Assembly: GCA_024704765.1 (NCBI GenBank)
Contig: JAKMXF010000300.1
Span: forward strand, 457,019-521,018
Direction: 5' to 3'
Length of the DNA stretch: 64,000 bases
Source: Oopsacas minuta
Taxonomy: Eukaryota > Animalia > Porifera
The notes under the pieces are model-generated. The model was given only the letters and a program-made list of their open reading frames with translations. It did not search any database and had not been told where the DNA came from. Position 1 is the first letter of the stretch. The number at the start of each line of letters is the position of its first letter. Positions 1 through 64,000 of the stretch are shown one piece after another. The translations under genes and the position numbers were made by a program.

Positions 1-1
1 A

Positions 2-1382
2 GAGTCTAATCAAGAGACTGGTGGGTGTTACCAGAGGATTACTAATGACTTTCCTACAGGACATGGACGTGTTGTAGAGAATCAGAATTACGAAGAACAG
101 ATTAGAAGCAAATCCCTCAATTCCTTCTCTAGACCCTCTAAGACATCTCTACCTACTCGATCCAGTAGATCAGAGGATTATGTAGATAACAAAGCAGTGC
201 TGGAGAGAGCTGAGAAGATAGTTAAGATTATAGTTATAGGAACAGACAAGACAATAGGACAAGTAACTAAGGCTTTTATAAAACTCAAACATGAGAGTCC
301 TAGCATATTCAGCAGGTAAGCAGAGCAGGGGATATTTGTATTGATATATAACTTTATGTATTAATAGGCAATACCCACAGATATTCTATGTACCAGCTTC
401 CAGCGTAGTAGGAATGCAGCTACCGTTTGAAAAGGATATTCCGGTACCTGAGCTGATCACACAGAAACATGACTTAGATCCAAAGATATACAGAGAGTGT
501 GATAGCTCTAGAGGAGGAGATATATGGTTCGGACGGTTCATCTCTCATCTAGACGGATGGTATAAACGTAATCTCCTTCTGTCTATACAAGCTGCTATAC
601 ATCTGTTCCCACAGGTCAGATACATACCGGAAGAGAGAGCTCCACAGCTGCTCAGCTTCAGATTCACTAATCCAGACAGTTCATTCTACAATGAAGATCA
701 GTCAATGCAAGCTAGATACAGCCCATCAAAGTTAATCAGAGATATTCTATTCTCATTCGTAAGAGAAGCAAGATGTGTATTCAACCTAAGAGTATATCAT
801 GTAGAGATGCTAGATACTTGTGGAGAAGCAAAGTACACGATATTCTCACAACGAGTAGAGCTATTCCACAGACAGCAATCTTCAGTACTGGGGGCAGTAA
901 AGCAGAGAAGTGATCATAAAAATGTAGCTAAACCCCCCTGTGTGTCAGTAAGGATATGGGAAGTAGCATTCGATGGTACTCCACTAAACTCAGTATGGTA
1001 TCCGCTACAGAGATACTTTGCTATAAGAGCCCTGAATATACCAAGACCTGGAGATGGTTATATTCCTAATCCTGAGAGAGCAGGATTTGAAATTAGTGTA
1101 ACTACATGCATTAAGCTATCTGGTATAGCTAATAGTGTTAGACAAAGATATGGATCTAGTGGAGAGAAGTTCCATCATCACTCATATCAGTTTGAAATCA
1201 GAGCTAAGGATAGAGAGAATCATTTCTCAGTAGCAGTAGATGGAGAAGCTCCTTTCCAGCATCTGGTGAGATTAGTAGTACGTCCTATGGAGAGTGTGCT
1301 ATCAAGAGTATCCGACAAGAAACACAGGAAGAGAAGCAAATTGTCAGTTCCTATTATGACCTTTTGGCCAGTAGATTTGTGA
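2..1382 (+). CDS. PIK3R5: PI3K-gamma regulatory subunit p101/p87-like protein, 5' truncated by the window edge; exons <2-315 and 368-1382
   Basis: An open frame from base 2 splices through a 52-nt GT-AG intron (316-367) into the 414-1382 ORF. Motifs KIIVIGTDKTIGQVTKAF..R/QYPQIFYVP, ISHLDGWYKRN, LIRDILFSFVREA and C-terminal LSVPIMTF resemble p101 (RVVVFGSDRISGKVARAY..LQFFYVP, LGMLDPWYERN, LCLPIMTF) as recalled. PIK3R5 versus PIK3R6 is not resolved. Confidence 0.7.
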
Positions 1383-1465
1383 ATATATTCAGCATATATT
1401 TATATTGTGAATTGAACAGTGAAATATTATTTTAATAATTAATTGCTATAATAGTAAGCAATAAC

Positions 1466-2916
1466 TTACTTGTCTATCATCTCAATGAATATTCCTTGTC
1501 CTATAGTCTTTCTACCTTCTCTTAGAGTAAATCTAACTCCTGTATCAACAGGATATTTGTAATTAAAATCAAACATAACCTCTCCAGATTCTCCAGGCAT
1601 CATCATCTTATCCCCACTCAGCTTTGCGTTATAACTCATCTCTACAATACGAGCTGGTATAGTCATCATCTCTACATACATTATAGGCTCAAAACCTTGA
1701 AATATAGCAGTTTTCCTGCCACCCTCTGCTCCGCTACGGAGATGTATCTTAGCTTTAGCTCTCTGATAGGATTTGAGTTCATGCTTCTCAGGACACATAA
1801 CCATGCCTCTCTGAATTAAATCTGACGTCACTCCTTTAATATTCAGGCCCAATCTATCACCGGCTTCTGCTTGCAATAATGGCTTCTTGTATTTCTCAAT
1901 AGAAGCTACAGTTACTTTCTTCCCACCCTTCTTACCATGTAACATAGCCTTGATGCCTTTCCCTAAGAACCCTTCAGCTAAATAACCCATAACTATCAAG
2001 CCGTGACCTCTGACACTCATATGCTTATCTACATAGAATCTAAATGGCTTATCCATTTCCCTAACAGGTAGAGGTATGTAGCTATCCATGGTGTCGAGTA
2101 GTGTCAAGACTGAGTTCTCTCCTATTTCACTGTTTCTACAAATAAACAATCACACAGTATTTACACCAGAGAATTCAAGTTAAATAGATGCTACCTTGAT
2201 TCTAATGCACATATAGCAGAGCCTTTAATGATAGGAACCTCATCACCAGGATACCCATGGTCATTCAATAGATCCCTCACCTCCAATTCTACCAGCTCTA
2301 TGATCTCACTGTCTGTAACTAAATCTACTTTATTAAGATACACAACAATATGTCCTACTCCTACTTGTTTAGCTAGCAGCAGGTGTTCTCTGGTCTGAGG
2401 CATACACCCGTCTGTAGCTGATACTACCAGAATACTGCTATTCATTTGTACAGTACCTTGAATAAATATGAATTATATATATAAGGAGGTATACACGTAT
2501 ACATAGGAAGTGTTCTTACCAGAAATCATATTCTTAACATAGTCAGCATGACCTGGACAATCTATATGTGAATAACTCCGCTTAGCAGTCTCGTAGCATA
2601 GCATAGCTGTGTTAATTGTAATTCCACGTTTCTGTTCTGCTGGTAGTCCATCTATTTGATTGTAACGCTTGTATTCTGCCATCCCTCTCTCTGACAATAC
2701 TCGAGTTATAGCTGAAGATAGTGTTGTCTTACCATGATCTACATGCCCAATAGTGCCCACATTAATCCATGGTTTAATCTGAGTACTTTCCAAATGAGTA
2801 TTAGAGAATACACGGATTTGTGAGAGCAGAGATTTGAAAAGTTTGTTCTTAAAACAAGAATAAGAGCTCCATACAGATATCATCACAGAGCTAAGAATTG
2901 TAAGATAAATATCCAT
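1466..2916 (-). CDS. TUFM: Mitochondrial elongation factor Tu, divergent; exons 2916-2520, 2456-2195, 2135-1466
   Basis: [39 protein letters not shown] and domain [11 protein letters not shown]. Two GT-AG introns (2457-2519, 2136-2194) join three ORFs in frame. The N-terminal extension resembles a transit peptide. The start codon is uncertain (2940, 2916 or 2883). Confidence 0.92.
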
Positions 2917-3019
2917 GATTAAATGAGAAGCTAAGAACATTAAAATGAGTATGCAAGAAATATTACAAATTAAATAACTGTACAAAGTGTGAGCACAATA
3001 CTCAAGTTAAAATACCGAT

Positions 3020-5413
3020 TCATGGATCTTGCTTTTTATCCAATTTGTCTAACAAAGCCTCTCCCAATATCTTAGCAGTTACTTCATGTCCTTCTTCTAT
3101 CATATTCTTGACTAACCTACCCTCTTTAGATCCGATATAAACCGCAGGAATAATCAAACTATCCTTAGATATCTCAGGGTCTGCACTCATGGTAATCAGC
3201 TTACTATTATTCTCTTTAGAATCATCATATATAATAGCTCCAATTGCTCCAGCATTCTGTGCATTAATAGCTTTCTCCTGGAACAGACAACCTCCCCTCT
3301 CAATTAATGCGATCCTTCCTGACAAATCCACAGCTGTTACGTCACAACCTTTCAATGGGCTATACACAGCTAGAGGACCTCCTACAAAGCTTCCTACTGC
3401 AAGAGCCCTCCCGAACATAGCGGCACCCGCCAGACTAACAATCTCTGTATCAGTCCCCTCATTGAATACAACAGACCTGAAGTTAACATTAGAGTTAATT
3501 AATACTCCATTCCCGTCTCTAGCTGTTTCAGCTAGCTTTATTAACTCCTGCATCAGCTGGGTACCTGCAGCACTCAGCTGTTGCGAGTGAGCACCAGCTG
3601 GATTATATACTAACTGTAAATTCCCATTTTGTTGCTGTTGAATAGAGATACCCATCTGAGTAAGTAATTGCCTATGAGATTCAGATGCTAGGTCCAATTC
3701 ATGAGCTGATAGTTGTGGACTACCTGCTTTATCAGTACAAAGATCTTGAGGCTTCTCATCCATGGTTACAGGTAGATCTCTAATCAGATTCCTGTATAAT
3801 TCGAGGGAGCGTAGCTCATCTAAACACTTCTCTTCTGTTAACCCTAATCCCTTACTACTCCCTTCTTTGGTAGATAGAGACAGAGGGAGGAGATGAGCCT
3901 CCGTAGTGAATATAAACTCATCTATGTTGATAGGAAGATCACCCTCCTCACTGAACAACAAGTATAAATACTTGAGTGTCTCTGCAAGAACAAAACTATC
4001 CATCCTATCTGCTAGTTTCTTACTCTTAACATCTTCAAAAGCAGCAAGACCACATTCTACTTTAGCATATTTCTCTAAAACCTCCAAAGTCTTCCTCCCA
4101 ATCTCTAGATACATAGAGCTCCTGGTAGCTTGGTATAAGAATAAGGTCGATTCTATGAACTCAGGTCTGAGATGGTGTTGACCCCAGTGAACTCCTAAAT
4201 CAAAGTTATATGCTTCAGGTAACACCTCCCATTTATCCACAACCTGCAGGAACCCTTGATATACCCTCCTAGCTCCCCATACATCCCCTGCTAACACCTG
4301 TAGCCCTGGCCAGAATGCAGCTAGAGAATCAGCATATGATCTAATAGGACGTGATGGATTATCCATACTAACCTGTACCATATGCATACCTCTACGTACA
4401 TACTTTTCTATGCTGATATAGTGCTCATTGAACATATCCCAGTAATCGCGGTCTCCAAATAGAATATAGCCTTTCAGAAGGTACTCAAAGTACGAGTCTA
4501 GTCCAGCTCCCACCCCGCTGTCTGTCCGTAGCCATTTACCATTCTCCACGTCTATAACAGATCCTACTAGGTGAGTCTTAGCGTCTCTCCTTAACCATAT
4601 GGAGTGTAACACTTCTTTAGCCTTTCTCTCCCATAAAGGGTTACCTGTGAGGCGAGATAGAGCTCCAAACTCTAGAAGTAGAGTACCAGCACAAGCTGTA
4701 CATGTACTACGGGTAACAGTACCTCTCCCATCTGTACCAACTACTCGTCCTGTCTTGAGGTTAATCAGAGGGTAGGGGATACCTGTCTCACTGTAGAATG
4801 CAGGGATCAATCTGTGAGCTACCTCTGTACTCATCTCTAACAGTTCCCCTCGGTACCAAGCTACCTCTCCGTGTCCTCTAGCCTTGAGGTGCTCTGCTAG
4901 CACGTGACCAGATAACAACCCTCCTAACACCCGGATATTAGTCTCAAACACAGAGACAGAGAGATTAGCATTGAAGGTTACTTGTCTAATCACTCTCCTG
5001 ATTGCATAGCTAAACTCCTGGATCTGTCCCATGAGAGCTAGTGTGTCCAGGGTGTCGATGAGTGTAAGAGAGAAGTTACCAAGAGCCTCATCTACATCTC
5101 CTCTAGAAGGAGTAACACCTCTATTTCTACCAGAACAAGAGAGAGGCATTAATTCATCATAAGGATAAGCATGTAGCATGTACGCGGTGTATGTATGGTT
5201 GAATAGAGCTTGTACTCTATCACGTAGATCTTCCTTATAACTAGAAGTTAGTGTGACATCTGTATGTGATGTGTTAAGAGATGAGAGGTCGTTAACTATC
5301 TTATTTATATGAGGTAAGTCTGCTTTATGATGTAATCTAGATCCTGTATCTGAGCTGGAGACAGGGTGCAAGAGGATCAGTAGGATCAGGACCATCAGAT
5401 AGGGGAGATGCAT
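3020..5413 (-). CDS. EDEM3: ER degradation-enhancing alpha-mannosidase-like protein 3 (GH47 plus PA domain), single exon
   Basis: Signal peptide; GH47 motifs FETNIRVLGGLLS, GAGLDSYFEYLLK, LRPEFIES, LAETLKY, FTTEAH; C-terminal protease-associated domain (IALIERGGCLFQEKAINAQNAGAIGAII). Confidence 0.93.
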   Translation of the reverse strand: MHLPYLMVLILLILLHPVSSSDTGSRLHHKADLPHINKIVNDLSSLNTSHTDVTLTSSYKEDLRDRVQALFNHTYTAYMLHAYPYDELMPLSCSGRNRGVTPSRGDVDEALGNFSLTLIDTLDTLALMGQIQEFSYAIRRVIRQVTFNANLSVSVFETNIRVLGGLLSGHVLAEHLKARGHGEVAWYRGELLEMSTEVAHRLIPAFYSETGIPYPLINLKTGRVVGTDGRGTVTRSTCTACAGTLLLEFGALSRLTGNPLWERKAKEVLHSIWLRRDAKTHLVGSVIDVENGKWLRTDSGVGAGLDSYFEYLLKGYILFGDRDYWDMFNEHYISIEKYVRRGMHMVQVSMDNPSRPIRSYADSLAAFWPGLQVLAGDVWGARRVYQGFLQVVDKWEVLPEAYNFDLGVHWGQHHLRPEFIESTLFLYQATRSSMYLEIGRKTLEVLEKYAKVECGLAAFEDVKSKKLADRMDSFVLAETLKYLYLLFSEEGDLPINIDEFIFTTEAHLLPLSLSTKEGSSKGLGLTEEKCLDELRSLELYRNLIRDLPVTMDEKPQDLCTDKAGSPQLSAHELDLASESHRQLLTQMGISIQQQQNGNLQLVYNPAGAHSQQLSAAGTQLMQELIKLAETARDGNGVLINSNVNFRSVVFNEGTDTEIVSLAGAAMFGRALAVGSFVGGPLAVYSPLKGCDVTAVDLSGRIALIERGGCLFQEKAINAQNAGAIGAIIYDDSKENNSKLITMSADPEISKDSLIIPAVYIGSKEGRLVKNMIEEGHEVTAKILGEALLDKLDKKQDP

Positions 5414-5823
5414 AACTGTATATCGAATCTTAAACTGTATCTACTACAATCTAGGTACACATTCTAATTTGACAAGTATTATAAATTTATAATATAAAAT
5501 ATAAGAATGTGCATATATAGGTAAGTGGTTGGTTGTTACGGAGAATACGAATAAACAATAGCGGAATAATATCTCCTTTGTATTGTAAAAGTACTAGGAA
5601 CATCCATGATTGACAAACTTCATTAGAATATCAAAAAACATACCATATTGTAACAACAAACAACATAAGTTACATTACAGAAGTGAAAAGGATCTCTATA
5701 CAGGTGTATACACATATAAATCAATTTCATCAATTTACAGTAGCACACATTTTAGAAGTGAATATCTTGGTTATATGGTCAATACCTTAAGTGTTGCGGT
5801 CGTGTAGTGTAGTAGATGTGTTA

Positions 5824-8800
5824 TTAAACAAGAGTCTGAGACTCTCTCTGCCCCTTCTTAACAGTTTTGTAAAGCTCTAAGCCTTCTGAATTGATCTTAT
5901 CAACTGCTTCTGTGATATTTGGTAGTGATGTGTTCTTATGTAGCTCTATGCTGTGCATACGTACGTGACGTGCATGCTGAGGGAAGTTTGTAGCGAGAGA
6001 AGAGGAACGAACTCTTGGTGAAGCTAATTCATCAGAAGCCTGTGAAGAAGCTGAAGAGGAAGAACGAGGGTTGATAGAATCCATCTCCTCTACTCCACTA
6101 TCAAATGTAGGTGTTTCTGTTCTCATAATGCTTGGGGGTCTGTAAGACATCTTGAGCTGATGATGTAGATAGGGATTGATGGGAGTAACAGATCTGGTCC
6201 TGTACTGAGATAATCTATGTTGTACAGGGGGGTTACGTCTAACATGACGGAGAGGAGAGGGGAGACTTGAGTGAGCATGATCCCGAGTAAAGTAGAGGTG
6301 ATTAGGATGGAGATGTAGTCTGTGTGTTGTGTAGACAGGAGGCAGTCGTTGAGCTGTCTCAGAGATAGGAGGCATGTCAGAGGAGTAAGTATGATTATCA
6401 TTAAAGTTAGTGAAACTAGTCGAGTAGCTCTCTCCGCTCCCATCGAAGGCGAGAGGGTTAGAGTACATGATAGGAAACTCACCCTGAGAGGGAGGGGTCG
6501 AAGCTGGTCTGGAGAGGAGCTCCTGTGGAGACATCGGTTGGTACAGTCTGTTGGTAGCTGATTTGAAGGTCTGAGGCACTAGAGATGGAGATAACCTCAC
6601 AATTGAAGAGGTCAGCTGATCAACTATATGATCTGTATGTTCTGTTAGTACATCTTTCCCTCTATTACCAGACTGTACTGCATAGTCATCTCTAGTTTTA
6701 TCCTTAGTTACATAAGAGTAACATAGGTGTGTGAAGATGCATATGAATACGAGTATCAACATGAACACTAGCATAGGTAGAGCTCCAAATAGAAATACCT
6801 TAGCCCAGATAGGCAGATCTGTGTTAGATAATGCAGTAGGTGTAGTTATGTTATATTCAGTAGTAGTGGAAGTGGGAGTAAGGGAGCAGTGGGTCCCGTT
6901 ATACTCTGATTTAACAGAGGTTATATTAAGATCATGCCCCTCAATTGTTATATACTGTCTGAGTATAGATGCTGTAAGCAAGTGTTGATATGTGACGTCA
7001 GTTGATGCTCCGCATAGTGTAAGTATAGCAGCAGGATGATTACTGATATAATCTGTATGACAGTAATGCTCTGTTAAGTTTAGTTTTGTCTCTGATATAT
7101 TACATGAGCAATTAGTACGTATCAGCTGTAGGAGAGAATCTTTTATTGGCGTTAGAAGATCTGAGGGTAGCAGAGTACAGTTGTCTATAAATAAGAGGAT
7201 AGATAGGTGTGAAGTGGAGGGAAGTGGAGGAGGAGAGTAGGTTATGTCACTGTCAAACGTCACATGAATACATTGTGTAGCTGTGCGATATAGATCTATT
7301 GTGTATACACAACAGAACTGAGACGTGAATAAAGATCCCTGGTTCTGATAGAATATAGATTGTAGATCTATAGAAATATACTCGCTAGTGATAGTAATAG
7401 CATATGTAAGAGATGTGTTATATATCCATACTGTATCTGATACAAGGAGGTAGTCTGTAGAGAATATAGAGTTATTGAGAGAGCAGGAGAGAAGGAGAGA
7501 TTGAGTAGAAATATTAGTGGCTGTTAACAATAGATTATCAGCTTGTGTGTATAGAGATAGAGAAGAGAGTTTGAATAACAGCGAGATAATATCATCAGTA
7601 AATGCCATAACATGTACACTCAAACTTGTCTGTTTACTACCAGCCTCATTACCAGCTATACACGTGTAGTTACCAGATACGCTAGTAGTTATGTTATAGA
7701 GAGAAAGTGTGTTGTTATCAGAACAGACCTCTGAGGGACAGCTAGATACTCTTACCCACTCAGGAGATATAGTTACAGGGATACTATCATTCTTCAGTAA
7801 GCAGTCCACCTGTAGCCATGACCCCTCCCATAGGAACAAGATATTTTGATGAGATAGCTCTAAGTCTGGAGTAGATAGTGTCATAACAAATAGCATAGAA
7901 GTAGCTGTCTGTCCCTCTGTCATATATTCTACTATAATACTACCAGAGTGTATATCTTGTAAATCAATGAGAGAGATAGAATAATACTCATTCTCTTCAT
8001 TGATACTCCAACCTTTCTCTGTTATATCCTGCTGTGTACTGTTAATAGTATAACTCCAGGATATTGTGTAGGAGCTCTGTGGAGGACTGATATAAGTACT
8101 AATAGTGATATTACTACCACTAATATAGTACAGAACACCAGATGGTATAGTTATAACCGTAGGGTATATGGTAGTTAAATATATCCAAGTTTCTAGAGAA
8201 GATACATCAGATCTGCAATAGAAGAAATCAGGTTGTGGAGTTATGGCTAGAGTTAAGGTAACAAATCCACTAGAAATAGCCTGACTGATATCAGCATTAG
8301 TTTCTTCAGATATTAGAGTATCGCCCTGATACCATTTAACCTTATCTCCTATACACAAGTATACGTAGAGAGGAGAGCCTTGTAGAATAGTTACAGAGTT
8401 ACCTGGAGTAAGCTCTATATCGTTGCTACCTGCTTTAAATCTCTGTATACAGAGCTGGGGAGTAACCTGTACCTGAGTACTGCTAGTAACAGAATCTGTA
8501 TTACCATATACAGAGAATGTACAGGAGTATCTACCTCCTGTATTTCCATCCACTTGTTTAATCATTAGAGATGTATATGTATAGTATGTATAATCAGCTG
8601 AGTTGTAGCTCGTATTCCTTGTGATAATATAATCTAATCCTGTAGACAGGGTAGTCTGTGAACCTGATGATTTATAACTCCATTCCACTGGTACATAAGG
8701 ATCTCCTGTTACAGCACATGACAGAGTAGCACTCTTGCATTCTATCACATCAGTAGTGTTAGACAGAGGAGTTACTAACTGCGGGGTTACATGTACTATT

Positions 8801-9426
8801 ACTGTCAGTATTTCATTGGTTGATGAACCCTGTGACGTCGCTTCAAATGAATAGTTAGTGATAGAATATTGGTCACTAACTGGTACTTCACACCCAAAAC
8901 AACCTATTTTTCCCTGTGATGAGCATAACGTCATATCTACACCTTCGGTACTCCAGCTCAATGCTAAACTACTCTGTAGAGACGGATAAGCAGACACACA
9001 AGCAGATAGTAAGACAGTAGTATCTCCTAACACATTATATCTCTGTGGATTTGGTACAATAGCTATATCGTCAGCTGTAACATATATAACCTGTTCCTCT
9101 CCGTTTGAGGAGCATGTGTAGTAAGCTGAATTAGCAGATGAGAAAGGATTTATAAGTGCTGTTGCTCCTGCAGGGTGTGAGTCTATGAGAGGATACTTGG
9201 TAGAGCTTGTACCCCACTCTACGTCAGGGGAACTGGTACAATTCAGCAGAAGTCTAGCCCCGGGGGGAACACAAAGTATATTCTCTACCAATGATATTGT
9301 GAGAATATCATTATAAGTAATTTCTGATGTAATTGTAACTGAAGGGCTAGTTGGGATTATTTGCGTGATTAAAGTGAGGAGGAGGGGGATGGAGAGGGCG
9401 ATCTTCTGAGGAGTAGGAAATTTCAT
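5824..9426 (-). CDS. Single-pass type I membrane protein with several Ig-like domains, 1200 aa, single exon
   Basis: Signal peptide; repeated Ig motifs (LNC..W..YTC; LSCAVTGDP..W..GRYSC; VDC..W..GNYTCIAGN); transmembrane helix WAKVFLFGALPMLVFMLILVFICIF; Ser/Pro-rich cytoplasmic tail ending SQTLV. Confidence 0.85.
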   Translation of the reverse strand: MKFPTPQKIALSIPLLLTLITQIIPTSPSVTITSEITYNDILTISLVENILCVPPGARLLLNCTSSPDVEWGTSSTKYPLIDSHPAGATALINPFSSANSAYYTCSSNGEEQVIYVTADDIAIVPNPQRYNVLGDTTVLLSACVSAYPSLQSSLALSWSTEGVDMTLCSSQGKIGCFGCEVPVSDQYSITNYSFEATSQGSSTNEILTVIVHVTPQLVTPLSNTTDVIECKSATLSCAVTGDPYVPVEWSYKSSGSQTTLSTGLDYIITRNTSYNSADYTYYTYTSLMIKQVDGNTGGRYSCTFSVYGNTDSVTSSTQVQVTPQLCIQRFKAGSNDIELTPGNSVTILQGSPLYVYLCIGDKVKWYQGDTLISEETNADISQAISSGFVTLTLAITPQPDFFYCRSDVSSLETWIYLTTIYPTVITIPSGVLYYISGSNITISTYISPPQSSYTISWSYTINSTQQDITEKGWSINEENEYYSISLIDLQDIHSGSIIVEYMTEGQTATSMLFVMTLSTPDLELSHQNILFLWEGSWLQVDCLLKNDSIPVTISPEWVRVSSCPSEVCSDNNTLSLYNITTSVSGNYTCIAGNEAGSKQTSLSVHVMAFTDDIISLLFKLSSLSLYTQADNLLLTATNISTQSLLLSCSLNNSIFSTDYLLVSDTVWIYNTSLTYAITITSEYISIDLQSIFYQNQGSLFTSQFCCVYTIDLYRTATQCIHVTFDSDITYSPPPLPSTSHLSILLFIDNCTLLPSDLLTPIKDSLLQLIRTNCSCNISETKLNLTEHYCHTDYISNHPAAILTLCGASTDVTYQHLLTASILRQYITIEGHDLNITSVKSEYNGTHCSLTPTSTTTEYNITTPTALSNTDLPIWAKVFLFGALPMLVFMLILVFICIFTHLCYSYVTKDKTRDDYAVQSGNRGKDVLTEHTDHIVDQLTSSIVRLSPSLVPQTFKSATNRLYQPMSPQELLSRPASTPPSQGEFPIMYSNPLAFDGSGESYSTSFTNFNDNHTYSSDMPPISETAQRLPPVYTTHRLHLHPNHLYFTRDHAHSSLPSPLRHVRRNPPVQHRLSQYRTRSVTPINPYLHHQLKMSYRPPSIMRTETPTFDSGVEEMDSINPRSSSSASSQASDELASPRVRSSSLATNFPQHARHVRMHSIELHKNTSLPNITEAVDKINSEGLELYKTVKKGQRESQTLV

Positions 9427-10279
9427 TGGAATATCTTAATTTCTAGCTAGCTAATAAAAGCATTTATATATAAGAACTGAGATGCTCGTTAGTTCCTACA
9501 TGACGTAACTATAATTAGATGAAAGAATACATTTGGGAGATGATAAATAATGAGAAGTCGTGCCTCACGCTGTTATCAGTAAGGTGCATAACATATATTA
9601 TTAGGGAAATGCATCATCGACTAATTTATAGTCGTGTTGGTTGAAATTTTGCGAAACCAACTAAAATTCGAAGGATAATGCTTCAAGGATCATTGGCACA
9701 TATGACATTGAGTCTGCACAAAGGTTCTCATACATTCCGCACATAACTTAATCTATAATTGGTTTCAGCACAAAAGAAGAAAGAGGAATGAAATCAACTG
9801 CTGGCGCTGCTGCCGAGATGTTTATAGGCAATTTTAAGAAACCTACAAAGCCTGATATTCTCCGTACAAAAGAAATTTAATTAGCAAACAGATGCGATCA
9901 ATCCCTCTAGTTAGAAGATAAACTGAACTCTGCTATCTCCACAGATGATAGAAAGTTGATGCAATAGATGTAGAGTTTCTTAAAAAAAATTAATTTCTAA
10001 GCTAAATTACAATATCATTCACAAAAGTGGTCACTCAATTAAAAGTTTCATAATCATTACATGACAAAGCCTTATTTGCGGAATATAACATAAACCCTGT
10101 TAAAATATACTAATGCAATAATTAAAAGGTATATTCTCTTGGTATATAGCAATGAATCATTAAAATTTAAATATTAACAGAGAAAGTCATTCAAAATATT
10201 TACATAAAATATGTTATACAAAAGTTACAAAAGAAGTAAAGTATTCTAGCATTATTGAAATGCTGGGAATATTAATAAG

Positions 10280-13200
10280 TTATTTGTCAGATGTGTGTTT
10301 TTGCTCTCTATGATTCTTAACAGTCTCTTTTAAAATATTAGATAGTTTATGATCAATCTTATCATATTGTGTAGGGGGGTTTGTAGAGTGTATTTGATTC
10401 ACAATAACAGTATCGTCCTTATTTTGCAAGTCAAGTTCTGCATAATAAATGTTGTCTGAAGAAGAAGCTCGAGTGAATGCGAATGACTTTGCTACATTTT
10501 CTAAGACAGGTTTTGGTTTGTTAATTGTGTGAGGAGTGCTTTCTCGTCTCAGTATTGGCTTAGTTGTTAGCGGAGGTGGTTTCTTCATCGGATGAATGTT
10601 TTGGTATCGTTTACTGGAAGGATAATCATTAGCAGATTTCTGGTGATTTTTCTCAGTTACTACTGCCATTGTTTCGTAAACTTGATTATCTAACGGTTTG
10701 ACATCCTCTTCATTCATTTGGCTGCTAATCTTTTGAATTCCTATCAGGGTTTCTGGTGAGTTGATGTTTCGACTTTTATCTCCCAGATCTATTCCAACTT
10801 TCTCCTCTACAGGTTCAGGAACACAAATATTATCAATACACTCGTTACATGAACCTTGACCCTTTTCTTCATTATCATTAGCTATTTCTCCCTCAAATAT
10901 ACCCATTACTTGGGAATCCAATTGTTGGCTATCGTGATTGATATCTTGAGCTGAGAATGCAAAGGTTACGTCATCAACATTCTGCTCTGGAGTACCAACT
11001 TTCCTACTAACCATCTTTTCATAGAGCGGAGATGCGTTAAGACTTGTTCTAGGATCTTCTGTATTAATCTTGTGATTAACTTCTTGAGATAAACGATCAT
11101 AATGTCTAGTGACGTCAGGAATTGGTATTGGATTTTCAGTGTCTAATGAACTATGAATAAATACAATTTATATAAAGTTTAATACGTAAATTCCTAACCT
11201 GTATTCTGGTTGTGGGGGAAGATTACTTCTTCATTATTAAATGGATGCTGATAGTCTAGATTAAGCGGGTTGTTGTTAGGCGTATTGTACATAGTCCTAT
11301 CTCCTACCATAAGGTTATCGGGTAGAGATCCTGTAGAGGAGATTACAGGGCGAGGTTTAGGATCTACCAGTTTATAATGTTCATCTACTGGAATATCCTG
11401 AGGAGTCGAATACAGGACTAATGGAGTCTGGGGGTAAGTCTGTTGTAGTGAAGGAGATAGCTGAGTGCCTTTAGAATAGACAGTAAATTATCGTATAAAT
11501 TATACTCAATGAATTTACATACCAGAGTTATCCAAACTGTTGGCCTGCTTTAGGGAGAGTTGCCTCATTCTCTCTTTACGTACTTCTAATGGGATCTGTG
11601 ACTCAAGATCTGTAAACTTAGCGTAAGGGACAATTGTAGAATTATCAATCGGAAGAGAACTCTTGTAGAAAGTAGATCTTCCTATCTTTTCTTTAGAATC
11701 AGTGTTACTCAGCCTTACTACTGATATGGTGTTTATCTTGCTAGAGTCTATGAAGAGTATAAAGTGCAACAGCTGTATAGATAAGAATAATTATGTGAAT
11801 AGTTACATTACCGTTCTTCAGTGAATGCTTCTTTTTAGATTGAGTAGGAGTACTTTTAACTCCAGTCAACTTAGAAACAAGATCATTCACATCGTAGTAG
11901 GAATGTTCAGACAGTTTAGAGCCTGATTTAATAGTATTGCCTCTCCCATCAGTATTCGCAAAGTTAATTTTGGTTGTAACTTGTCCGTTTTTAGAGACAT
12001 GTAGATCCTGTGTATCGCCTGGTACTAGCATATCATAGCGTGTTTTTAAAGGAGGAACTCCTGTGAATGTCTACGATAAGGAACGAATGAATTAGAATCT
12101 CTTCTATAACTAAATAAATATCCTATTTAGTCCATTAAACATGCAACTATATTAGGACTCACTTCTGCTCGGTAGCTGAAGCTCCTTTCTTTGTCAGATG
12201 CGTACTGTTCCCGTCCTGGGAGTGAAGCCCTTCTCTTCATGCTGTTATTATCTAATGGAGTTGGAGGAAGAATCATGTCATCATATCTTGAGGGAGATGT
12301 CTTTCTCTTGCTCTTCTGAGATTGCTGATTAAGGGGGAGCATGGGGTGATTTGGAGGGAGAGGTGGGTAAGTTGAACCGGCATCTGCTTGATCACATTCA
12401 AATGGTTGTATTTCATATATTTCATTATCTGCTACAGGTCCTTTATGAATTAATGTCTAAAAAAAAAAAATCAAATACAATAATGGTAGTCAGTGGCCAT
12501 TAACCATTATAGATTAATACTTACGTCATCAATGATTGTATCCATACAACCTGGCGGTAGCTCTTCTCTGAATTTATCCCAGCACAGAAATCTCTGTGTT
12601 ACCAACAGATTATGAGTACTACCCATTATACTACAGACAAATATGGATGATAGAAGATAGCATTAACTTAATTACATTGTTATTCTTACTTTGAGAGAGT
12701 TGAGTAGAAGTTCTTAGCTAGAACCTTAGAATGTACATACAGCCATAGATATCCAGGTCCTGTGTCAGTCCGTCTGCCTGATTCTATGAACACAAGTTTC
12801 TGCCAGTGTCCACATCTCCTCAAGTTGTGAATCTAAAATGATGTATAACTACAGTACTCAGATAACGGATTAATGAAGGCTTAATGAAGGAGATAATTAC
12901 ATTGTATGTGAGTGCATGTAGACCTGAATGAGGGTCCAGGAAAGACAGACTTGTTCGTGTGAGTACGAGGATAAAGAAATGGTTATTAAACTGCCATTTA
13001 AGTCCTAATTCTATTTGCAGTGTCTCTACAGGACAGGCGTCTTCTACAAATGAATAGAAAGATTAATCATATAATAAATCATTGGTTAGGTGTTATGTAC
13101 CGAATTCTATATCTCCAAATATAGCCTTGTTAATACTAGTCTGTTGTGTGAGAGGCAGTTCTCTCTTAGGAATAAAAGAGAGAGGAATTACAAGCTCAGG

Positions 13201-13575
13201 AAGACGGATTAGAAATTCCAGATCTGTCAACCAATCTTCAAACATATCTCTATTATCAATTCCCAGATAAAGTTCTTCCACTCCTGCTCTATCAGACTGT
13301 ATATCTAGTCTTATGAAGTTACCTCCGTCTCTGAGAGTAGCCCCTGACAGTATTGGAGCTTCTATACGTTTAATCCCTGCTACTGACTTCATAGATACTA
13401 CTGAATTTGGTGTAGACATCTTCTTAACTTGTTTAGCATCATCGTGAACTTCTAGCTGAGCTGTCCTACTCATCTCTGATGCACATCGTAAGACAAGGTA
13501 TTTCTTCTTCATTGCCTTTCCAAGAACCTTTCCTTTCTTAACGTATCCTTCTCTTATGACTGTATCCATACTCAT
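10280..13575 (-). CDS. IRS/DOK/FRS2-like PH plus PTB adaptor protein, multi-exon
   Basis: Exon 1 (13575-13101) encodes a PH domain (IREGYVKKGK..KKKYLVLR..FEDWLTDL). Exons 13043-12901 and 12832-12690 splice to give an IRS-type PTB (IHNLRRCGHWQKLVFIESGRRTDTGPGYLWL). Further short exons lead to the terminal 10280-11014 ORF, which is rich in Tyr motifs. Later exon boundaries were not all resolved. Confidence 0.75.
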
Positions 13576-13669
13576 ATTAGCTAATTAACAAAATTCAAGA
13601 TAAGTTAGCTAAGTTATTCGGATTGTATGTGATACAAGTAAGTTGAAATACTACACATAACTAGACATA

Positions 13670-16349
13670 TTAAGAGTGGTCTATGAGTGCTATCAGAGCA
13701 GGGGTAAGCTTTGTAGCAGACGGGTTACGACATAGCAAGAAGGGAGGAAGTCTAGTTTTGCTCTGTGTATGAATCAGGTTGAGCATAGAGCTGAGAGATA
13801 CACAAGCTATTCCAACGGAATATCCTCTACAGAAGGAATAATCTCCTGATGTTACATAACCACAACATTCCCTACTATTAGCTGGGAGAGCTAGCATACC
13901 TAAGTTATCTAGAGATGACGTAGAAGGTTCATAGAGACAGGAAGAGAGTGGAGCTTCATGGAGTGTATCTTTAGGTAGCTTGTTAAGATTCTTCCTACTT
14001 CTCTTCAAACTTTTCCTCGCGGTTTTTAACACTCCCTCAGAATGCACTGATATGCCATGGATTAACTGTCTATCACTAGTTATCTTCGTAACACCCATAC
14101 GATTAGTCCCTACAATAGAGAATAAATTGAGATCTCTTTCTACACAATCCTTACTGTAACTAGAAAGTATTATCTGTATATCCTCAACAGTAGGTAGAAA
14201 TAGCTTAGCTCTATCCTCTACACAGCCTCTTAGTAACATATGTACTGATATCAATAAGAGAGAGTTTGAATATCTATCAGAGATATCTGATAGAGATATA
14301 GGCTCAGAAAGAGAGGGTAACTTCCTACAAGGATATCTCTGTTTATATATTCTGGGCATATATTTGTAAGGCATATGTTTCTTGAATAAAACATGCTGTA
14401 AGGATAGAATAGCTTTTCTGTCTCTCAAAATATAGTAAGGTAGTTTAAACTGAATAGAGTCATCATCCATCTGTTCATCCTCTCTCTCTCTACCCATAAG
14501 AGATCCCCAGGGAGAATGGAACGGAGTAGACACACCCATCTTCCCATACTCCAGCCTCTTATCAGGAGGCTTTGATAGATAATGCTTCTCTAATTCGTTC
14601 CTCTTATTATAAGCCTCTATTACATAGCCATAGCAGTCTATACAATCTCTAGGATAACACATACTCTGTCTCTCTAAGCATACTCTATCAAATTCCTTCT
14701 TTCCTACAGCTTTAGCTCCCCAATAAGTTAATGCCATCAGTGACGTCATTATCCATTCTCTAGGCAGTAGCAGTATTATACCAGCTCCATACTGACTAGT
14801 GGATCCGATAGGACCATGTTCCCCTGATGTGGTGAGTAACCAGAGTGGGACTCGGTCTTTACGGAAGGACGGGTCTGCAGGTATAAGTCCGTATAAGCAT
14901 TTACCACGGTGTATGTTAATGACGTCATCAGTATGCTTATCAGCTACAGACTGATGTCTACAATCAGCTGTATACACCTGAGAAGATACTAGAGATTGTC
15001 TATGTGATTTGTATATAGCTAGTATATCTGTTGTTGTTGTATTAGAATCTGTTACTAGTTCAGTATTGGTAGGAATATTGTCTGTCTCACCCTCTAGCTT
15101 ATTCCGTAGGTTTAAGAGAAGAGACATTAACTCATCAGGTTCAGGTTCCTCTACAGGGACAGTTAACTTCCTTTTAGGTAGAGATAGTCTAGGGTCTAGA
15201 GCTGTGTATCCGAGAAGAGAGTTGTCTGGAAGATAAGAGTTAGAGGATTGAGATATCTTCTCTAAGATAGCAGATAGTTCAGAAGATTTGTAGTTAAAAC
15301 CGTCATACCACATACCAGTAACCTCGGTATCAAGCTCTTTGTTTAAATCAGGAGGCAGAGCTTTGAGGAGGGTGGAGAGTGAAGATGGACCTACCAGCTG
15401 TAAAATTCCTATCTCAGCTGTTAGATCAGTACATACAATATGTTCAGAGAAGTTATCTATAACTTTAACAAACTCTGATACCATAGCAGGATGTACTAGT
15501 AGCCATAATGAACACGGAGATATAGGGAAAAAGGTGCCAGGACCTATAGCTCCATAAGGGTAAGTATCTGGATAGAATAATGTAGTAGTTATTGGAGAGA
15601 GAGATTGTAGAGAAGGACAGAGGGATAAAGAAGGTATTATGAGAGAATTAAGAGTTTGAATTAAGAGAGGAGTATTGTCAGAAGATATCTGGAATACTGA
15701 CTGGTAAGAGGTGTCAATAACCGCACATTTCTTAGCTATAGAATGGTAGGAGTGACGTGTACATTTCTGTGTAAGAGTATAGGGTATTTTCCAGCTATAC
15801 TTATCTATCATATGAAATCTCTTAGCATGCCATAAGTGAGAAGGTAACCATTTAGATTTATTAACCACTGATTTATCTATCTTCTCAGAGAATTGAGCCA
15901 GCATTCTCTGAAAACGTAGACTACGTAGATATCTAAAGGATACATTAGTAAATATATATTTGATATACATTTACATTCAATGTTATACCTTCTCTTCCTA
16001 CGAGTTTCCTTCCTGCACCATTTAGGTTTTATTTTATTTCCCAGCTGTTTGGGATGTGATTGTGCATGAGCACGTAGTCTCACACGTACAGGCAATCTCC
16101 TCAAATTATGACTAGAAGCTCTTCTCCTCATGTGTCTACACGAATTGTTATATAATATACAGAATTATATAATTAGTAACACCTTACTTACCTAGGTAGA
16201 GATTGTGTAACTCTTCCCTTCCTCTTCAGAGCACCTGTATTCAACTCCTCGGCCATGTTAGTAATCTCCTGCACTCTGTCACAACAGAACTCCCACACAG
16301 GAATGCCACTCAAATAATCCTTCTCCATCTTATCAGCTGATTTAGCCAT
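13670..16349 (-). CDS. POP1: RNase P/MRP protein subunit POP1, 3 exons
   Basis: QSLPR/HMRRRASSHNLRRLP, WLPSHLWHAKRFHM, DTSYQ, ILLLPREW..LTYWGAKAVG, YPRDCIDC, GYVTSGDYSFCRG. Short GT-AG introns lie near 16135-16192 and 15935-15985. Confidence 0.92.
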
Positions 16350-16526
16350 AACTGCCTAACTAAATGCTTACATCTGTGACGTCATTATTATAAGAACAAC
16401 TTAATTATAATATGTATTTCAGTATTAATAAAAAGGCAATATATTAGTTGATAGTGTGAGATGTGTTACATTCATATATACATACAATTCAGTTGCATAA
16501 GGTGTTGATAATATGCTATACACCTG

Positions 16527-19500
16527 CTAGTTGGGGCGTGTTCTCTTGGAGGGAGAAGGAGTCCTCCTGGGAGACAAGGGAGTTTGGGTGTGGACTAGAG
16601 TCTTTGTAAAAGTGTCTGAGCATATAGGAAAAGATACGGATTTTCCTTTGGTAGGAGAAAGAGAATTATAAACAGGCTTAGAAGAAGACTTAGCTATTTC
16701 ATTTTGTTCCTCTGTTCCATTTAATCTAACTTGTTCCAAGGTTTGAGCAGGAGAGCCTATTGATGTGTTACGACCTGATTGCATAAGTTTAGATATATGG
16801 GCTGGTACAGGGCTGTGTGGAGTGTAGCCAGATACTACTGCTACTGAGTGTCTCCCCCCAACCTCTCCTGACATAGATTTAACTCTGTCTATCTGTGAGT
16901 AGTGATATGACATATTAATACTATTGAGTCTTGTGTTGGCCTGATACTGAGTAGTAGAATCTGATCTGGTCCTGCTACGCTGCATGATAACAGCTGATTG
17001 CTCGGTGGAACGTTCTGATGGCATCTCTGCTATGTTATGTACTGCATTAGATATCCTCTTCTCTCTCAGAGATAAGGGGACGTGTTTAGGCTGTCCTGAA
17101 GAGAAGGAGCCATCCTGTGGAGCAGCTGATAAGGATGAGAGATTACCTATACTAACTCTAGAACTGATAGGAGACTTCTCTTTAGAGAGAGTAGCAGTGG
17201 GAGATGTGGTAGGGATATAAGAGGGTGAGGAGGTGTGTTTGGAGAGGGGTAAGAGACAGTGAGAATGCTCCTTAGGTATCTCTATACACATCTTCTTTAT
17301 ATCACGATCAAGCTCTGTTGTAAGAGTAGCTCTGTAATTGTCTATATGGTTTTGGAGATCAGATGATACCTCAGGGAAGGTTACAGAGGTGGTGGAGCTA
17401 GGGATGTTAGGAGATACAGCTGTGGAGATATCAGGAGGTGATACAGAGACCAGCTTCTGAGGAGACTCCTTCAGGGTGGTGTTTGGGAGTATATCAGCTG
17501 GAGATTTGACAAGTTTTGAAGATGGTATAGGTCCCTGTTTAGACAGGAATAAAGAGTCTATATCTCTTCTTATATCTTCCAACTTCCTCAAATCTCTCTG
17601 AGGTTCTGATTTAATAGGAATGTTAGACTTATCAGCTGAGTGTCTAGCAGATAAGCGAGTAGATTTAGGTTTGCTATTGGGGGGTCTAGGTTTCATAGAG
17701 TCTGTATTACTACCTTTATTACTGGCTAAACTACTAGCAGTATTATTAATAGGAGGAGGACTGTCCTTCTTGTCAGTGAATGTCTGTTCTGATACAAAAC
17801 TCGTGAATAAAACACTCTTAGGATTATCAGGAGAAATTCTTTTAGAAGTGGGCCATAGAACCTAAACAAAAGTATAAGTATATGTAGCAGTATTATCATT
17901 CTTATAACTAGAAATACCTGTGATATCTCTACAGGATTGTGTAGAGTAGCCTCGTTAGACTGAGACATACTGTTGCCCTTCTGATTATTAACATACTGAT
18001 TGAGGTAACTGTTAGTGAATCCAGTGTGAAGAGTTGTAGGAACCTGTAGTTAGTATTAAATACATTTCTAACAATAAGATAGACTAACCTTAGAAATATA
18101 CAGAGGTGATGGATTCCGCACTAGACTGGCATTAGATTCACAATCAGACTGATACCCGTCTTCTGACACCTTAGAGACAGAATTGAATCTCTCCATCCTA
18201 CCCACATTGTTTCCCCTAGGACCAGCTGCAAACTTATCAGCTGCTCTCTCCTGAGACTCACGAGACAGGACAGGTAGATTTTTAAGGAACTCGTGAGTAA
18301 AACTCTCAGCACTTCCTTCCCAGTCTATCTTGGGTATATCAGGCATGGAGTAGTGTATACCGGAGAGGGGTGCGGTCAGGTCTCTAGTTTTCCTAGCTTC
18401 AACACGTTCTCTAGAAAATACAGGTATTCCTCCGTTCCTGTTCTTATACTTAACCGTGGGGTACTGCTGTGTACTGATTCTACCAAGCTCATTGAGAGCA
18501 GATCCGTAGCTGGAATACTCCTTCGCAGACCGTAGCTCAGGGAGTCCTTCCTTACCTCTGGCACTAGCTGGGGGGCGTGATGTTAGGGAGAGGACCTGAG
18601 GATCATGGGTCTTACTTTCACCTAGCAACACACAAGGATATAAGATATGGATTTAACCCTATTAAATCAGTTACATACTTGTAGTTACGATATTAAGATG
18701 AGCTCCTCTAGATTTTATTCGTCTCTTTCTATCTTTATTCTTATTCCTACTTCTCTTAGATTTCCTCTTCTTCTTCAATCTCTTAGCTTTATTCTGTACC
18801 AAGCACTGAGCAGGAGTTCCATCAGACACAGAGCTATCTGATCCTCCATCACTCTCAGAATCAATAGACAGTTCATCCAGCATATCTAATACTTCTAACG
18901 GGTCTCTATCAGCAGGTGGAGGAGGCTTACCCTGCTTGACAAGTGTTTGAATAACCTAATAGAAGTATACAGTAATACTATAGTGATATACAAGTAAAGA
19001 GAAATAATATACTTGTTGTCTGAGGAGATTATATATCTCTTCTAAAGTTTTCTGTCTCTTGTAAGGATCAGGATCAAAGTAGTCTAGAAATGTGTCACAC
19101 AGCTGGTGTCCCATTTCCTCCAGGTCACAGGGTCTGAAGAAGCAGGAGGCTAGCTTACCTAGATTGCTACCACAGAAGCTAGCCTCCATAGTGAAGCTGT
19201 TCATTACGTTAAACTCCTTCCATATAGCTATACGGCCACAACCCTCTTTATATTTCTGTACTTTGAACCGAGAGTATCTACAGTATTAAGCGTAACTACA
19301 CAACTGGTGAAAAGGAATGTAGGTATATCATACCTGTAAGAGAACAGATGTGGAGCATTCTTACTCAACATAAAAGGTAATATTCTAGTCTGTATGTGAT
19401 CTAGGTAATTAGTAGTTCCTGGCTGCCGTCTAGCTCTATCATCACAACCATACATGAATATATTCTGCTTACGGGAATGTCCATGTAAATCACAGTACAC

Positions 19501-21212
19501 AGTAACTTCTCTCTCCTGACAGAGCTTCCTCATCATTTGACGGAGATGGAATATAACAGGGAAATACTCCTTCATTACTGAGAACTTATTGTATTGTCTG
19601 TTTAGATCACATCCAGACAGAGAGCATCTGTAATTACCGGTTATAACACCGTCAGGATTTAACATTGGGATTATCTTAAACACGAATATACTACGGAGCA
19701 TGTTAGCGTCCTGACTCTCTGGATCTGTCAAGAAGTCTATTACTCCTTTCATCATAAAACTAGAATTAGTCTCTCCTACAAATAAGTACTGATTAATTAC
19801 AAATGTATAGAGAAGAGAATACAAGTACATACCTGGATGTACTCTAGCAGATATAACGATGGCTCTCTTAGCCCTGGTCTCAGCTGGAGATGAAGATGGA
19901 TTAGTTATAGTCAGTAGGTGTACCATGTTACCAGCTAGAGAGGTACATAGTAGCTTCTGTCTGCATATCTTAGAACGGAGAGGACATTTGTGTAATCTCT
20001 CCAGATAGATTTGTAGGTCAGAATACGTGTATGGATAACAATGAGAGAAGTAACAGGTATCATCTGCATGAAGAAAGTCACAGGTCCAGCTAAGACTGTA
20101 ATAACTTCTCTCCTTGGTGGATTTATCAGATACACGATATTTGTTATGATTCTTGTAATAGAACACGTTCTCTCCGTGTGGTAGCCAGCCTATATAATGT
20201 GACGTCATAATAATAGTATAGATAATTTAGAGGTATATTACCTGTCTTATGGCTAGCTGCTTGTTTCTGAGAGTAGAAGAGAGGTCTCATACCTTCACTG
20301 TATAGAGAAGCTGGTTTTATTAAATTCATTATAACAAACCTGTACTTAACTCCAGGAGTCATGTTACGGACTTGAAAGAAGAACCATTGAGCATACTTTC
20401 CTGTGTACAGATCGTGCTGCAAATACAACTCATAATCATATTCTCCTACTTGATTAGCTTTACGGAGATTTCCACTCTCGAATCGAGCCTCAAATTTGAG
20501 AGAGTTTTCTTTAAACTCATACACACGACTAGGAATATCTTCTGTAGAGTGACTAGATCCTATTCTAGATTTAGTAAAACACTTCTCTTTTGTTGTACAA
20601 TTGTTGTAACGATACACACAGTGTACATCTGATTCCAGGGGGATAGGAGGCGGATCTGGAGGGGGGTCAGATGTTTGTATTTTAATCGGAAGAGGTTGAG
20701 ATGAAATAATAAACTTCACAGGTATGTCAATTGATTCTACTTCTCTAGGCCATCTAGGGAGAGAGGGGTGATCAGCCTCCTTCTTATGCGAGGTGTGGGA
20801 AGAGAAGGGAGCTCTCAAACTAGGTATAAGTCTACCCTCTATCTCTTGATATACTACCTGTATACAATAGATGATTTATACGTATAATTTGTTGATAAGC
20901 TATGTATTATATATTTACCTGAGTAGTCCGTAGCTGATTCCAAGTGAACATTCCAGCTCTGTCGTTAGTAAATTCATCCCTCAGCTGATTCCCTGACCTC
21001 TTACCCGTAGCAATAGTATTAATACCAGTAGGACTAATAGCTTTATTAGCTTGTGTGTGTAATATACCATAAGCATACAGCTGTCTTCTTATATAATCCT
21101 GCGATAAGTCCCTGTCTATCTCTTTAGAGAAACTCTTAAACTTTGAAGGAGTGATCGGGTTAGGCTCCAGTAGATGGTTCCTGGAAGAGGAAGGGATATC
21201 TCCGCTCAGCAT
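16527..21212 (-). CDS. AGBL2: Cytosolic carboxypeptidase (M14D tubulin deglutamylase), CCP2/CCP3-like, multi-exon with a long low-complexity C-terminus
   Basis: LKFEARFESGNLRKA, YAQWFFF, YSEGMRP, HCYPYTYSDL, ARVHPG/E, PMLNPDGV, GCDLNR, CDLHGH and SFTMEASFCG spread over ORFs 20144-20818, 19228-20208 and 18956-19204. The N-terminal exon is 21212-~20917. AGBL2 versus AGBL3 is not resolved. Confidence 0.85.
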
Positions 21213-21444
21213 CACACCATGAACTTGTCAGCTAATTGTATTAATGTAAATTATAATATAAAAGAGAATAAGTGAATAGCAGCGGAGTTTATAGAATCAT
21301 AAACGAAATATGAGATATACAAAATGATTCGACAGAGTTATGAATGAATCGGACAGCTGACAGGTATATTGACATCTGTCAGTGTCAGATTATATAGAAG
21401 AGAGAGGTTGCATTAGATAAGGCTAATCACAGCCTTGAATACAG

Positions 21445-23026
21445 TTATGTAGACTTTTGTGTGCGTAATGAGTCATCTAGTAGTTGGTAAGCAGAGGATA
21501 TAGCTACGTCAGATTGTACCTACGAATACTAATAATAATAATAAATAAGTAATATAACAACAATCTACGTATGTAAGTATACCTCATAAGGCTTGTCTGA
21601 AAATATAGAGTTAGCGTCAGTACTCTCTAGAGGAGAGAGAAGAGAAGCTCCGTCTAGAAGGAGATTGTTATTAGAGAAGTTAAAGTTATTCGGTAGAATA
21701 AACCCTCTATGCTGTCCATCAGAGGAGGTAGCAGTGTATGCGCCCGTAGAGGTTGTAGGTAACAAGTTATCCTCTGAATCTAAGGGTATGTCTTGTCTAT
21801 CTATCTCTCCTAACTGAATAAATACCAAAAATAATAGTTAGCAAATTAATGGTTAGTTGGAAGCTAACTTGTTCTAATAACTTCTGAGGATCTGTGACAT
21901 CATCAGAAGGGACAGGATCTAAATACTCCTCTCCTTGAGGAGGGTACGCCATGAGACCAGATCTGGCTGCTCCCATGAGCTGAGATATCTGAGCTTGTAA
22001 CTCCTGAGAACTAGGAGGATACTCTCCGTCCTTAGCTTCTAAAATATTCTCTAAGTATTGCAGTAATACTTGATGCTGTAGGAGCTGTTGTTGTATTAAT
22101 AACTGTACCTCTACTTCTGGTCTAATGTCCTCCTCTAATATATAAATTATATGTTAAGCTATTTTGTTACAGAATAACTAATATTCAGTAATCTATTTAT
22201 TACCATTCTTCCAAGACTCCTCCAGCTTCTCTTCTTGTGTAATTTGCTTCCTCAACAGCTCCATACATGCCTTTATCTGATCTTCTGAGAGGAATAGGTT
22301 CTGATTTCTTCCTATATCCTCTCCTACCAATAATTCAGTAATTAATACAATCACATTACTTTATTATGTAAATAACTAGTATACCTGTATTTGTAGGTCT
22401 AGAAGAAGTCCGATTCTTAGAAGGGTTAGACTCCTCTCTGGGTACTATGTCAATAAGAAAGTCATACATCTCATCCTCACTCAGAGCCTTAGCTATATCA
22501 TTTTTCTGTGGAATATATCACTAACTAATCAATAATATACCAGAGAATTTAACAAACCTGTAGAGTCTTACGCTTTGCTTCCTCAGTGTGTAGCCATGCT
22601 CTGAGTGTTAGTTCCTCTATAAACATGGTAGCAGCCTTAGAGAATATGAGAGGAACTTCACTAGAAATCATTTTAACATTATCATCTAGTTTCATTATCT
22701 TCTTGATACGAGCTAGAGGGAGATCTGGAGTAGCTCTAAGATCATCTTCTGTCATATTAGCTATTTTTTGGTTCTGTTTATCCCAGTATGTACTGTAATA
22801 CAAATCTGTTACAAAGTTTTAAATCTATTCAGTGTATCTCTACCAACCTTAATAACTCCTCTACCATTTCTCTGGTGTCTAGCTCCTCTCCAGAGCTCTG
22901 TTTTTCCTCTCCCTCCCTTTCTAGAAGATGTTCATCTATTTCATTATCCCTCTCTACATCTGAGCTAGCAGCTACAGGCTGTGATGCTGGAAGTTTGCTT
23001 GGTTTGTTAGTTTGACGGGTAGCCAT
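21445..23026 (-). CDS. NFYC: Nuclear transcription factor Y subunit gamma (histone fold), multi-exon
   Basis: [56 protein letters not shown], then [19 protein letters not shown] in the next exon. An acidic first exon starts at 23026. The 3' end is either 21565 or, with one more small exon, 21445. Confidence 0.9.
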
Positions 23027-23171
23027 CACATAGCTAGTAATTATACAAATAACAAATCAATTACAAACCAGATAGAGACAAAGATAATTTGAATATTCCT
23101 AATTACTCAATTTCCTACCAATGTCACATAATTGTATAATTAGCTAAGAAAGAGCAGTCAATAATATAGGA

Positions 23172-23687
23172 CTAGAGCTCTTCATGTTTAGGCAGCAGCT
23201 CTTTAACTCTTTTAACGTAATCACTCTTCTCTGCACAGCCCAGACAATTCTCTCCCCATTCACTAAGTATCTTCTTCAATTCTCTAACACGTAGTTTACT
23301 TATATCTGTGTTCTTAAAATCTATCTTCTTATCATATTTCAACTCACAGATCTGTTCGTCCATCTTCTTCAATTTTTCACAAATCTTTACAGCAGGTACT
23401 GTAGATGCCATAGGCTTTACTACTTCATTAACAATACCAGTAGCTGCATCCTCAGTAGCTCCTATGTAGTAACAGAAACGACCTTCTTTCCCTATAGCAG
23501 TGCTACACTTGTCTCTCAGATATGTTTCCAAATTATTCTCTCCTATTATAGCTTGATCAGATGACTCCTGTTCAATCGCTTCTAAGAACTTTATACAAAC
23601 TTCACAGTCTCCCTCTTTCAGCTTACAGAGACATACTGAACAGCTGATCAGTAGAAGTGATAACAAGGAAAATCTGGCTAGTAACAT
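23172..23687 (-). CDS. MANF: MANF/ARMET family ER protein, single exon
   Basis: Signal peptide; saposin-like CEVC..RFCYYIGATEDAATGI..KICEKLKKMDEQICELKY; SAP-like KLRVRELKKILSEWGENCLGCAEKSDY; C-terminal KHEEL ER-retention-like motif. Confidence 0.95.
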   Translation of the reverse strand: MLLARFSLLSLLLISCSVCLCKLKEGDCEVCIKFLEAIEQESSDQAIIGENNLETYLRDKCSTAIGKEGRFCYYIGATEDAATGIVNEVVKPMASTVPAVKICEKLKKMDEQICELKYDKKIDFKNTDISKLRVRELKKILSEWGENCLGCAEKSDYVKRVKELLPKHEEL

Positions 23688-23764
23688 CACGCTAATATAT
23701 AGAAGAGATATAATAATGAATTAATACATACGGTATAATGTAATGTATTGAGTGATTAAATATT

Positions 23765-25172
23765 TCAGTCAATAGACACCATTGTGTTTCTCCACAGACT
23801 AGTCTTAGTAGACCGGACTACTACAGAGCCACAGGACACCACCTCACTCATAGAGAGAGGGATTGGCTCTGATACAGACGGGCTCTTATCTGGGGCAGAG
23901 GAATTGACACATCTCTCCATCTCTTGAGGATGTGAGATGGGAGGTAGTCTCATATGTTTCCTGATAGGAAGTATACGTGGCAGTTGTTTAGGGAGATCTT
24001 TTATAAGAATATTATCTAGCTGTGTGTCTAATTGACTACAGAACTCTGAGAATACAAAGGAGAAGTCTATAAAGTCTGATTTTTCCATAAACAACTGAGC
24101 AGTGTACTCATTCCTCTTAGAATGTGCTGTCATTCTATGTATCTTGTCTCTAGCTCTTCTAACCTCTACAATTGCTGCTTTTGACTCCTCTGAGATCTCA
24201 GAGAGGAGGGAGGGAGTAGACGTGATTAGATCAGATAAAGAGTGCATCTTTGGAGGCTTGTTAGCGTCGACTGCTAGTTTAATCTCAGCTAAAAACTTAT
24301 CTGTTGATCGAACATGGGATGAATCAGCTGGTATATTTGTCTCATGCATTCCTGTTATAGCCCAGGTGTTAGTTAGATCATCTGGCTCCTCTTCTATGGT
24401 AGAGGATACGGGGTGGGGAGGAGAGGGACGTTTGAACTTATCCTGAGATAGCATGGTATTCCAGAACAGCTCATGATCTACTCTACTTCTCAATAAGCCT
24501 TTTTTCTTCATTTTATACTCAGCCTCTACAATCTTATAGAATATAGAAGTTTGTAATTTTTGTAAGAATAGAGTATCATTCTTAAACTCTGATTTTAGAG
24601 CTCTTGGCTTTAGAGCTAGTCTAGCTCTCCTCTCTCTAGCTGCTCTGTTACGACACTTTAATTTCCATTTATTATCCATCTCCTTCTGTCTGTGTAGCTG
24701 TTCTTGTACATGTTCCTGTAACACCTCTAGATGTGCGTATTTATAATAGTTATGTAAAGGTTTCCAGTCTGATAACTGAGCTGATAGTGGTTTACATTTA
24801 GTGTGTGTTGAGCTATAAAAATATATAATAAATACATTACATTATTCACATAAACACTTACCTACTGCTGGCATCTGTGAGGGTACTGACAGAAGAACTC
24901 CTCCCTCCTGCTCTACTTCTCTTAGACAGATGAGTAGTAGCAGAACTGAAATGAGACTCAGTCTCTCTTTTAGAAGCACTAGTGTTAGTGACAAGAGATA
25001 CTGAGGGGGTAAGAAGCTGGAGAGGACAGATTTCCAGGGTTGGTATATCAACTTGAGATTGGAAATGCTCAGTGAGAGAAACTAATCGAGTCCTTATAGT
25101 CTCTAAATGCATCTGTAAAGCCTCTAGTATAAGGCCACATTCTGGATCTTGTGATGTAGCCTGTGTATCCAT
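23765..25172 (-). CDS. Uncharacterised protein, ~452 aa; exons 25172-24862 and 24812-23765
   Basis: A 49-nt GT-AG intron (24813-24861) joins two ORFs in frame (phase 2). It has a basic, coiled-coil-like segment but no recognised domain. Confidence 0.65.
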
Positions 25173-25305
25173 AGTATAAGCTAGCTATAACATTATGGAT
25201 CTGTCAGATATCAAATTTAATTATGAATAAATGTAATAAAGGAATTTATAAGACAACTCATGCGATAATTTAGCGCCAACCAGATAGTTAATGAATTCAT
25301 AAAAG

Positions 25306-27456
25306 TTACTTCCTCCTCTTAGTCAGTGTACTTGGTTCTGTAACGGAACCAGTTTCCAGAGAATGCTGCCCTCCAGATAGGATCAAGTAAGGAATGCCAG
25401 AAGTCTCCATCTTTCTAGTTGCCATAGCAACCGTGTTGAGGGGTGTGTCGAAAGAATTCATTTTCATCATTGACAATTCGTCCTCTGACTTTTTGAGTCG
25501 ACGCTCAGCTTTTAACTTTCCAGAACCTTTTCCATGGAATATGTGAGACATACGTCTGAATGCTTCTTTCTGCGAAAGTTCTCGCCCCAGATCATCCACA
25601 TACTCCAGCTTTATTTCAGGAATATAATCCTTCTTTTCTGGGAAAGAATCTCTATCTCTGTCTCTGTAATCATCTCTGCTATCCCTGGTCCTTTCTCTCT
25701 GGTCACCACCACGTGTCTGTTTGTCAAGCAGAGAATAGTTCCTAGCTGAGATATCGTTCTTGTGTTTAGACTCCTCAACAGTCTCAGTGTATCCCCCCTT
25801 AGTTCTAGATTGTTCTATGAACCCCTTCCTCTCTGCTAGCAGTAGAGTAGAAGTGATAGAGTGAGATACTATAGGTTCTGCTTCAAAGTAATCTTCTCTA
25901 TCTTCACTCTTTATATGAGGTTTAAAGTCTGATCCGTTCTTCAATTCCTTCCAGCCGTCTCTCTCTTCTTCCCCCTCAGAACCCAGCTCCATAGCTTCAT
26001 GATTATCTGTTCTCATTTCAGACAGATTATCGTGTAGTCTGTTACGAGATAGAGACGACTGAGTATTGAGAGATCTCACAAACTCCTGGGTACTATCAAA
26101 TATCATAGCAGATGGCTTGACATCAGCTGTTGATATATCAGCTGATTTTATTCGTGTAGTCTGACGAGCAATAGCAGCAGCTCTGTCTATAGGATCCATA
26201 CCTCTATTCGAGAAGGCGGTCTCTCTTAATTTACGAATCCTATCTATGGCATTAGCTAGGTTATCCTCCTCATCAGCTGATGGGATTATTGACAGAGGAG
26301 TATCCATGGTAGCTTCACTGGGACCTATTACGTCATCAGAATTAATCTTTCTACTTTGAAAGGTAGTAACAGAGGGAGGAGGGGAGCTAGTCTCTGGTGC
26401 TCTATCTCTAGATCCCAGGTCTGTAGGAGGGAGGAGAGGAGAGGACTGTTGGAGGAGATCTTCTGCTCGGAGAGGAACAACTTTTCTTCGTTTCTTAATC
26501 CTCCTAAACTTCTCAGCTATCTCCTCTGACGTCATTACTTGACTAGCATACTTATGCTCGAAATTAAGATCTACCTCCCTCTTGCCCAGCTGTGAGAGAA
26601 TAGATTCTCTCTTCTTACTCTCTTGTAGTACAGAGCTGTCTGTGTCTAGCTGTCCGTTATCTGACAAGTAAAATGATTGAGTTTTCTCGCCAGATATTTC
26701 ATCATCATATTTAGCAAGGACGTTGCCTACCTGTCTCTCTCCTCTCAGAGCACTCTCAATACCCTCTAATGCTGTCTCTGAATCAGCTAAAGGATCATAT
26801 ATTCCTGTGCGTAGTCCTTTTGTCTCTCTATTCTTACTAGCTCTGTCAATATCTATCATGGTAGGATTCTGTAAGGTCTCTTCTGTCTCTTCGTCTAGAA
26901 TATCTCTATCCTTGAGTGTCAGGATGTTCTCTTCTCCTTCCAAGAACCCTCCTACATCGTGTCCTATCTTCATGCCCTTCAAATCACTGCTCCGATACTT
27001 GTTATCCTTCTTGTCCTTAGTAGGTTTATCTTCCTGATATTTCTTATCAAACTCAAGCTGACGACTGCGTTCTACCCAATTTCTGACTTCATTCACATCC
27101 AGAGCATCAGCAGATTGGGTAGGACTTTGGTTTCGCTGACGTTTCAACTTCCTTTCATCTAATTTCTGTCTAAGAAGGAGAGTACGATCTGTAACGGTAT
27201 TACTGTCAGATAAGTGATGAGTGACGTCATTAGTAACGGAATCAGAGGATGGACTTTGCTTTTCTCTGTTGCGATTAGAACTTTTATGCTTTGATGGAGA
27301 CGGTGATCTTCTTAAACGTTTATGAGAGGTAGTGTGTCTAGGAGATACTGACCTCTCTCTCCCCTTTTTGCTATCAGATCTGTGTTTCTTCCTAGCCTCA
27401 TGTCCAGGACTGTACACGTGTCTATGTCTGTTAGTGTGTAACTCTTTAGAACTCAT
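25306..27456 (-). CDS. SART1: U4/U6.U5 tri-snRNP-associated protein 1 (SART1/Snu66), single exon
   Basis: RS-like N-terminus, NWVERSR, DLKGMKIGHD, ILTLKDRDIL, IKLEYVDDLGRELSQKEAFRRMSHIFHGKGSGKLKAERR, SFDTPL..PYLILSG. Confidence 0.93.
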   Translation of the reverse strand: MSSKELHTNRHRHVYSPGHEARKKHRSDSKKGRERSVSPRHTTSHKRLRRSPSPSKHKSSNRNREKQSPSSDSVTNDVTHHLSDSNTVTDRTLLLRQKLDERKLKRQRNQSPTQSADALDVNEVRNWVERSRQLEFDKKYQEDKPTKDKKDNKYRSSDLKGMKIGHDVGGFLEGEENILTLKDRDILDEETEETLQNPTMIDIDRASKNRETKGLRTGIYDPLADSETALEGIESALRGERQVGNVLAKYDDEISGEKTQSFYLSDNGQLDTDSSVLQESKKRESILSQLGKREVDLNFEHKYASQVMTSEEIAEKFRRIKKRRKVVPLRAEDLLQQSSPLLPPTDLGSRDRAPETSSPPPSVTTFQSRKINSDDVIGPSEATMDTPLSIIPSADEEDNLANAIDRIRKLRETAFSNRGMDPIDRAAAIARQTTRIKSADISTADVKPSAMIFDSTQEFVRSLNTQSSLSRNRLHDNLSEMRTDNHEAMELGSEGEEERDGWKELKNGSDFKPHIKSEDREDYFEAEPIVSHSITSTLLLAERKGFIEQSRTKGGYTETVEESKHKNDISARNYSLLDKQTRGGDQRERTRDSRDDYRDRDRDSFPEKKDYIPEIKLEYVDDLGRELSQKEAFRRMSHIFHGKGSGKLKAERRLKKSEDELSMMKMNSFDTPLNTVAMATRKMETSGIPYLILSGGQHSLETGSVTEPSTLTKRRK

Positions 27457-28723
27457 TCAATCAATCTAGTTATGAATACAATTACCAATAAATAAGAGCA
27501 ATATAATGGTAATGTTATTTATTGGAACTACAGGTGTCAAGTGCAGGCAAATTACATAAATTTGAAGGGGGAAAGGTATTATTGTCCCGATTAGCAAGGT
27601 TGTAAACACAGTCTTTGCATATTTACGATCTTGTTTATGTTTGTTATACCATTGTATCTAACATGATAAGTTACAGTCAATACTAATTGATAACCGATTT
27701 ACTTGTAAAAATTATAATAATAAGCGGGTAAAGGTGACTTGTTAATTGGCTACGTGTATGTTTGATTAGATACGTAGAGCAAAGAAATCTTCCAATCTTT
27801 GTACACACATTTTTTGAATAAACTGAATGACTTTCTAAATAAGTGTCAATGCAGATGGTTGCTTTATTCAAGTCATAGGGATACTAATTTTGTACAAGTT
27901 TATTTCTTATCTGTAGCATCATAAATGAGAATCTCATCGAGTATTTTACGGGTCACTTTTAAACTGTCAGTTAGGGGATTCGGTTCAATGACAGATTATA
28001 GCTGATGGCTTATTGACAGATTATTGATGGGTTATGTTGTTACTTGTAAGTAAGTAACAAATTAACTTGATTGAAAACTAATCCACAGCTTAAGAAATGG
28101 CTTCATATAGTTGTTGCAAGAATGGTGGTGCTAATTGGCTCATAGGGAGCACTTATAGATTTCAAAACAATGATTTTGTATAGAATGTAATGTATGGACC
28201 ATATATGGGCAGTTGGGCACAATGATATATGTCTCCTTTGCAACTCTCTATGGTACATTTACACATAATTAATAATCTTCACAGAGTTCTATGACATTAT
28301 ATATCAACAATATTATCCCCTATTGAATTGGAACGTTACAGACAGGGGCGTGTATATATTTCGGCCTTAGAGGGAGGGGGGATATTAATGGATGTCTCTG
28401 TGAATATTCGAGATAATACAAGAATAAATGGAAATCAGAAAACAGTGGATGACCTTAAAAGGTGTGTATACACAAAAATTGAGTTATGTGCGGGTAGAAT
28501 GGTACAGGTAGATTAGATTAGAAATCACGAATTTCAAATGGGTTAAACAGCTGGCAATTTGCATTTAAGAGAAGTAACAACTGCTCTCGAGGCTAAATAC
28601 AAAATCATTTTCAACATAGAAGAAGCCAATAGTAAACAGAGAGTAACATAATCAGCTGGCAACTACTGAGTCTTGTGAAAAGAGTTGACGACAGATTAGT
28701 TAAGAACATATCAGTTCAATCAG

Positions 28724-28731
28724 TATAAATA
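28724..28731 (+). promoter_or_regulatory. Putative TATA box (TATAAATA within CAGTATAAATA) of ankyrin copy A
   Basis: Ends 66 nt upstream of the ATG at 28798. The same 11-mer occurs upstream of the paralog in otherwise unrelated flanking DNA. Confidence 0.45.
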
Positions 28732-28797
28732 GGCTACTCATTAGCATTGGGAATATAACGTACCAAAATTTATCACATAACAACAAGCCAATACAAT

Positions 28798-29529
28798 ATG
28801 AAAGTAACATTCAGGATATTAGATGAGTTAATTGACTCAATAAAACAACACGATTTGTTAGAGTTAAAGAAGTTGATCCCGCTATTGAGCAGAAATGAAA
28901 TCAATGAGAGATCTGCTACAGGATTAGCTCCAATACATTATGCTTGTTTGGAAGGTCAAATCAAAATAGTTGAATGCCTTTTGAGAAACAAAGCCAATCC
29001 TTCTCTACAAGATGTAGAAGGTTGGACACCTTTACACATAGCTGCTACAAGAAATATCTATGATTTAGCTGTCTGTTTGATGGGGTTTGGAGCTGATCTA
29101 TCAATTTCTAACAGTGATCAGGAAACTCCCTTACAGTTAGCAGAAGATAATAAACTAATCCGTCTGTTAGAAAGAAAGGGGAGCTCAGAATCTGACGCAG
29201 AAGAGAGAGAAGAACAAGAAGAGCAAGCTCTCCTCTCAGCTCTCAGGAAAGCTAAGAGGATGAACTGTGTAGATAAGTGGGAGGAGAGTTTAGGGATCAG
29301 TGAAGAAGGCAGCATTCTACATCTAGCTGCAGCATATGGTTACTGTCATCTAGTAGAATACATCTGTGAAGAGAAGCTAGTGAATGTGAATGGGAAAGAC
29401 AGAGATGAATGGACTCCTCTACATGTAGCTAGTTACTGGCAATACAGTGATATCATGGAGGTGTTGTTAACACACGGAGCTAACCCTTGTTTGGTTACTA
29501 AAGTGTACAACAGACCGAGTGACTTGTAG
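28798..29529 (+). CDS. Ankyrin-repeat protein, 243 aa, copy A
   Basis: Two ankyrin pairs (GLAPIHYAC, GWTPLHIAA; GSILHLAA, EWTPLHVAS) separated by an acidic linker; single exon. Confidence 0.9.
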   Translation: MKVTFRILDELIDSIKQHDLLELKKLIPLLSRNEINERSATGLAPIHYACLEGQIKIVECLLRNKANPSLQDVEGWTPLHIAATRNIYDLAVCLMGFGADLSISNSDQETPLQLAEDNKLIRLLERKGSSESDAEEREEQEEQALLSALRKAKRMNCVDKWEESLGISEEGSILHLAAAYGYCHLVEYICEEKLVNVNGKDRDEWTPLHVASYWQYSDIMEVLLTHGANPCLVTKVYNRPSDL

Positions 29530-30402
29530 CAATTGGATCATTGAGTTGTAGCGGAATTTAATTTTATTTGCTTCTCGCTTTCACGATCGATTTATATTTT
29601 GTATTTTGAATTAATTAAATCAAAGAACGAATTATTTAGACTTTTATTCTCAAAATAGATTATTTAGATAGGAAACATGGAAGCAACAAAATGTTGTCTA
29701 AGATAAATATAACAAAACTTAGAGCTAAAATATTTTTCTAGCTTCCTCGTTGATAAGGGAACTTTTGAATAAAAGTTTAAAATAAATTTAAAAGGAAGCC
29801 TGCCTCTGTAAGGCTAGAAGTCCTCTGTCTGTGAATAAATTTAATATTTTATAGCTTCATGTCATTCAAGCTGATATGAACAAATGACCTAGGGTTCATT
29901 CAGTGAGGAAGGGCATATGGTTGGTACTGCTTACTCTACAACAAATATATATCTGAAACAGAAATTATAGAATTAGTAATTTCAACTTCTAAATAAGGAG
30001 AATAAAGATGTTTCAATACAAATAAAAATAGAAATATATTTGTTTGAAAAACACTAATTATATTATTGAATTACGTAATCAATTAATTAATGAATTGTTT
30101 AGTAGACAATATTTGCTGATGGCAGTAGTATTCTCAGAGAAAACCTAATATGTAAGCATTTTAAGAGAGAACACATATTAATAATATTTGTGTAACAAAT
30201 TACATTTTTAAAAATAAAGTGGGCGAATTCAATCCCCAACTACATTGCCCAGTGTAATGATGTGTATTAGTTTTATATTACAAGAATATTTTCAGTGAAA
30301 ATAGAAAATGTATAACCAAATAGAATAAAATATTCTCTCTTTCAAAGAGAGATATTAAATATGCAAATGCAAATTCGTGTAATATTTGTTAGATGTACTG
30401 GA

Positions 30403-31134
30403 TTACAAGTCACTCGGTCTGTTGTACACTTTAGTAACCAAACAAGGGTTAGCTCCGTGTGTTAACAACACCTCCATGATATCACTGTATTGCCAGTAAC
30501 TAGCTACATGTAGAGGAGTCCATTCATCTCTGTCTTTCCCATTCACATTCACTAGCTTCTCTTCACAGATGTATTCTACTAGATGACAGTAACCATATGC
30601 TGCAGCTAGATGTAGAATGCTGCCTTCTTCACTGATCCCTAAACTCTCCTCCCACTTATCTACACAGTTCATCCTCTTAGCTTTCCTGAGAGCTGAGAGG
30701 AGAGCTTGCTCTTCTTGTTCTTCTCTCTCTTCTGCGTCAGATTCTGAGCTCCCCTTTCTTTCTAACAGACGGATTAGTTCATCCGCTTCTGCTACTTCAA
30801 ACGGAGTTTCTTGATCACCGTTACTGACAGAAAGATCAGCTCCAAACCCCATTAAACAGACAGCTAAATCATAGTTATTAGTTGTAGCAGCTATGTGTAA
30901 AGGTGTCCAACCTTCTACATCTTGTAGAGAAGGATTAGCTTTGTTTCTCAAAAGACATTCTACCATTTTGATTTGACCTTCCAAACAAGCATAATGTATT
31001 GGAGCTAATCCTGTAGCAGATCTCTCATTGATTTCATTTCTCTCCAAGAACGGGATAATAAGCTCGAATTCCCTCATAGAATGTTGTTTAATTGTATCAA
31101 TTAATTCATCAATAATATTAAATGTTACAGACAT
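30403..31134 (-). CDS. Ankyrin-repeat protein, 243 aa, copy B (inverted duplicate of copy A)
   Basis: Same length and architecture as 28798-29529; the C-terminal ~125 codons are identical at DNA level. Confidence 0.9.
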   Translation of the reverse strand: MSVTFNIIDELIDTIKQHSMREFELIIPFLERNEINERSATGLAPIHYACLEGQIKMVECLLRNKANPSLQDVEGWTPLHIAATTNNYDLAVCLMGFGADLSVSNGDQETPFEVAEADELIRLLERKGSSESDAEEREEQEEQALLSALRKAKRMNCVDKWEESLGISEEGSILHLAAAYGYCHLVEYICEEKLVNVNGKDRDEWTPLHVASYWQYSDIMEVLLTHGANPCLVTKVYNRPSDL

Positions 31135-31183
31135 GTTGAAATCTTATTTGTATTACCAGTTTAGCATTTGATAGCTTACTTGT

Positions 31184-31191
31184 TATTTATA
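31184..31191 (-). promoter_or_regulatory. Putative TATA box (TATAAATA within CAGTATAAATA) of ankyrin copy B
   Basis: The reverse strand reads CAGTATAAATA at 31194-31184, ending 49 nt upstream of the ATG at 31134. Confidence 0.45.
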
Positions 31192-32167
31192 CTGTATTGC
31201 TGTACTCGGATTTACAATTGAAAGTAATCAAAGATCTCAAAATCTTATCTGTGCTACGTGTACAGTTCAGACGTGTAAAAATTGTACTCACACTATTTTG
31301 CAACTATCCAGAGGATAGGAAGAGGGCAATACCTGAATATATGTTATTACGAATGTGCATTTATGAGGGAAATAGGAAATACTTTTATCAATCTGAATGT
31401 TTACATGAATTCTAAGATTACAACACTATGACCTATTTTATGATAAAAGAAATTGCTATTTATTCCCAAATCATTAATAACAAAAAGACAAGCCATTAAT
31501 TCTAATACGTAGACTGTCAATCTGGCAGGTAGCATGGTTCATGAATACGTTTCTATAGTATAATGTCGATTTAACAACTGATAGTAAATCCAAGTACTGC
31601 TGATGATTTTTTATAGATACGAATGGTAGTGTAGATTATTTGGTAGAGAAAGTTCAGCATTGTAAGAAGATAAATTTGGTGAGGAATTCAGACTAGTACG
31701 CAATTCCTACCAATTACATGAATCGTGCCTTATTCAAAATTAAGTCAATAAGAAGCTCAAAGATCAAAGTAATACGGGTATGATTCAAACACATAAAGCA
31801 GCTCCCAGAAACTCTAAGATTTATAATCATTTCAAACATTCAAATATTTGGAGTTTAGACCAAATAAGTTAAACTTCCAATAATTATTGCAGCAAGACAA
31901 TTACTAAAAGTTGAGTCTACAAATCACATATATTAGGTAGTCACAATAATATTGTCGCATCTATTAGCACACGGATGTCAAATTACAAGTTGTTTACTCG
32001 AAAATTGATTTCAATGAGGTCAATTAACTTATGTGAAGTTTAAACGTATTTAGACTGAGGCGGAGAAAGAAATACAATTATTATTATTATTGCAACTATT
32101 TAATTAGCAAAGTGAATACCAAATAAGCTATTAGAAATACTGAATTACTATTTACATGATAATTCAA

Positions 32168-32980
32168 TCAATCCTGATCATCTGCACCATCCATAGCTTT
32201 AGTGTTAACATCCAAATCTTCTCCGTACTGTATAGTCATATCAATTTGTAGCAGAACATTATCCTTAGATCCCTCGTCTGATATATCCAAGGGGAGGAAT
32301 TGAACAAAACTGTAGTCGTTTATGAGACTGCTGATTGCTTTGTTCAGCTTCTGATACTTAGGATCAACATGAGCACTGACTTCATCCAACAGGTCATGAG
32401 GGTCTGGATCCAAATACTTGTCCAATGACTTCTTAGCCTTTGAGGACAATAGGTCTATCTTAGATAGAATGTTAATGTGAGGGAGTTCTAACAAAATCAT
32501 GGAGCTGAGGGCAGTCATTATACCAGAGAACATCTTGGTAGCATCAACAATAAAATGGCAATCTAACAGGAAAACCGAGCAAATATTAAAATTCCAACTT
32601 TTCAGCACATCAGCGAACTGTCTCATAGCTGGAATGTGTGTGTATAATTCTATTTGTCCAGGACAGTCAAATAGAATATAATCATCTTCTGAATCACCTA
32701 ATTTCTCTTCTAACCATTCTATATTCTGTAGAAAGAATTCCATACAGAATACCAACCCCCCATTCGGTCCAAAGTTCAATTCCTCATCCTCCATCACGTC
32801 AGTAACTTGTACTAGCTCCCTGATATCAGCTATCACGGGGTAGTCAAAGTGCTCTGCTGCTGGATCCATATTCACAACATACACAGTTCTATGTATTGTT
32901 TCACAATGCTGCTGTATCATATGACAGTATGTCGATTTACCACTACCGGCAGGTCCTATCACCAATTGTCCGTAGCGCAT
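32168..32980 (-). CDS. GPN3: GPN-loop GTPase 3
   Basis: [69 protein letters not shown]. The true start is likely the ATG at 32980. Confidence 0.95.
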
Positions 32981-33872
32981 TCTATCGTATCGTATCAATT
33001 ACTAATTACTCTCAAAAGAGAATGTAATACATTAGCATTAGTAGTAACTAGCTGGTCAGATAGATTCTGAGTATAGTTATGATCATTAAAATATCTCTAG
33101 ATTTTATCGAGAGGAAGATAACTCAGTGGTTTCACTATCTACCTTTCTCCTAATAAGGACAAATAGATTTAATGGAATGCAGTGTACGACACATTATAAA
33201 TAATCTTATAAGGATCATTCTTAATAATCAATATTTATTTAAATTATTTAATGCTAAACATGGACAACATCAAAAAATCTATAATTTTATAAATCTGTGA
33301 GGACAACAAATACATAGCTAGCAACATCTTACAATCATCCTTGAGCAATATGGCAAACTGCAACACAAGTAACAAAACTACCCAAATTTAGAATAACAAG
33401 CAGAGCTAGAATGCTCAATTCAAAGTCTGATAAAGTTAATACTGAGGAAGAAGCTATACTGTATTACCCCATAAAGGTTTCAACTTAGAAATCTCATTAG
33501 AATTAGAAAATTTTGGGAATCTTATGGAGCAAAATAGAAACCAATAAAAGAACATGATTTCCAAATGATGTGTAAACAGTGCGGTGCCGTCAACTGATAG
33601 ATTTGAATTAGAGGGTATCTTAATTCAAACATCACAGATTGCACTATTTGAATTAGTTATAATTAACTGATTAATTACAGGAGCTAATGACTTGTGTCAT
33701 TAGTAAATATTTCAATTGTTTACTGTAGCATTTCGGTAATTAGCATTGATTACGAAGTTCACCGAATACTTTCAGTAACTACGTAAGCTAGTTTGTTAAT
33801 ATTGATTGGAATTAATAATATCTTATATTTAATAAAGTAGTAATTTGTTCTAAATAACATACGAAAATTGTT

Positions 33873-34532
33873 TCAATTAAATTTAAGATTAGCAAGTTTC
33901 TTAGAATATTCTCCCCGATAAAAGAGTAATATTTTATCAGCTTCTCCTAATGCTAATTGCAGACACTGTTGGTAGTGTTGAGGTGAGAAATTACCCCAGG
34001 CATGACAGAATAATTCTCGTTTGGTTGGCATTTCAATAACAAACACAAACACACTCTCTGCTTCAAATTCTTGTTCCTTATTTGGGCTAATTATTGGGTC
34101 TTTGTTGCTACTGATTTCATTTGGAATAGCAATGGTTAGAGCTACAAAAGAATGTAACATTGCAATGCCAGCATCCAAGAGGGCAAGAAAGCAAGCATTG
34201 AATATAGTTGATAGGAAACAGCTCCCTGCTACTCCCTCATGTATTGCAATACAAATTATTGCCCTGGGAAATAGGGACCTGGCTATTACAGATTCTAATA
34301 TTTTCTTAATGCTAGCAACACATACGTTTTCGGTAGGGGAAGAGGGCTGCACTTTTCTGGGGCAGAAATGTACTGAAAGTATTGCTTCATTTGCAAGATC
34401 AATTTGCTGGCGAGACTCAGCTGGGCCTTGTACTGATACGGTAACAAGAGAGCTCCGGAAGTAGAGGCGGGAAGATCCATCTGATTTGGATAATAACCCT
34501 AAATCAACTTCTTTTAGCTCTTCGCGTATCAT
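33873..34532 (-). CDS. EXOSC5: Exosome complex component RRP46 (RNase PH fold)
   Basis: LGLLSKSDGSS, VTVSVQGPAE, LFPRAIICIAIHE, FNACFLALLDAGIAM. Confidence 0.88.
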   Translation of the reverse strand: MIREELKEVDLGLLSKSDGSSRLYFRSSLVTVSVQGPAESRQQIDLANEAILSVHFCPRKVQPSSPTENVCVASIKKILESVIARSLFPRAIICIAIHEGVAGSCFLSTIFNACFLALLDAGIAMLHSFVALTIAIPNEISSNKDPIISPNKEQEFEAESVFVFVIEMPTKRELFCHAWGNFSPQHYQQCLQLALGEADKILLFYRGEYSKKLANLKFN

Positions 34533-34671
34533 TATGCAAAATATTGTATTCTAACCTCAAACAATGAATAGATATTATAAACTGACAGATCTATAAACTA
34601 CTATAAATAATTCTAACACACAGGTAGCAACAAATTTCATCCACAGTTAATGGACTTAAGTGATAAGCAAT

Positions 34672-36813
34672 TCAGAAAGCTATAGCCTCAAGTAGGAAGC
34701 TGACTCCATTCACAAATCCGTCTGCTTCTACAGGAGTTTCTCTCAATGAATGATTAGACTTTGGATAAGTCAGAAGCTTCACATCTTTCCCTAAAGACCT
34801 CAGGAGTTTGTAGTAGGCCAGACCTTGACTATTAGGCACACGGCAATCTCTCTGACCAAGGTAAATCAATACGGAAGCCTGAACCTCTTTAGCATAGATT
34901 ATCGGAGATTTGCTGAGCATAGAATCCAGCACTTCACCCGTGATAATGGTGCTCTGAGTATACTCGTGTCCACAATTGAAATAACACCAATCAGGTATGT
35001 CAGTTACTCCTACCATACTAGCTAGATTAGTAACAGGATTACGTATGACAGCTGCTCGGTATACTTTAGGGAATTGACCGAGTAGATGAGCAGCAATAAA
35101 TCCGCCATGAGAGCCTCCAATACACACAACTTTATCAGGATCACATAATCCCTCTGATAGGATCTGCCCTACTGTCTTATGTACGTCATCTACATCCTGA
35201 CGACCTATCTTACCTGCAAGAGTTCTGATGGAAGCTCGGCTGTAACCTAGAGTCCCTCTAAAGTTGGGAACAACACAGAGCATACCTAACCGAGCAATGG
35301 AAGATATCCACAGAGAGAACTGGGAGGTGCAGGGACTATAAGGACCACCATGTAGATACACTGCTAGAGGTGGTTTCTTATCTTTAGCCTGATCAAGTGG
35401 ATGTACTAATATAGCGTCAATATGTTCAGAGGATTCAGAGACTATAAATTGCCTTATTTCCCATCTCAGGTCCTGAAACCTACAAGAACTGTCAGATTTC
35501 GATACTTGGACCCACTGGCTTATGACACCATCATGAAATAATCCTACCATTAGTCGTGGACGGTTACTGGGAGTTGAAAAGGAGGCGAGGAGCAAATTCT
35601 GGAAGACATCGAACAGTTCCCAAGTACCAGGCTCTTTCGTCATCTGAGTGATCTTATGTTCTTGCAAACTTAGGGAATATACATCCTCAAAGGAGTTGTT
35701 AGAAGAGGATAGAAACATATGTGAGCAGTCAGCTGAGAAGCAATTTCTTGGTAATTTATAGCAGAATAATCCTCTGAATTCTGTTGCAGAAGAGTCAGGA
35801 GATTCAATGACAATATTCAACTGCTTAGTTTTCCAGTCTATTATCATTACCCTACACTCAGACAAATGAGGCCCGTCAGATGCCTGATCAAGATAAACCA
35901 AGAATTCTCTGTTAGGAGAGAACCTAGGAGAAAATGCTAGACGTCCGTCCTCACCTAACTTATCACAGAAACTACCATCAATAGCTAAATGGAACAGATA
36001 ACCAGTTCGGTTGTAGCAGGTTCTTAGCCCAAGCCTAAATGATTCAGTCTTAACTCCTACACAAACTATACTGTTATCGTCTGCAAGTATTGGTTGTCCG
36101 AGGCTATACTCTTCAGGGAGATTGCTAAGGACATGTACTTCCTCTTTGCTCCTATCTAGCACGAATATTTGAGGAGAACTACACTCCATCATTTGTTCCC
36201 CCCAATAATCTACAAAGTCATACTCGTGTCCTGGTGTAGTGTCCTCTTTGTAATCTGAGAAGTAGGGTCGGGATTTATTTCTCTTCTTTTCAGCTGTATA
36301 AACTATTTTGTCTTCTTCTAGTGACCAACAAATCCCGGAAAAGAAATCTCCAATACTAACATTACCGTGATACTTTAGGAAATCAAAAGATTGAATACAA
36401 CACTGCTGACTGTAAATTTGCAATATTTGTTTCTTATCTTTACCCTCTACTTCGTTTGGAGGTAGAATAACTGCTTGAAGTTTACCTGACGGAGATGGAC
36501 ACTCTAACACAGCCTGAGTCAGGGTTGGTAAGACAGAATTCTCTAAAGGTTCAATGCTAGTATGATTTAGTTCAAATTGCAAACAAGTTTTGAATTTATC
36601 TTCTTCTAGAGTTATCAAGTTCTTTTGTCCCCAAGTAGCATTTACATTAAATAAACGCTGCGATTCATGAGCTGAATTGAGAGCGGATTTCTCTTTAGAG
36701 GGAGGGTCTGATTGAGAAAGGTACCCAGCTAGTATAGAAGGATGAGATACATACTCTTTGTAGATGTCCTTTGCTCTAGAAACATAATCTTTATGGAGTA
36801 CATCACTAGACAT
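34672..36813 (-). CDS. APEH: Acylamino-acid-releasing enzyme (S9C serine peptidase)
   Basis: Beta-propeller plus catalytic domain: HGGPYS, PNFRGTLGY, GGSHGG (Ser), DCRVP (Asp), SNHSL (His). Confidence 0.93.
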   Translation of the reverse strand: MSSDVLHKDYVSRAKDIYKEYVSHPSILAGYLSQSDPPSKEKSALNSAHESQRLFNVNATWGQKNLITLEEDKFKTCLQFELNHTSIEPLENSVLPTLTQAVLECPSPSGKLQAVILPPNEVEGKDKKQILQIYSQQCCIQSFDFLKYHGNVSIGDFFSGICWSLEEDKIVYTAEKKRNKSRPYFSDYKEDTTPGHEYDFVDYWGEQMMECSSPQIFVLDRSKEEVHVLSNLPEEYSLGQPILADDNSIVCVGVKTESFRLGLRTCYNRTGYLFHLAIDGSFCDKLGEDGRLAFSPRFSPNREFLVYLDQASDGPHLSECRVMIIDWKTKQLNIVIESPDSSATEFRGLFCYKLPRNCFSADCSHMFLSSSNNSFEDVYSLSLQEHKITQMTKEPGTWELFDVFQNLLLASFSTPSNRPRLMVGLFHDGVISQWVQVSKSDSSCRFQDLRWEIRQFIVSESSEHIDAILVHPLDQAKDKKPPLAVYLHGGPYSPCTSQFSLWISSIARLGMLCVVPNFRGTLGYSRASIRTLAGKIGRQDVDDVHKTVGQILSEGLCDPDKVVCIGGSHGGFIAAHLLGQFPKVYRAAVIRNPVTNLASMVGVTDIPDWCYFNCGHEYTQSTIITGEVLDSMLSKSPIIYAKEVQASVLIYLGQRDCRVPNSQGLAYYKLLRSLGKDVKLLTYPKSNHSLRETPVEADGFVNGVSFLLEAIAF

Positions 36814-37051
36814 TATAAATCTACAAGAAACAGATTCTCATGTTTTTAACACTAGATAGCATTACATTATGTACAAATTATAAAATTCTATGTAGCTTTA
36901 TCTCTAAGGGCTCAGGATTAGAACAACTACTTAGGCCATTGGGTAACAGGATAACTATAGGATAGTGAAACTCAAAAAGTGGATTATATAAAAACAACTT
37001 ATACAAATTCTATATAGGAACGAGTGGAAGCAATTATTCATTGAGTTTGAA

Positions 37052-38305
37052 ATGGCAACAAATCAGAGTTACTCATCTGTTTCTGAAACTGAATTTCTTT
37101 TTGTTCAAATCCGTAGGAAGATTGAAGAGACATTTGACTCTCTTATTCATCTGATTAACCAGCGTAGAAACGGATTGCTTACAGAACTAGACTCAATACA
37201 AAGGGAATATGAAGATAATTCTCATCAAATACAGAGCTCACTTAAGAAGCTAGCTAAAGACCATGAGGACATGAAGAGATTGTCCATATCTCTAGAAGCT
37301 GATATCGCTAAGGAGGGAATGAAGAAAACAATTGAAGGAATAAATTATAAGATTGAAGAAGAAGAGAACAAACTATACTCTCCAGACATTTCATTTAATT
37401 GTGAGACTAATGATCTAGAATGGAGAATTACTCATCTAGGGAACCTGGCTAGAGTCTCTGTACAGAAGTCACTGGTTAGAAGATATACAGAGATTAAAAA
37501 GCCTTTGAAGAAGTTTGGTAGACGGGCGAGAGAGGATGGACAGAAAACTGGCAATAGTCCAAGAGGAGTTTGTATAGACTATGTCAATGAGAGAATTGTG
37601 ATTTCTGAAATATCAAACTCTGAGATTGAGATTTGGAGCTACGAAGGAGAGCTGATACAATCGTTTGGGAAAGAAGAGCTGGAAAGTCCTTGGGAATTGT
37701 GTCTAATCGATAACTCTTTGTTTGTAACGGATATTCATCTTGGTGCTATTCTAAAATTTAACATAATAAAGTGCTCATTTGAAGGAAGGACAAAAGTTAA
37801 GTATGGTAGGTATGGTAGTGAGCCGGGAGAACTGGCCTCTCCAGCTGGAATTGATAGTGAAGAGGATGAATTGTTTGTTATGGAATGTGAAAATAAGAGA
37901 ATTTCCGTGTTTGACTTGAACCTTAAATTCAAGAGGGTAATAGGGTGCGGAATGATAGACAAGGGTCATGCCCTGAGGGTCAAACAATCAACAATTTTCT
38001 TGCTAGAAGATTCTGGCATCTTCAAATTATTCTCTGTTCTTACAGGTGATCTAGTCAAAATTACAAAGAAGAATAATCTATTCTCTAATTATGTGTATCA
38101 TTTCTGTTTCGATCTGAATGGCAATTTCCTATTATCAGATCGAGACAAGAACAGTCTCTTCATTCTATCAGCTGAGGGTAACTTACTGCACTCAATCAAC
38201 ACAGCTGAGTGGGAGTGCGAGTCTCCTTTCGGAATAGCAGTTTTGAAGGATGGACGTATCGTCATGAGTTTCCTGAATAGTGACTTTAGTATTGTTATAA
38301 TTTAA
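37052..38305 (+). CDS. Coiled-coil plus NHL-repeat protein (TRIM-NHL-like, no RING or B-box)
   Basis: N-terminal BBC-like coiled coil (IEETFDSLIHLINQRRNGLLTEL); NHL blades SPRGVCID, SPWELC, SPAGID, SPFGIAV. Confidence 0.8.
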   Translation: MATNQSYSSVSETEFLFVQIRRKIEETFDSLIHLINQRRNGLLTELDSIQREYEDNSHQIQSSLKKLAKDHEDMKRLSISLEADIAKEGMKKTIEGINYKIEEEENKLYSPDISFNCETNDLEWRITHLGNLARVSVQKSLVRRYTEIKKPLKKFGRRAREDGQKTGNSPRGVCIDYVNERIVISEISNSEIEIWSYEGELIQSFGKEELESPWELCLIDNSLFVTDIHLGAILKFNIIKCSFEGRTKVKYGRYGSEPGELASPAGIDSEEDELFVMECENKRISVFDLNLKFKRVIGCGMIDKGHALRVKQSTIFLLEDSGIFKLFSVLTGDLVKITKKNNLFSNYVYHFCFDLNGNFLLSDRDKNSLFILSAEGNLLHSINTAEWECESPFGIAVLKDGRIVMSFLNSDFSIVII

Positions 38306-38394
38306 TGTTATTTGAATTGGACTAGATATATCTATATATGCGGAACTATTTATCAAATATTATTTCTAACAAATTTGTTGCTTATTAGAGACTC

Positions 38395-39906
38395 ATGGAT
38401 CTCATACTTCATATCATACTCCTATCTTTCCGTCTCTCTAATGCTATTCTCTGTAAGACATCATTTGACCCAGACGAGTACTGGCAGGCTCTAGAGGTAG
38501 CACACAGACGGACATATGGCTACGGTTATCTAACATGGGAGTGGCATACTCAGCTACGATCCTACTTATTTCCTTATGTATTCGAGTGTTTATACCGTGT
38601 TATATCTTTCTTTGGTGAATTTGAATATTCGCGATTATTATTGATTCTGTGTCCCAGACTTCTGATGGCTGTATTAGCTTATATGACAGATGTTTATACA
38701 TTCAAGATATGTCATATCTTATTCGGTAGAATGACAGCTGTCATATGTCTCTACTTACAAATCACTTCTTGGTTTATCTTTTATGCCATTACACGTACTT
38801 TCATAAATAGTTTCGAAACCTTCCTGGTAGTGATAATCTTCTATCTCTTCTGTCAGCTGATGGTTGGGAATTACAGCATCAGAGATACAGGTCTAAGATT
38901 AGCTATGTTGCTAACATTAATAGGTTTGGTATGCTATTTGCGTCCTACTGCTGTTCCTTGTATTAGTCTGTATTTTATAGTTTTATACTTCTCCTCCTTA
39001 TCAGTTTCTTATAAACTTATCCTGTCAATTGTAGTAACATTGATTCTCAGCTCAATTCTAATTTCTACTGAATCTCTTCTCTACGGGAAACTAGCAATAC
39101 CATTCTATAATTTTCTAAATGTAAACGTAGTCAGTGGTATAGCCAGTCTGTACGGTACACACTCTCTCCATTGGTATCTGACACAATGCTTACCTGTATT
39201 TCTGATAACTAATATCCCAGCATTTATTATAGGGATTATATTTGTGATAAAGGGTAGTCATCCTGTAGGAAATGAACATATAATCATTAAATTGGCTCTT
39301 CTTGGTCTTATCTTGCTAAATCTGGTATTATTAAGTCCTGTACCTCACAAAGAATTCAGATTCTTATTACCTATGCTTCCATTCTGTCACATTCTTACAG
39401 CTAAAGGAATATATGTTATTGACAATAATACCAGGAAGCACAGATTGATATCTTTATTCAAGAAATTACTACTTTTCCTCTCTCTATTACAGATCCCAAT
39501 GTCTTTCTATTTCGGCTTTATCCACCAGAGAGGGGTTATCCGAGTTATGGACTACCTATACGGACATATCAGTGTTGAGGATCAAGTTCTATTCTTGATG
39601 CCTTGCCACTCCACCCCGCTGTATTCACACATACACAAGAACGCTACACTACAATTTTTAGAATGTTCTCCACCACTTTACGAGCCTGTTGATAGGGCCA
39701 AACTGTTCTACAATAACGTGAACTCACAAACTGATAGTTTGCTTAGTAATGGCTACAGTTATGTTACTTGTTTCTCTACGCTCTCTGAGGAAATAAACGG
39801 GTTGTTGGCTAAGAAGGGATTCCAGAAAAAAGCTGAAATATTCCACACTCATCTTCCTGAAGGAAGAATAGGCTCATATGTACATGTTTATAAGAAAATA
39901 GGATAA
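38395..39906 (+). CDS. PIGB: GPI mannosyltransferase 3
   Basis: TSFDPDEYWQALEVAH..YGYGYLTWEW, LRSYLFP, HWYLTQCLP, HKEFRFLLP, HQRG, FLMPCHSTPLYSH, FLECSPP; multiple TM segments. Confidence 0.95.
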   Translation: MDLILHIILLSFRLSNAILCKTSFDPDEYWQALEVAHRRTYGYGYLTWEWHTQLRSYLFPYVFECLYRVISFFGEFEYSRLLLILCPRLLMAVLAYMTDVYTFKICHILFGRMTAVICLYLQITSWFIFYAITRTFINSFETFLVVIIFYLFCQLMVGNYSIRDTGLRLAMLLTLIGLVCYLRPTAVPCISLYFIVLYFSSLSVSYKLILSIVVTLILSSILISTESLLYGKLAIPFYNFLNVNVVSGIASLYGTHSLHWYLTQCLPVFLITNIPAFIIGIIFVIKGSHPVGNEHIIIKLALLGLILLNLVLLSPVPHKEFRFLLPMLPFCHILTAKGIYVIDNNTRKHRLISLFKKLLLFLSLLQIPMSFYFGFIHQRGVIRVMDYLYGHISVEDQVLFLMPCHSTPLYSHIHKNATLQFLECSPPLYEPVDRAKLFYNNVNSQTDSLLSNGYSYVTCFSTLSEEINGLLAKKGFQKKAEIFHTHLPEGRIGSYVHVYKKIG

Positions 39907-39997
39907 TTGAGAAGATTAATATTTACGTACATATCTGTATAGTAATTCTATAAATTGTGTTTCATAACATTTGAACAGTCTTTAGCTATATATCTTA

Positions 39998-41186
39998 ATG
40001 GCGGCAAGATTCCCCTGGAGACAAGCAGCTACGCTAATTCTAGCAAAGAATAGCGAGGGTGTTTCCAGAGATATAACGGAATTCAAAGAGAGACAATTGA
40101 AAGTTCTATACATAAAGAGAGCCACAAAAGCTAGCGATGTGTTTTCTAGCCTTCACACATTTCCAGGGGGTACATTGGACTCAGCTGATATATCAGATAA
40201 ATGGTGGCGTATATACGAGAGGTTAAGTTCTAAGCTGGGACTAGCATCTGTTCACAAGTTATTTGGTTCTACTTTAAGATTTGACAATGAATTATTGCTG
40301 TATAAGCAAGCCGGTGAGCATGAAGGAAGGATGCCTGCTCATATTGCATTTAGGATATGTGCTATTAGAGAGTTATTCGAAGAGACTGGTTTATTGCTCT
40401 GTCTTGGGATGGAGAAATTAAATTGGTTGGAATTCTCTATATCGTGTAAGGAAGGTTCAACTCATTTCAATCAAGTTAGTAACTTGTCAGAATGGAGAGA
40501 GTTAGTACACAATAATGCTAACAGGTTTATAGATCTATGTTCTGAGTACAATTGTGTGCCTAATGTGTGGAGTCTGGTAGAATGGTCTAACTGGTTGACG
40601 CCAGCCTTCCTATCCAAGAGATGGGATACTGTATTCTACTATGCTACCATGAAATATGGCTATTCTCCCTCAGCAGACAATGTAAGTGAATTATGTAATA
40701 TAATATTAACTATCTTTGACAGCAATCAACTTATAGATGGAAGTGAGCAGTGTAGACTGGTTAGAACCTATAGAAGTTCTACAGAGAGCAAGCAAGGGGG
40801 AACTAAGCATAGCAATACCTACTGCTTATGAATCCAGTCGTATCAACAGATTCTATGGCGTAGAAATGCTAGACAGGTTTGCTCGTTGGAGAGTAGAGAA
40901 TTATTCTTGTAGCAGACTATCACCTGTGATTATTGTGGCTAGTAGTGAGATGTTTGTTACAACATTTCCAAAAGACAATTTTTATGAGAGATCACAAGTC
41001 AAACAGAAGAAAGAAATCGTTAATACCGAGCAAAATCAGGAAATAGTGTTAAACACGAATGGACTAGTTAACAGATATATTAGGACTGGTCCTAGTAATT
41101 TTAGTATCGTCTGTAATGCAGTGCCAGCAGATGGACATTTGATTCCTTCTCTCATGATTCCTGGAAGAATCACTAGTAAATTATAA
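39998..41186 (+). CDS. NUDT19: Nudix hydrolase 19 (acyl-CoA diphosphatase); exons 39998-40681 and 40737-41186
   Basis: WRQAATLIL, HTFPGG, FRICAIRELFEETG (Nudix box), WSNWLTP..RWDTVFY, IAIPTAYE. A 55-nt phase-0 GT-AG intron (40682-40736) joins the two ORFs. Confidence 0.9.
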
Positions 41187-41271
41187 ATTCGTTTGAAAGA
41201 ATTCAGTAATTGTGAGTAACATTTGCATTTAAATCGAATAAACATATACAACAAATATACAATAATTCGTT

Positions 41272-42075
41272 TCAGGTAGCTAGGATCATAAAAGGGTGTT
41301 TCATGTCAGAAGTTGATATAACAATCTGTTTGTCAGCTGTCACACAAATACCAAACACAGACACGAATATCATAGGTTGGAACTGGATCAGCTGTCTCAT
41401 GAACTCTCCTTCCTTGCTAAATTGTTTAAAGGAATAATCATAGTAATCGCTGATTGTTATATTAAAATTTTCGTCAACATAAAAGAACCAAGGCTCTATA
41501 ATTCTTTGTTCCAGTTTGTGGAGAACTCTCAGCATATCACCTGAAAGAGAAAATAAGAGAACGAAAGGTTTGCGTTCTGTCAGCACTACCAGGCAGCTCT
41601 CTTCCACTTGGACATCACGTGGTTTTGCCAAGAGCTTGTGACGTATTGTGTGGGAGAAGTTGAGTTCATAATCAAATATACAAATCCTATTATTACTCAC
41701 GTCTCCTACATATACATTAGAGTTATCATCACAAGCCAAACCTTTAGGTGATGAAAATACTGTGACATCTGTGCAGTAAAATTCTTTCAAAACACAAATT
41801 GAATAGTCAGTTAATCTAAGTAATCTGTTACGTCTGATGTCAGAGAGATAAATACTCTGATCTTTGTATGACATTCCCCATGGACAGAAGTTATTTAATG
41901 GTGGAGTATATGTTGTCACGTAATCACCACTCTGAGTATAAATGTGTATGCAGGCGTTACATACATCTGTTGCGAATAGTATATTTAATTCTGGATGAGT
42001 AACGAGTCCGCGACCAGTAGCGTTCTGAGCTCTGCCGAATGTGAAGAGCACTCTAACGTCTTCTCCACAGTTCAT
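41272..42075 (-). CDS. Stand-alone NHL-repeat beta-propeller protein
   Basis: CPWGMS, SPKGLACD..VYVGDVSNNRICIFD, KPRDVQV, EPWFFYVD, VFGICVT. Confidence 0.8.
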   Translation of the reverse strand: MNCGEDVRVLFTFGRAQNATGRGLVTHPELNILFATDVCNACIHIYTQSGDYVTTYTPPLNNFCPWGMSYKDQSIYLSDIRRNRLLRLTDYSICVLKEFYCTDVTVFSSPKGLACDDNSNVYVGDVSNNRICIFDYELNFSHTIRHKLLAKPRDVQVEESCLVVLTERKPFVLLFSLSGDMLRVLHKLEQRIIEPWFFYVDENFNITISDYYDYSFKQFSKEGEFMRQLIQFQPMIFVSVFGICVTADKQIVISTSDMKHPFMILAT

Positions 42076-42165
42076 ATAACCTGATATTATGCGGTGTATT
42101 AATCTACATACAAACTTTAAAATTACTTAATATACTTAGTGTTTGAATCTTATTAGCAAGCTAGG

Positions 42166-42681
42166 ATGGCTAGTCGGTCTCCACCTCTTCAACACACGTT
42201 TTTCTCAGAGATGAAGCCGATCAAAGAGATAGAGTTAGAACTGAATGTTCTAATGAAGGAGTTTGAAGAAGGAAAGATGCAAGCTTTCTCAGATCCTGAC
42301 ACTATGTCTAGAATGGATCGCATAAGGCAAATGCAAGAGAGATTAGCACAAAAACATTTCCATTTAGACGAGTCGCCCCAGTCCGGAGAAGAGAAGAGAG
42401 AAGAGTTTCACCACGATCCTTCCCACACCGATGAGCTAATGCAAGAGTTAGATGCTCTTACAACTGAGATACAACAACTTAAACCTGTATCGATGCTAGA
42501 GAATATTATCCCCCTCTCTTCTTCATCTTTGCTCAATACTCCTAAACTCCCCAAGAGTCCATCCTCTCCACTGACCAATTCAGTAGAGAGGGTTTTTGAG
42601 CCTTCTCCTACCCAATCTCCAGACACATTCAGGGTAGCTAGCGTGCTTACTAACACCCATACCTTAGACTCAGCTCCTTAA
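42166..42681 (+). CDS. CCDC28: Coiled-coil domain-containing protein 28-like
   Basis: HTFFSEMKPIKEIELELNVLMKEFEEGKMQAF..MDRIRQMQERLA resembles the DUF4061 core of CCDC28A/B ([38 protein letters not shown]) as recalled. Confidence 0.8.
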   Translation: MASRSPPLQHTFFSEMKPIKEIELELNVLMKEFEEGKMQAFSDPDTMSRMDRIRQMQERLAQKHFHLDESPQSGEEKREEFHHDPSHTDELMQELDALTTEIQQLKPVSMLENIIPLSSSSLLNTPKLPKSPSSPLTNSVERVFEPSPTQSPDTFRVASVLTNTHTLDSAP

Positions 42682-42884
42682 ACAGATTAAGATTATTATA
42701 TAACAAGTTATATAACTGTAGTGTATGTATTTGAAATAATGTCTACAGAATATTAATGAGAAGATTAGTTAAGTAATTTAATGTAACATTAAGCAAGATT
42801 GGAGAGCTTCTGTCGTCAAACAGAGATCTCTTATCTGTAATTAAGAAGCAGCTCTAAGTGAGATTTTCGGTTTTAAAAATAAAA

Positions 42885-45800
42885 TTACACATAAGTAGGA
42901 TCAGCTCCGCTCCTGAGCATCAGATCAGTAGACCGGATATATCTTGTGTAACAATGAGGACACATAGTCTTTATTGTAAAGAATTTATCGCTTCTACACA
43001 CACTACACTTTTCTGGTACCAGGTGAGTGCCATCTATTGGGATTCTGGGTACCACACCCTCTGATGTACCTTCGTTAACTGAGGATAATTTGAAATAGTC
43101 ACGGGAAGGTGGTGTCGTATCCTTCGGTCCATCAATCGCTGGAGAGTTGATGTTATTATTGAGAGATATACTTCTAGAGTATATCTTAGAGTCTAGGAGT
43201 TTTCTGGACAATTCAGAATGATCCATTGCTGGTGGAATATTGTCTCTCCTGTGTCTAATGAACTGATCTAATATTGTATAATGATCTTCGTTAAAGAATG
43301 GCCGTGTGGGAGTCAAGTCCCGGTCCCTTCTATGCTCGTGCTTACGACTCCTGCTGGAAGCTCGAGAGCTAGAAGATGACGTAAAATCATCAGATATAGT
43401 GGAGAATGTAGAGGGAGTTGAGGGAGGAGATTCGGGAATACTCGGCGGTTCTGTTACCGGGAGAGCTTGTTGTTGTTGTTGTTGTTTCCTCGAGGGAGGA
43501 TAATCTACTCTGTGTGGAGGCTTCATATTCTCTTTGTCTTCCTCTCTCATAGCTCTCCCGATCGGAGGTGGGCGTGGAATGCTCTGGTAGAGAGAGGGGG
43601 TGAGGGGAGGGGGTCTAAGGATTGGTCGTACATATATGGGAAGAGGTGCCTGCTCCTCAGGGGGAGGACTGTTCTCCTGATTATCCTCTAGCGATGAGTC
43701 AAATTTGACTCTCTTACTCTTTGCATTGGACTGTTTCTTAACAGGAGACTTGAACTGATGGTTAGGATCGAGTGTCTTAAGCACACTCCTTCTATGAAGT
43801 CTTACCGCTTGGTGATGGCAAATATGTCTCAACTGTGAATAGGCTTGTTTCTTAACAGGATCAAGTCTAACGTCAGGCTCTATCAGAGCTAAATCCAGTT
43901 TGTTTTGTGCCTGCACACAAAGACTGAACGCTACACTGAAATCTGAAATGTTTAGAGACTCTCTATAAAGATCACGAGCCTGTGTGTAGAACATATCAGC
44001 TTTAGTTGGTGGGAATGAAGCAGGATATGCTGGGATTTCAATAGTGGGTCCGTTAGTGAGAGAAGGTGGAGATATATATTGTGGTACATCAGCCATTCCT
44101 TGAGGAGAATTGTTCTCAAGATTAAGATCGTTAAACTCTGAAATATTCTGGCATTGTTTGTTACTCAAACTTTCCAATTCTCTCTTCTGTCTTTGTTCCT
44201 GTTCTTCCATCTTCTCTTGGTAGTCTCTGACAAGTAAGGCTTCCTCCTCGCTGTGTTTTCGCTGTAACATATCTCTCTCTTCTACAATCATTTCATCGCT
44301 TCCTACATCCTCTACTGTTTCTGATGAAGTAGAATCCTCAATGGGAATAGTAGCTGTCTCTGTTGACAATTCAACACGGATAGAATTGATATCAGGATTA
44401 TAGTCTTCATCCTCACTAGAGCTCTCGTCTGGTGTGTTCTGTGAGCTGCTGAGTGAGCTAACAGAGAGATTATCAGCCGAGTAACTACGGACATCCATTA
44501 GTAAGTCTATTCCTTCTTGGAAGTTAGTTTGTGTAAAAGCTTGTAATAATACCTCTATAGGGATTTGATAGTTATGAATCCTCTCTAGCACAGCTCTTCC
44601 CGGACTGAAATTAGTTTGTTTTTGTCGCTGTTGAAAAGCTTTAATTTCATAGCTCTCTCCAATGCAAGGAATACTTTGATAGAGATTTGCCCATTGACCA
44701 GTCTCTGTAAGCTTATCACTCAGCTTAGTGGCAGCTTGAGAGGAGAGAGCCTTCCCGGAGTGAGGAAAGGGATTGAAAGAGAACTTTGGGAAAGATGTGC
44801 TGATGCTTGGGACTTCATTTTGAGGCGGAACATTATGTATAGGGAGAGGGTATTGAAGACACGGTTGTGGAGTGATGGATGGGAATATAAACGGTGGATA
44901 TGCCAGGTTAACTGGAGGTGTCATTAGTGAATGAGGGTCCTGTGTTGCTGGGAAGGATGATCCATCTGGATAAGATGGTACAGCTTGAAACTGATAAGGA
45001 TGATTAGGATTAATAGAGGGAGGTAGAGCTGATAAGTTAGAGGGCTGTGGTGGTATAACGAATTGTTGGGAAGGTAAGAAGGGAGCAGAAGCATTGAGAT
45101 TTGGCGGAGTTGTTAGCTTTCCAACTCCCTGTTTGTTCCTTTCATAATCTTCCAAAAGATTTTGAAATCCAATTCCAATAGGAATAGAAGGATAGAGAGA
45201 CGATTTGTTTAGAGTAGATTCTTCTTCGACTTTTTGCATTCTGCTAATTGTAGCACTTTCTCCAGCTGCTTCAGGCGTTCGTACTATCTGCTGGGGGAGG
45301 TCTTGAGGAGAGGGTCTAAAGGCGGATGGATTAATGTAGAGACAGGAGAGAAGAGTTATTCGCTTGTTTATTAAATAAGATGTCAGATTAGCAAACGTTG
45401 TGAACTAAAAAGAAATCAAATATGTAATATATTGTATGCATATAAGTAAGTCAACATCGAAATAAGACAAATTGACACACTTAGACTTGAATAAATCCAA
45501 AATTGAGGGTTATACGTACGTATTACGTTTATGTAATACTTTTTCATTGAATAACGTATTAAACGAATTATACTATTTTAGCAAATGTCAATCTGTTCAC
45601 AACTAAAATGCATACAAGTCAGTGTATCCCGACACTATAATGTGAATACTGTTTTATATGACTAGACTGTTAATTATGGATAAATGAAGGGAAACATCTG
45701 ACACAGAACTCTTTCAAATGCGAATGGAATAAAAAGAAGCAGTATTAACTATGAGATAACATGTTGTGCCCGTCTACGTATATTATTAACTAATTATAGT

Positions 45801-48800
45801 AGTACTTACTTGTATAGCTTTTTGTCCATCATATCCAATCCATAGCTTTAGTTCTGTATGGAAGCTGAATGTTGAATGACCTCCTAATCCATCTGACGTA
45901 AGGACAGAAGAGAGATAGAAATGTGTTGTATAACAATTGTTTCTCTTCTTCGTTATTACCAAGTCTGATAAATTTATATAGTTCCCCAGAAAACAAGCAT
46001 GTTGTAGTTCAGATTCTGCTCTGAAATCTAAGATAAGAACATTAGGAGAAGATAGTAGCTGCTGTCTGAATTGGAGCGTAAGGGAGAGAGCTTTACTGAA
46101 GAGAAGAGGATGATCTTCTCGACCGAATTTCTTAGTTATTGCAAGTTTCATAATATTTTCACACAGCAAAGGCATAGAGACAGGAAGTACAGTCAAACTA
46201 CCTTGATCATGTTTTAAGATAAAGTTATTCATCAATCGATAGTTTCCCAATTTAAGAGTGTTATCAATTAGCTTAACCATATCGGGTAACATTTCGCCAA
46301 TAGACTGGTACTTGTCTGTGGAAACGAAGCCGTGCTTTTTCGCGAGATATATAGCATCTGATGAGAGTGCATAAGACCGCGAGTAATAATATAAAGCGAA
46401 TAGACTCTTGAGTGCACAGAGAACACAACTAAATCCCACACAAGTATGTCCTGGTGCTAGTAATACGGAGTGTCGGAAGAATGGAATATGCCAGAGCATT
46501 GTTACTGCAGAACTAAACAAGTGAAATGACTGCTCTAGCTCGTTAGCAGATAGTTGTGCCGTAGGAATATCTAGCTGGAAGTCCGTATCGTTAGTAGAGG
46601 TCTGTTCTGGTGTAAGTATGTAAATGGTAGGAGATGGAGACCTGTCGGGAGGGGGAGGAAATGTTAGGAGCGGAGAATCCTCTCTGCCATGAGCAATAAT
46701 ACTCTGAAAAGAAGGTTGGTAAATCTCTGGAGGAGGATTCATGTTTGTTAGACTAGTCGTAGGTGCTAATTCATCGTTAAGGAATTCAAAGAAATTATCT
46801 TCTGGCTGTGTGAAGCTGAAGTCTATCAGATGTGAGGTGGGGGAGGTAATGAACGGAACCTCCTCCTGGTTGTCATGCTGCTGTCCTATGGAATGTGAAG
46901 CTACAGAGGAAAGAGTAGCAGGATGGGAATGTGCTGTCACTGACAGAGTAGGTACATATTCAGAGTATTGACCCATTATGTTAGAATTAGAATAGAAACA
47001 AAATACAGGAGACAATGGAGAAGAATGGAAAGATTCACAGAGCTCTGCCCAAGTAAATTCCTGTCCTTCAGAGAGTGAATTAATCTCAAGAAGTAGCCAA
47101 CGATTCCTTGGAGCAAGAAATACAGCAGAAGTATAAGTGTTATCTTTCGTTTTGAGAATTATACCAGTTAGATAGTAGCTAACATGATGGACGTAGCATT
47201 TGGGATTAACAGTACCCAGATAGCCTAGCCTCAGTAGAGAGGGGAGAAATGATATAGTATCTCCGTTTGAGTTATCTTCTCCCACATATAGCGACAGGAG
47301 ATTGGTAGCATTCTGAATCTGCTTCTTACCTATGCTAGAGGCTGGTTTGAGAGCAATCTTACACTTCTTTGGATTGAGTTTAGAGAATTGAGGGATATGA
47401 GCTACTTGAGACATGTAACCAGGGAGAGATAATATCACGGAAGCAATCGCTTCCTCTCCACTGCGGTCAACAACTGACAAATACAATTTGCTTCTCAGTG
47501 CAGGATTCCGCTGCACTAGTTTAGACAGCAGCTCCTGGTATATGTCGAGTGGACTATCCCCTCCTACGTCACTCAAGTTCTGCTCTGCGAATATTATGAC
47601 AGAGTGCTGTCTAGACGAGAAAGTGCGGAAAGTAGTCAGGATAAGATTCCGCAGCTCTCTTATCGCAGGGCAAGAGTCATTGGATAGTGATTGGACTGAT
47701 GCAGTGAATCCTTGGTTCAGTAGCAGAGTACTGAGTAGCTGTACTGGTAGGTTACGTGATATGTCAGTGGTAGAGACGGAGGGATGAGGAGTTAGAGTGT
47801 GATACCTAACCTTGTGCAGAGAAGATGATTGAGAGTGAGAAGATTCAGAATTAGCATATTGAGGCTTATTGTAACGAGGTAAGGAAGTTTGTGTGGAATG
47901 AGAGATAGTTGTAGCTAGCTCTTGTGGTAAAGAGAATATAGGTCGAGACTGAGGTGAAGTGTAAAGTAAAGCGATTGGGAATATTGAGTGGCGAGTGACA
48001 TATGAAATCAATTCTTGCCAGTGAATCAAATTGTTATCGTTGTGTGCATTAGGATCAAAAGAGTACCAGAGTCTTCTATTCTCTGAGTAGGAATATGAAA
48101 TGAGAGATCCAGAGTCAGATCGAGCGATTATGCCGGTCAAATAGAACGGTTTATGTTTGGAATGCTTTCTATCAAGAGAGGAACAGAGGTCTCCCAATCT
48201 CAATAGGGTCGGTATACAATTCCAAAGTCTAAAAGCCAAATCTAAATCTACTTCAATATCGTAATTAACTGCTACATAGAACTGGTCTGGAGAATTAATG
48301 ATCTTTCCAAATGAATCCTGGAATAAGTTCTTAAGACAAGCTCGCATAACCTTGTGATTGTATGTAACAGGTATTTTCTGGTTGAGAGATTTTTCCATTG
48401 CTACGAGCCATTCACTAATCTTTGTTCCTACAAAATAAACATCTTCCACATTTGCAGACTTGTTATTAGCTCGGATTTGCAAAGAGTAATGATCCTTGAA
48501 TGCTTCGCTGTATGGTTGGAAGCTCCAGTGCAGTTGGTGGAACAACCGGTGTCCGGTATCAAAGTCAGAGCTGCCCAACATAGAGGGCATACATGTGTCG
48601 AGGTATTCAATGATGTCTGCTTTGATAATTTCGTTAGCAGAAGCTGCACGTTTGAACAAGACGCTCAGAGCTTGGATTATCTGGTGCTTTTTAATTGGCA
48701 GTCGTGAAAAATTTAGGACCGACTGTGAGTAGGAAGGAAAGTTAATCATTTGTAGCAAGATGTGTACTGCAATGCTTGACTCAAACGGATCTCCATGGGG

Positions 48801-51800
48801 ATGGAGTTCTCTCGGACGAAGTACAGGAGTTGAATTAGATTGTAAATTCAAACGCGGTCGAGGCTGAGGCTCATCTTCTAGCTTGGGAGGTGAATGCTTG
48901 AGCTCAAGCTCCTGTATAACACTCTCAAACAGACCGAGATTCTTACCTTCTTGTGACTGGTTGGAAACAAACGGTGGTTCTGGTTTTCGGGGCTGACTAG
49001 AATAAACTATCTGTTCATAAACAGGAGAATTAGAAAATAACTCATTCAGATGATCAGTATAACTCCCTTCTCTGTAAGTAGCTAGTCTGCTTGGTTTTGG
49101 AGTTTCTAATATCTCACTGAGACGAGGAGAGGAAGGCGGGTATTCTCTGGTTGTCTGTTCCACGCGAGGCAAACGAATCTTATCTTTTTTCTTAAAATAT
49201 GTCTTAGGATTCAATTTGTTAAGAAGAGTTACAGAATTTCCTTTCTTATTTTTGTTCTTAACTTTAGCTCCGTCGATATGCGTCCTAGGTATATCTGATT
49301 TAGAAGTTGCGGACTGCACTGGCTGCACATGAGACTTAGTTGTGACTGCAGACAGATCAGACACGCTAGAGAAATCACTCGATTCGAAAGCAGGTCTGGG
49401 TCCTGACTTCATTGAGACATCTGTACTCTCTTTGGAGGGAGGTTGTCTATATGGGAGAGGAGGTTTCGTACCTCTACTCACCGTCTCTGAGGAGGAGTCT
49501 GACTGCTGAACCTGGTATCTATTTGTTGGAGAGGTTATCTTGTCTGGCAGACTCAAAGATTGGTTTGCTCTTCTCTTCTTGTTTAGGTTAATGTCTTCAA
49601 TCGTTACGTATTGCGGTAAATTAGTGTTCTCGTTAGTGTCTGCACTTCTAGTACCGTTTGGATAGAGATGAGGGTTAGAGGGTTGATCTGGAGCACTCAT
49701 TGTGCGGATAACCTCACTGACTGGGAATACAAGAGCTGGGTCTTTATAGTGGTGAGTAATGTCAAGAGGATTTGTGTATACTAGAGAGATAGGGATAGCA
49801 TCCAGACCTTTAAGCTCCTCAACTACATGAGGCCAAGCTCCCACCTCTTTATATCCCATTCCGTCTACAGATACCCACGTCTCTACTGTACTATGATAGT
49901 AAATATGCACCACTCTATCTCTGCTTATTTCAGCCATAACGCCAGTTAGATAGAGGAGGCTACAGGCTCTAGCGTTAGGTCCGATGTCCTTAAAGAGTCT
50001 GTCAATACGAAGAGAAGTAGGAATGGAAGCTAGAAGCATATTTTTATCAGTCAAAGCTACTTCGTAGTCCAAAGCTAAGCACAAAATTCTTGGCGCTGTC
50101 ACCAGAAGAGAGTTAGACAAGTAAGTTCTGTTACAAGATTGACTCTTACAATCACGTTTGTTCATAAGAACAAGAGTATCACGAATTGCTTTGTGTGCGA
50201 GTTTACCTGGCACGTTATTAATGTTACCGTACTTATTACAAGCTTTGCTAGCGTGTGGCAGATATAACTTTATATTAAGGTGTAATAGGTTACGTTGTAT
50301 TTCTATAGGCTCATACGTAGCACCACATCTACACTTTCCGGATTCTTGTAGTGTAATTGTAAAAATGTTTTGTATAAGACGGCTTTTACCAATAGGATCA
50401 TGTCCCTGGAAGTTTATTGAATTCCTCAATTCATCCTTCATAAGTGTCAAAATAGTATCAAATACTTCTGTGCCACTTCCTATGAGTTGAGAGTTCTTGA
50501 GTAATCGGGAAGTTAAGGTCTATTGGGATAATATATCAAATAAGTTATTGTGTATTAATTATATTAATAGTAACTAACCTGGAATAGAGGAAGCATTGGT
50601 GTGAGTTCATTAGAGTGATTACAAGCAGCAAATACTTCTTTAATTCGGATGATTAAAGGAAGGAAATCAGGCGTTTTCAATATCATTTCCTGGTGAAGGA
50701 GAGTCTCTCTGAACAGATCAATACTCCACAGGACGACAAGAGAAGTAAAGAATGGATGATAGCTAGCTCTAGTCTCTATCCTGAACGGACTGGTACTGCT
50801 ACAGGGACGTGATGAAGCAGGGATTAACTTTCTGAATCCACCATTCTCCTCACAATTATCAACACGTCTTTGCAGAGAGCTCTCATAGTTTGAACTTAAG
50901 CTGATAATGTCCAGCTTGTCTAAGCTACCCAGATTAACCAACTTACTGAGATTATCTATACTGGCTGAATTAGGGAGTACTATCTTGATAGGACTACCAG
51001 CAACACACTGCAGCTCTACTTCCTTCACTGTGTCTTGTACCAAGCTCTTTTGAGAAGACGGAGACTTAGGATTTTCAAGTTGATTGCGATCTAATAACTC
51101 CTTCAAAATTGGCACTGCGATTTCATTCAAATGATTGTTACACTTGGTATGTGAAATCTCTGGTAGTCCTCTTTGAAGATCAGTCGCATCCAACAGATTA
51201 GCAGCAGGATTAGTATAGATTAGAAGATCTGGACGACAGTGGTTAGACTGCAGAAAATACAGAACATCTTGCCAGATATATCCGATCACCTGGAAATTCG
51301 CTCCGTCGTAAAATATCCAAGATTTGATATCATTCGTGTAGAACAGGATTAGTTGAATTTGGTTGATGGACACAATCATACCATAGAGATAGTAAATGCG
51401 ATTTGAAACGGTGCGGTTAGCAACAACAGGGAACAGATGTTTAAACAAGAGGGTGGGAGAAATGTGCTCTATCAAATACTCGGTCTCAGTGGAGTTTATT
51501 ACGTCTGGATTCCATTGCATTTGTATAGGAATTATGTCGGGGGAGTTAAGGAGTGTAACATTGGTATTGTCACAAGTGAGAGCTTGACGAATAAGACTGG
51601 AGAAGAGCTTGTCGAAGGACAGAGGAGATCGAGCATTCTCTAGACTCGATTTCAGAAGGACTACCATTCTGTTAGCAGAGATAGGAAGAGAGATTTGTGT
51701 GTAAATTGTTCTAGCCTCATGTTGGAGTTGAATCATCATGCTGTTACGTAGATAGTTAGAAAATGGATTCATTGGGTAGCTGGAGAGAACATGGGACAAA

Positions 51801-54800
51801 AATGAAATGTAAAGATCTGTAGAAGTCTGTCCATTTAGGTTAAAAAGGAAACCAAAGTGGTGACAAGCTATTGGAATAAACTTAGAAGATATTAAATGAG
51901 GAGCGAATATGATGACATGGAAAAGCTGTTTCAATGCAAGGTATGGAGTATTTTCTAGGATGTCATCATGAATCTGTAAGAGAGATAATCTGAATAAGTT
52001 AATCTGGAGAAGAGAAAATACGACAACTGACAGACGTTCTGCGTAATCCATTATGTCTGTAATTGGAGGAGAGTCTTGAGTATTGACTAGCTCGGCTGTT
52101 TCCTACACATAACAAAATATAAAGTGTTTACTGTGGATACAAATAATATATATTTTGTCAATCGTCACTTGAGTAACAAAACTAAGATACACATTTTTCA
52201 TAGGAATAATTAAGTAATCAATTCTCCTGATGTACAGATTAATTACCACACATAAATTAGTAGGACAAGCGCATAATGGCCATTTAACTGTACAACAATG
52301 TTATGAGATGAATAATGAATAGTAAGTATAAGATTTCATTTACCTCCATGCAGATAAGAAATATTCAATTCAGCTCAATAAGGTAATAGGAATTAAGGAA
52401 TCTCTTAAAGTTCTTGTGAATTTGTGTATAATTGAATTGATTGAGGAAATTTAAAATAGTTTACATTGTGACTATAGTCAAATAGAAATGTCCCTAAAAG
52501 ATAAGTCTAGTCTTCTCTGTATCGTAACAGGAGGTAGTAAGGGGTTTGGAAGAGCGATTAGCTTGGAAGTATGCAAAGAGTGGGGTGTAAACCGCCGAAT
52601 ACAAAAGATCGTTTTGGTACTGGTGGCACGGGACAAGATGACATTAGAAAATACGGCAGCTGAATGCAAGTCTATCTATAATGACGTCACCCTTTACTTG
52701 CTCAGTCATGACTTGAGTGATCACGATTCAATATTAACTCTCATAGAAGAGCTTAACGCCTTATTTTGCCATGGCAAAGAGCAGTTTACTGAAGTGATGC
52801 TATTTGCTAATGCTGGAAGAGTTGGAGATGTTTCAAAGCCGATTTCATCTCATTTTGATCCCAAAATATTACAGAAATACTTTAACCTAATGCTCACTTC
52901 AAATATTCTAATATCTTCATGGTTCACTTCAGAGTTGAAATCTGTAAAAAAGACTATAATCTTCGTATCTTCCTTGTTAGCTATACAGCCTTATGCTGGT
53001 TTCTCCTTGTATTCTGCGGGTAAGGCAGGGGGACATATGCTTTTCAGATGCATGGCAGAAGAGAACCCAGAAGTTAGAGTGCTGGTGTATAGTCCTGGCC
53101 CATTGCAAACTGATATGACGGATGACGTACTAAAGAATATGTGTTTCAAGAAGACACAAGAAAGGTTCACTCAAATGAAATTCCTGAAACCAGAATTTTC
53201 CGTCTCAATACTATTCGGTATACTCAAAGATGATAAATACAAATCAGGAGAGTATATTGATATTTATGACATCATCAAACAAGAATAACTATTCGATATC
53301 TTATTAGATTAGACAGATAATATAGTAGATTCGTCGCATATTAAACTATTACATTACCTAAAATATTGTTGTCGAATAAAGTGGTTATTGTAATTAAATG
53401 ATGTATTTTAACATACCTCAAAGCTGATAGGGCTAAATATGCTGGTGCTAAATGGATGGTCACTAAGTGAAGATAGTAGCGGTGAATGGCTAGAAGCTTG
53501 AACATCGTTATCACTAATCACAGATAAAATTTCGGAATCTAGAGTTCCGCTCCGTTCGAGAGAGCTAGACTTGACAGAGACGACAGGATTCCTGTGAACA
53601 GAAACGGGGGATGGAGTGAGATTCATTTCTTCGTATTTAATTGTAGCGTCTAAAAAGCTAAGCGCTTCATCAACTCCTTGCTGAACAGAGAAAGGAGAGA
53701 CTCTATTTCGCTCGCTAGAAATAACCACAAAGTCTTCGTGAAATAGAGGTTTGCTTGGAGTAAGTGTATTGTATTGGGAAGGATGTTTGGGAGCTGTAGC
53801 TAGGGGGCTAGTGCTCTCCTGTGAGTGAGGATTCACAGATGGATTAGAATATAGTAGGAATATTGGAGCATAAGTATTTGTCGAAGCCTTACAAGAGTGC
53901 CAAACGAGAGAGAGCTGTGGCCCTAACTGACTCACTGCTAAGGTTCTACCACTGAAATGTGTCCAAGAACGGTACTTCTGATGGTAAAACCAAGTCTCAC
54001 TGGAAGAGGGGCCTTGAGTTACAATCCCGACGAGATAGTACATCCGTTTAGCTATGTACTTATTATGTGTATGATGGAATAGGTCTGCTGGCTGAATAGC
54101 AGTACTTATGAGTTCGTAGAACTCAGTCACTTCATCTCTACTTGGTTCTCCATCCCAGGTCAAAGATAAACAAATAATTTCTGGATCGTTAAGAAGAGAG
54201 AAGGTCCTTTTATTGTTACCGACTGACTGCTCGAGAAGAGAGCGTGTTGCTTGAGTAAATAGTTGCATTACTCTGATAGAGCCTGCTGCAGTGGATGTTT
54301 CTTTGTTAAGACTTCTAATACTTCGGATCAATTCAGGGGCTGAAAGCTCGAGCAAGAAGAGATCATTATTTTCAGAGTTTCTTCCTCTCTCTGAAATTTC
54401 TAAACGTAGAGACAGTTTCTGGTGAGCAATACAGAGAGAACTACAACACATCTCTGAGATGTTATAGTCACCTGTAAAATAATTTTCTGTACACAAACAG
54501 TTATGCAGTCGAGTAAGCACATCTTGGAAGAAGGATTGTGGTCCTTGTCCCATTCGTTGTAACAGAGACTTATGAGAGAGGATTGTGTTCAATGCTTCGG
54601 GAGTCAGGTTTGGATCTGTGGAGTATTGAACGGTTTTCAGAGCACAAACAATACAAGATTCTCCCTCACACTGGTGTTTTGTTATTCCAGTTATAATATT
54701 TCTAAACACATCCAACTGCCAGAGAAGAAGCAAGGCTGGTGGAGTAGTTAAGTTATCTTCAGTAGCAGGTATGTCGGAGGTGGGAGAGATCAAGTCAATC

Positions 54801-57559
54801 AAAGCTCTCTTCTCTCCATCAGCTCCTTCAACTATTCTAAAAGTACCAAGCTCTTCGTGAATAACCAGACTGGAGTCAAGCTCATTGTCTGAATCTTGGC
54901 CTGCAGAATGTAACTTGTCAAATAAAATCTTACCAGAATTGGTAGCTGGATAAGAAATTCTCTCGCCAGCCCTCCACTGAAACAACTCAGCATCACTACT
55001 GTACATTGACTCTGGGCTTCCGTGAACATTATTACATGAAGAAACACTGTCTGGAGTCCGAGGGAATAGAAATTCCCTTCCAATCTTTTCACCTTCCGCT
55101 CCAGGCGACAGAACACTCTCAGTCAGTGCGGAATCTGTTTGTAGCTGAGAAAAGAGAGGGTCAATATACACCAGTAAGATAGCTTGGTATGGGATGGAAT
55201 GAAGCGCATTATTCACACTACCCCACTTGTCTCCTAATGTGGTTATCTTAGCATCATCTAAGCAGTACCATGCATGGAGAGTGGAGTGGTTAAAAAAGAA
55301 AGCATATTTTGGATCGTTTCTAGCTACAATGGCTGTCAAGTAAAAGGGACGGAACTTCAGGAACGGCTGAGTATGGTCAAATATATCGTCTAAGTAGAGG
55401 GATGTCCCGATTGAGTTGATTACGTCATGCAGGCATTGAGAGGTAATGGGGAGTCCGTCCCAATTGAGAGAAATGGTAAACACATCAGGCTTGTTGGTAA
55501 GAGTGCGTTGAATTCTTAACGGAGCTTTACAATTGGGATTAGGACAAGGCTGAGTGTCTTGCAGAGATCCGATAAGCTTCAGGATAGTTTCAAACTCTCT
55601 TGAATTAGACCGACTAGATTTGGAAGAGTTTGAAATCTTTCTTGATTCTTCAATCAAAGATTGTGCAGAAATAGAGTAGACTAACTCAAGGGAGTGAGAC
55701 AGTTCCAAACTATGTCCACACTGACAATTTCCATGGAGAATGAAATTGGATGAAAACTTCTGATGAGTCAAACAATGTGGAGCGCTGCATGACGTCACTT
55801 CTCCACTGCCTGTCAGGTTGTAATGAATTCTAACTAGCAACTCTTCGTACGTCTTATGAATCCCATCGAAAGATAGACCGAGATTATAACCTTCCTGCTT
55901 TTCGAAACAAATAGCCATGACCCGTCGCAATAGCTCCGGAGGAACGACCGGAATATCTTTGTAGTCAAATCTATCCAGAATAAGTTGGTACACACAGAAC
56001 ACGCACGTTTTGAGTGTACATACGTGGCCTTGCACTCGCTGGAGAGATTTCCTGAAAACTTCCAGCTCCCAGAGAAGGGCAAATGGGGTAGGGATTGAGG
56101 GTACATGTTTCTGACAAGTTTTGCGCTTGCTTGGTGCCCTTAATGGGGCAGGGTTTGGAGACAAGCTAAGAGAATCAGAACATGATGACATCACTTCCCC
56201 TTCGTTAGGATAAATTGTACGTTTCTCTGTGTAAGGCGAATGTACATATACTTTAGTCGGTTGAAAATTTTCGTGTTGATCCTTGAAGCTTCCATCTGAT
56301 CGCAGGATTGAAGGGGAGCTATTATTTAAATTAATTATTCCGGCGTGAGGCTCGCTAGCAGCCAAGCCAAAATCTAAGTAGCCGTAAGAGTGAGTGTCGT
56401 CTGTTAGGGCTGTGTGATTCTGTAGAGAGTCAGTTATGTGCTGCAGATAGCTAGAATTGCCTTCCTTCCAGTGAGATGTATTCTGCTCCTCGTCCCTCCA
56501 AGCATTCGACAAATGAGATCTAGACTCCTCAGAAGAACTAGACAGCTGGGGCTGTGAAAGTACAAGCACCGAACTACGGGGAAGTATATAATCTGGATCA
56601 GAATACAGCAGGAGGATAGGAAGATAGAGATTTTGTTTCATATAAAAGAGTAGCTGAGGAAAGGTTCCGTCTGCTAGCTTTACAGATTCTAGATCTATCC
56701 TGACCCAGCTAAGGTTAGCGGAGTGGAAAGTGAATAAAACCTCACTGCTCTCAAATAAGCAAAGCATAGCAGTAAGTTCATATCGTTTCTTATCTCCATA
56801 CTGCTGTGAAGATGTTAAGAGATCCTCCAAAGATAAACTGGTTGCTAATGAATTAAGCAAGGTGTCCAGTTTATCACTGACATCAACTTCCCCTCTATCC
56901 CACGCTATCTCAAATGCAAGTAGAGGAGGGGAGTTAATCAGTTGTAGAGAAGGTTTGATTAATCTAGAGCAATTAGTATTATTAGGACAAGATAGTGTAA
57001 GAAGAGAAAGGTTCAATTCTCGTAGGATACGTGTGAAGTATCGGGGATCAATCTGCGTATTTAGCCTCTCAGTTTGCCTCATAGCATTGGCCTGCAAGTA
57101 GAACATTTCTACACTAATGGATAAGAAGTACTTAAGCACAGAATTAGTCTTAGCCTTATAGCCGCACTCGCAAGCTAAAACTTCATCGATCTCTACTCCG
57201 AATAGCTCTTGTCCTAGAGGAGTAGACAGACACGTGTTTAAGGAACTAAGAAGAGAAGAGAGTGCGAGAGATGCAGAATCGAAAGAGACAGCAGAATCTG
57301 ATTGGAGAATAGTCGCAGCTCTCTGTACTATGTTAGGTGGTAGACCTGGGTATTTGTGATGCTGAAAATTGGGAAATATTGATTTTAGTGCACAAAAAAA
57401 ACATGATGTGTATTTACAGTTAGAATGGTGCTTGACAGTCCTAAATCTCTTTCGGAAGGCGTCTGTCTCCCAGAGCAGCTGTATGATAGAGGTGAGAAAA
57501 AGCGCACGAGGGGGATCAGATGAACGTGTATCAGTTTCGGATACATAAGATGTATCCAT
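42885..57559 (-). CDS. Giant USP53/USP54 (echinus)-like protein, ~4,298 aa, eight tandem USP-fold pseudo-DUB domains plus death-like, MIT-like and Cys4 C-terminal modules; exons 57559-53417, 52102-50579, 50519-45810, 45404-42885
   Basis: The four ORFs are joined by three phase-0 GT-AG introns, each checked in frame without stops. Each domain follows the USP53/54 pattern (QLLW.L..FR..H.C....C..CAL ... L.GII ... F..H....W..D ... LLY.NP). Introns 2 and 3 fall inside domains 5 and 8, and splicing completes those domains. Confidence 0.82.
52488..53288 (+). CDS. SPR: Sepiapterin reductase (SDR family), intronless, nested antisense in intron 1 of the giant USP-like gene
   Basis: IVTGGSKGFGR, ANAGRVGDVS, VSSLLAIQP, YSAGK, VLVYSPGPLQTDM. 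Confidence 0.9.
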   Translation: MSLKDKSSLLCIVTGGSKGFGRAISLEVCKEWGVNRRIQKIVLVLVARDKMTLENTAAECKSIYNDVTLYLLSHDLSDHDSILTLIEELNALFCHGKEQFTEVMLFANAGRVGDVSKPISSHFDPKILQKYFNLMLTSNILISSWFTSELKSVKKTIIFVSSLLAIQPYAGFSLYSAGKAGGHMLFRCMAEENPEVRVLVYSPGPLQTDMTDDVLKNMCFKKTQERFTQMKFLKPEFSVSILFGILKDDKYKSGEYIDIYDIIKQE

Positions 57560-58285
57560 TTATATAATAGCTAATGCAGTAGACATAAGGTTTATATAAA
57601 AGGCATCAAATCAACCTGTCAAGTTGATAAAGGGAATATGAATATGAACTTGTAAACAAATTCACACAATTCATATTCAAACGCTAAAAAGAAATGAAAA
57701 GAGATTAGTCATATATAAAGTAATGGTTCATAGAGGAAATAATGAAACTTGTATTACTTAAAGTTAAGCTTGAGGGTAGATTTAACAACAATACTGCCTG
57801 GCATCTTTACAAACATGATAGTTTGGAGACAGACACCAAGTCCCTGAATATCTAAAGATTAGATTAAGTAGTTCATTGCTATGTCTGTATAATAATAATA
57901 ATGAACATCACTAAGTTTACCACTTATATAAGCAATTTAAATTATCTAATTAAGGGAAATGCCTAAGGTAACAAATTGGATGAATAAGAGATTTCGATGG
58001 AAAATGAAGCAAAACATTTGAGATATTACAAACACAGTTGAGTTAGTACACAATTGTAGCAAGTGGGGGATGTGCTACAAGCTAGTAAGTATCTATAAGT
58101 AACGAAAGATTAAATTTATAAAAGTAATATATATCACTAAGTACTACAGCTAACTCGAAGTTACTCATGGTCGCTTAATGCTACGAACTACAGTAAGCTA
58201 GATAATTAGGAGATGAATACTACTAATTCAGTAGTCATCCCTCTTATGTAGCGTAGATCCCAATTGGTGCAGTCAGTCAATTCCG

Positions 58286-61200
58286 CTATTTGGGTGCTTG
58301 TGAAGCATCCGGTTGTTTGGATTCATCCAAACCTTTCATTCGTTTCGTTTGATCTGGGATTGATTTTGGAGAGCCAGTTATACCACCAGCATCTACCGTA
58401 TCAGGATTACCAGTAGCACTACAACACATACTGCCGTAGTAGTAAGGATATCCTCTGTAAGACTCCATCAACTCTAGCATTTCCTTTGTGTCCTCCTCCA
58501 TTGGATAATCTTCAAGGAAACGTTCATATTCAGAGCTCCAATGACTGAAATTGTAACCGTATATACCAACATAATAATCATGGTAATCCTTAATCAGCTT
58601 ATTCATCGGATTGCGCGTCATCATGTCGTATAAGTAGGCGTATTGATCCATCAAGTCGTCATGTTTGGAAGGGGATTCTCTTACAGAAGAAGGAGACTCT
58701 GAATTACGGGAACGCTTGCGAGACTTTCCATGATTAGTATGATTCTTGTGAGATTTGGATTCATGACTAGATTTGTGTTGAGATTTGTCAGAAGCTGATC
58801 TATCTCTGTTATCAGTAGAATTCTTGTTTTCTTTAGTAATAGATGCCTTATCTTCCCTCTCTCTTGATGTAGTAGGTTCTGTGAGAGATTTGGATTCTTG
58901 TCGGTGTTTAGAATGATCTTTCGCAATTGAAGCATCTTGTTTGATTATCTTTTTGAAAACCTCTTCGGAATGAGAATGCTTTGTTTTAGCATCATGTCTA
59001 GTTTCAGATTTATGTTTTACTCTTTCCTTAAATTTTATATCTTTGCTACTTGTAATCTCTCTGGCAAGTCGTGCTCTTACCTTAGCCAATTCCTCTTCTT
59101 TCTTCTTAGCTTTCTGCTTTTTAGCTTCAATTTCATTCAGTCTCTTATTTTTTGCATGCTTCTCTCCTTCCTTTTTCTTCCGCTTCTTAGACTCTTTTTC
59201 AGAATTATCCTTTTTGGCTTTGCTAGGATCTACAGAATTTTTGGGATGTAATTTCGTATATTGAGTCTTTTTAGCCTCTGAGCTCTCATCCTTTGCTTTA
59301 GCTAGCATCGGTAACGAGCTGAGTATAGTAGCCAGAGCAGTAGGGTCCATGCCCAGAGCTGTGGAGAGAAGTTGTGCATTTATCTGAGCATTAGCTGCTT
59401 CTTGAGTTGGTTGTGAGAGGTTTCCAGGAGGCTGGATGGGTTGAGGGACAATACCAGGTCCAGGGAGGGGGTTTTGCCCGGGAGTAAGAATCGCTTGTTG
59501 AGGACCGATTGGTTGCGGAATACCTGCAGATATCTGAATAGGAGCAGATGGCTGAAAATTTGAAGGTGGAGCAATAGAAGGCTCAATTGGTTGTGGCTGT
59601 GTGGGTTGTACAGTTAGGAAAGTGGGAAGATGACCACTCTGGCCTCGGAAAGGATTGGGGTAAGGCACATTTGGAGGAAGTTCTTTTGAATCTGGAGGCA
59701 AAGAAGCTGTGTTTCCACTGGAAATCATTTCATTTCTAGCTCGTTGCCCATCTGCGGCAAGTTGTAGCTTAGGCTGTTGTCCTTGAATCGTGTTAGAATG
59801 TGCAGTGTGGATTGCATCCATACAGGAGAAAGGATTATCAAATTGGATGAAAGCAAAGTGATTATGAATCTTTATGTCTAGAATCCGGCCGTATACAGAA
59901 AATGTATCATGTAGATCTTCCTTCGTTACTTGTTTGGGATCTAGATTTCCTACATACATACGGGACATAAGAGTCATTGGATCTTTGCTGCGAGATAAGT
60001 CTTGACACTGGTCTGAGTTTACAGCTGCCTGAGCTATCGTAGCTTGAGCGATTGTAGCTGGGCTAATCTGGTAATTTGTACCTGTTTCGTTTCCTAATAT
60101 TTGTCCAGGAATATCCATTGGGAGCTGTTGATGCTGAGGACCCATAGCGTGCGGAGCAATTGAGTGTTCCTGAATGCCAACACTTTGATCAATTGATAAC
60201 GAGGTATTCCCTCCAGGAAACTGCATCGAATAGCCAGACATCGAGTTGTTATGATCCTGCATGTGCATTGGAGCATAAGGATAATTGTCAGAGTGTGGGT
60301 GCTGATGCATAAGATCATACGAGCCTTGTGACTGCTCCATCATAGGAGGAGGAGCAGATTGGTGTAAGTCTTGAGACGGATGGAGTCCTGGACCTCCCAT
60401 ATAACCTGGCTGAGATGGGTGGCCGCGCATTGGCAAACCTTGTTGCTGTTGTGGAAAAGACTGGTACTGAGAATCTGGAATGTGATGTCGTAAGGGTAAG
60501 TGAACGTGACGAGAAGGGGGAGGGTGTGAGTAGGGAGGACGAGAGGGTGGCTCTTGAATAGACCTCTGAAAGCGATACGAATTGTAATTGTAATTACCTA
60601 AAGTGAATGAAAATCAAAACATATAAAACTAAATATACTATAGGATATGAGAAGAAACACTACCTTGATTCGGGTCAACAATATGATTGTCTTGTCCAAG
60701 GATATGGCGCAAATCAGGACGGTGCCTACTCCCAGATGGAGGAGCCCAATCCCTGCCCTCATGTAGAGGATGCCCCAACATGTGCTGAGGCTCCATAGGC
60801 ATGGACTTAGACAAACGTCCCTCTTGAGGTGTAGAGCCTTGAGGCCCAGTTCTTTTATCCTCCCATCTATGTTCATTTGGGTTTGATGGGTCTACATTAC
60901 GTCCATGGTTCCAATTAGTTGGCCTTGCACTGGGATCAATATTTGGAGTGGTTATTTCGCGTTCATTTCTTTCCATTTGACCCATTACAGTAGATAACTG
61001 GTCAGGAGCTGGTTTGGGATGTCTGCTCTCCAAATCTGCGGGAGGGGAAGATTCTGACTCCTTCCTTAGCCCTCCTTGAGCCCAAACTCTCTGAGCCTCA
61101 TTCGAATCTATTTTTATGCTACCTTGGATACGAATGATATTTTCTAGAAGTTTTTCAGTATCAGCATCAATCTTCCAATTAGAAATACTAAATTGAGAAG

Positions 61201-61954
61201 GTTTACGAGGTTGTAACGATCTAAAAGCTGTATCATCAGGTAGGTCTGTGAGCTTCTGGGTGGGAGTTCCAGTGTCTAGCATCTCACCATCCTCTAATGG
61301 CTCAAGAATCTTCCTCTCAGGACCTGATGGAATTTCACCATCTTCTTGTTCACTAGCACCACTGAGAGAAGATGGAGTTGCGAGTGGATGCTGGGCTATT
61401 TCAGGTTCTTGAATAACTTCTAGAGACTTTTCCTTCGGAAATTCTGAACGTAGAGTAGGAGTGTGGAAACGGTTAGGAGGAGAGTGATTCATTTCTGACC
61501 TTGCGAGCGGAGGGTAACCAGGGAGGAACGGAAATCGAGGCTCTGATGGAGGACGTGGATGAAAGAACTCATTTGGCTGTGGTCGTCTAACATGTCGAAA
61601 ACTATCAGGGTTCGTCCCATGAGGATGGTGAAAAGGTGGCGGCTTAGCTAAACCAGGAGAGTAGTTGCCCGGGAATAAGTCATCCGGTTTGTGCAGTCTG
61701 GCAAACTCAACTGAAACACGTCTATCAAAGATGAAGTCGTGATGCATCGTATTTATGGCTCGTTGGGCAGAAGCGTGGTCTTTGTAAACGACAAACGAAA
61801 ATCCCTTAGATTTCCCCGTATCCTTATTACGAATATACACAACCTCAGAAATTTCACCAAAGCGATCAAATATGTTACGAATATCACTTTCAGTGACATC
61901 AAATCCGTGGCCAGTAATAGCAATCTTTCTGCCTTGAACTTGTTCTGAAGCCAT
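58286..61954 (-). CDS. Two-RRM RNA-binding protein, 1200 aa; exons 61954-60664 and 60597-58286
   Basis: N-terminal RRM (KIAITG..GKSKGFSFVVY) and a central hnRNP C/NCOA5-like RRM (RMYVGNLDP..HNHFAFIQF), then a Lys/Glu-rich region. A 66-nt phase-1 GT-AG intron (60598-60663) joins the two ORFs in frame. Confidence 0.8.
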
Positions 61955-62955
61955 GAAAAAGCTAAATAATCTATGAATATGATAACAAATGTAATTAGAG
62001 ACTTCAGGTATACACTAGTTAACTCTAATTTCCTAATATAATCATAGAGGACACAAAAGTTAAAGCGGCTATGGAGTTACCGAATTAAAGTAAGTAAAAT
62101 TCAAATAAATTCAATAATAGAGATTGAACAAACAAATATTGAAAGGACAATGGATGCTAAGCTCTAACTAGCATCAGCGCAGAACCTTTGAATGATCCTA
62201 AGAAAAGTTTCTTATAATTATAAGAGAATGTTCGTATAATTTTGAGAATACTCTTATAATTATAAGAGAATTTCATATTTCACTTCCGACACAGTCGATC
62301 AGTGTTTTCAAGTTTTGGCGAAGAACTTTCTAGATACAAGTATATGGTATACCCTGAGGATAATTACCTGCTACAATCTTATTCCACAATCTATGTCCAT
62401 TTGTTATGATCAAATTGTGATATAAATACGTTAACCAATTACTCTAAGATATCGTAAAAAGGTATATTATGTAATTTCTATATAATAATTATAGGAATAT
62501 GTATTACAAAATTGCATACAATATATGAATAATCTGTGATAGTTTCTCAAGGCTGCAGCTAAGTAGCTTGATTTAAAGTGGAGACGTCTGACACACTTCG
62601 CAATTGCCCCGGTCAGTCTCAAACAAATAAGGTAGAATATAAGAGGAAGGAAGAGCAGTGAGCAGAGAAGAGAAATTATAATTCTTATGTTCAATTCTGA
62701 TCGCATATATACTTGTTGGTGAGATGCAGGCGTCACAACATGTTTTAGACAACTATACTATTTCCTAAGTTACCACCTGCAACAACTGAAATGTTTGCAA
62801 CACCTGCAAAACCTGCACTAGTGAAAAGAGTATAAATAGAAACAATATTTTCATTTGTAATATCTCTCCTACTTCAATCTCAGATGTCACAATTCTTCAA
62901 TCTCTTTCGCCCTCTACGGTCCCATTCACTCTATCTCCTACAATGCAATAGTCTT

Positions 62956-63180
62956 ACTCTCAATTCTACACCAACCTCTGTTCAATTTTCTAACAGATTT
63001 CTCTCAATTCCCCGCCTACCTCTATTCAATTTTCTGACAGCATTCTCTCAATTCGTCACTCACCTCTGCTGAATTTTCTAAAAGATTTCTCAATTCTTTA
63101 CCTCACCTCGGCTCAATTATCTGGCAGAATTCTCTCAATTCGTCACTCACCTTTGCTCAATTTTCGTACAGAATCTCGAT
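62956..63180. repeat. Degenerate ~44-bp pyrimidine-rich minisatellite, about 5 copies
   Basis: Units resemble ctctcaattc-gtcactcacctctgctcaattttctgacagaatt and repeat with substitutions. Confidence 0.8.
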
Positions 63181-63486
63181 GTGTCAATGACCTCAGACAT
63201 TCAAAATATAAATTCCTATCTAACTGAACCTAGAAACATTGGAGATGCTAAAGAAGTGATTGGAAATACAATTATTGCATACGTTGATTGATTCTTATAA
63301 TTGCAAAGAACCTAGAATTATGATTTGAATATTTTAAATATTTTGGAACATATAATGGACAGGGTGATGGAATAGTTATATTACGAAACATTCATCAAAT
63401 AGAGTAAACAAGTGACACAGTCAATGTAGGTTATAAGAACATCGTTGAGAACTGGACATAGTGTTCATATATCCAGCATATCATAC

Positions 63487-64000
63487 ACAAGAACAAATTC
63501 TTGTGATCAGCATGACTTATATAGGAACATGTTCTTATAACAAGCATATCTTGTATAAGAACATGTTCTTAAAACAAGCATGTCTTATATAATATCATGT
63601 TCTTATAACCAACATGTCTTATATAATATCATGTTCTTATAACCAACATGTCTTATAGACAAACAAGTTCTTATAACCAGCATATCTTATATAATATCGT
63701 GTTCTTATAACCAGCATGTCTTATATAAGAACATGTTCTTAAAACCAGCATGTCTTATATAATAACATGTTCTTATAACCAGCATATCTTATAGTCGAAT
63801 AAGTTCTTATAACCAACATGTCATATATAATATCATGTTCGCAAAACCAACATGTATTATATAATATCATGGCCAAATAACCAGCATGTCTTACATAAGA
63901 ACATGTTCATAAAACCAGCATGTCTTATATAATATCATGTTCTTATAACCAGCATGTCTTATACAAGAACATGTTCTCATAACCAGCATGTCTTATATAA
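63487..64000. repeat. 34-bp tandem satellite built from two 17-bp subunits, about 15 copies, running off the window edge
   Basis: Consensus is approximately tcttatataa(t/g)a(t/a)catgttcttataacca(a/g)catg, with CATG recurring every 17 bp. Confidence 0.92.

What the first reader, a model, noticed from the sequence alone, without database searches (positions are those of the whole stretch)
45320..57559. Eight tandem USP53/54-type pseudo-deubiquitinase domains in one ~4,300-aa protein
Four ORFs join through three phase-0 introns (53416-52103, 50578-50520, 45809-45405) into a 12,897-nt CDS. Approximate domain spans: 57510-56600, 56100-55160, 54745-53840, 52040-51205, 50770-49770, 48775-47950, 47750-46985, 46530-45320. 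None keeps the catalytic Cys of the SCFLNSAVQVLW box (e.g. ALFLTSIIQLLW, HLFSSAVTMLW); only domain 8 shows a His-box-like GGHS. The copies are highly diverged, and exon boundaries do not match domain boundaries, implying old intra-exonic duplications. Known USP53, USP54 and echinus proteins have one USP domain, and the human ones were recently reported to act on K63 chains. Inference: an array of inactive USP folds could act as a multivalent or chain-length-sensing polyubiquitin scaffold. I know of no described protein with this architecture.
Basis: partly seen in the sequence, partly recalled or inferred. Interest (0 to 1): 0.9.

Follow-up and report, generated by a model that had tools for sequence, protein, structure and literature searches.

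The report
Eight dead USP domains in one protein
A sponge gene related to the human deubiquitinases USP53 and USP54 has multiplied its enzyme domain into eight tandem copies that have all lost their catalytic residues yet are kept by selection in six species, so it is a giant non-enzymatic relative whose job is still unknown.

Summary
Four minus-strand ORFs (42885-57559) join through three GT..AG, phase-0 introns into a 12,897-nt CDS of 4,298 aa. One run that behaves as RNA shows intron 2 spliced (long flanks) and intron 1 spliced (27-nt flank only). Intron 3 rests on conservation and on domain 8 continuing across it.

A profile built only from non-sponge USP53/54 proteins recognises seven of the eight domains. 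Domain 7 is linked only through domain 6 and a confident but partly circular AlphaFold model.

None of 48 domain copies (8 domains, 6 species) has both the catalytic Cys and His. By contrast, 94 of 110 single-domain relatives keep Cys/His/Asp. Every domain has dN/dS of 0.04-0.2.

The protein also shares a central helical block and a terminal Cys4 knuckle with USP54 proteins. I therefore read it as the clade's USP53/54 counterpart with an amplified, inactivated USP domain.

The polyubiquitin-scaffold idea is untested and somewhat weakened. The S2 hydrophobic residue is not kept, and five domains lack the finger zinc ribbon.

Among the 150 best of 1,567 profile hits, only an uncharacterised three-domain poplar model resembles it. 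An earlier scan note, unverified, names the genome as the glass sponge Oopsacas minuta.

Verdict: a new variant of a known kind, of moderate interest.

The parts
53417..57559 (-). Exon 1 (aa 1-1381): start codon, domains D1-D3 and their linkers
   Evidence: ORF, translation, Pfam UCH hit. Orthologues are collinear at 52-70% identity.
52103..53416 (-). Intron 1 (1,314 nt, phase 0), which holds a nested plus-strand gene
   Evidence: GT..AG ends. An X4 contig joins 52101/53416, but with only a 27-nt side. A donor and a phase-0 acceptor are kept in L003-L007.
50579..52102 (-). Exon 2 (aa 1382-1889): D4 and the first 65 aa of D5
50520..50578 (-). Intron 2 (59 nt, phase 0), inside D5
   Evidence: GT..AG ends. 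An X4 contig skips exactly these 59 nt with long flanks. The external profile aligns through the joint, aa 1837-2141.
45810..50519 (-). Exon 3 (aa 1890-3459): rest of D5, then D6, D7 and most of D8
   Evidence: Orthologues are 48-73% identical.
45405..45809 (-). Intron 3 (405 nt, phase 0), inside D8
   Evidence: GT..AG ends. Position and phase are kept in five orthologues. Not checked with reads.
42885..45404 (-).
56585..57532 (-). D1 (aa 10-325): thumb zinc site and four-Cys finger ribbon kept; Cys and His lost
   Evidence: 135 bits to the external profile. The only domain that passes Pfam UCH on its own, 39.6 bits. Residue table.
55145..56122 (-). D2 (aa 480-805): the most USP54-like copy; all three zinc sites and the Asp kept; Cys is Pro and His is Lys
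   Evidence: E 3e-47 to the USP54 catalytic domain 8c61. 231 bits..
53825..54772 (-). D3 (aa 930-1245): thumb zinc site kept, fingers shortened
   Evidence: 129 bits.. Split by an extra intron in L004-L007.
51191..52063 (-). D4 (aa 1395-1685): no zinc ligands left
   Evidence: 65 bits, C-terminal half only. hhalign 97.7% to USP54 references.
49692..50773 (-). D5 (aa 1825-2165, interrupted by intron 2): four-Cys finger ribbon kept
   Evidence: 77 bits over the full length..
47862..48809 (-). D6 (aa 2460-2775)
   Evidence: 27 bits. hhalign 95% to USP54 references. Sister of D7 in the tree, support 98.
46962..47774 (-). D7 (aa 2805-3075): the most diverged copy
   Evidence: 1.5 bits to the external profile. 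hhalign 96.2% to D6. AlphaFold model pLDDT 87, best PDB match USP54 8c61 at TM 0.72.
45297..46544 (-). D8 (aa 3215-3495, interrupted by intron 3): thumb zinc site kept
   Evidence: 47 + 5 bits. hhalign 98.7% to USP54 references..
43776..44003 (-). Conserved helical block (aa 3927-4002) shared with the middle of USP54-family proteins
   Evidence: Up to 87% invariant across six species. hhalign 93.7%, E 2e-7, to a profile built without any sponge sequence.
42951..43007 (-). Terminal CxxC-x11-CxxC knuckle (aa 4259-4277)
   Evidence: Conserved in six species. The same motif lies in the last 50 aa of 54 of 84 long USP53/54-like proteins, against 0.04% of other 50-aa windows.
42888..42896 (-). C-terminal T-x-V/L tail (TYV), which looks like a class I PDZ ligand
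   Evidence: TDV, TDV, TEL, TDL, TDL and TYV in the six species. Binding is inferred, not tested.

Best explanation
This is the USP53/54-family gene of a sponge clade, in which the single USP domain was amplified to eight tandem copies before the six sampled species diverged. An earlier scan note, which I could not verify, names the genome as the glass sponge Oopsacas minuta.

Shown here:
- One spliced 4,298-aa reading frame.
- Eight homologous USP-type domains.
- Loss of the Cys/His pair in every copy.
- Strong purifying selection on each copy.
- USP54-type non-catalytic modules at the C-terminal end.

Inferred:
- The protein does not cleave ubiquitin and works as a very large pseudo-deubiquitinase scaffold.
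- The domains serve as folded binding modules that have diverged into at least three structural grades. D2 is near-complete with three zinc sites. D1 and D5 keep the finger ribbon. D3 and D8 keep only the thumb zinc. D4, D6 and D7 keep none.
- The shared C-terminal modules and the T-x-V/L tail place the array where USP53/54 proteins normally act.
- Ubiquitin binding, if any survives, is most likely in D2 and perhaps D1 and D5.
For: Gene model.

Homology of the eight domains: pairwise phmmer, profile-profile comparison, an external USP53/54 profile against shuffled controls, and D2 against PDB 8c61 at E 3e-47.

Catalytic loss: no Cys plus His in 48 copies, against 94 of 110 relatives with C/H/D.

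Selection: dN/dS is 0.04-0.2 for each domain in pairs with dS of 0.5-0.9. Domains are more conserved than linkers. Zinc ligands are invariant within given domains across six species.

Age and origin: each domain is monophyletic across species, and all outgroups fall on one side of a branch with support 96.

Family assignment: the central helical block and the terminal Cys4 knuckle are shared with the USP54 family. Named best hits are USP54 of fish, Hydra and Trichoplax.

Precedent: scaffold roles of pseudo-deubiquitinases are reviewed in PMC10919355.
Against: No binding or activity data exist. The intron 1 joint rests on a contig with only 27 nt on one side, and intron 3 was not checked with reads. 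A D1-D3 product plus a D4-D8 product from the Met at 52051 could therefore coexist with the full-length form.

D7 is not recognised by the external profile on its own. Its model used an alignment that contains USP54 rows. An orthologue-only model of D6-D7 failed (pLDDT 40).

Non-canonical catalysis has been claimed for USP39 and USP52 (PMC10919355), so 'dead' is an inference from residues. Whether the genome holds a second, active USP53/54 gene is unknown, so 'orthologue' could be 'paralogue'.
Confidence: 0.6

Rival explanations
1. A multivalent polyubiquitin reader. Several or all dead USP domains would still bind ubiquitin, so the array would bind long K63 chains with high avidity or measure chain length, like a natural tandem ubiquitin-binding entity.
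For: Human USP53/54 domains carry S1 and S2 ubiquitin sites and prefer longer K63 chains (PMC12037411). D2 is 30-35% identical to USP54 over the whole domain with all zinc sites kept. All copies are under selection.
Against: The F161-equivalent S2 residue is polar, charged or variable (D1 D/A/H/Y, D2 I/N/T, D3 E/G/R, D4 and D5 Q, D6 R/E), although about 85% of outgroups have a hydrophobic residue there. Five domains have shortened fingers without the zinc ribbon. The DDAxE-type motif is degenerate in most domains. The fingers are the least reliably aligned region, so this is not decisive.
Confidence: 0.2
2. Two main products rather than one. A D1-D3 protein would end just inside the unspliced intron 1 (read-through gives EVC then stop). 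A D4-D8 plus C-terminus protein would start at the ATG at 52051. The eight-domain form would be minor.
For: Exon 2 has an in-frame ATG right at the start of D4. Intron 1 is long, lies in a linker and holds another gene. The spliced contig has only 27 nt on one side, and an unspliced contig exists at about a tenth of the depth.
Against: The joint sits exactly at the predicted GT..AG and skips 1,314 nt. The intronic stretch 52173-52339 has depth 26, against 270-480 in the flanking exons. All five orthologues keep a donor, a phase-0 acceptor and an open frame upstream of the Met.
Confidence: 0.1
3. Cryptic catalysis. One or more domains would still hydrolyse ubiquitin or a ubiquitin-like protein through non-canonical residues.
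For: Such claims exist for USP39 and USP52 (PMC10919355). USP53/54 themselves were wrongly labelled inactive (PMC12037411). D1 of one relative (L004) has a Cys at the catalytic position.
Against: USP53/54 activity required the canonical Cys and His. Here both are replaced in every copy, by residues that differ between domains and, in several, between species. The Asp is kept only in D2.
Confidence: 0.05

Closest known systems
USP54 and USP53 (human; Drosophila echinus): K63-directed USP deubiquitinases
   Same: D2 matches the USP54 catalytic domain at E 3e-47 and no other USP in the PDB. The best named hits are USP54. The thumb and finger zinc sites, a central helical block and a terminal Cys4 knuckle are shared.
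   Different: Eight USP domains instead of one. The catalytic Cys and His are lost in all, and the S2-site hydrophobic residue is not kept. About 4,300 aa instead of 1,000-2,000. A T-x-V/L tail that only 3 of 95 long relatives show.
USP-family pseudo-deubiquitinases: PAN2/USP52 and USP39/Sad1
   Same: A USP fold without the catalytic Cys/His that is kept as a structural or scaffold module (PMC10919355). PAN2 pseudo-USP structures are among the structural matches of the D7 model.
   Different: Those proteins have one pseudo-USP domain, joined to another functional module or sitting in a defined complex. Here eight copies lie in tandem, and no partner is known.
Coronavirus nsp3 with two papain-like protease domains (PL1pro, PL2pro) of USP-like fold (from my own knowledge, not tested here)
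   Same: More than one USP-fold domain in a single polypeptide.
   Different: Two copies, catalytically active, viral, and not of the USP53/54 lineage.
Populus nigra XP_061947507.1, an uncharacterised predicted protein
   Same: Three tandem domains scoring 84, 197 and 221 bits against the USP53/54 profile within one predicted protein.
   Different: An automated gene model that may fuse tandem genes. A search for the Cys-box motif found it once, in the last copy (NSCFLNA); the other copies were not examined further. It is a plant lineage, with no sign of common origin with the sponge array.
Engineered tandem ubiquitin-binding entities (TUBEs; Hjerpe et al. 2009, as cited in PMC12037411)
   Different: TUBEs use small UBA domains with proven binding. 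Binding by these USP copies is unproven, and the sequence is partly against it.

Membership tests
USP (peptidase C19) fold | Significant match of each domain to a USP profile | tested here: met
   Seven of eight domains score 27-231 bits against a profile of 110 non-sponge USP53/54 domains, with shuffles at 5.1 or less. D7 is linked only through D6 (hhalign 96.2%). With Pfam UCH, only D1 passes the gathering score on its own.
USP (peptidase C19) fold | Thumb-palm-fingers three-dimensional structure | tested here: inconclusive
   The D7 model has pLDDT 87 and pTM 0.88. Its best PDB matches are all USP domains, with USP54 8c61 first at TM 0.72. However, the input alignment held USP54 rows. The orthologue-only D6-D7 model failed (pLDDT 40). 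The other domains were not modelled.
Active USP deubiquitinase | Catalytic Cys, His and Asp/Asn triad | tested here: not met
   No copy among 8 domains in 6 species has both Cys and His. His is absent at the aligned position in all 48 copies. Cys appears only in L004 D1. Asp is kept only in D2. Among relatives, 94 of 110 keep C/H/D.
USP53/54 subfamily | Closest sequence relatives are USP53/54 rather than other USPs | tested here: met
   Searching exon 1 (D1-D3) against the PDB returned only USP54 among USP structures at E up to 1, matched by D2. Named top hits are USP54 of fish, Hydra and Trichoplax. No tree including other USP families was built.
USP53/54 subfamily | Shared non-catalytic modules: a central helical block and a terminal CxxC...CxxC knuckle | tested here: met
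   hhalign gives 93.7%, E 2e-7, for the helical block against a profile built without sponge rows. The knuckle lies in the last 50 aa of 54 of 84 relatives and of all six sponge proteins. As a short motif, its HMM E-values alone are not significant.
USP53/54 subfamily | Hydrophobic S2-site residue on the back of the fingers (USP54 F161, USP53 Y160) | tested here: not met
   The aligned column is polar, charged or variable in D1-D6 and small or mixed in D7 and D8. It is V/I/F/Y/L/C in about 85% of 110 relatives. The finger region is the least secure part of the alignment.
USP53/54 subfamily | K63-linkage-directed cleavage activity | not testable with these tools
   This needs enzyme assays. The missing Cys and His predict no activity (PMC12037411 shows that both are required).
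Pseudo-deubiquitinase (pseudoenzyme kept by selection) | Catalytic residues lost while the fold-bearing sequence stays under purifying selection | tested here: met
   dN/dS is 0.04-0.2 for every domain. Zinc ligands are invariant across species. Domains are more conserved than linkers.
Tandem ubiquitin-binding array | Demonstrated ubiquitin binding by the repeated modules | not testable with these tools
   No complex prediction or binding assay was available. The indirect sequence signs are mixed to negative.

The most novel reading that the evidence does not exclude
The array is a natural polyubiquitin ruler or sink. Several dead USP domains would still grip ubiquitin, so one 480-kDa protein would bind or protect long chains at PDZ-organised sites in the syncytial tissue of glass sponges. 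That would be a reader built from eraser domains, with no counterpart in other animals.
Probability: 0.15. Interest if true: 0.8.

Novelty: new variant of a known kind. Interest (0 to 1): 0.55.

Why it matters
USP53 and USP54 moved from 'inactive' to K63-specific enzymes only in 2024, and USP53 mutations cause cholestasis. Here the same family has gone the opposite way in one animal clade. The enzyme domain was copied eight times, every copy lost catalysis, and all were kept for a long time.

This gives a graded natural series of USP folds, from near-complete to stripped of all zinc sites. Such a series can show what a USP fold can do without chemistry, and which surfaces matter.

It also shows that standard annotation misses such arrays, because only one of the eight domains passes Pfam's threshold on its own.

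Tried and rejected
- Orthologue-only structure. An AlphaFold model of the D6-D7 pair from six orthologues alone gave pLDDT 40 and was unusable. There is therefore no fold evidence independent of USP54 rows, and nothing on how the domains pack.
- Pfam on single domains. Only D1 passes. This reflects a weak general model, not evidence against homology.
- Whole C-terminal exon. Neither it nor the linkers found anything among 150 USP53/54-like proteins by phmmer or a whole-exon HMM. Only the focused helical block and the Cys4 motif gave a signal.
- Second active gene. Looking for a second, active USP53/54 gene in this genome through the scan's notes found only transposon-borne USP-like domains. 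The question stays open.
- P0101/P0175. This 701-aa single-domain active-looking relative comes from assemblies of the same series, but a different sample. I could not tell whether it is from a glass sponge.
- Literature. Searches for tandem USP domains returned only universal stress proteins. USP54 together with sponge terms gave nothing relevant.
- Decay. Pseudogene decay is rejected by the open frame in six species and by dN/dS.
- GGHS in D8. A remnant His box is rejected, because orthologues have GKT, DSC, GDQ, GEH and GEQ there.

Full report
**Gene model**

The minus strand between 42885 and 57559 carries four long ORFs. All are phase 0. Joining the ORFs gives a 12,897-nt reading frame of 4,298 codons with no internal stop.

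**Transcript evidence**

Of four public runs that hold this DNA, three behave as genomic DNA: they show even depth and Nextera adaptor ends. One, X4, behaves as RNA. It has TruSeq adaptor ends, and depth falls from about 430 to 26 in the gene-free part of intron 1.

In X4, one contig skips exactly 50520-50578 with long flanks on both sides. Another joins 52101 to 53416, skipping 1,314 nt, but with only 27 nt on the exon-2 side. That is below the tool's own 31-nt bridging rule, yet the joint falls exactly on the predicted splice sites.

Three observations support it:
- D8's last strand lies immediately downstream of it.
- Five orthologous loci keep GT..AG at the same position and phase.
- The same five loci also keep a donor, a phase-0 acceptor and an open frame across intron 1.

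**Are there eight USP domains?**

Pairwise phmmer links all eight segments. Profile-profile comparison of six-species alignments gives:
- 97-100% probability, over the full length, between D1, D2, D3, D5 and D8 and two USP54 reference sequences.
- 95-98% for the C-terminal halves of D4 and D6.
- 96% between D7 and D6.

A profile built only from 110 non-sponge USP53/54-like domains scores the spliced protein as follows:

| Domain | Bits |
|---|---|
| D1 | 135 |
| D2 | 231 |
| D3 | 129 |
| D4 | 65 |
| D5 | 77 |
| D6 | 27 |
| D7 | 1.5 |
| D8 | 47 + 5 |

The best of 1,600 shuffled domains scores 5.1 bits. The D5 match runs through the exon 2/3 joint.

D2 matches the crystallised human USP54 catalytic domain at E 3e-47. 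No other USP structure appears at E up to 1.

D7 is the weak point. An AlphaFold model built with a 73-row alignment is confident (pLDDT 87, pTM 0.88). Its best structural matches are USP54 (TM 0.72) followed by other USP domains and the PAN2 pseudo-USP. That alignment contains USP54 rows, however, and a control model from six orthologues alone failed.

Standard annotation would miss the array, because only D1 passes Pfam UCH on its own.

**Catalytic residues**

I aligned all copies to fish and spider USP54-like proteins. The Cys-box Cys is replaced as follows:

| Domain | Residue(s) at the catalytic Cys position |
|---|---|
| D1 | L, P or R (one relative, L004, has C) |
| D2 | P |
| D3 | varied |
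| D4 | E |
| D5 | H |
| D6 | S |
| D7 | N |
| D8 | H or P (gapped in half the copies) |

The His is absent from all 48 copies, and the Asp survives only in D2. In contrast, 94 of 110 single-domain relatives keep Cys/His/Asp, and 109 keep His.

**Conservation**

Six species' loci (the window and L003-L007), plus two partial loci (L002, L008), carry the same gene in the same neighbourhood. An RRM gene lies upstream, and CCDC28 and an ALG-type glycosyltransferase lie downstream. All eight domains are present and collinear in the five complete orthologous loci, L003-L007.

For species pairs with unsaturated dS (0.5-0.9), dN/dS is 0.06-0.20 for every domain. The window-L004 pair gives 0.04-0.16. 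Domains are generally more conserved than linkers.

Zinc ligands are invariant within specific domains across all six species:
- The thumb H-C-C-C site in D1, D2, D3 and D8.
- The four-Cys finger ribbon in D1, D2 and D5.
- The second thumb site only in D2.
- No zinc ligands in D4, D6 or D7.

**Origin**

In a maximum-likelihood tree, each domain forms its own clade across species (support 99-100). D6 and D7 are sisters (98). All 28 outgroup USP53/54-like domains fall on one side of a branch (96). The duplications therefore predate the split of the sampled species. They are consistent with a single lineage-specific amplification, though the tree is unrooted and the stems are long.

The introns do not mark domain borders. 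An extra intron inside D3 is present in L004-L007 but absent from the window and L003.

**Is it the USP53/54 gene?**

Beyond the USP domains, a block at aa 3927-4002, up to 87% invariant among the six species, aligns to a conserved central region of USP54-family proteins. That region was defined without sponge sequences, and the match is hhalign 93.7%, E 2e-7.

The last 45 residues hold a CxxC-x11-CxxC knuckle. The same motif sits in the last 50 residues of 54 of 84 long relatives, against 0.04% of other 50-aa windows.

The order of modules is therefore that of USP54, with the catalytic domain multiplied. A T-x-V/L C-terminus is conserved in all six species but is rare in relatives, at 3 of 95.

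**How unusual is it?**

A profile of all copies was scored against 1.84 billion representative proteins and found 1,567 hits. Among the best 150, only ORFs of this clade have two to four full domains. The single exception is an uncharacterised Populus nigra model with three tandem USP53/54-like domains. Single-domain relatives with an intact Cys box and His box occur in Hydra, Trichoplax, a leech, an ichthyosporean and an amoebozoan.

Literature searches found no description of tandem ubiquitin-specific protease domains, nor of USP54 in sponges.

**Function**

USP53 and USP54 need their Cys and His for activity. They read K63 chains through an S2 site centred on F161/Y160 on the back of the fingers (PMC12037411).

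In the sponge copies that position is polar, charged or variable. Five domains have shortened fingers without the zinc ribbon, and the cleft motif is degenerate.

My reading is a non-catalytic scaffold of folded USP-derived modules. Residual ubiquitin binding is most plausible in D2, and less so in D1 and D5. The rest would be repurposed, as with other pseudo-deubiquitinases (PMC10919355).

**Organism**

I could not verify this. The compact layout, short introns, long single exons, nested genes and strong microsynteny fit what is published for glass sponge genomes (PMC10282587).

**Open points**

- Whether a second, active USP53/54 gene exists in this genome.
- RNA proof of intron 3, and of the full-length isoform.
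- Any binding or localisation data.

Noticed in passing
window 52488-53288 (+): A 266-aa short-chain dehydrogenase gene (Pfam adh_short, 87 bits) lies on the opposite strand inside intron 1 of the giant gene. It has depth of about 240 in the RNA-like run. Homologous adh_short ORFs sit in the same intron in L002, L004, L006 and L007, sometimes alongside NHL-repeat ORFs.
   Followed up: partly
L004 6056-6129, and the same site in L005-L007; window about 54470: An extra short GT..AG intron splits D3 in four relatives. It is absent from the window and from L003. The window reads ACAG|GTGAC at the homologous spot, which is consistent with intron loss or a proto-splice site.
   Followed up: partly
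P0076, P0166, P0169 (Populus nigra XP_061947507.1; Populus x canadensis KAL9380986.1): Predicted poplar proteins carry three tandem USP53/54-like domains (84, 197 and 221 bits). A Cys-box motif search found one match, in the last copy. This may be a real array or a fused model of tandem genes.
   Followed up: partly
L004 3010-3963 (D1): One relative has a Cys at the catalytic position of D1 (PPTCFLTS), where the others have L, P or R. Its His box is still missing.
   Followed up: yes
window 42885-44730 (-): The C-terminal exon holds Pro/Ser-rich stretches, an acidic coiled region and a poly-Q run, besides the conserved helical block, the Cys4 knuckle and the T-x-V/L tail. Another note of this scan (s1-209504) proposes death-like and MIT-like folds, which I did not test.
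   Followed up: partly
window 53413, 49647, 50283, 50819: Single-base differences between the assembly and three or four runs of the same sample. 53413 is the fourth base of the intron 1 donor (GTATGT versus GTAAGT), and both variants are good donors.
   Followed up: no
P0031 (2,171 aa), residues 1110-1185 and 1185-1477: A USP53/54-like protein of unknown origin has a duplicated first 75 residues of its USP domain, which sits unusually far from the N-terminus.
   Followed up: no
L011 6001-8106 (P0175/P0101, 701 aa): An intron-less, single-domain USP53/54-like gene with Cys and His boxes in place (NNCFLN, GRHY). It lies on a high-coverage contig from an assembly of the same series as the sponge loci, next to reverse-transcriptase ORFs. 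The host organism is unknown.
   Followed up: partly
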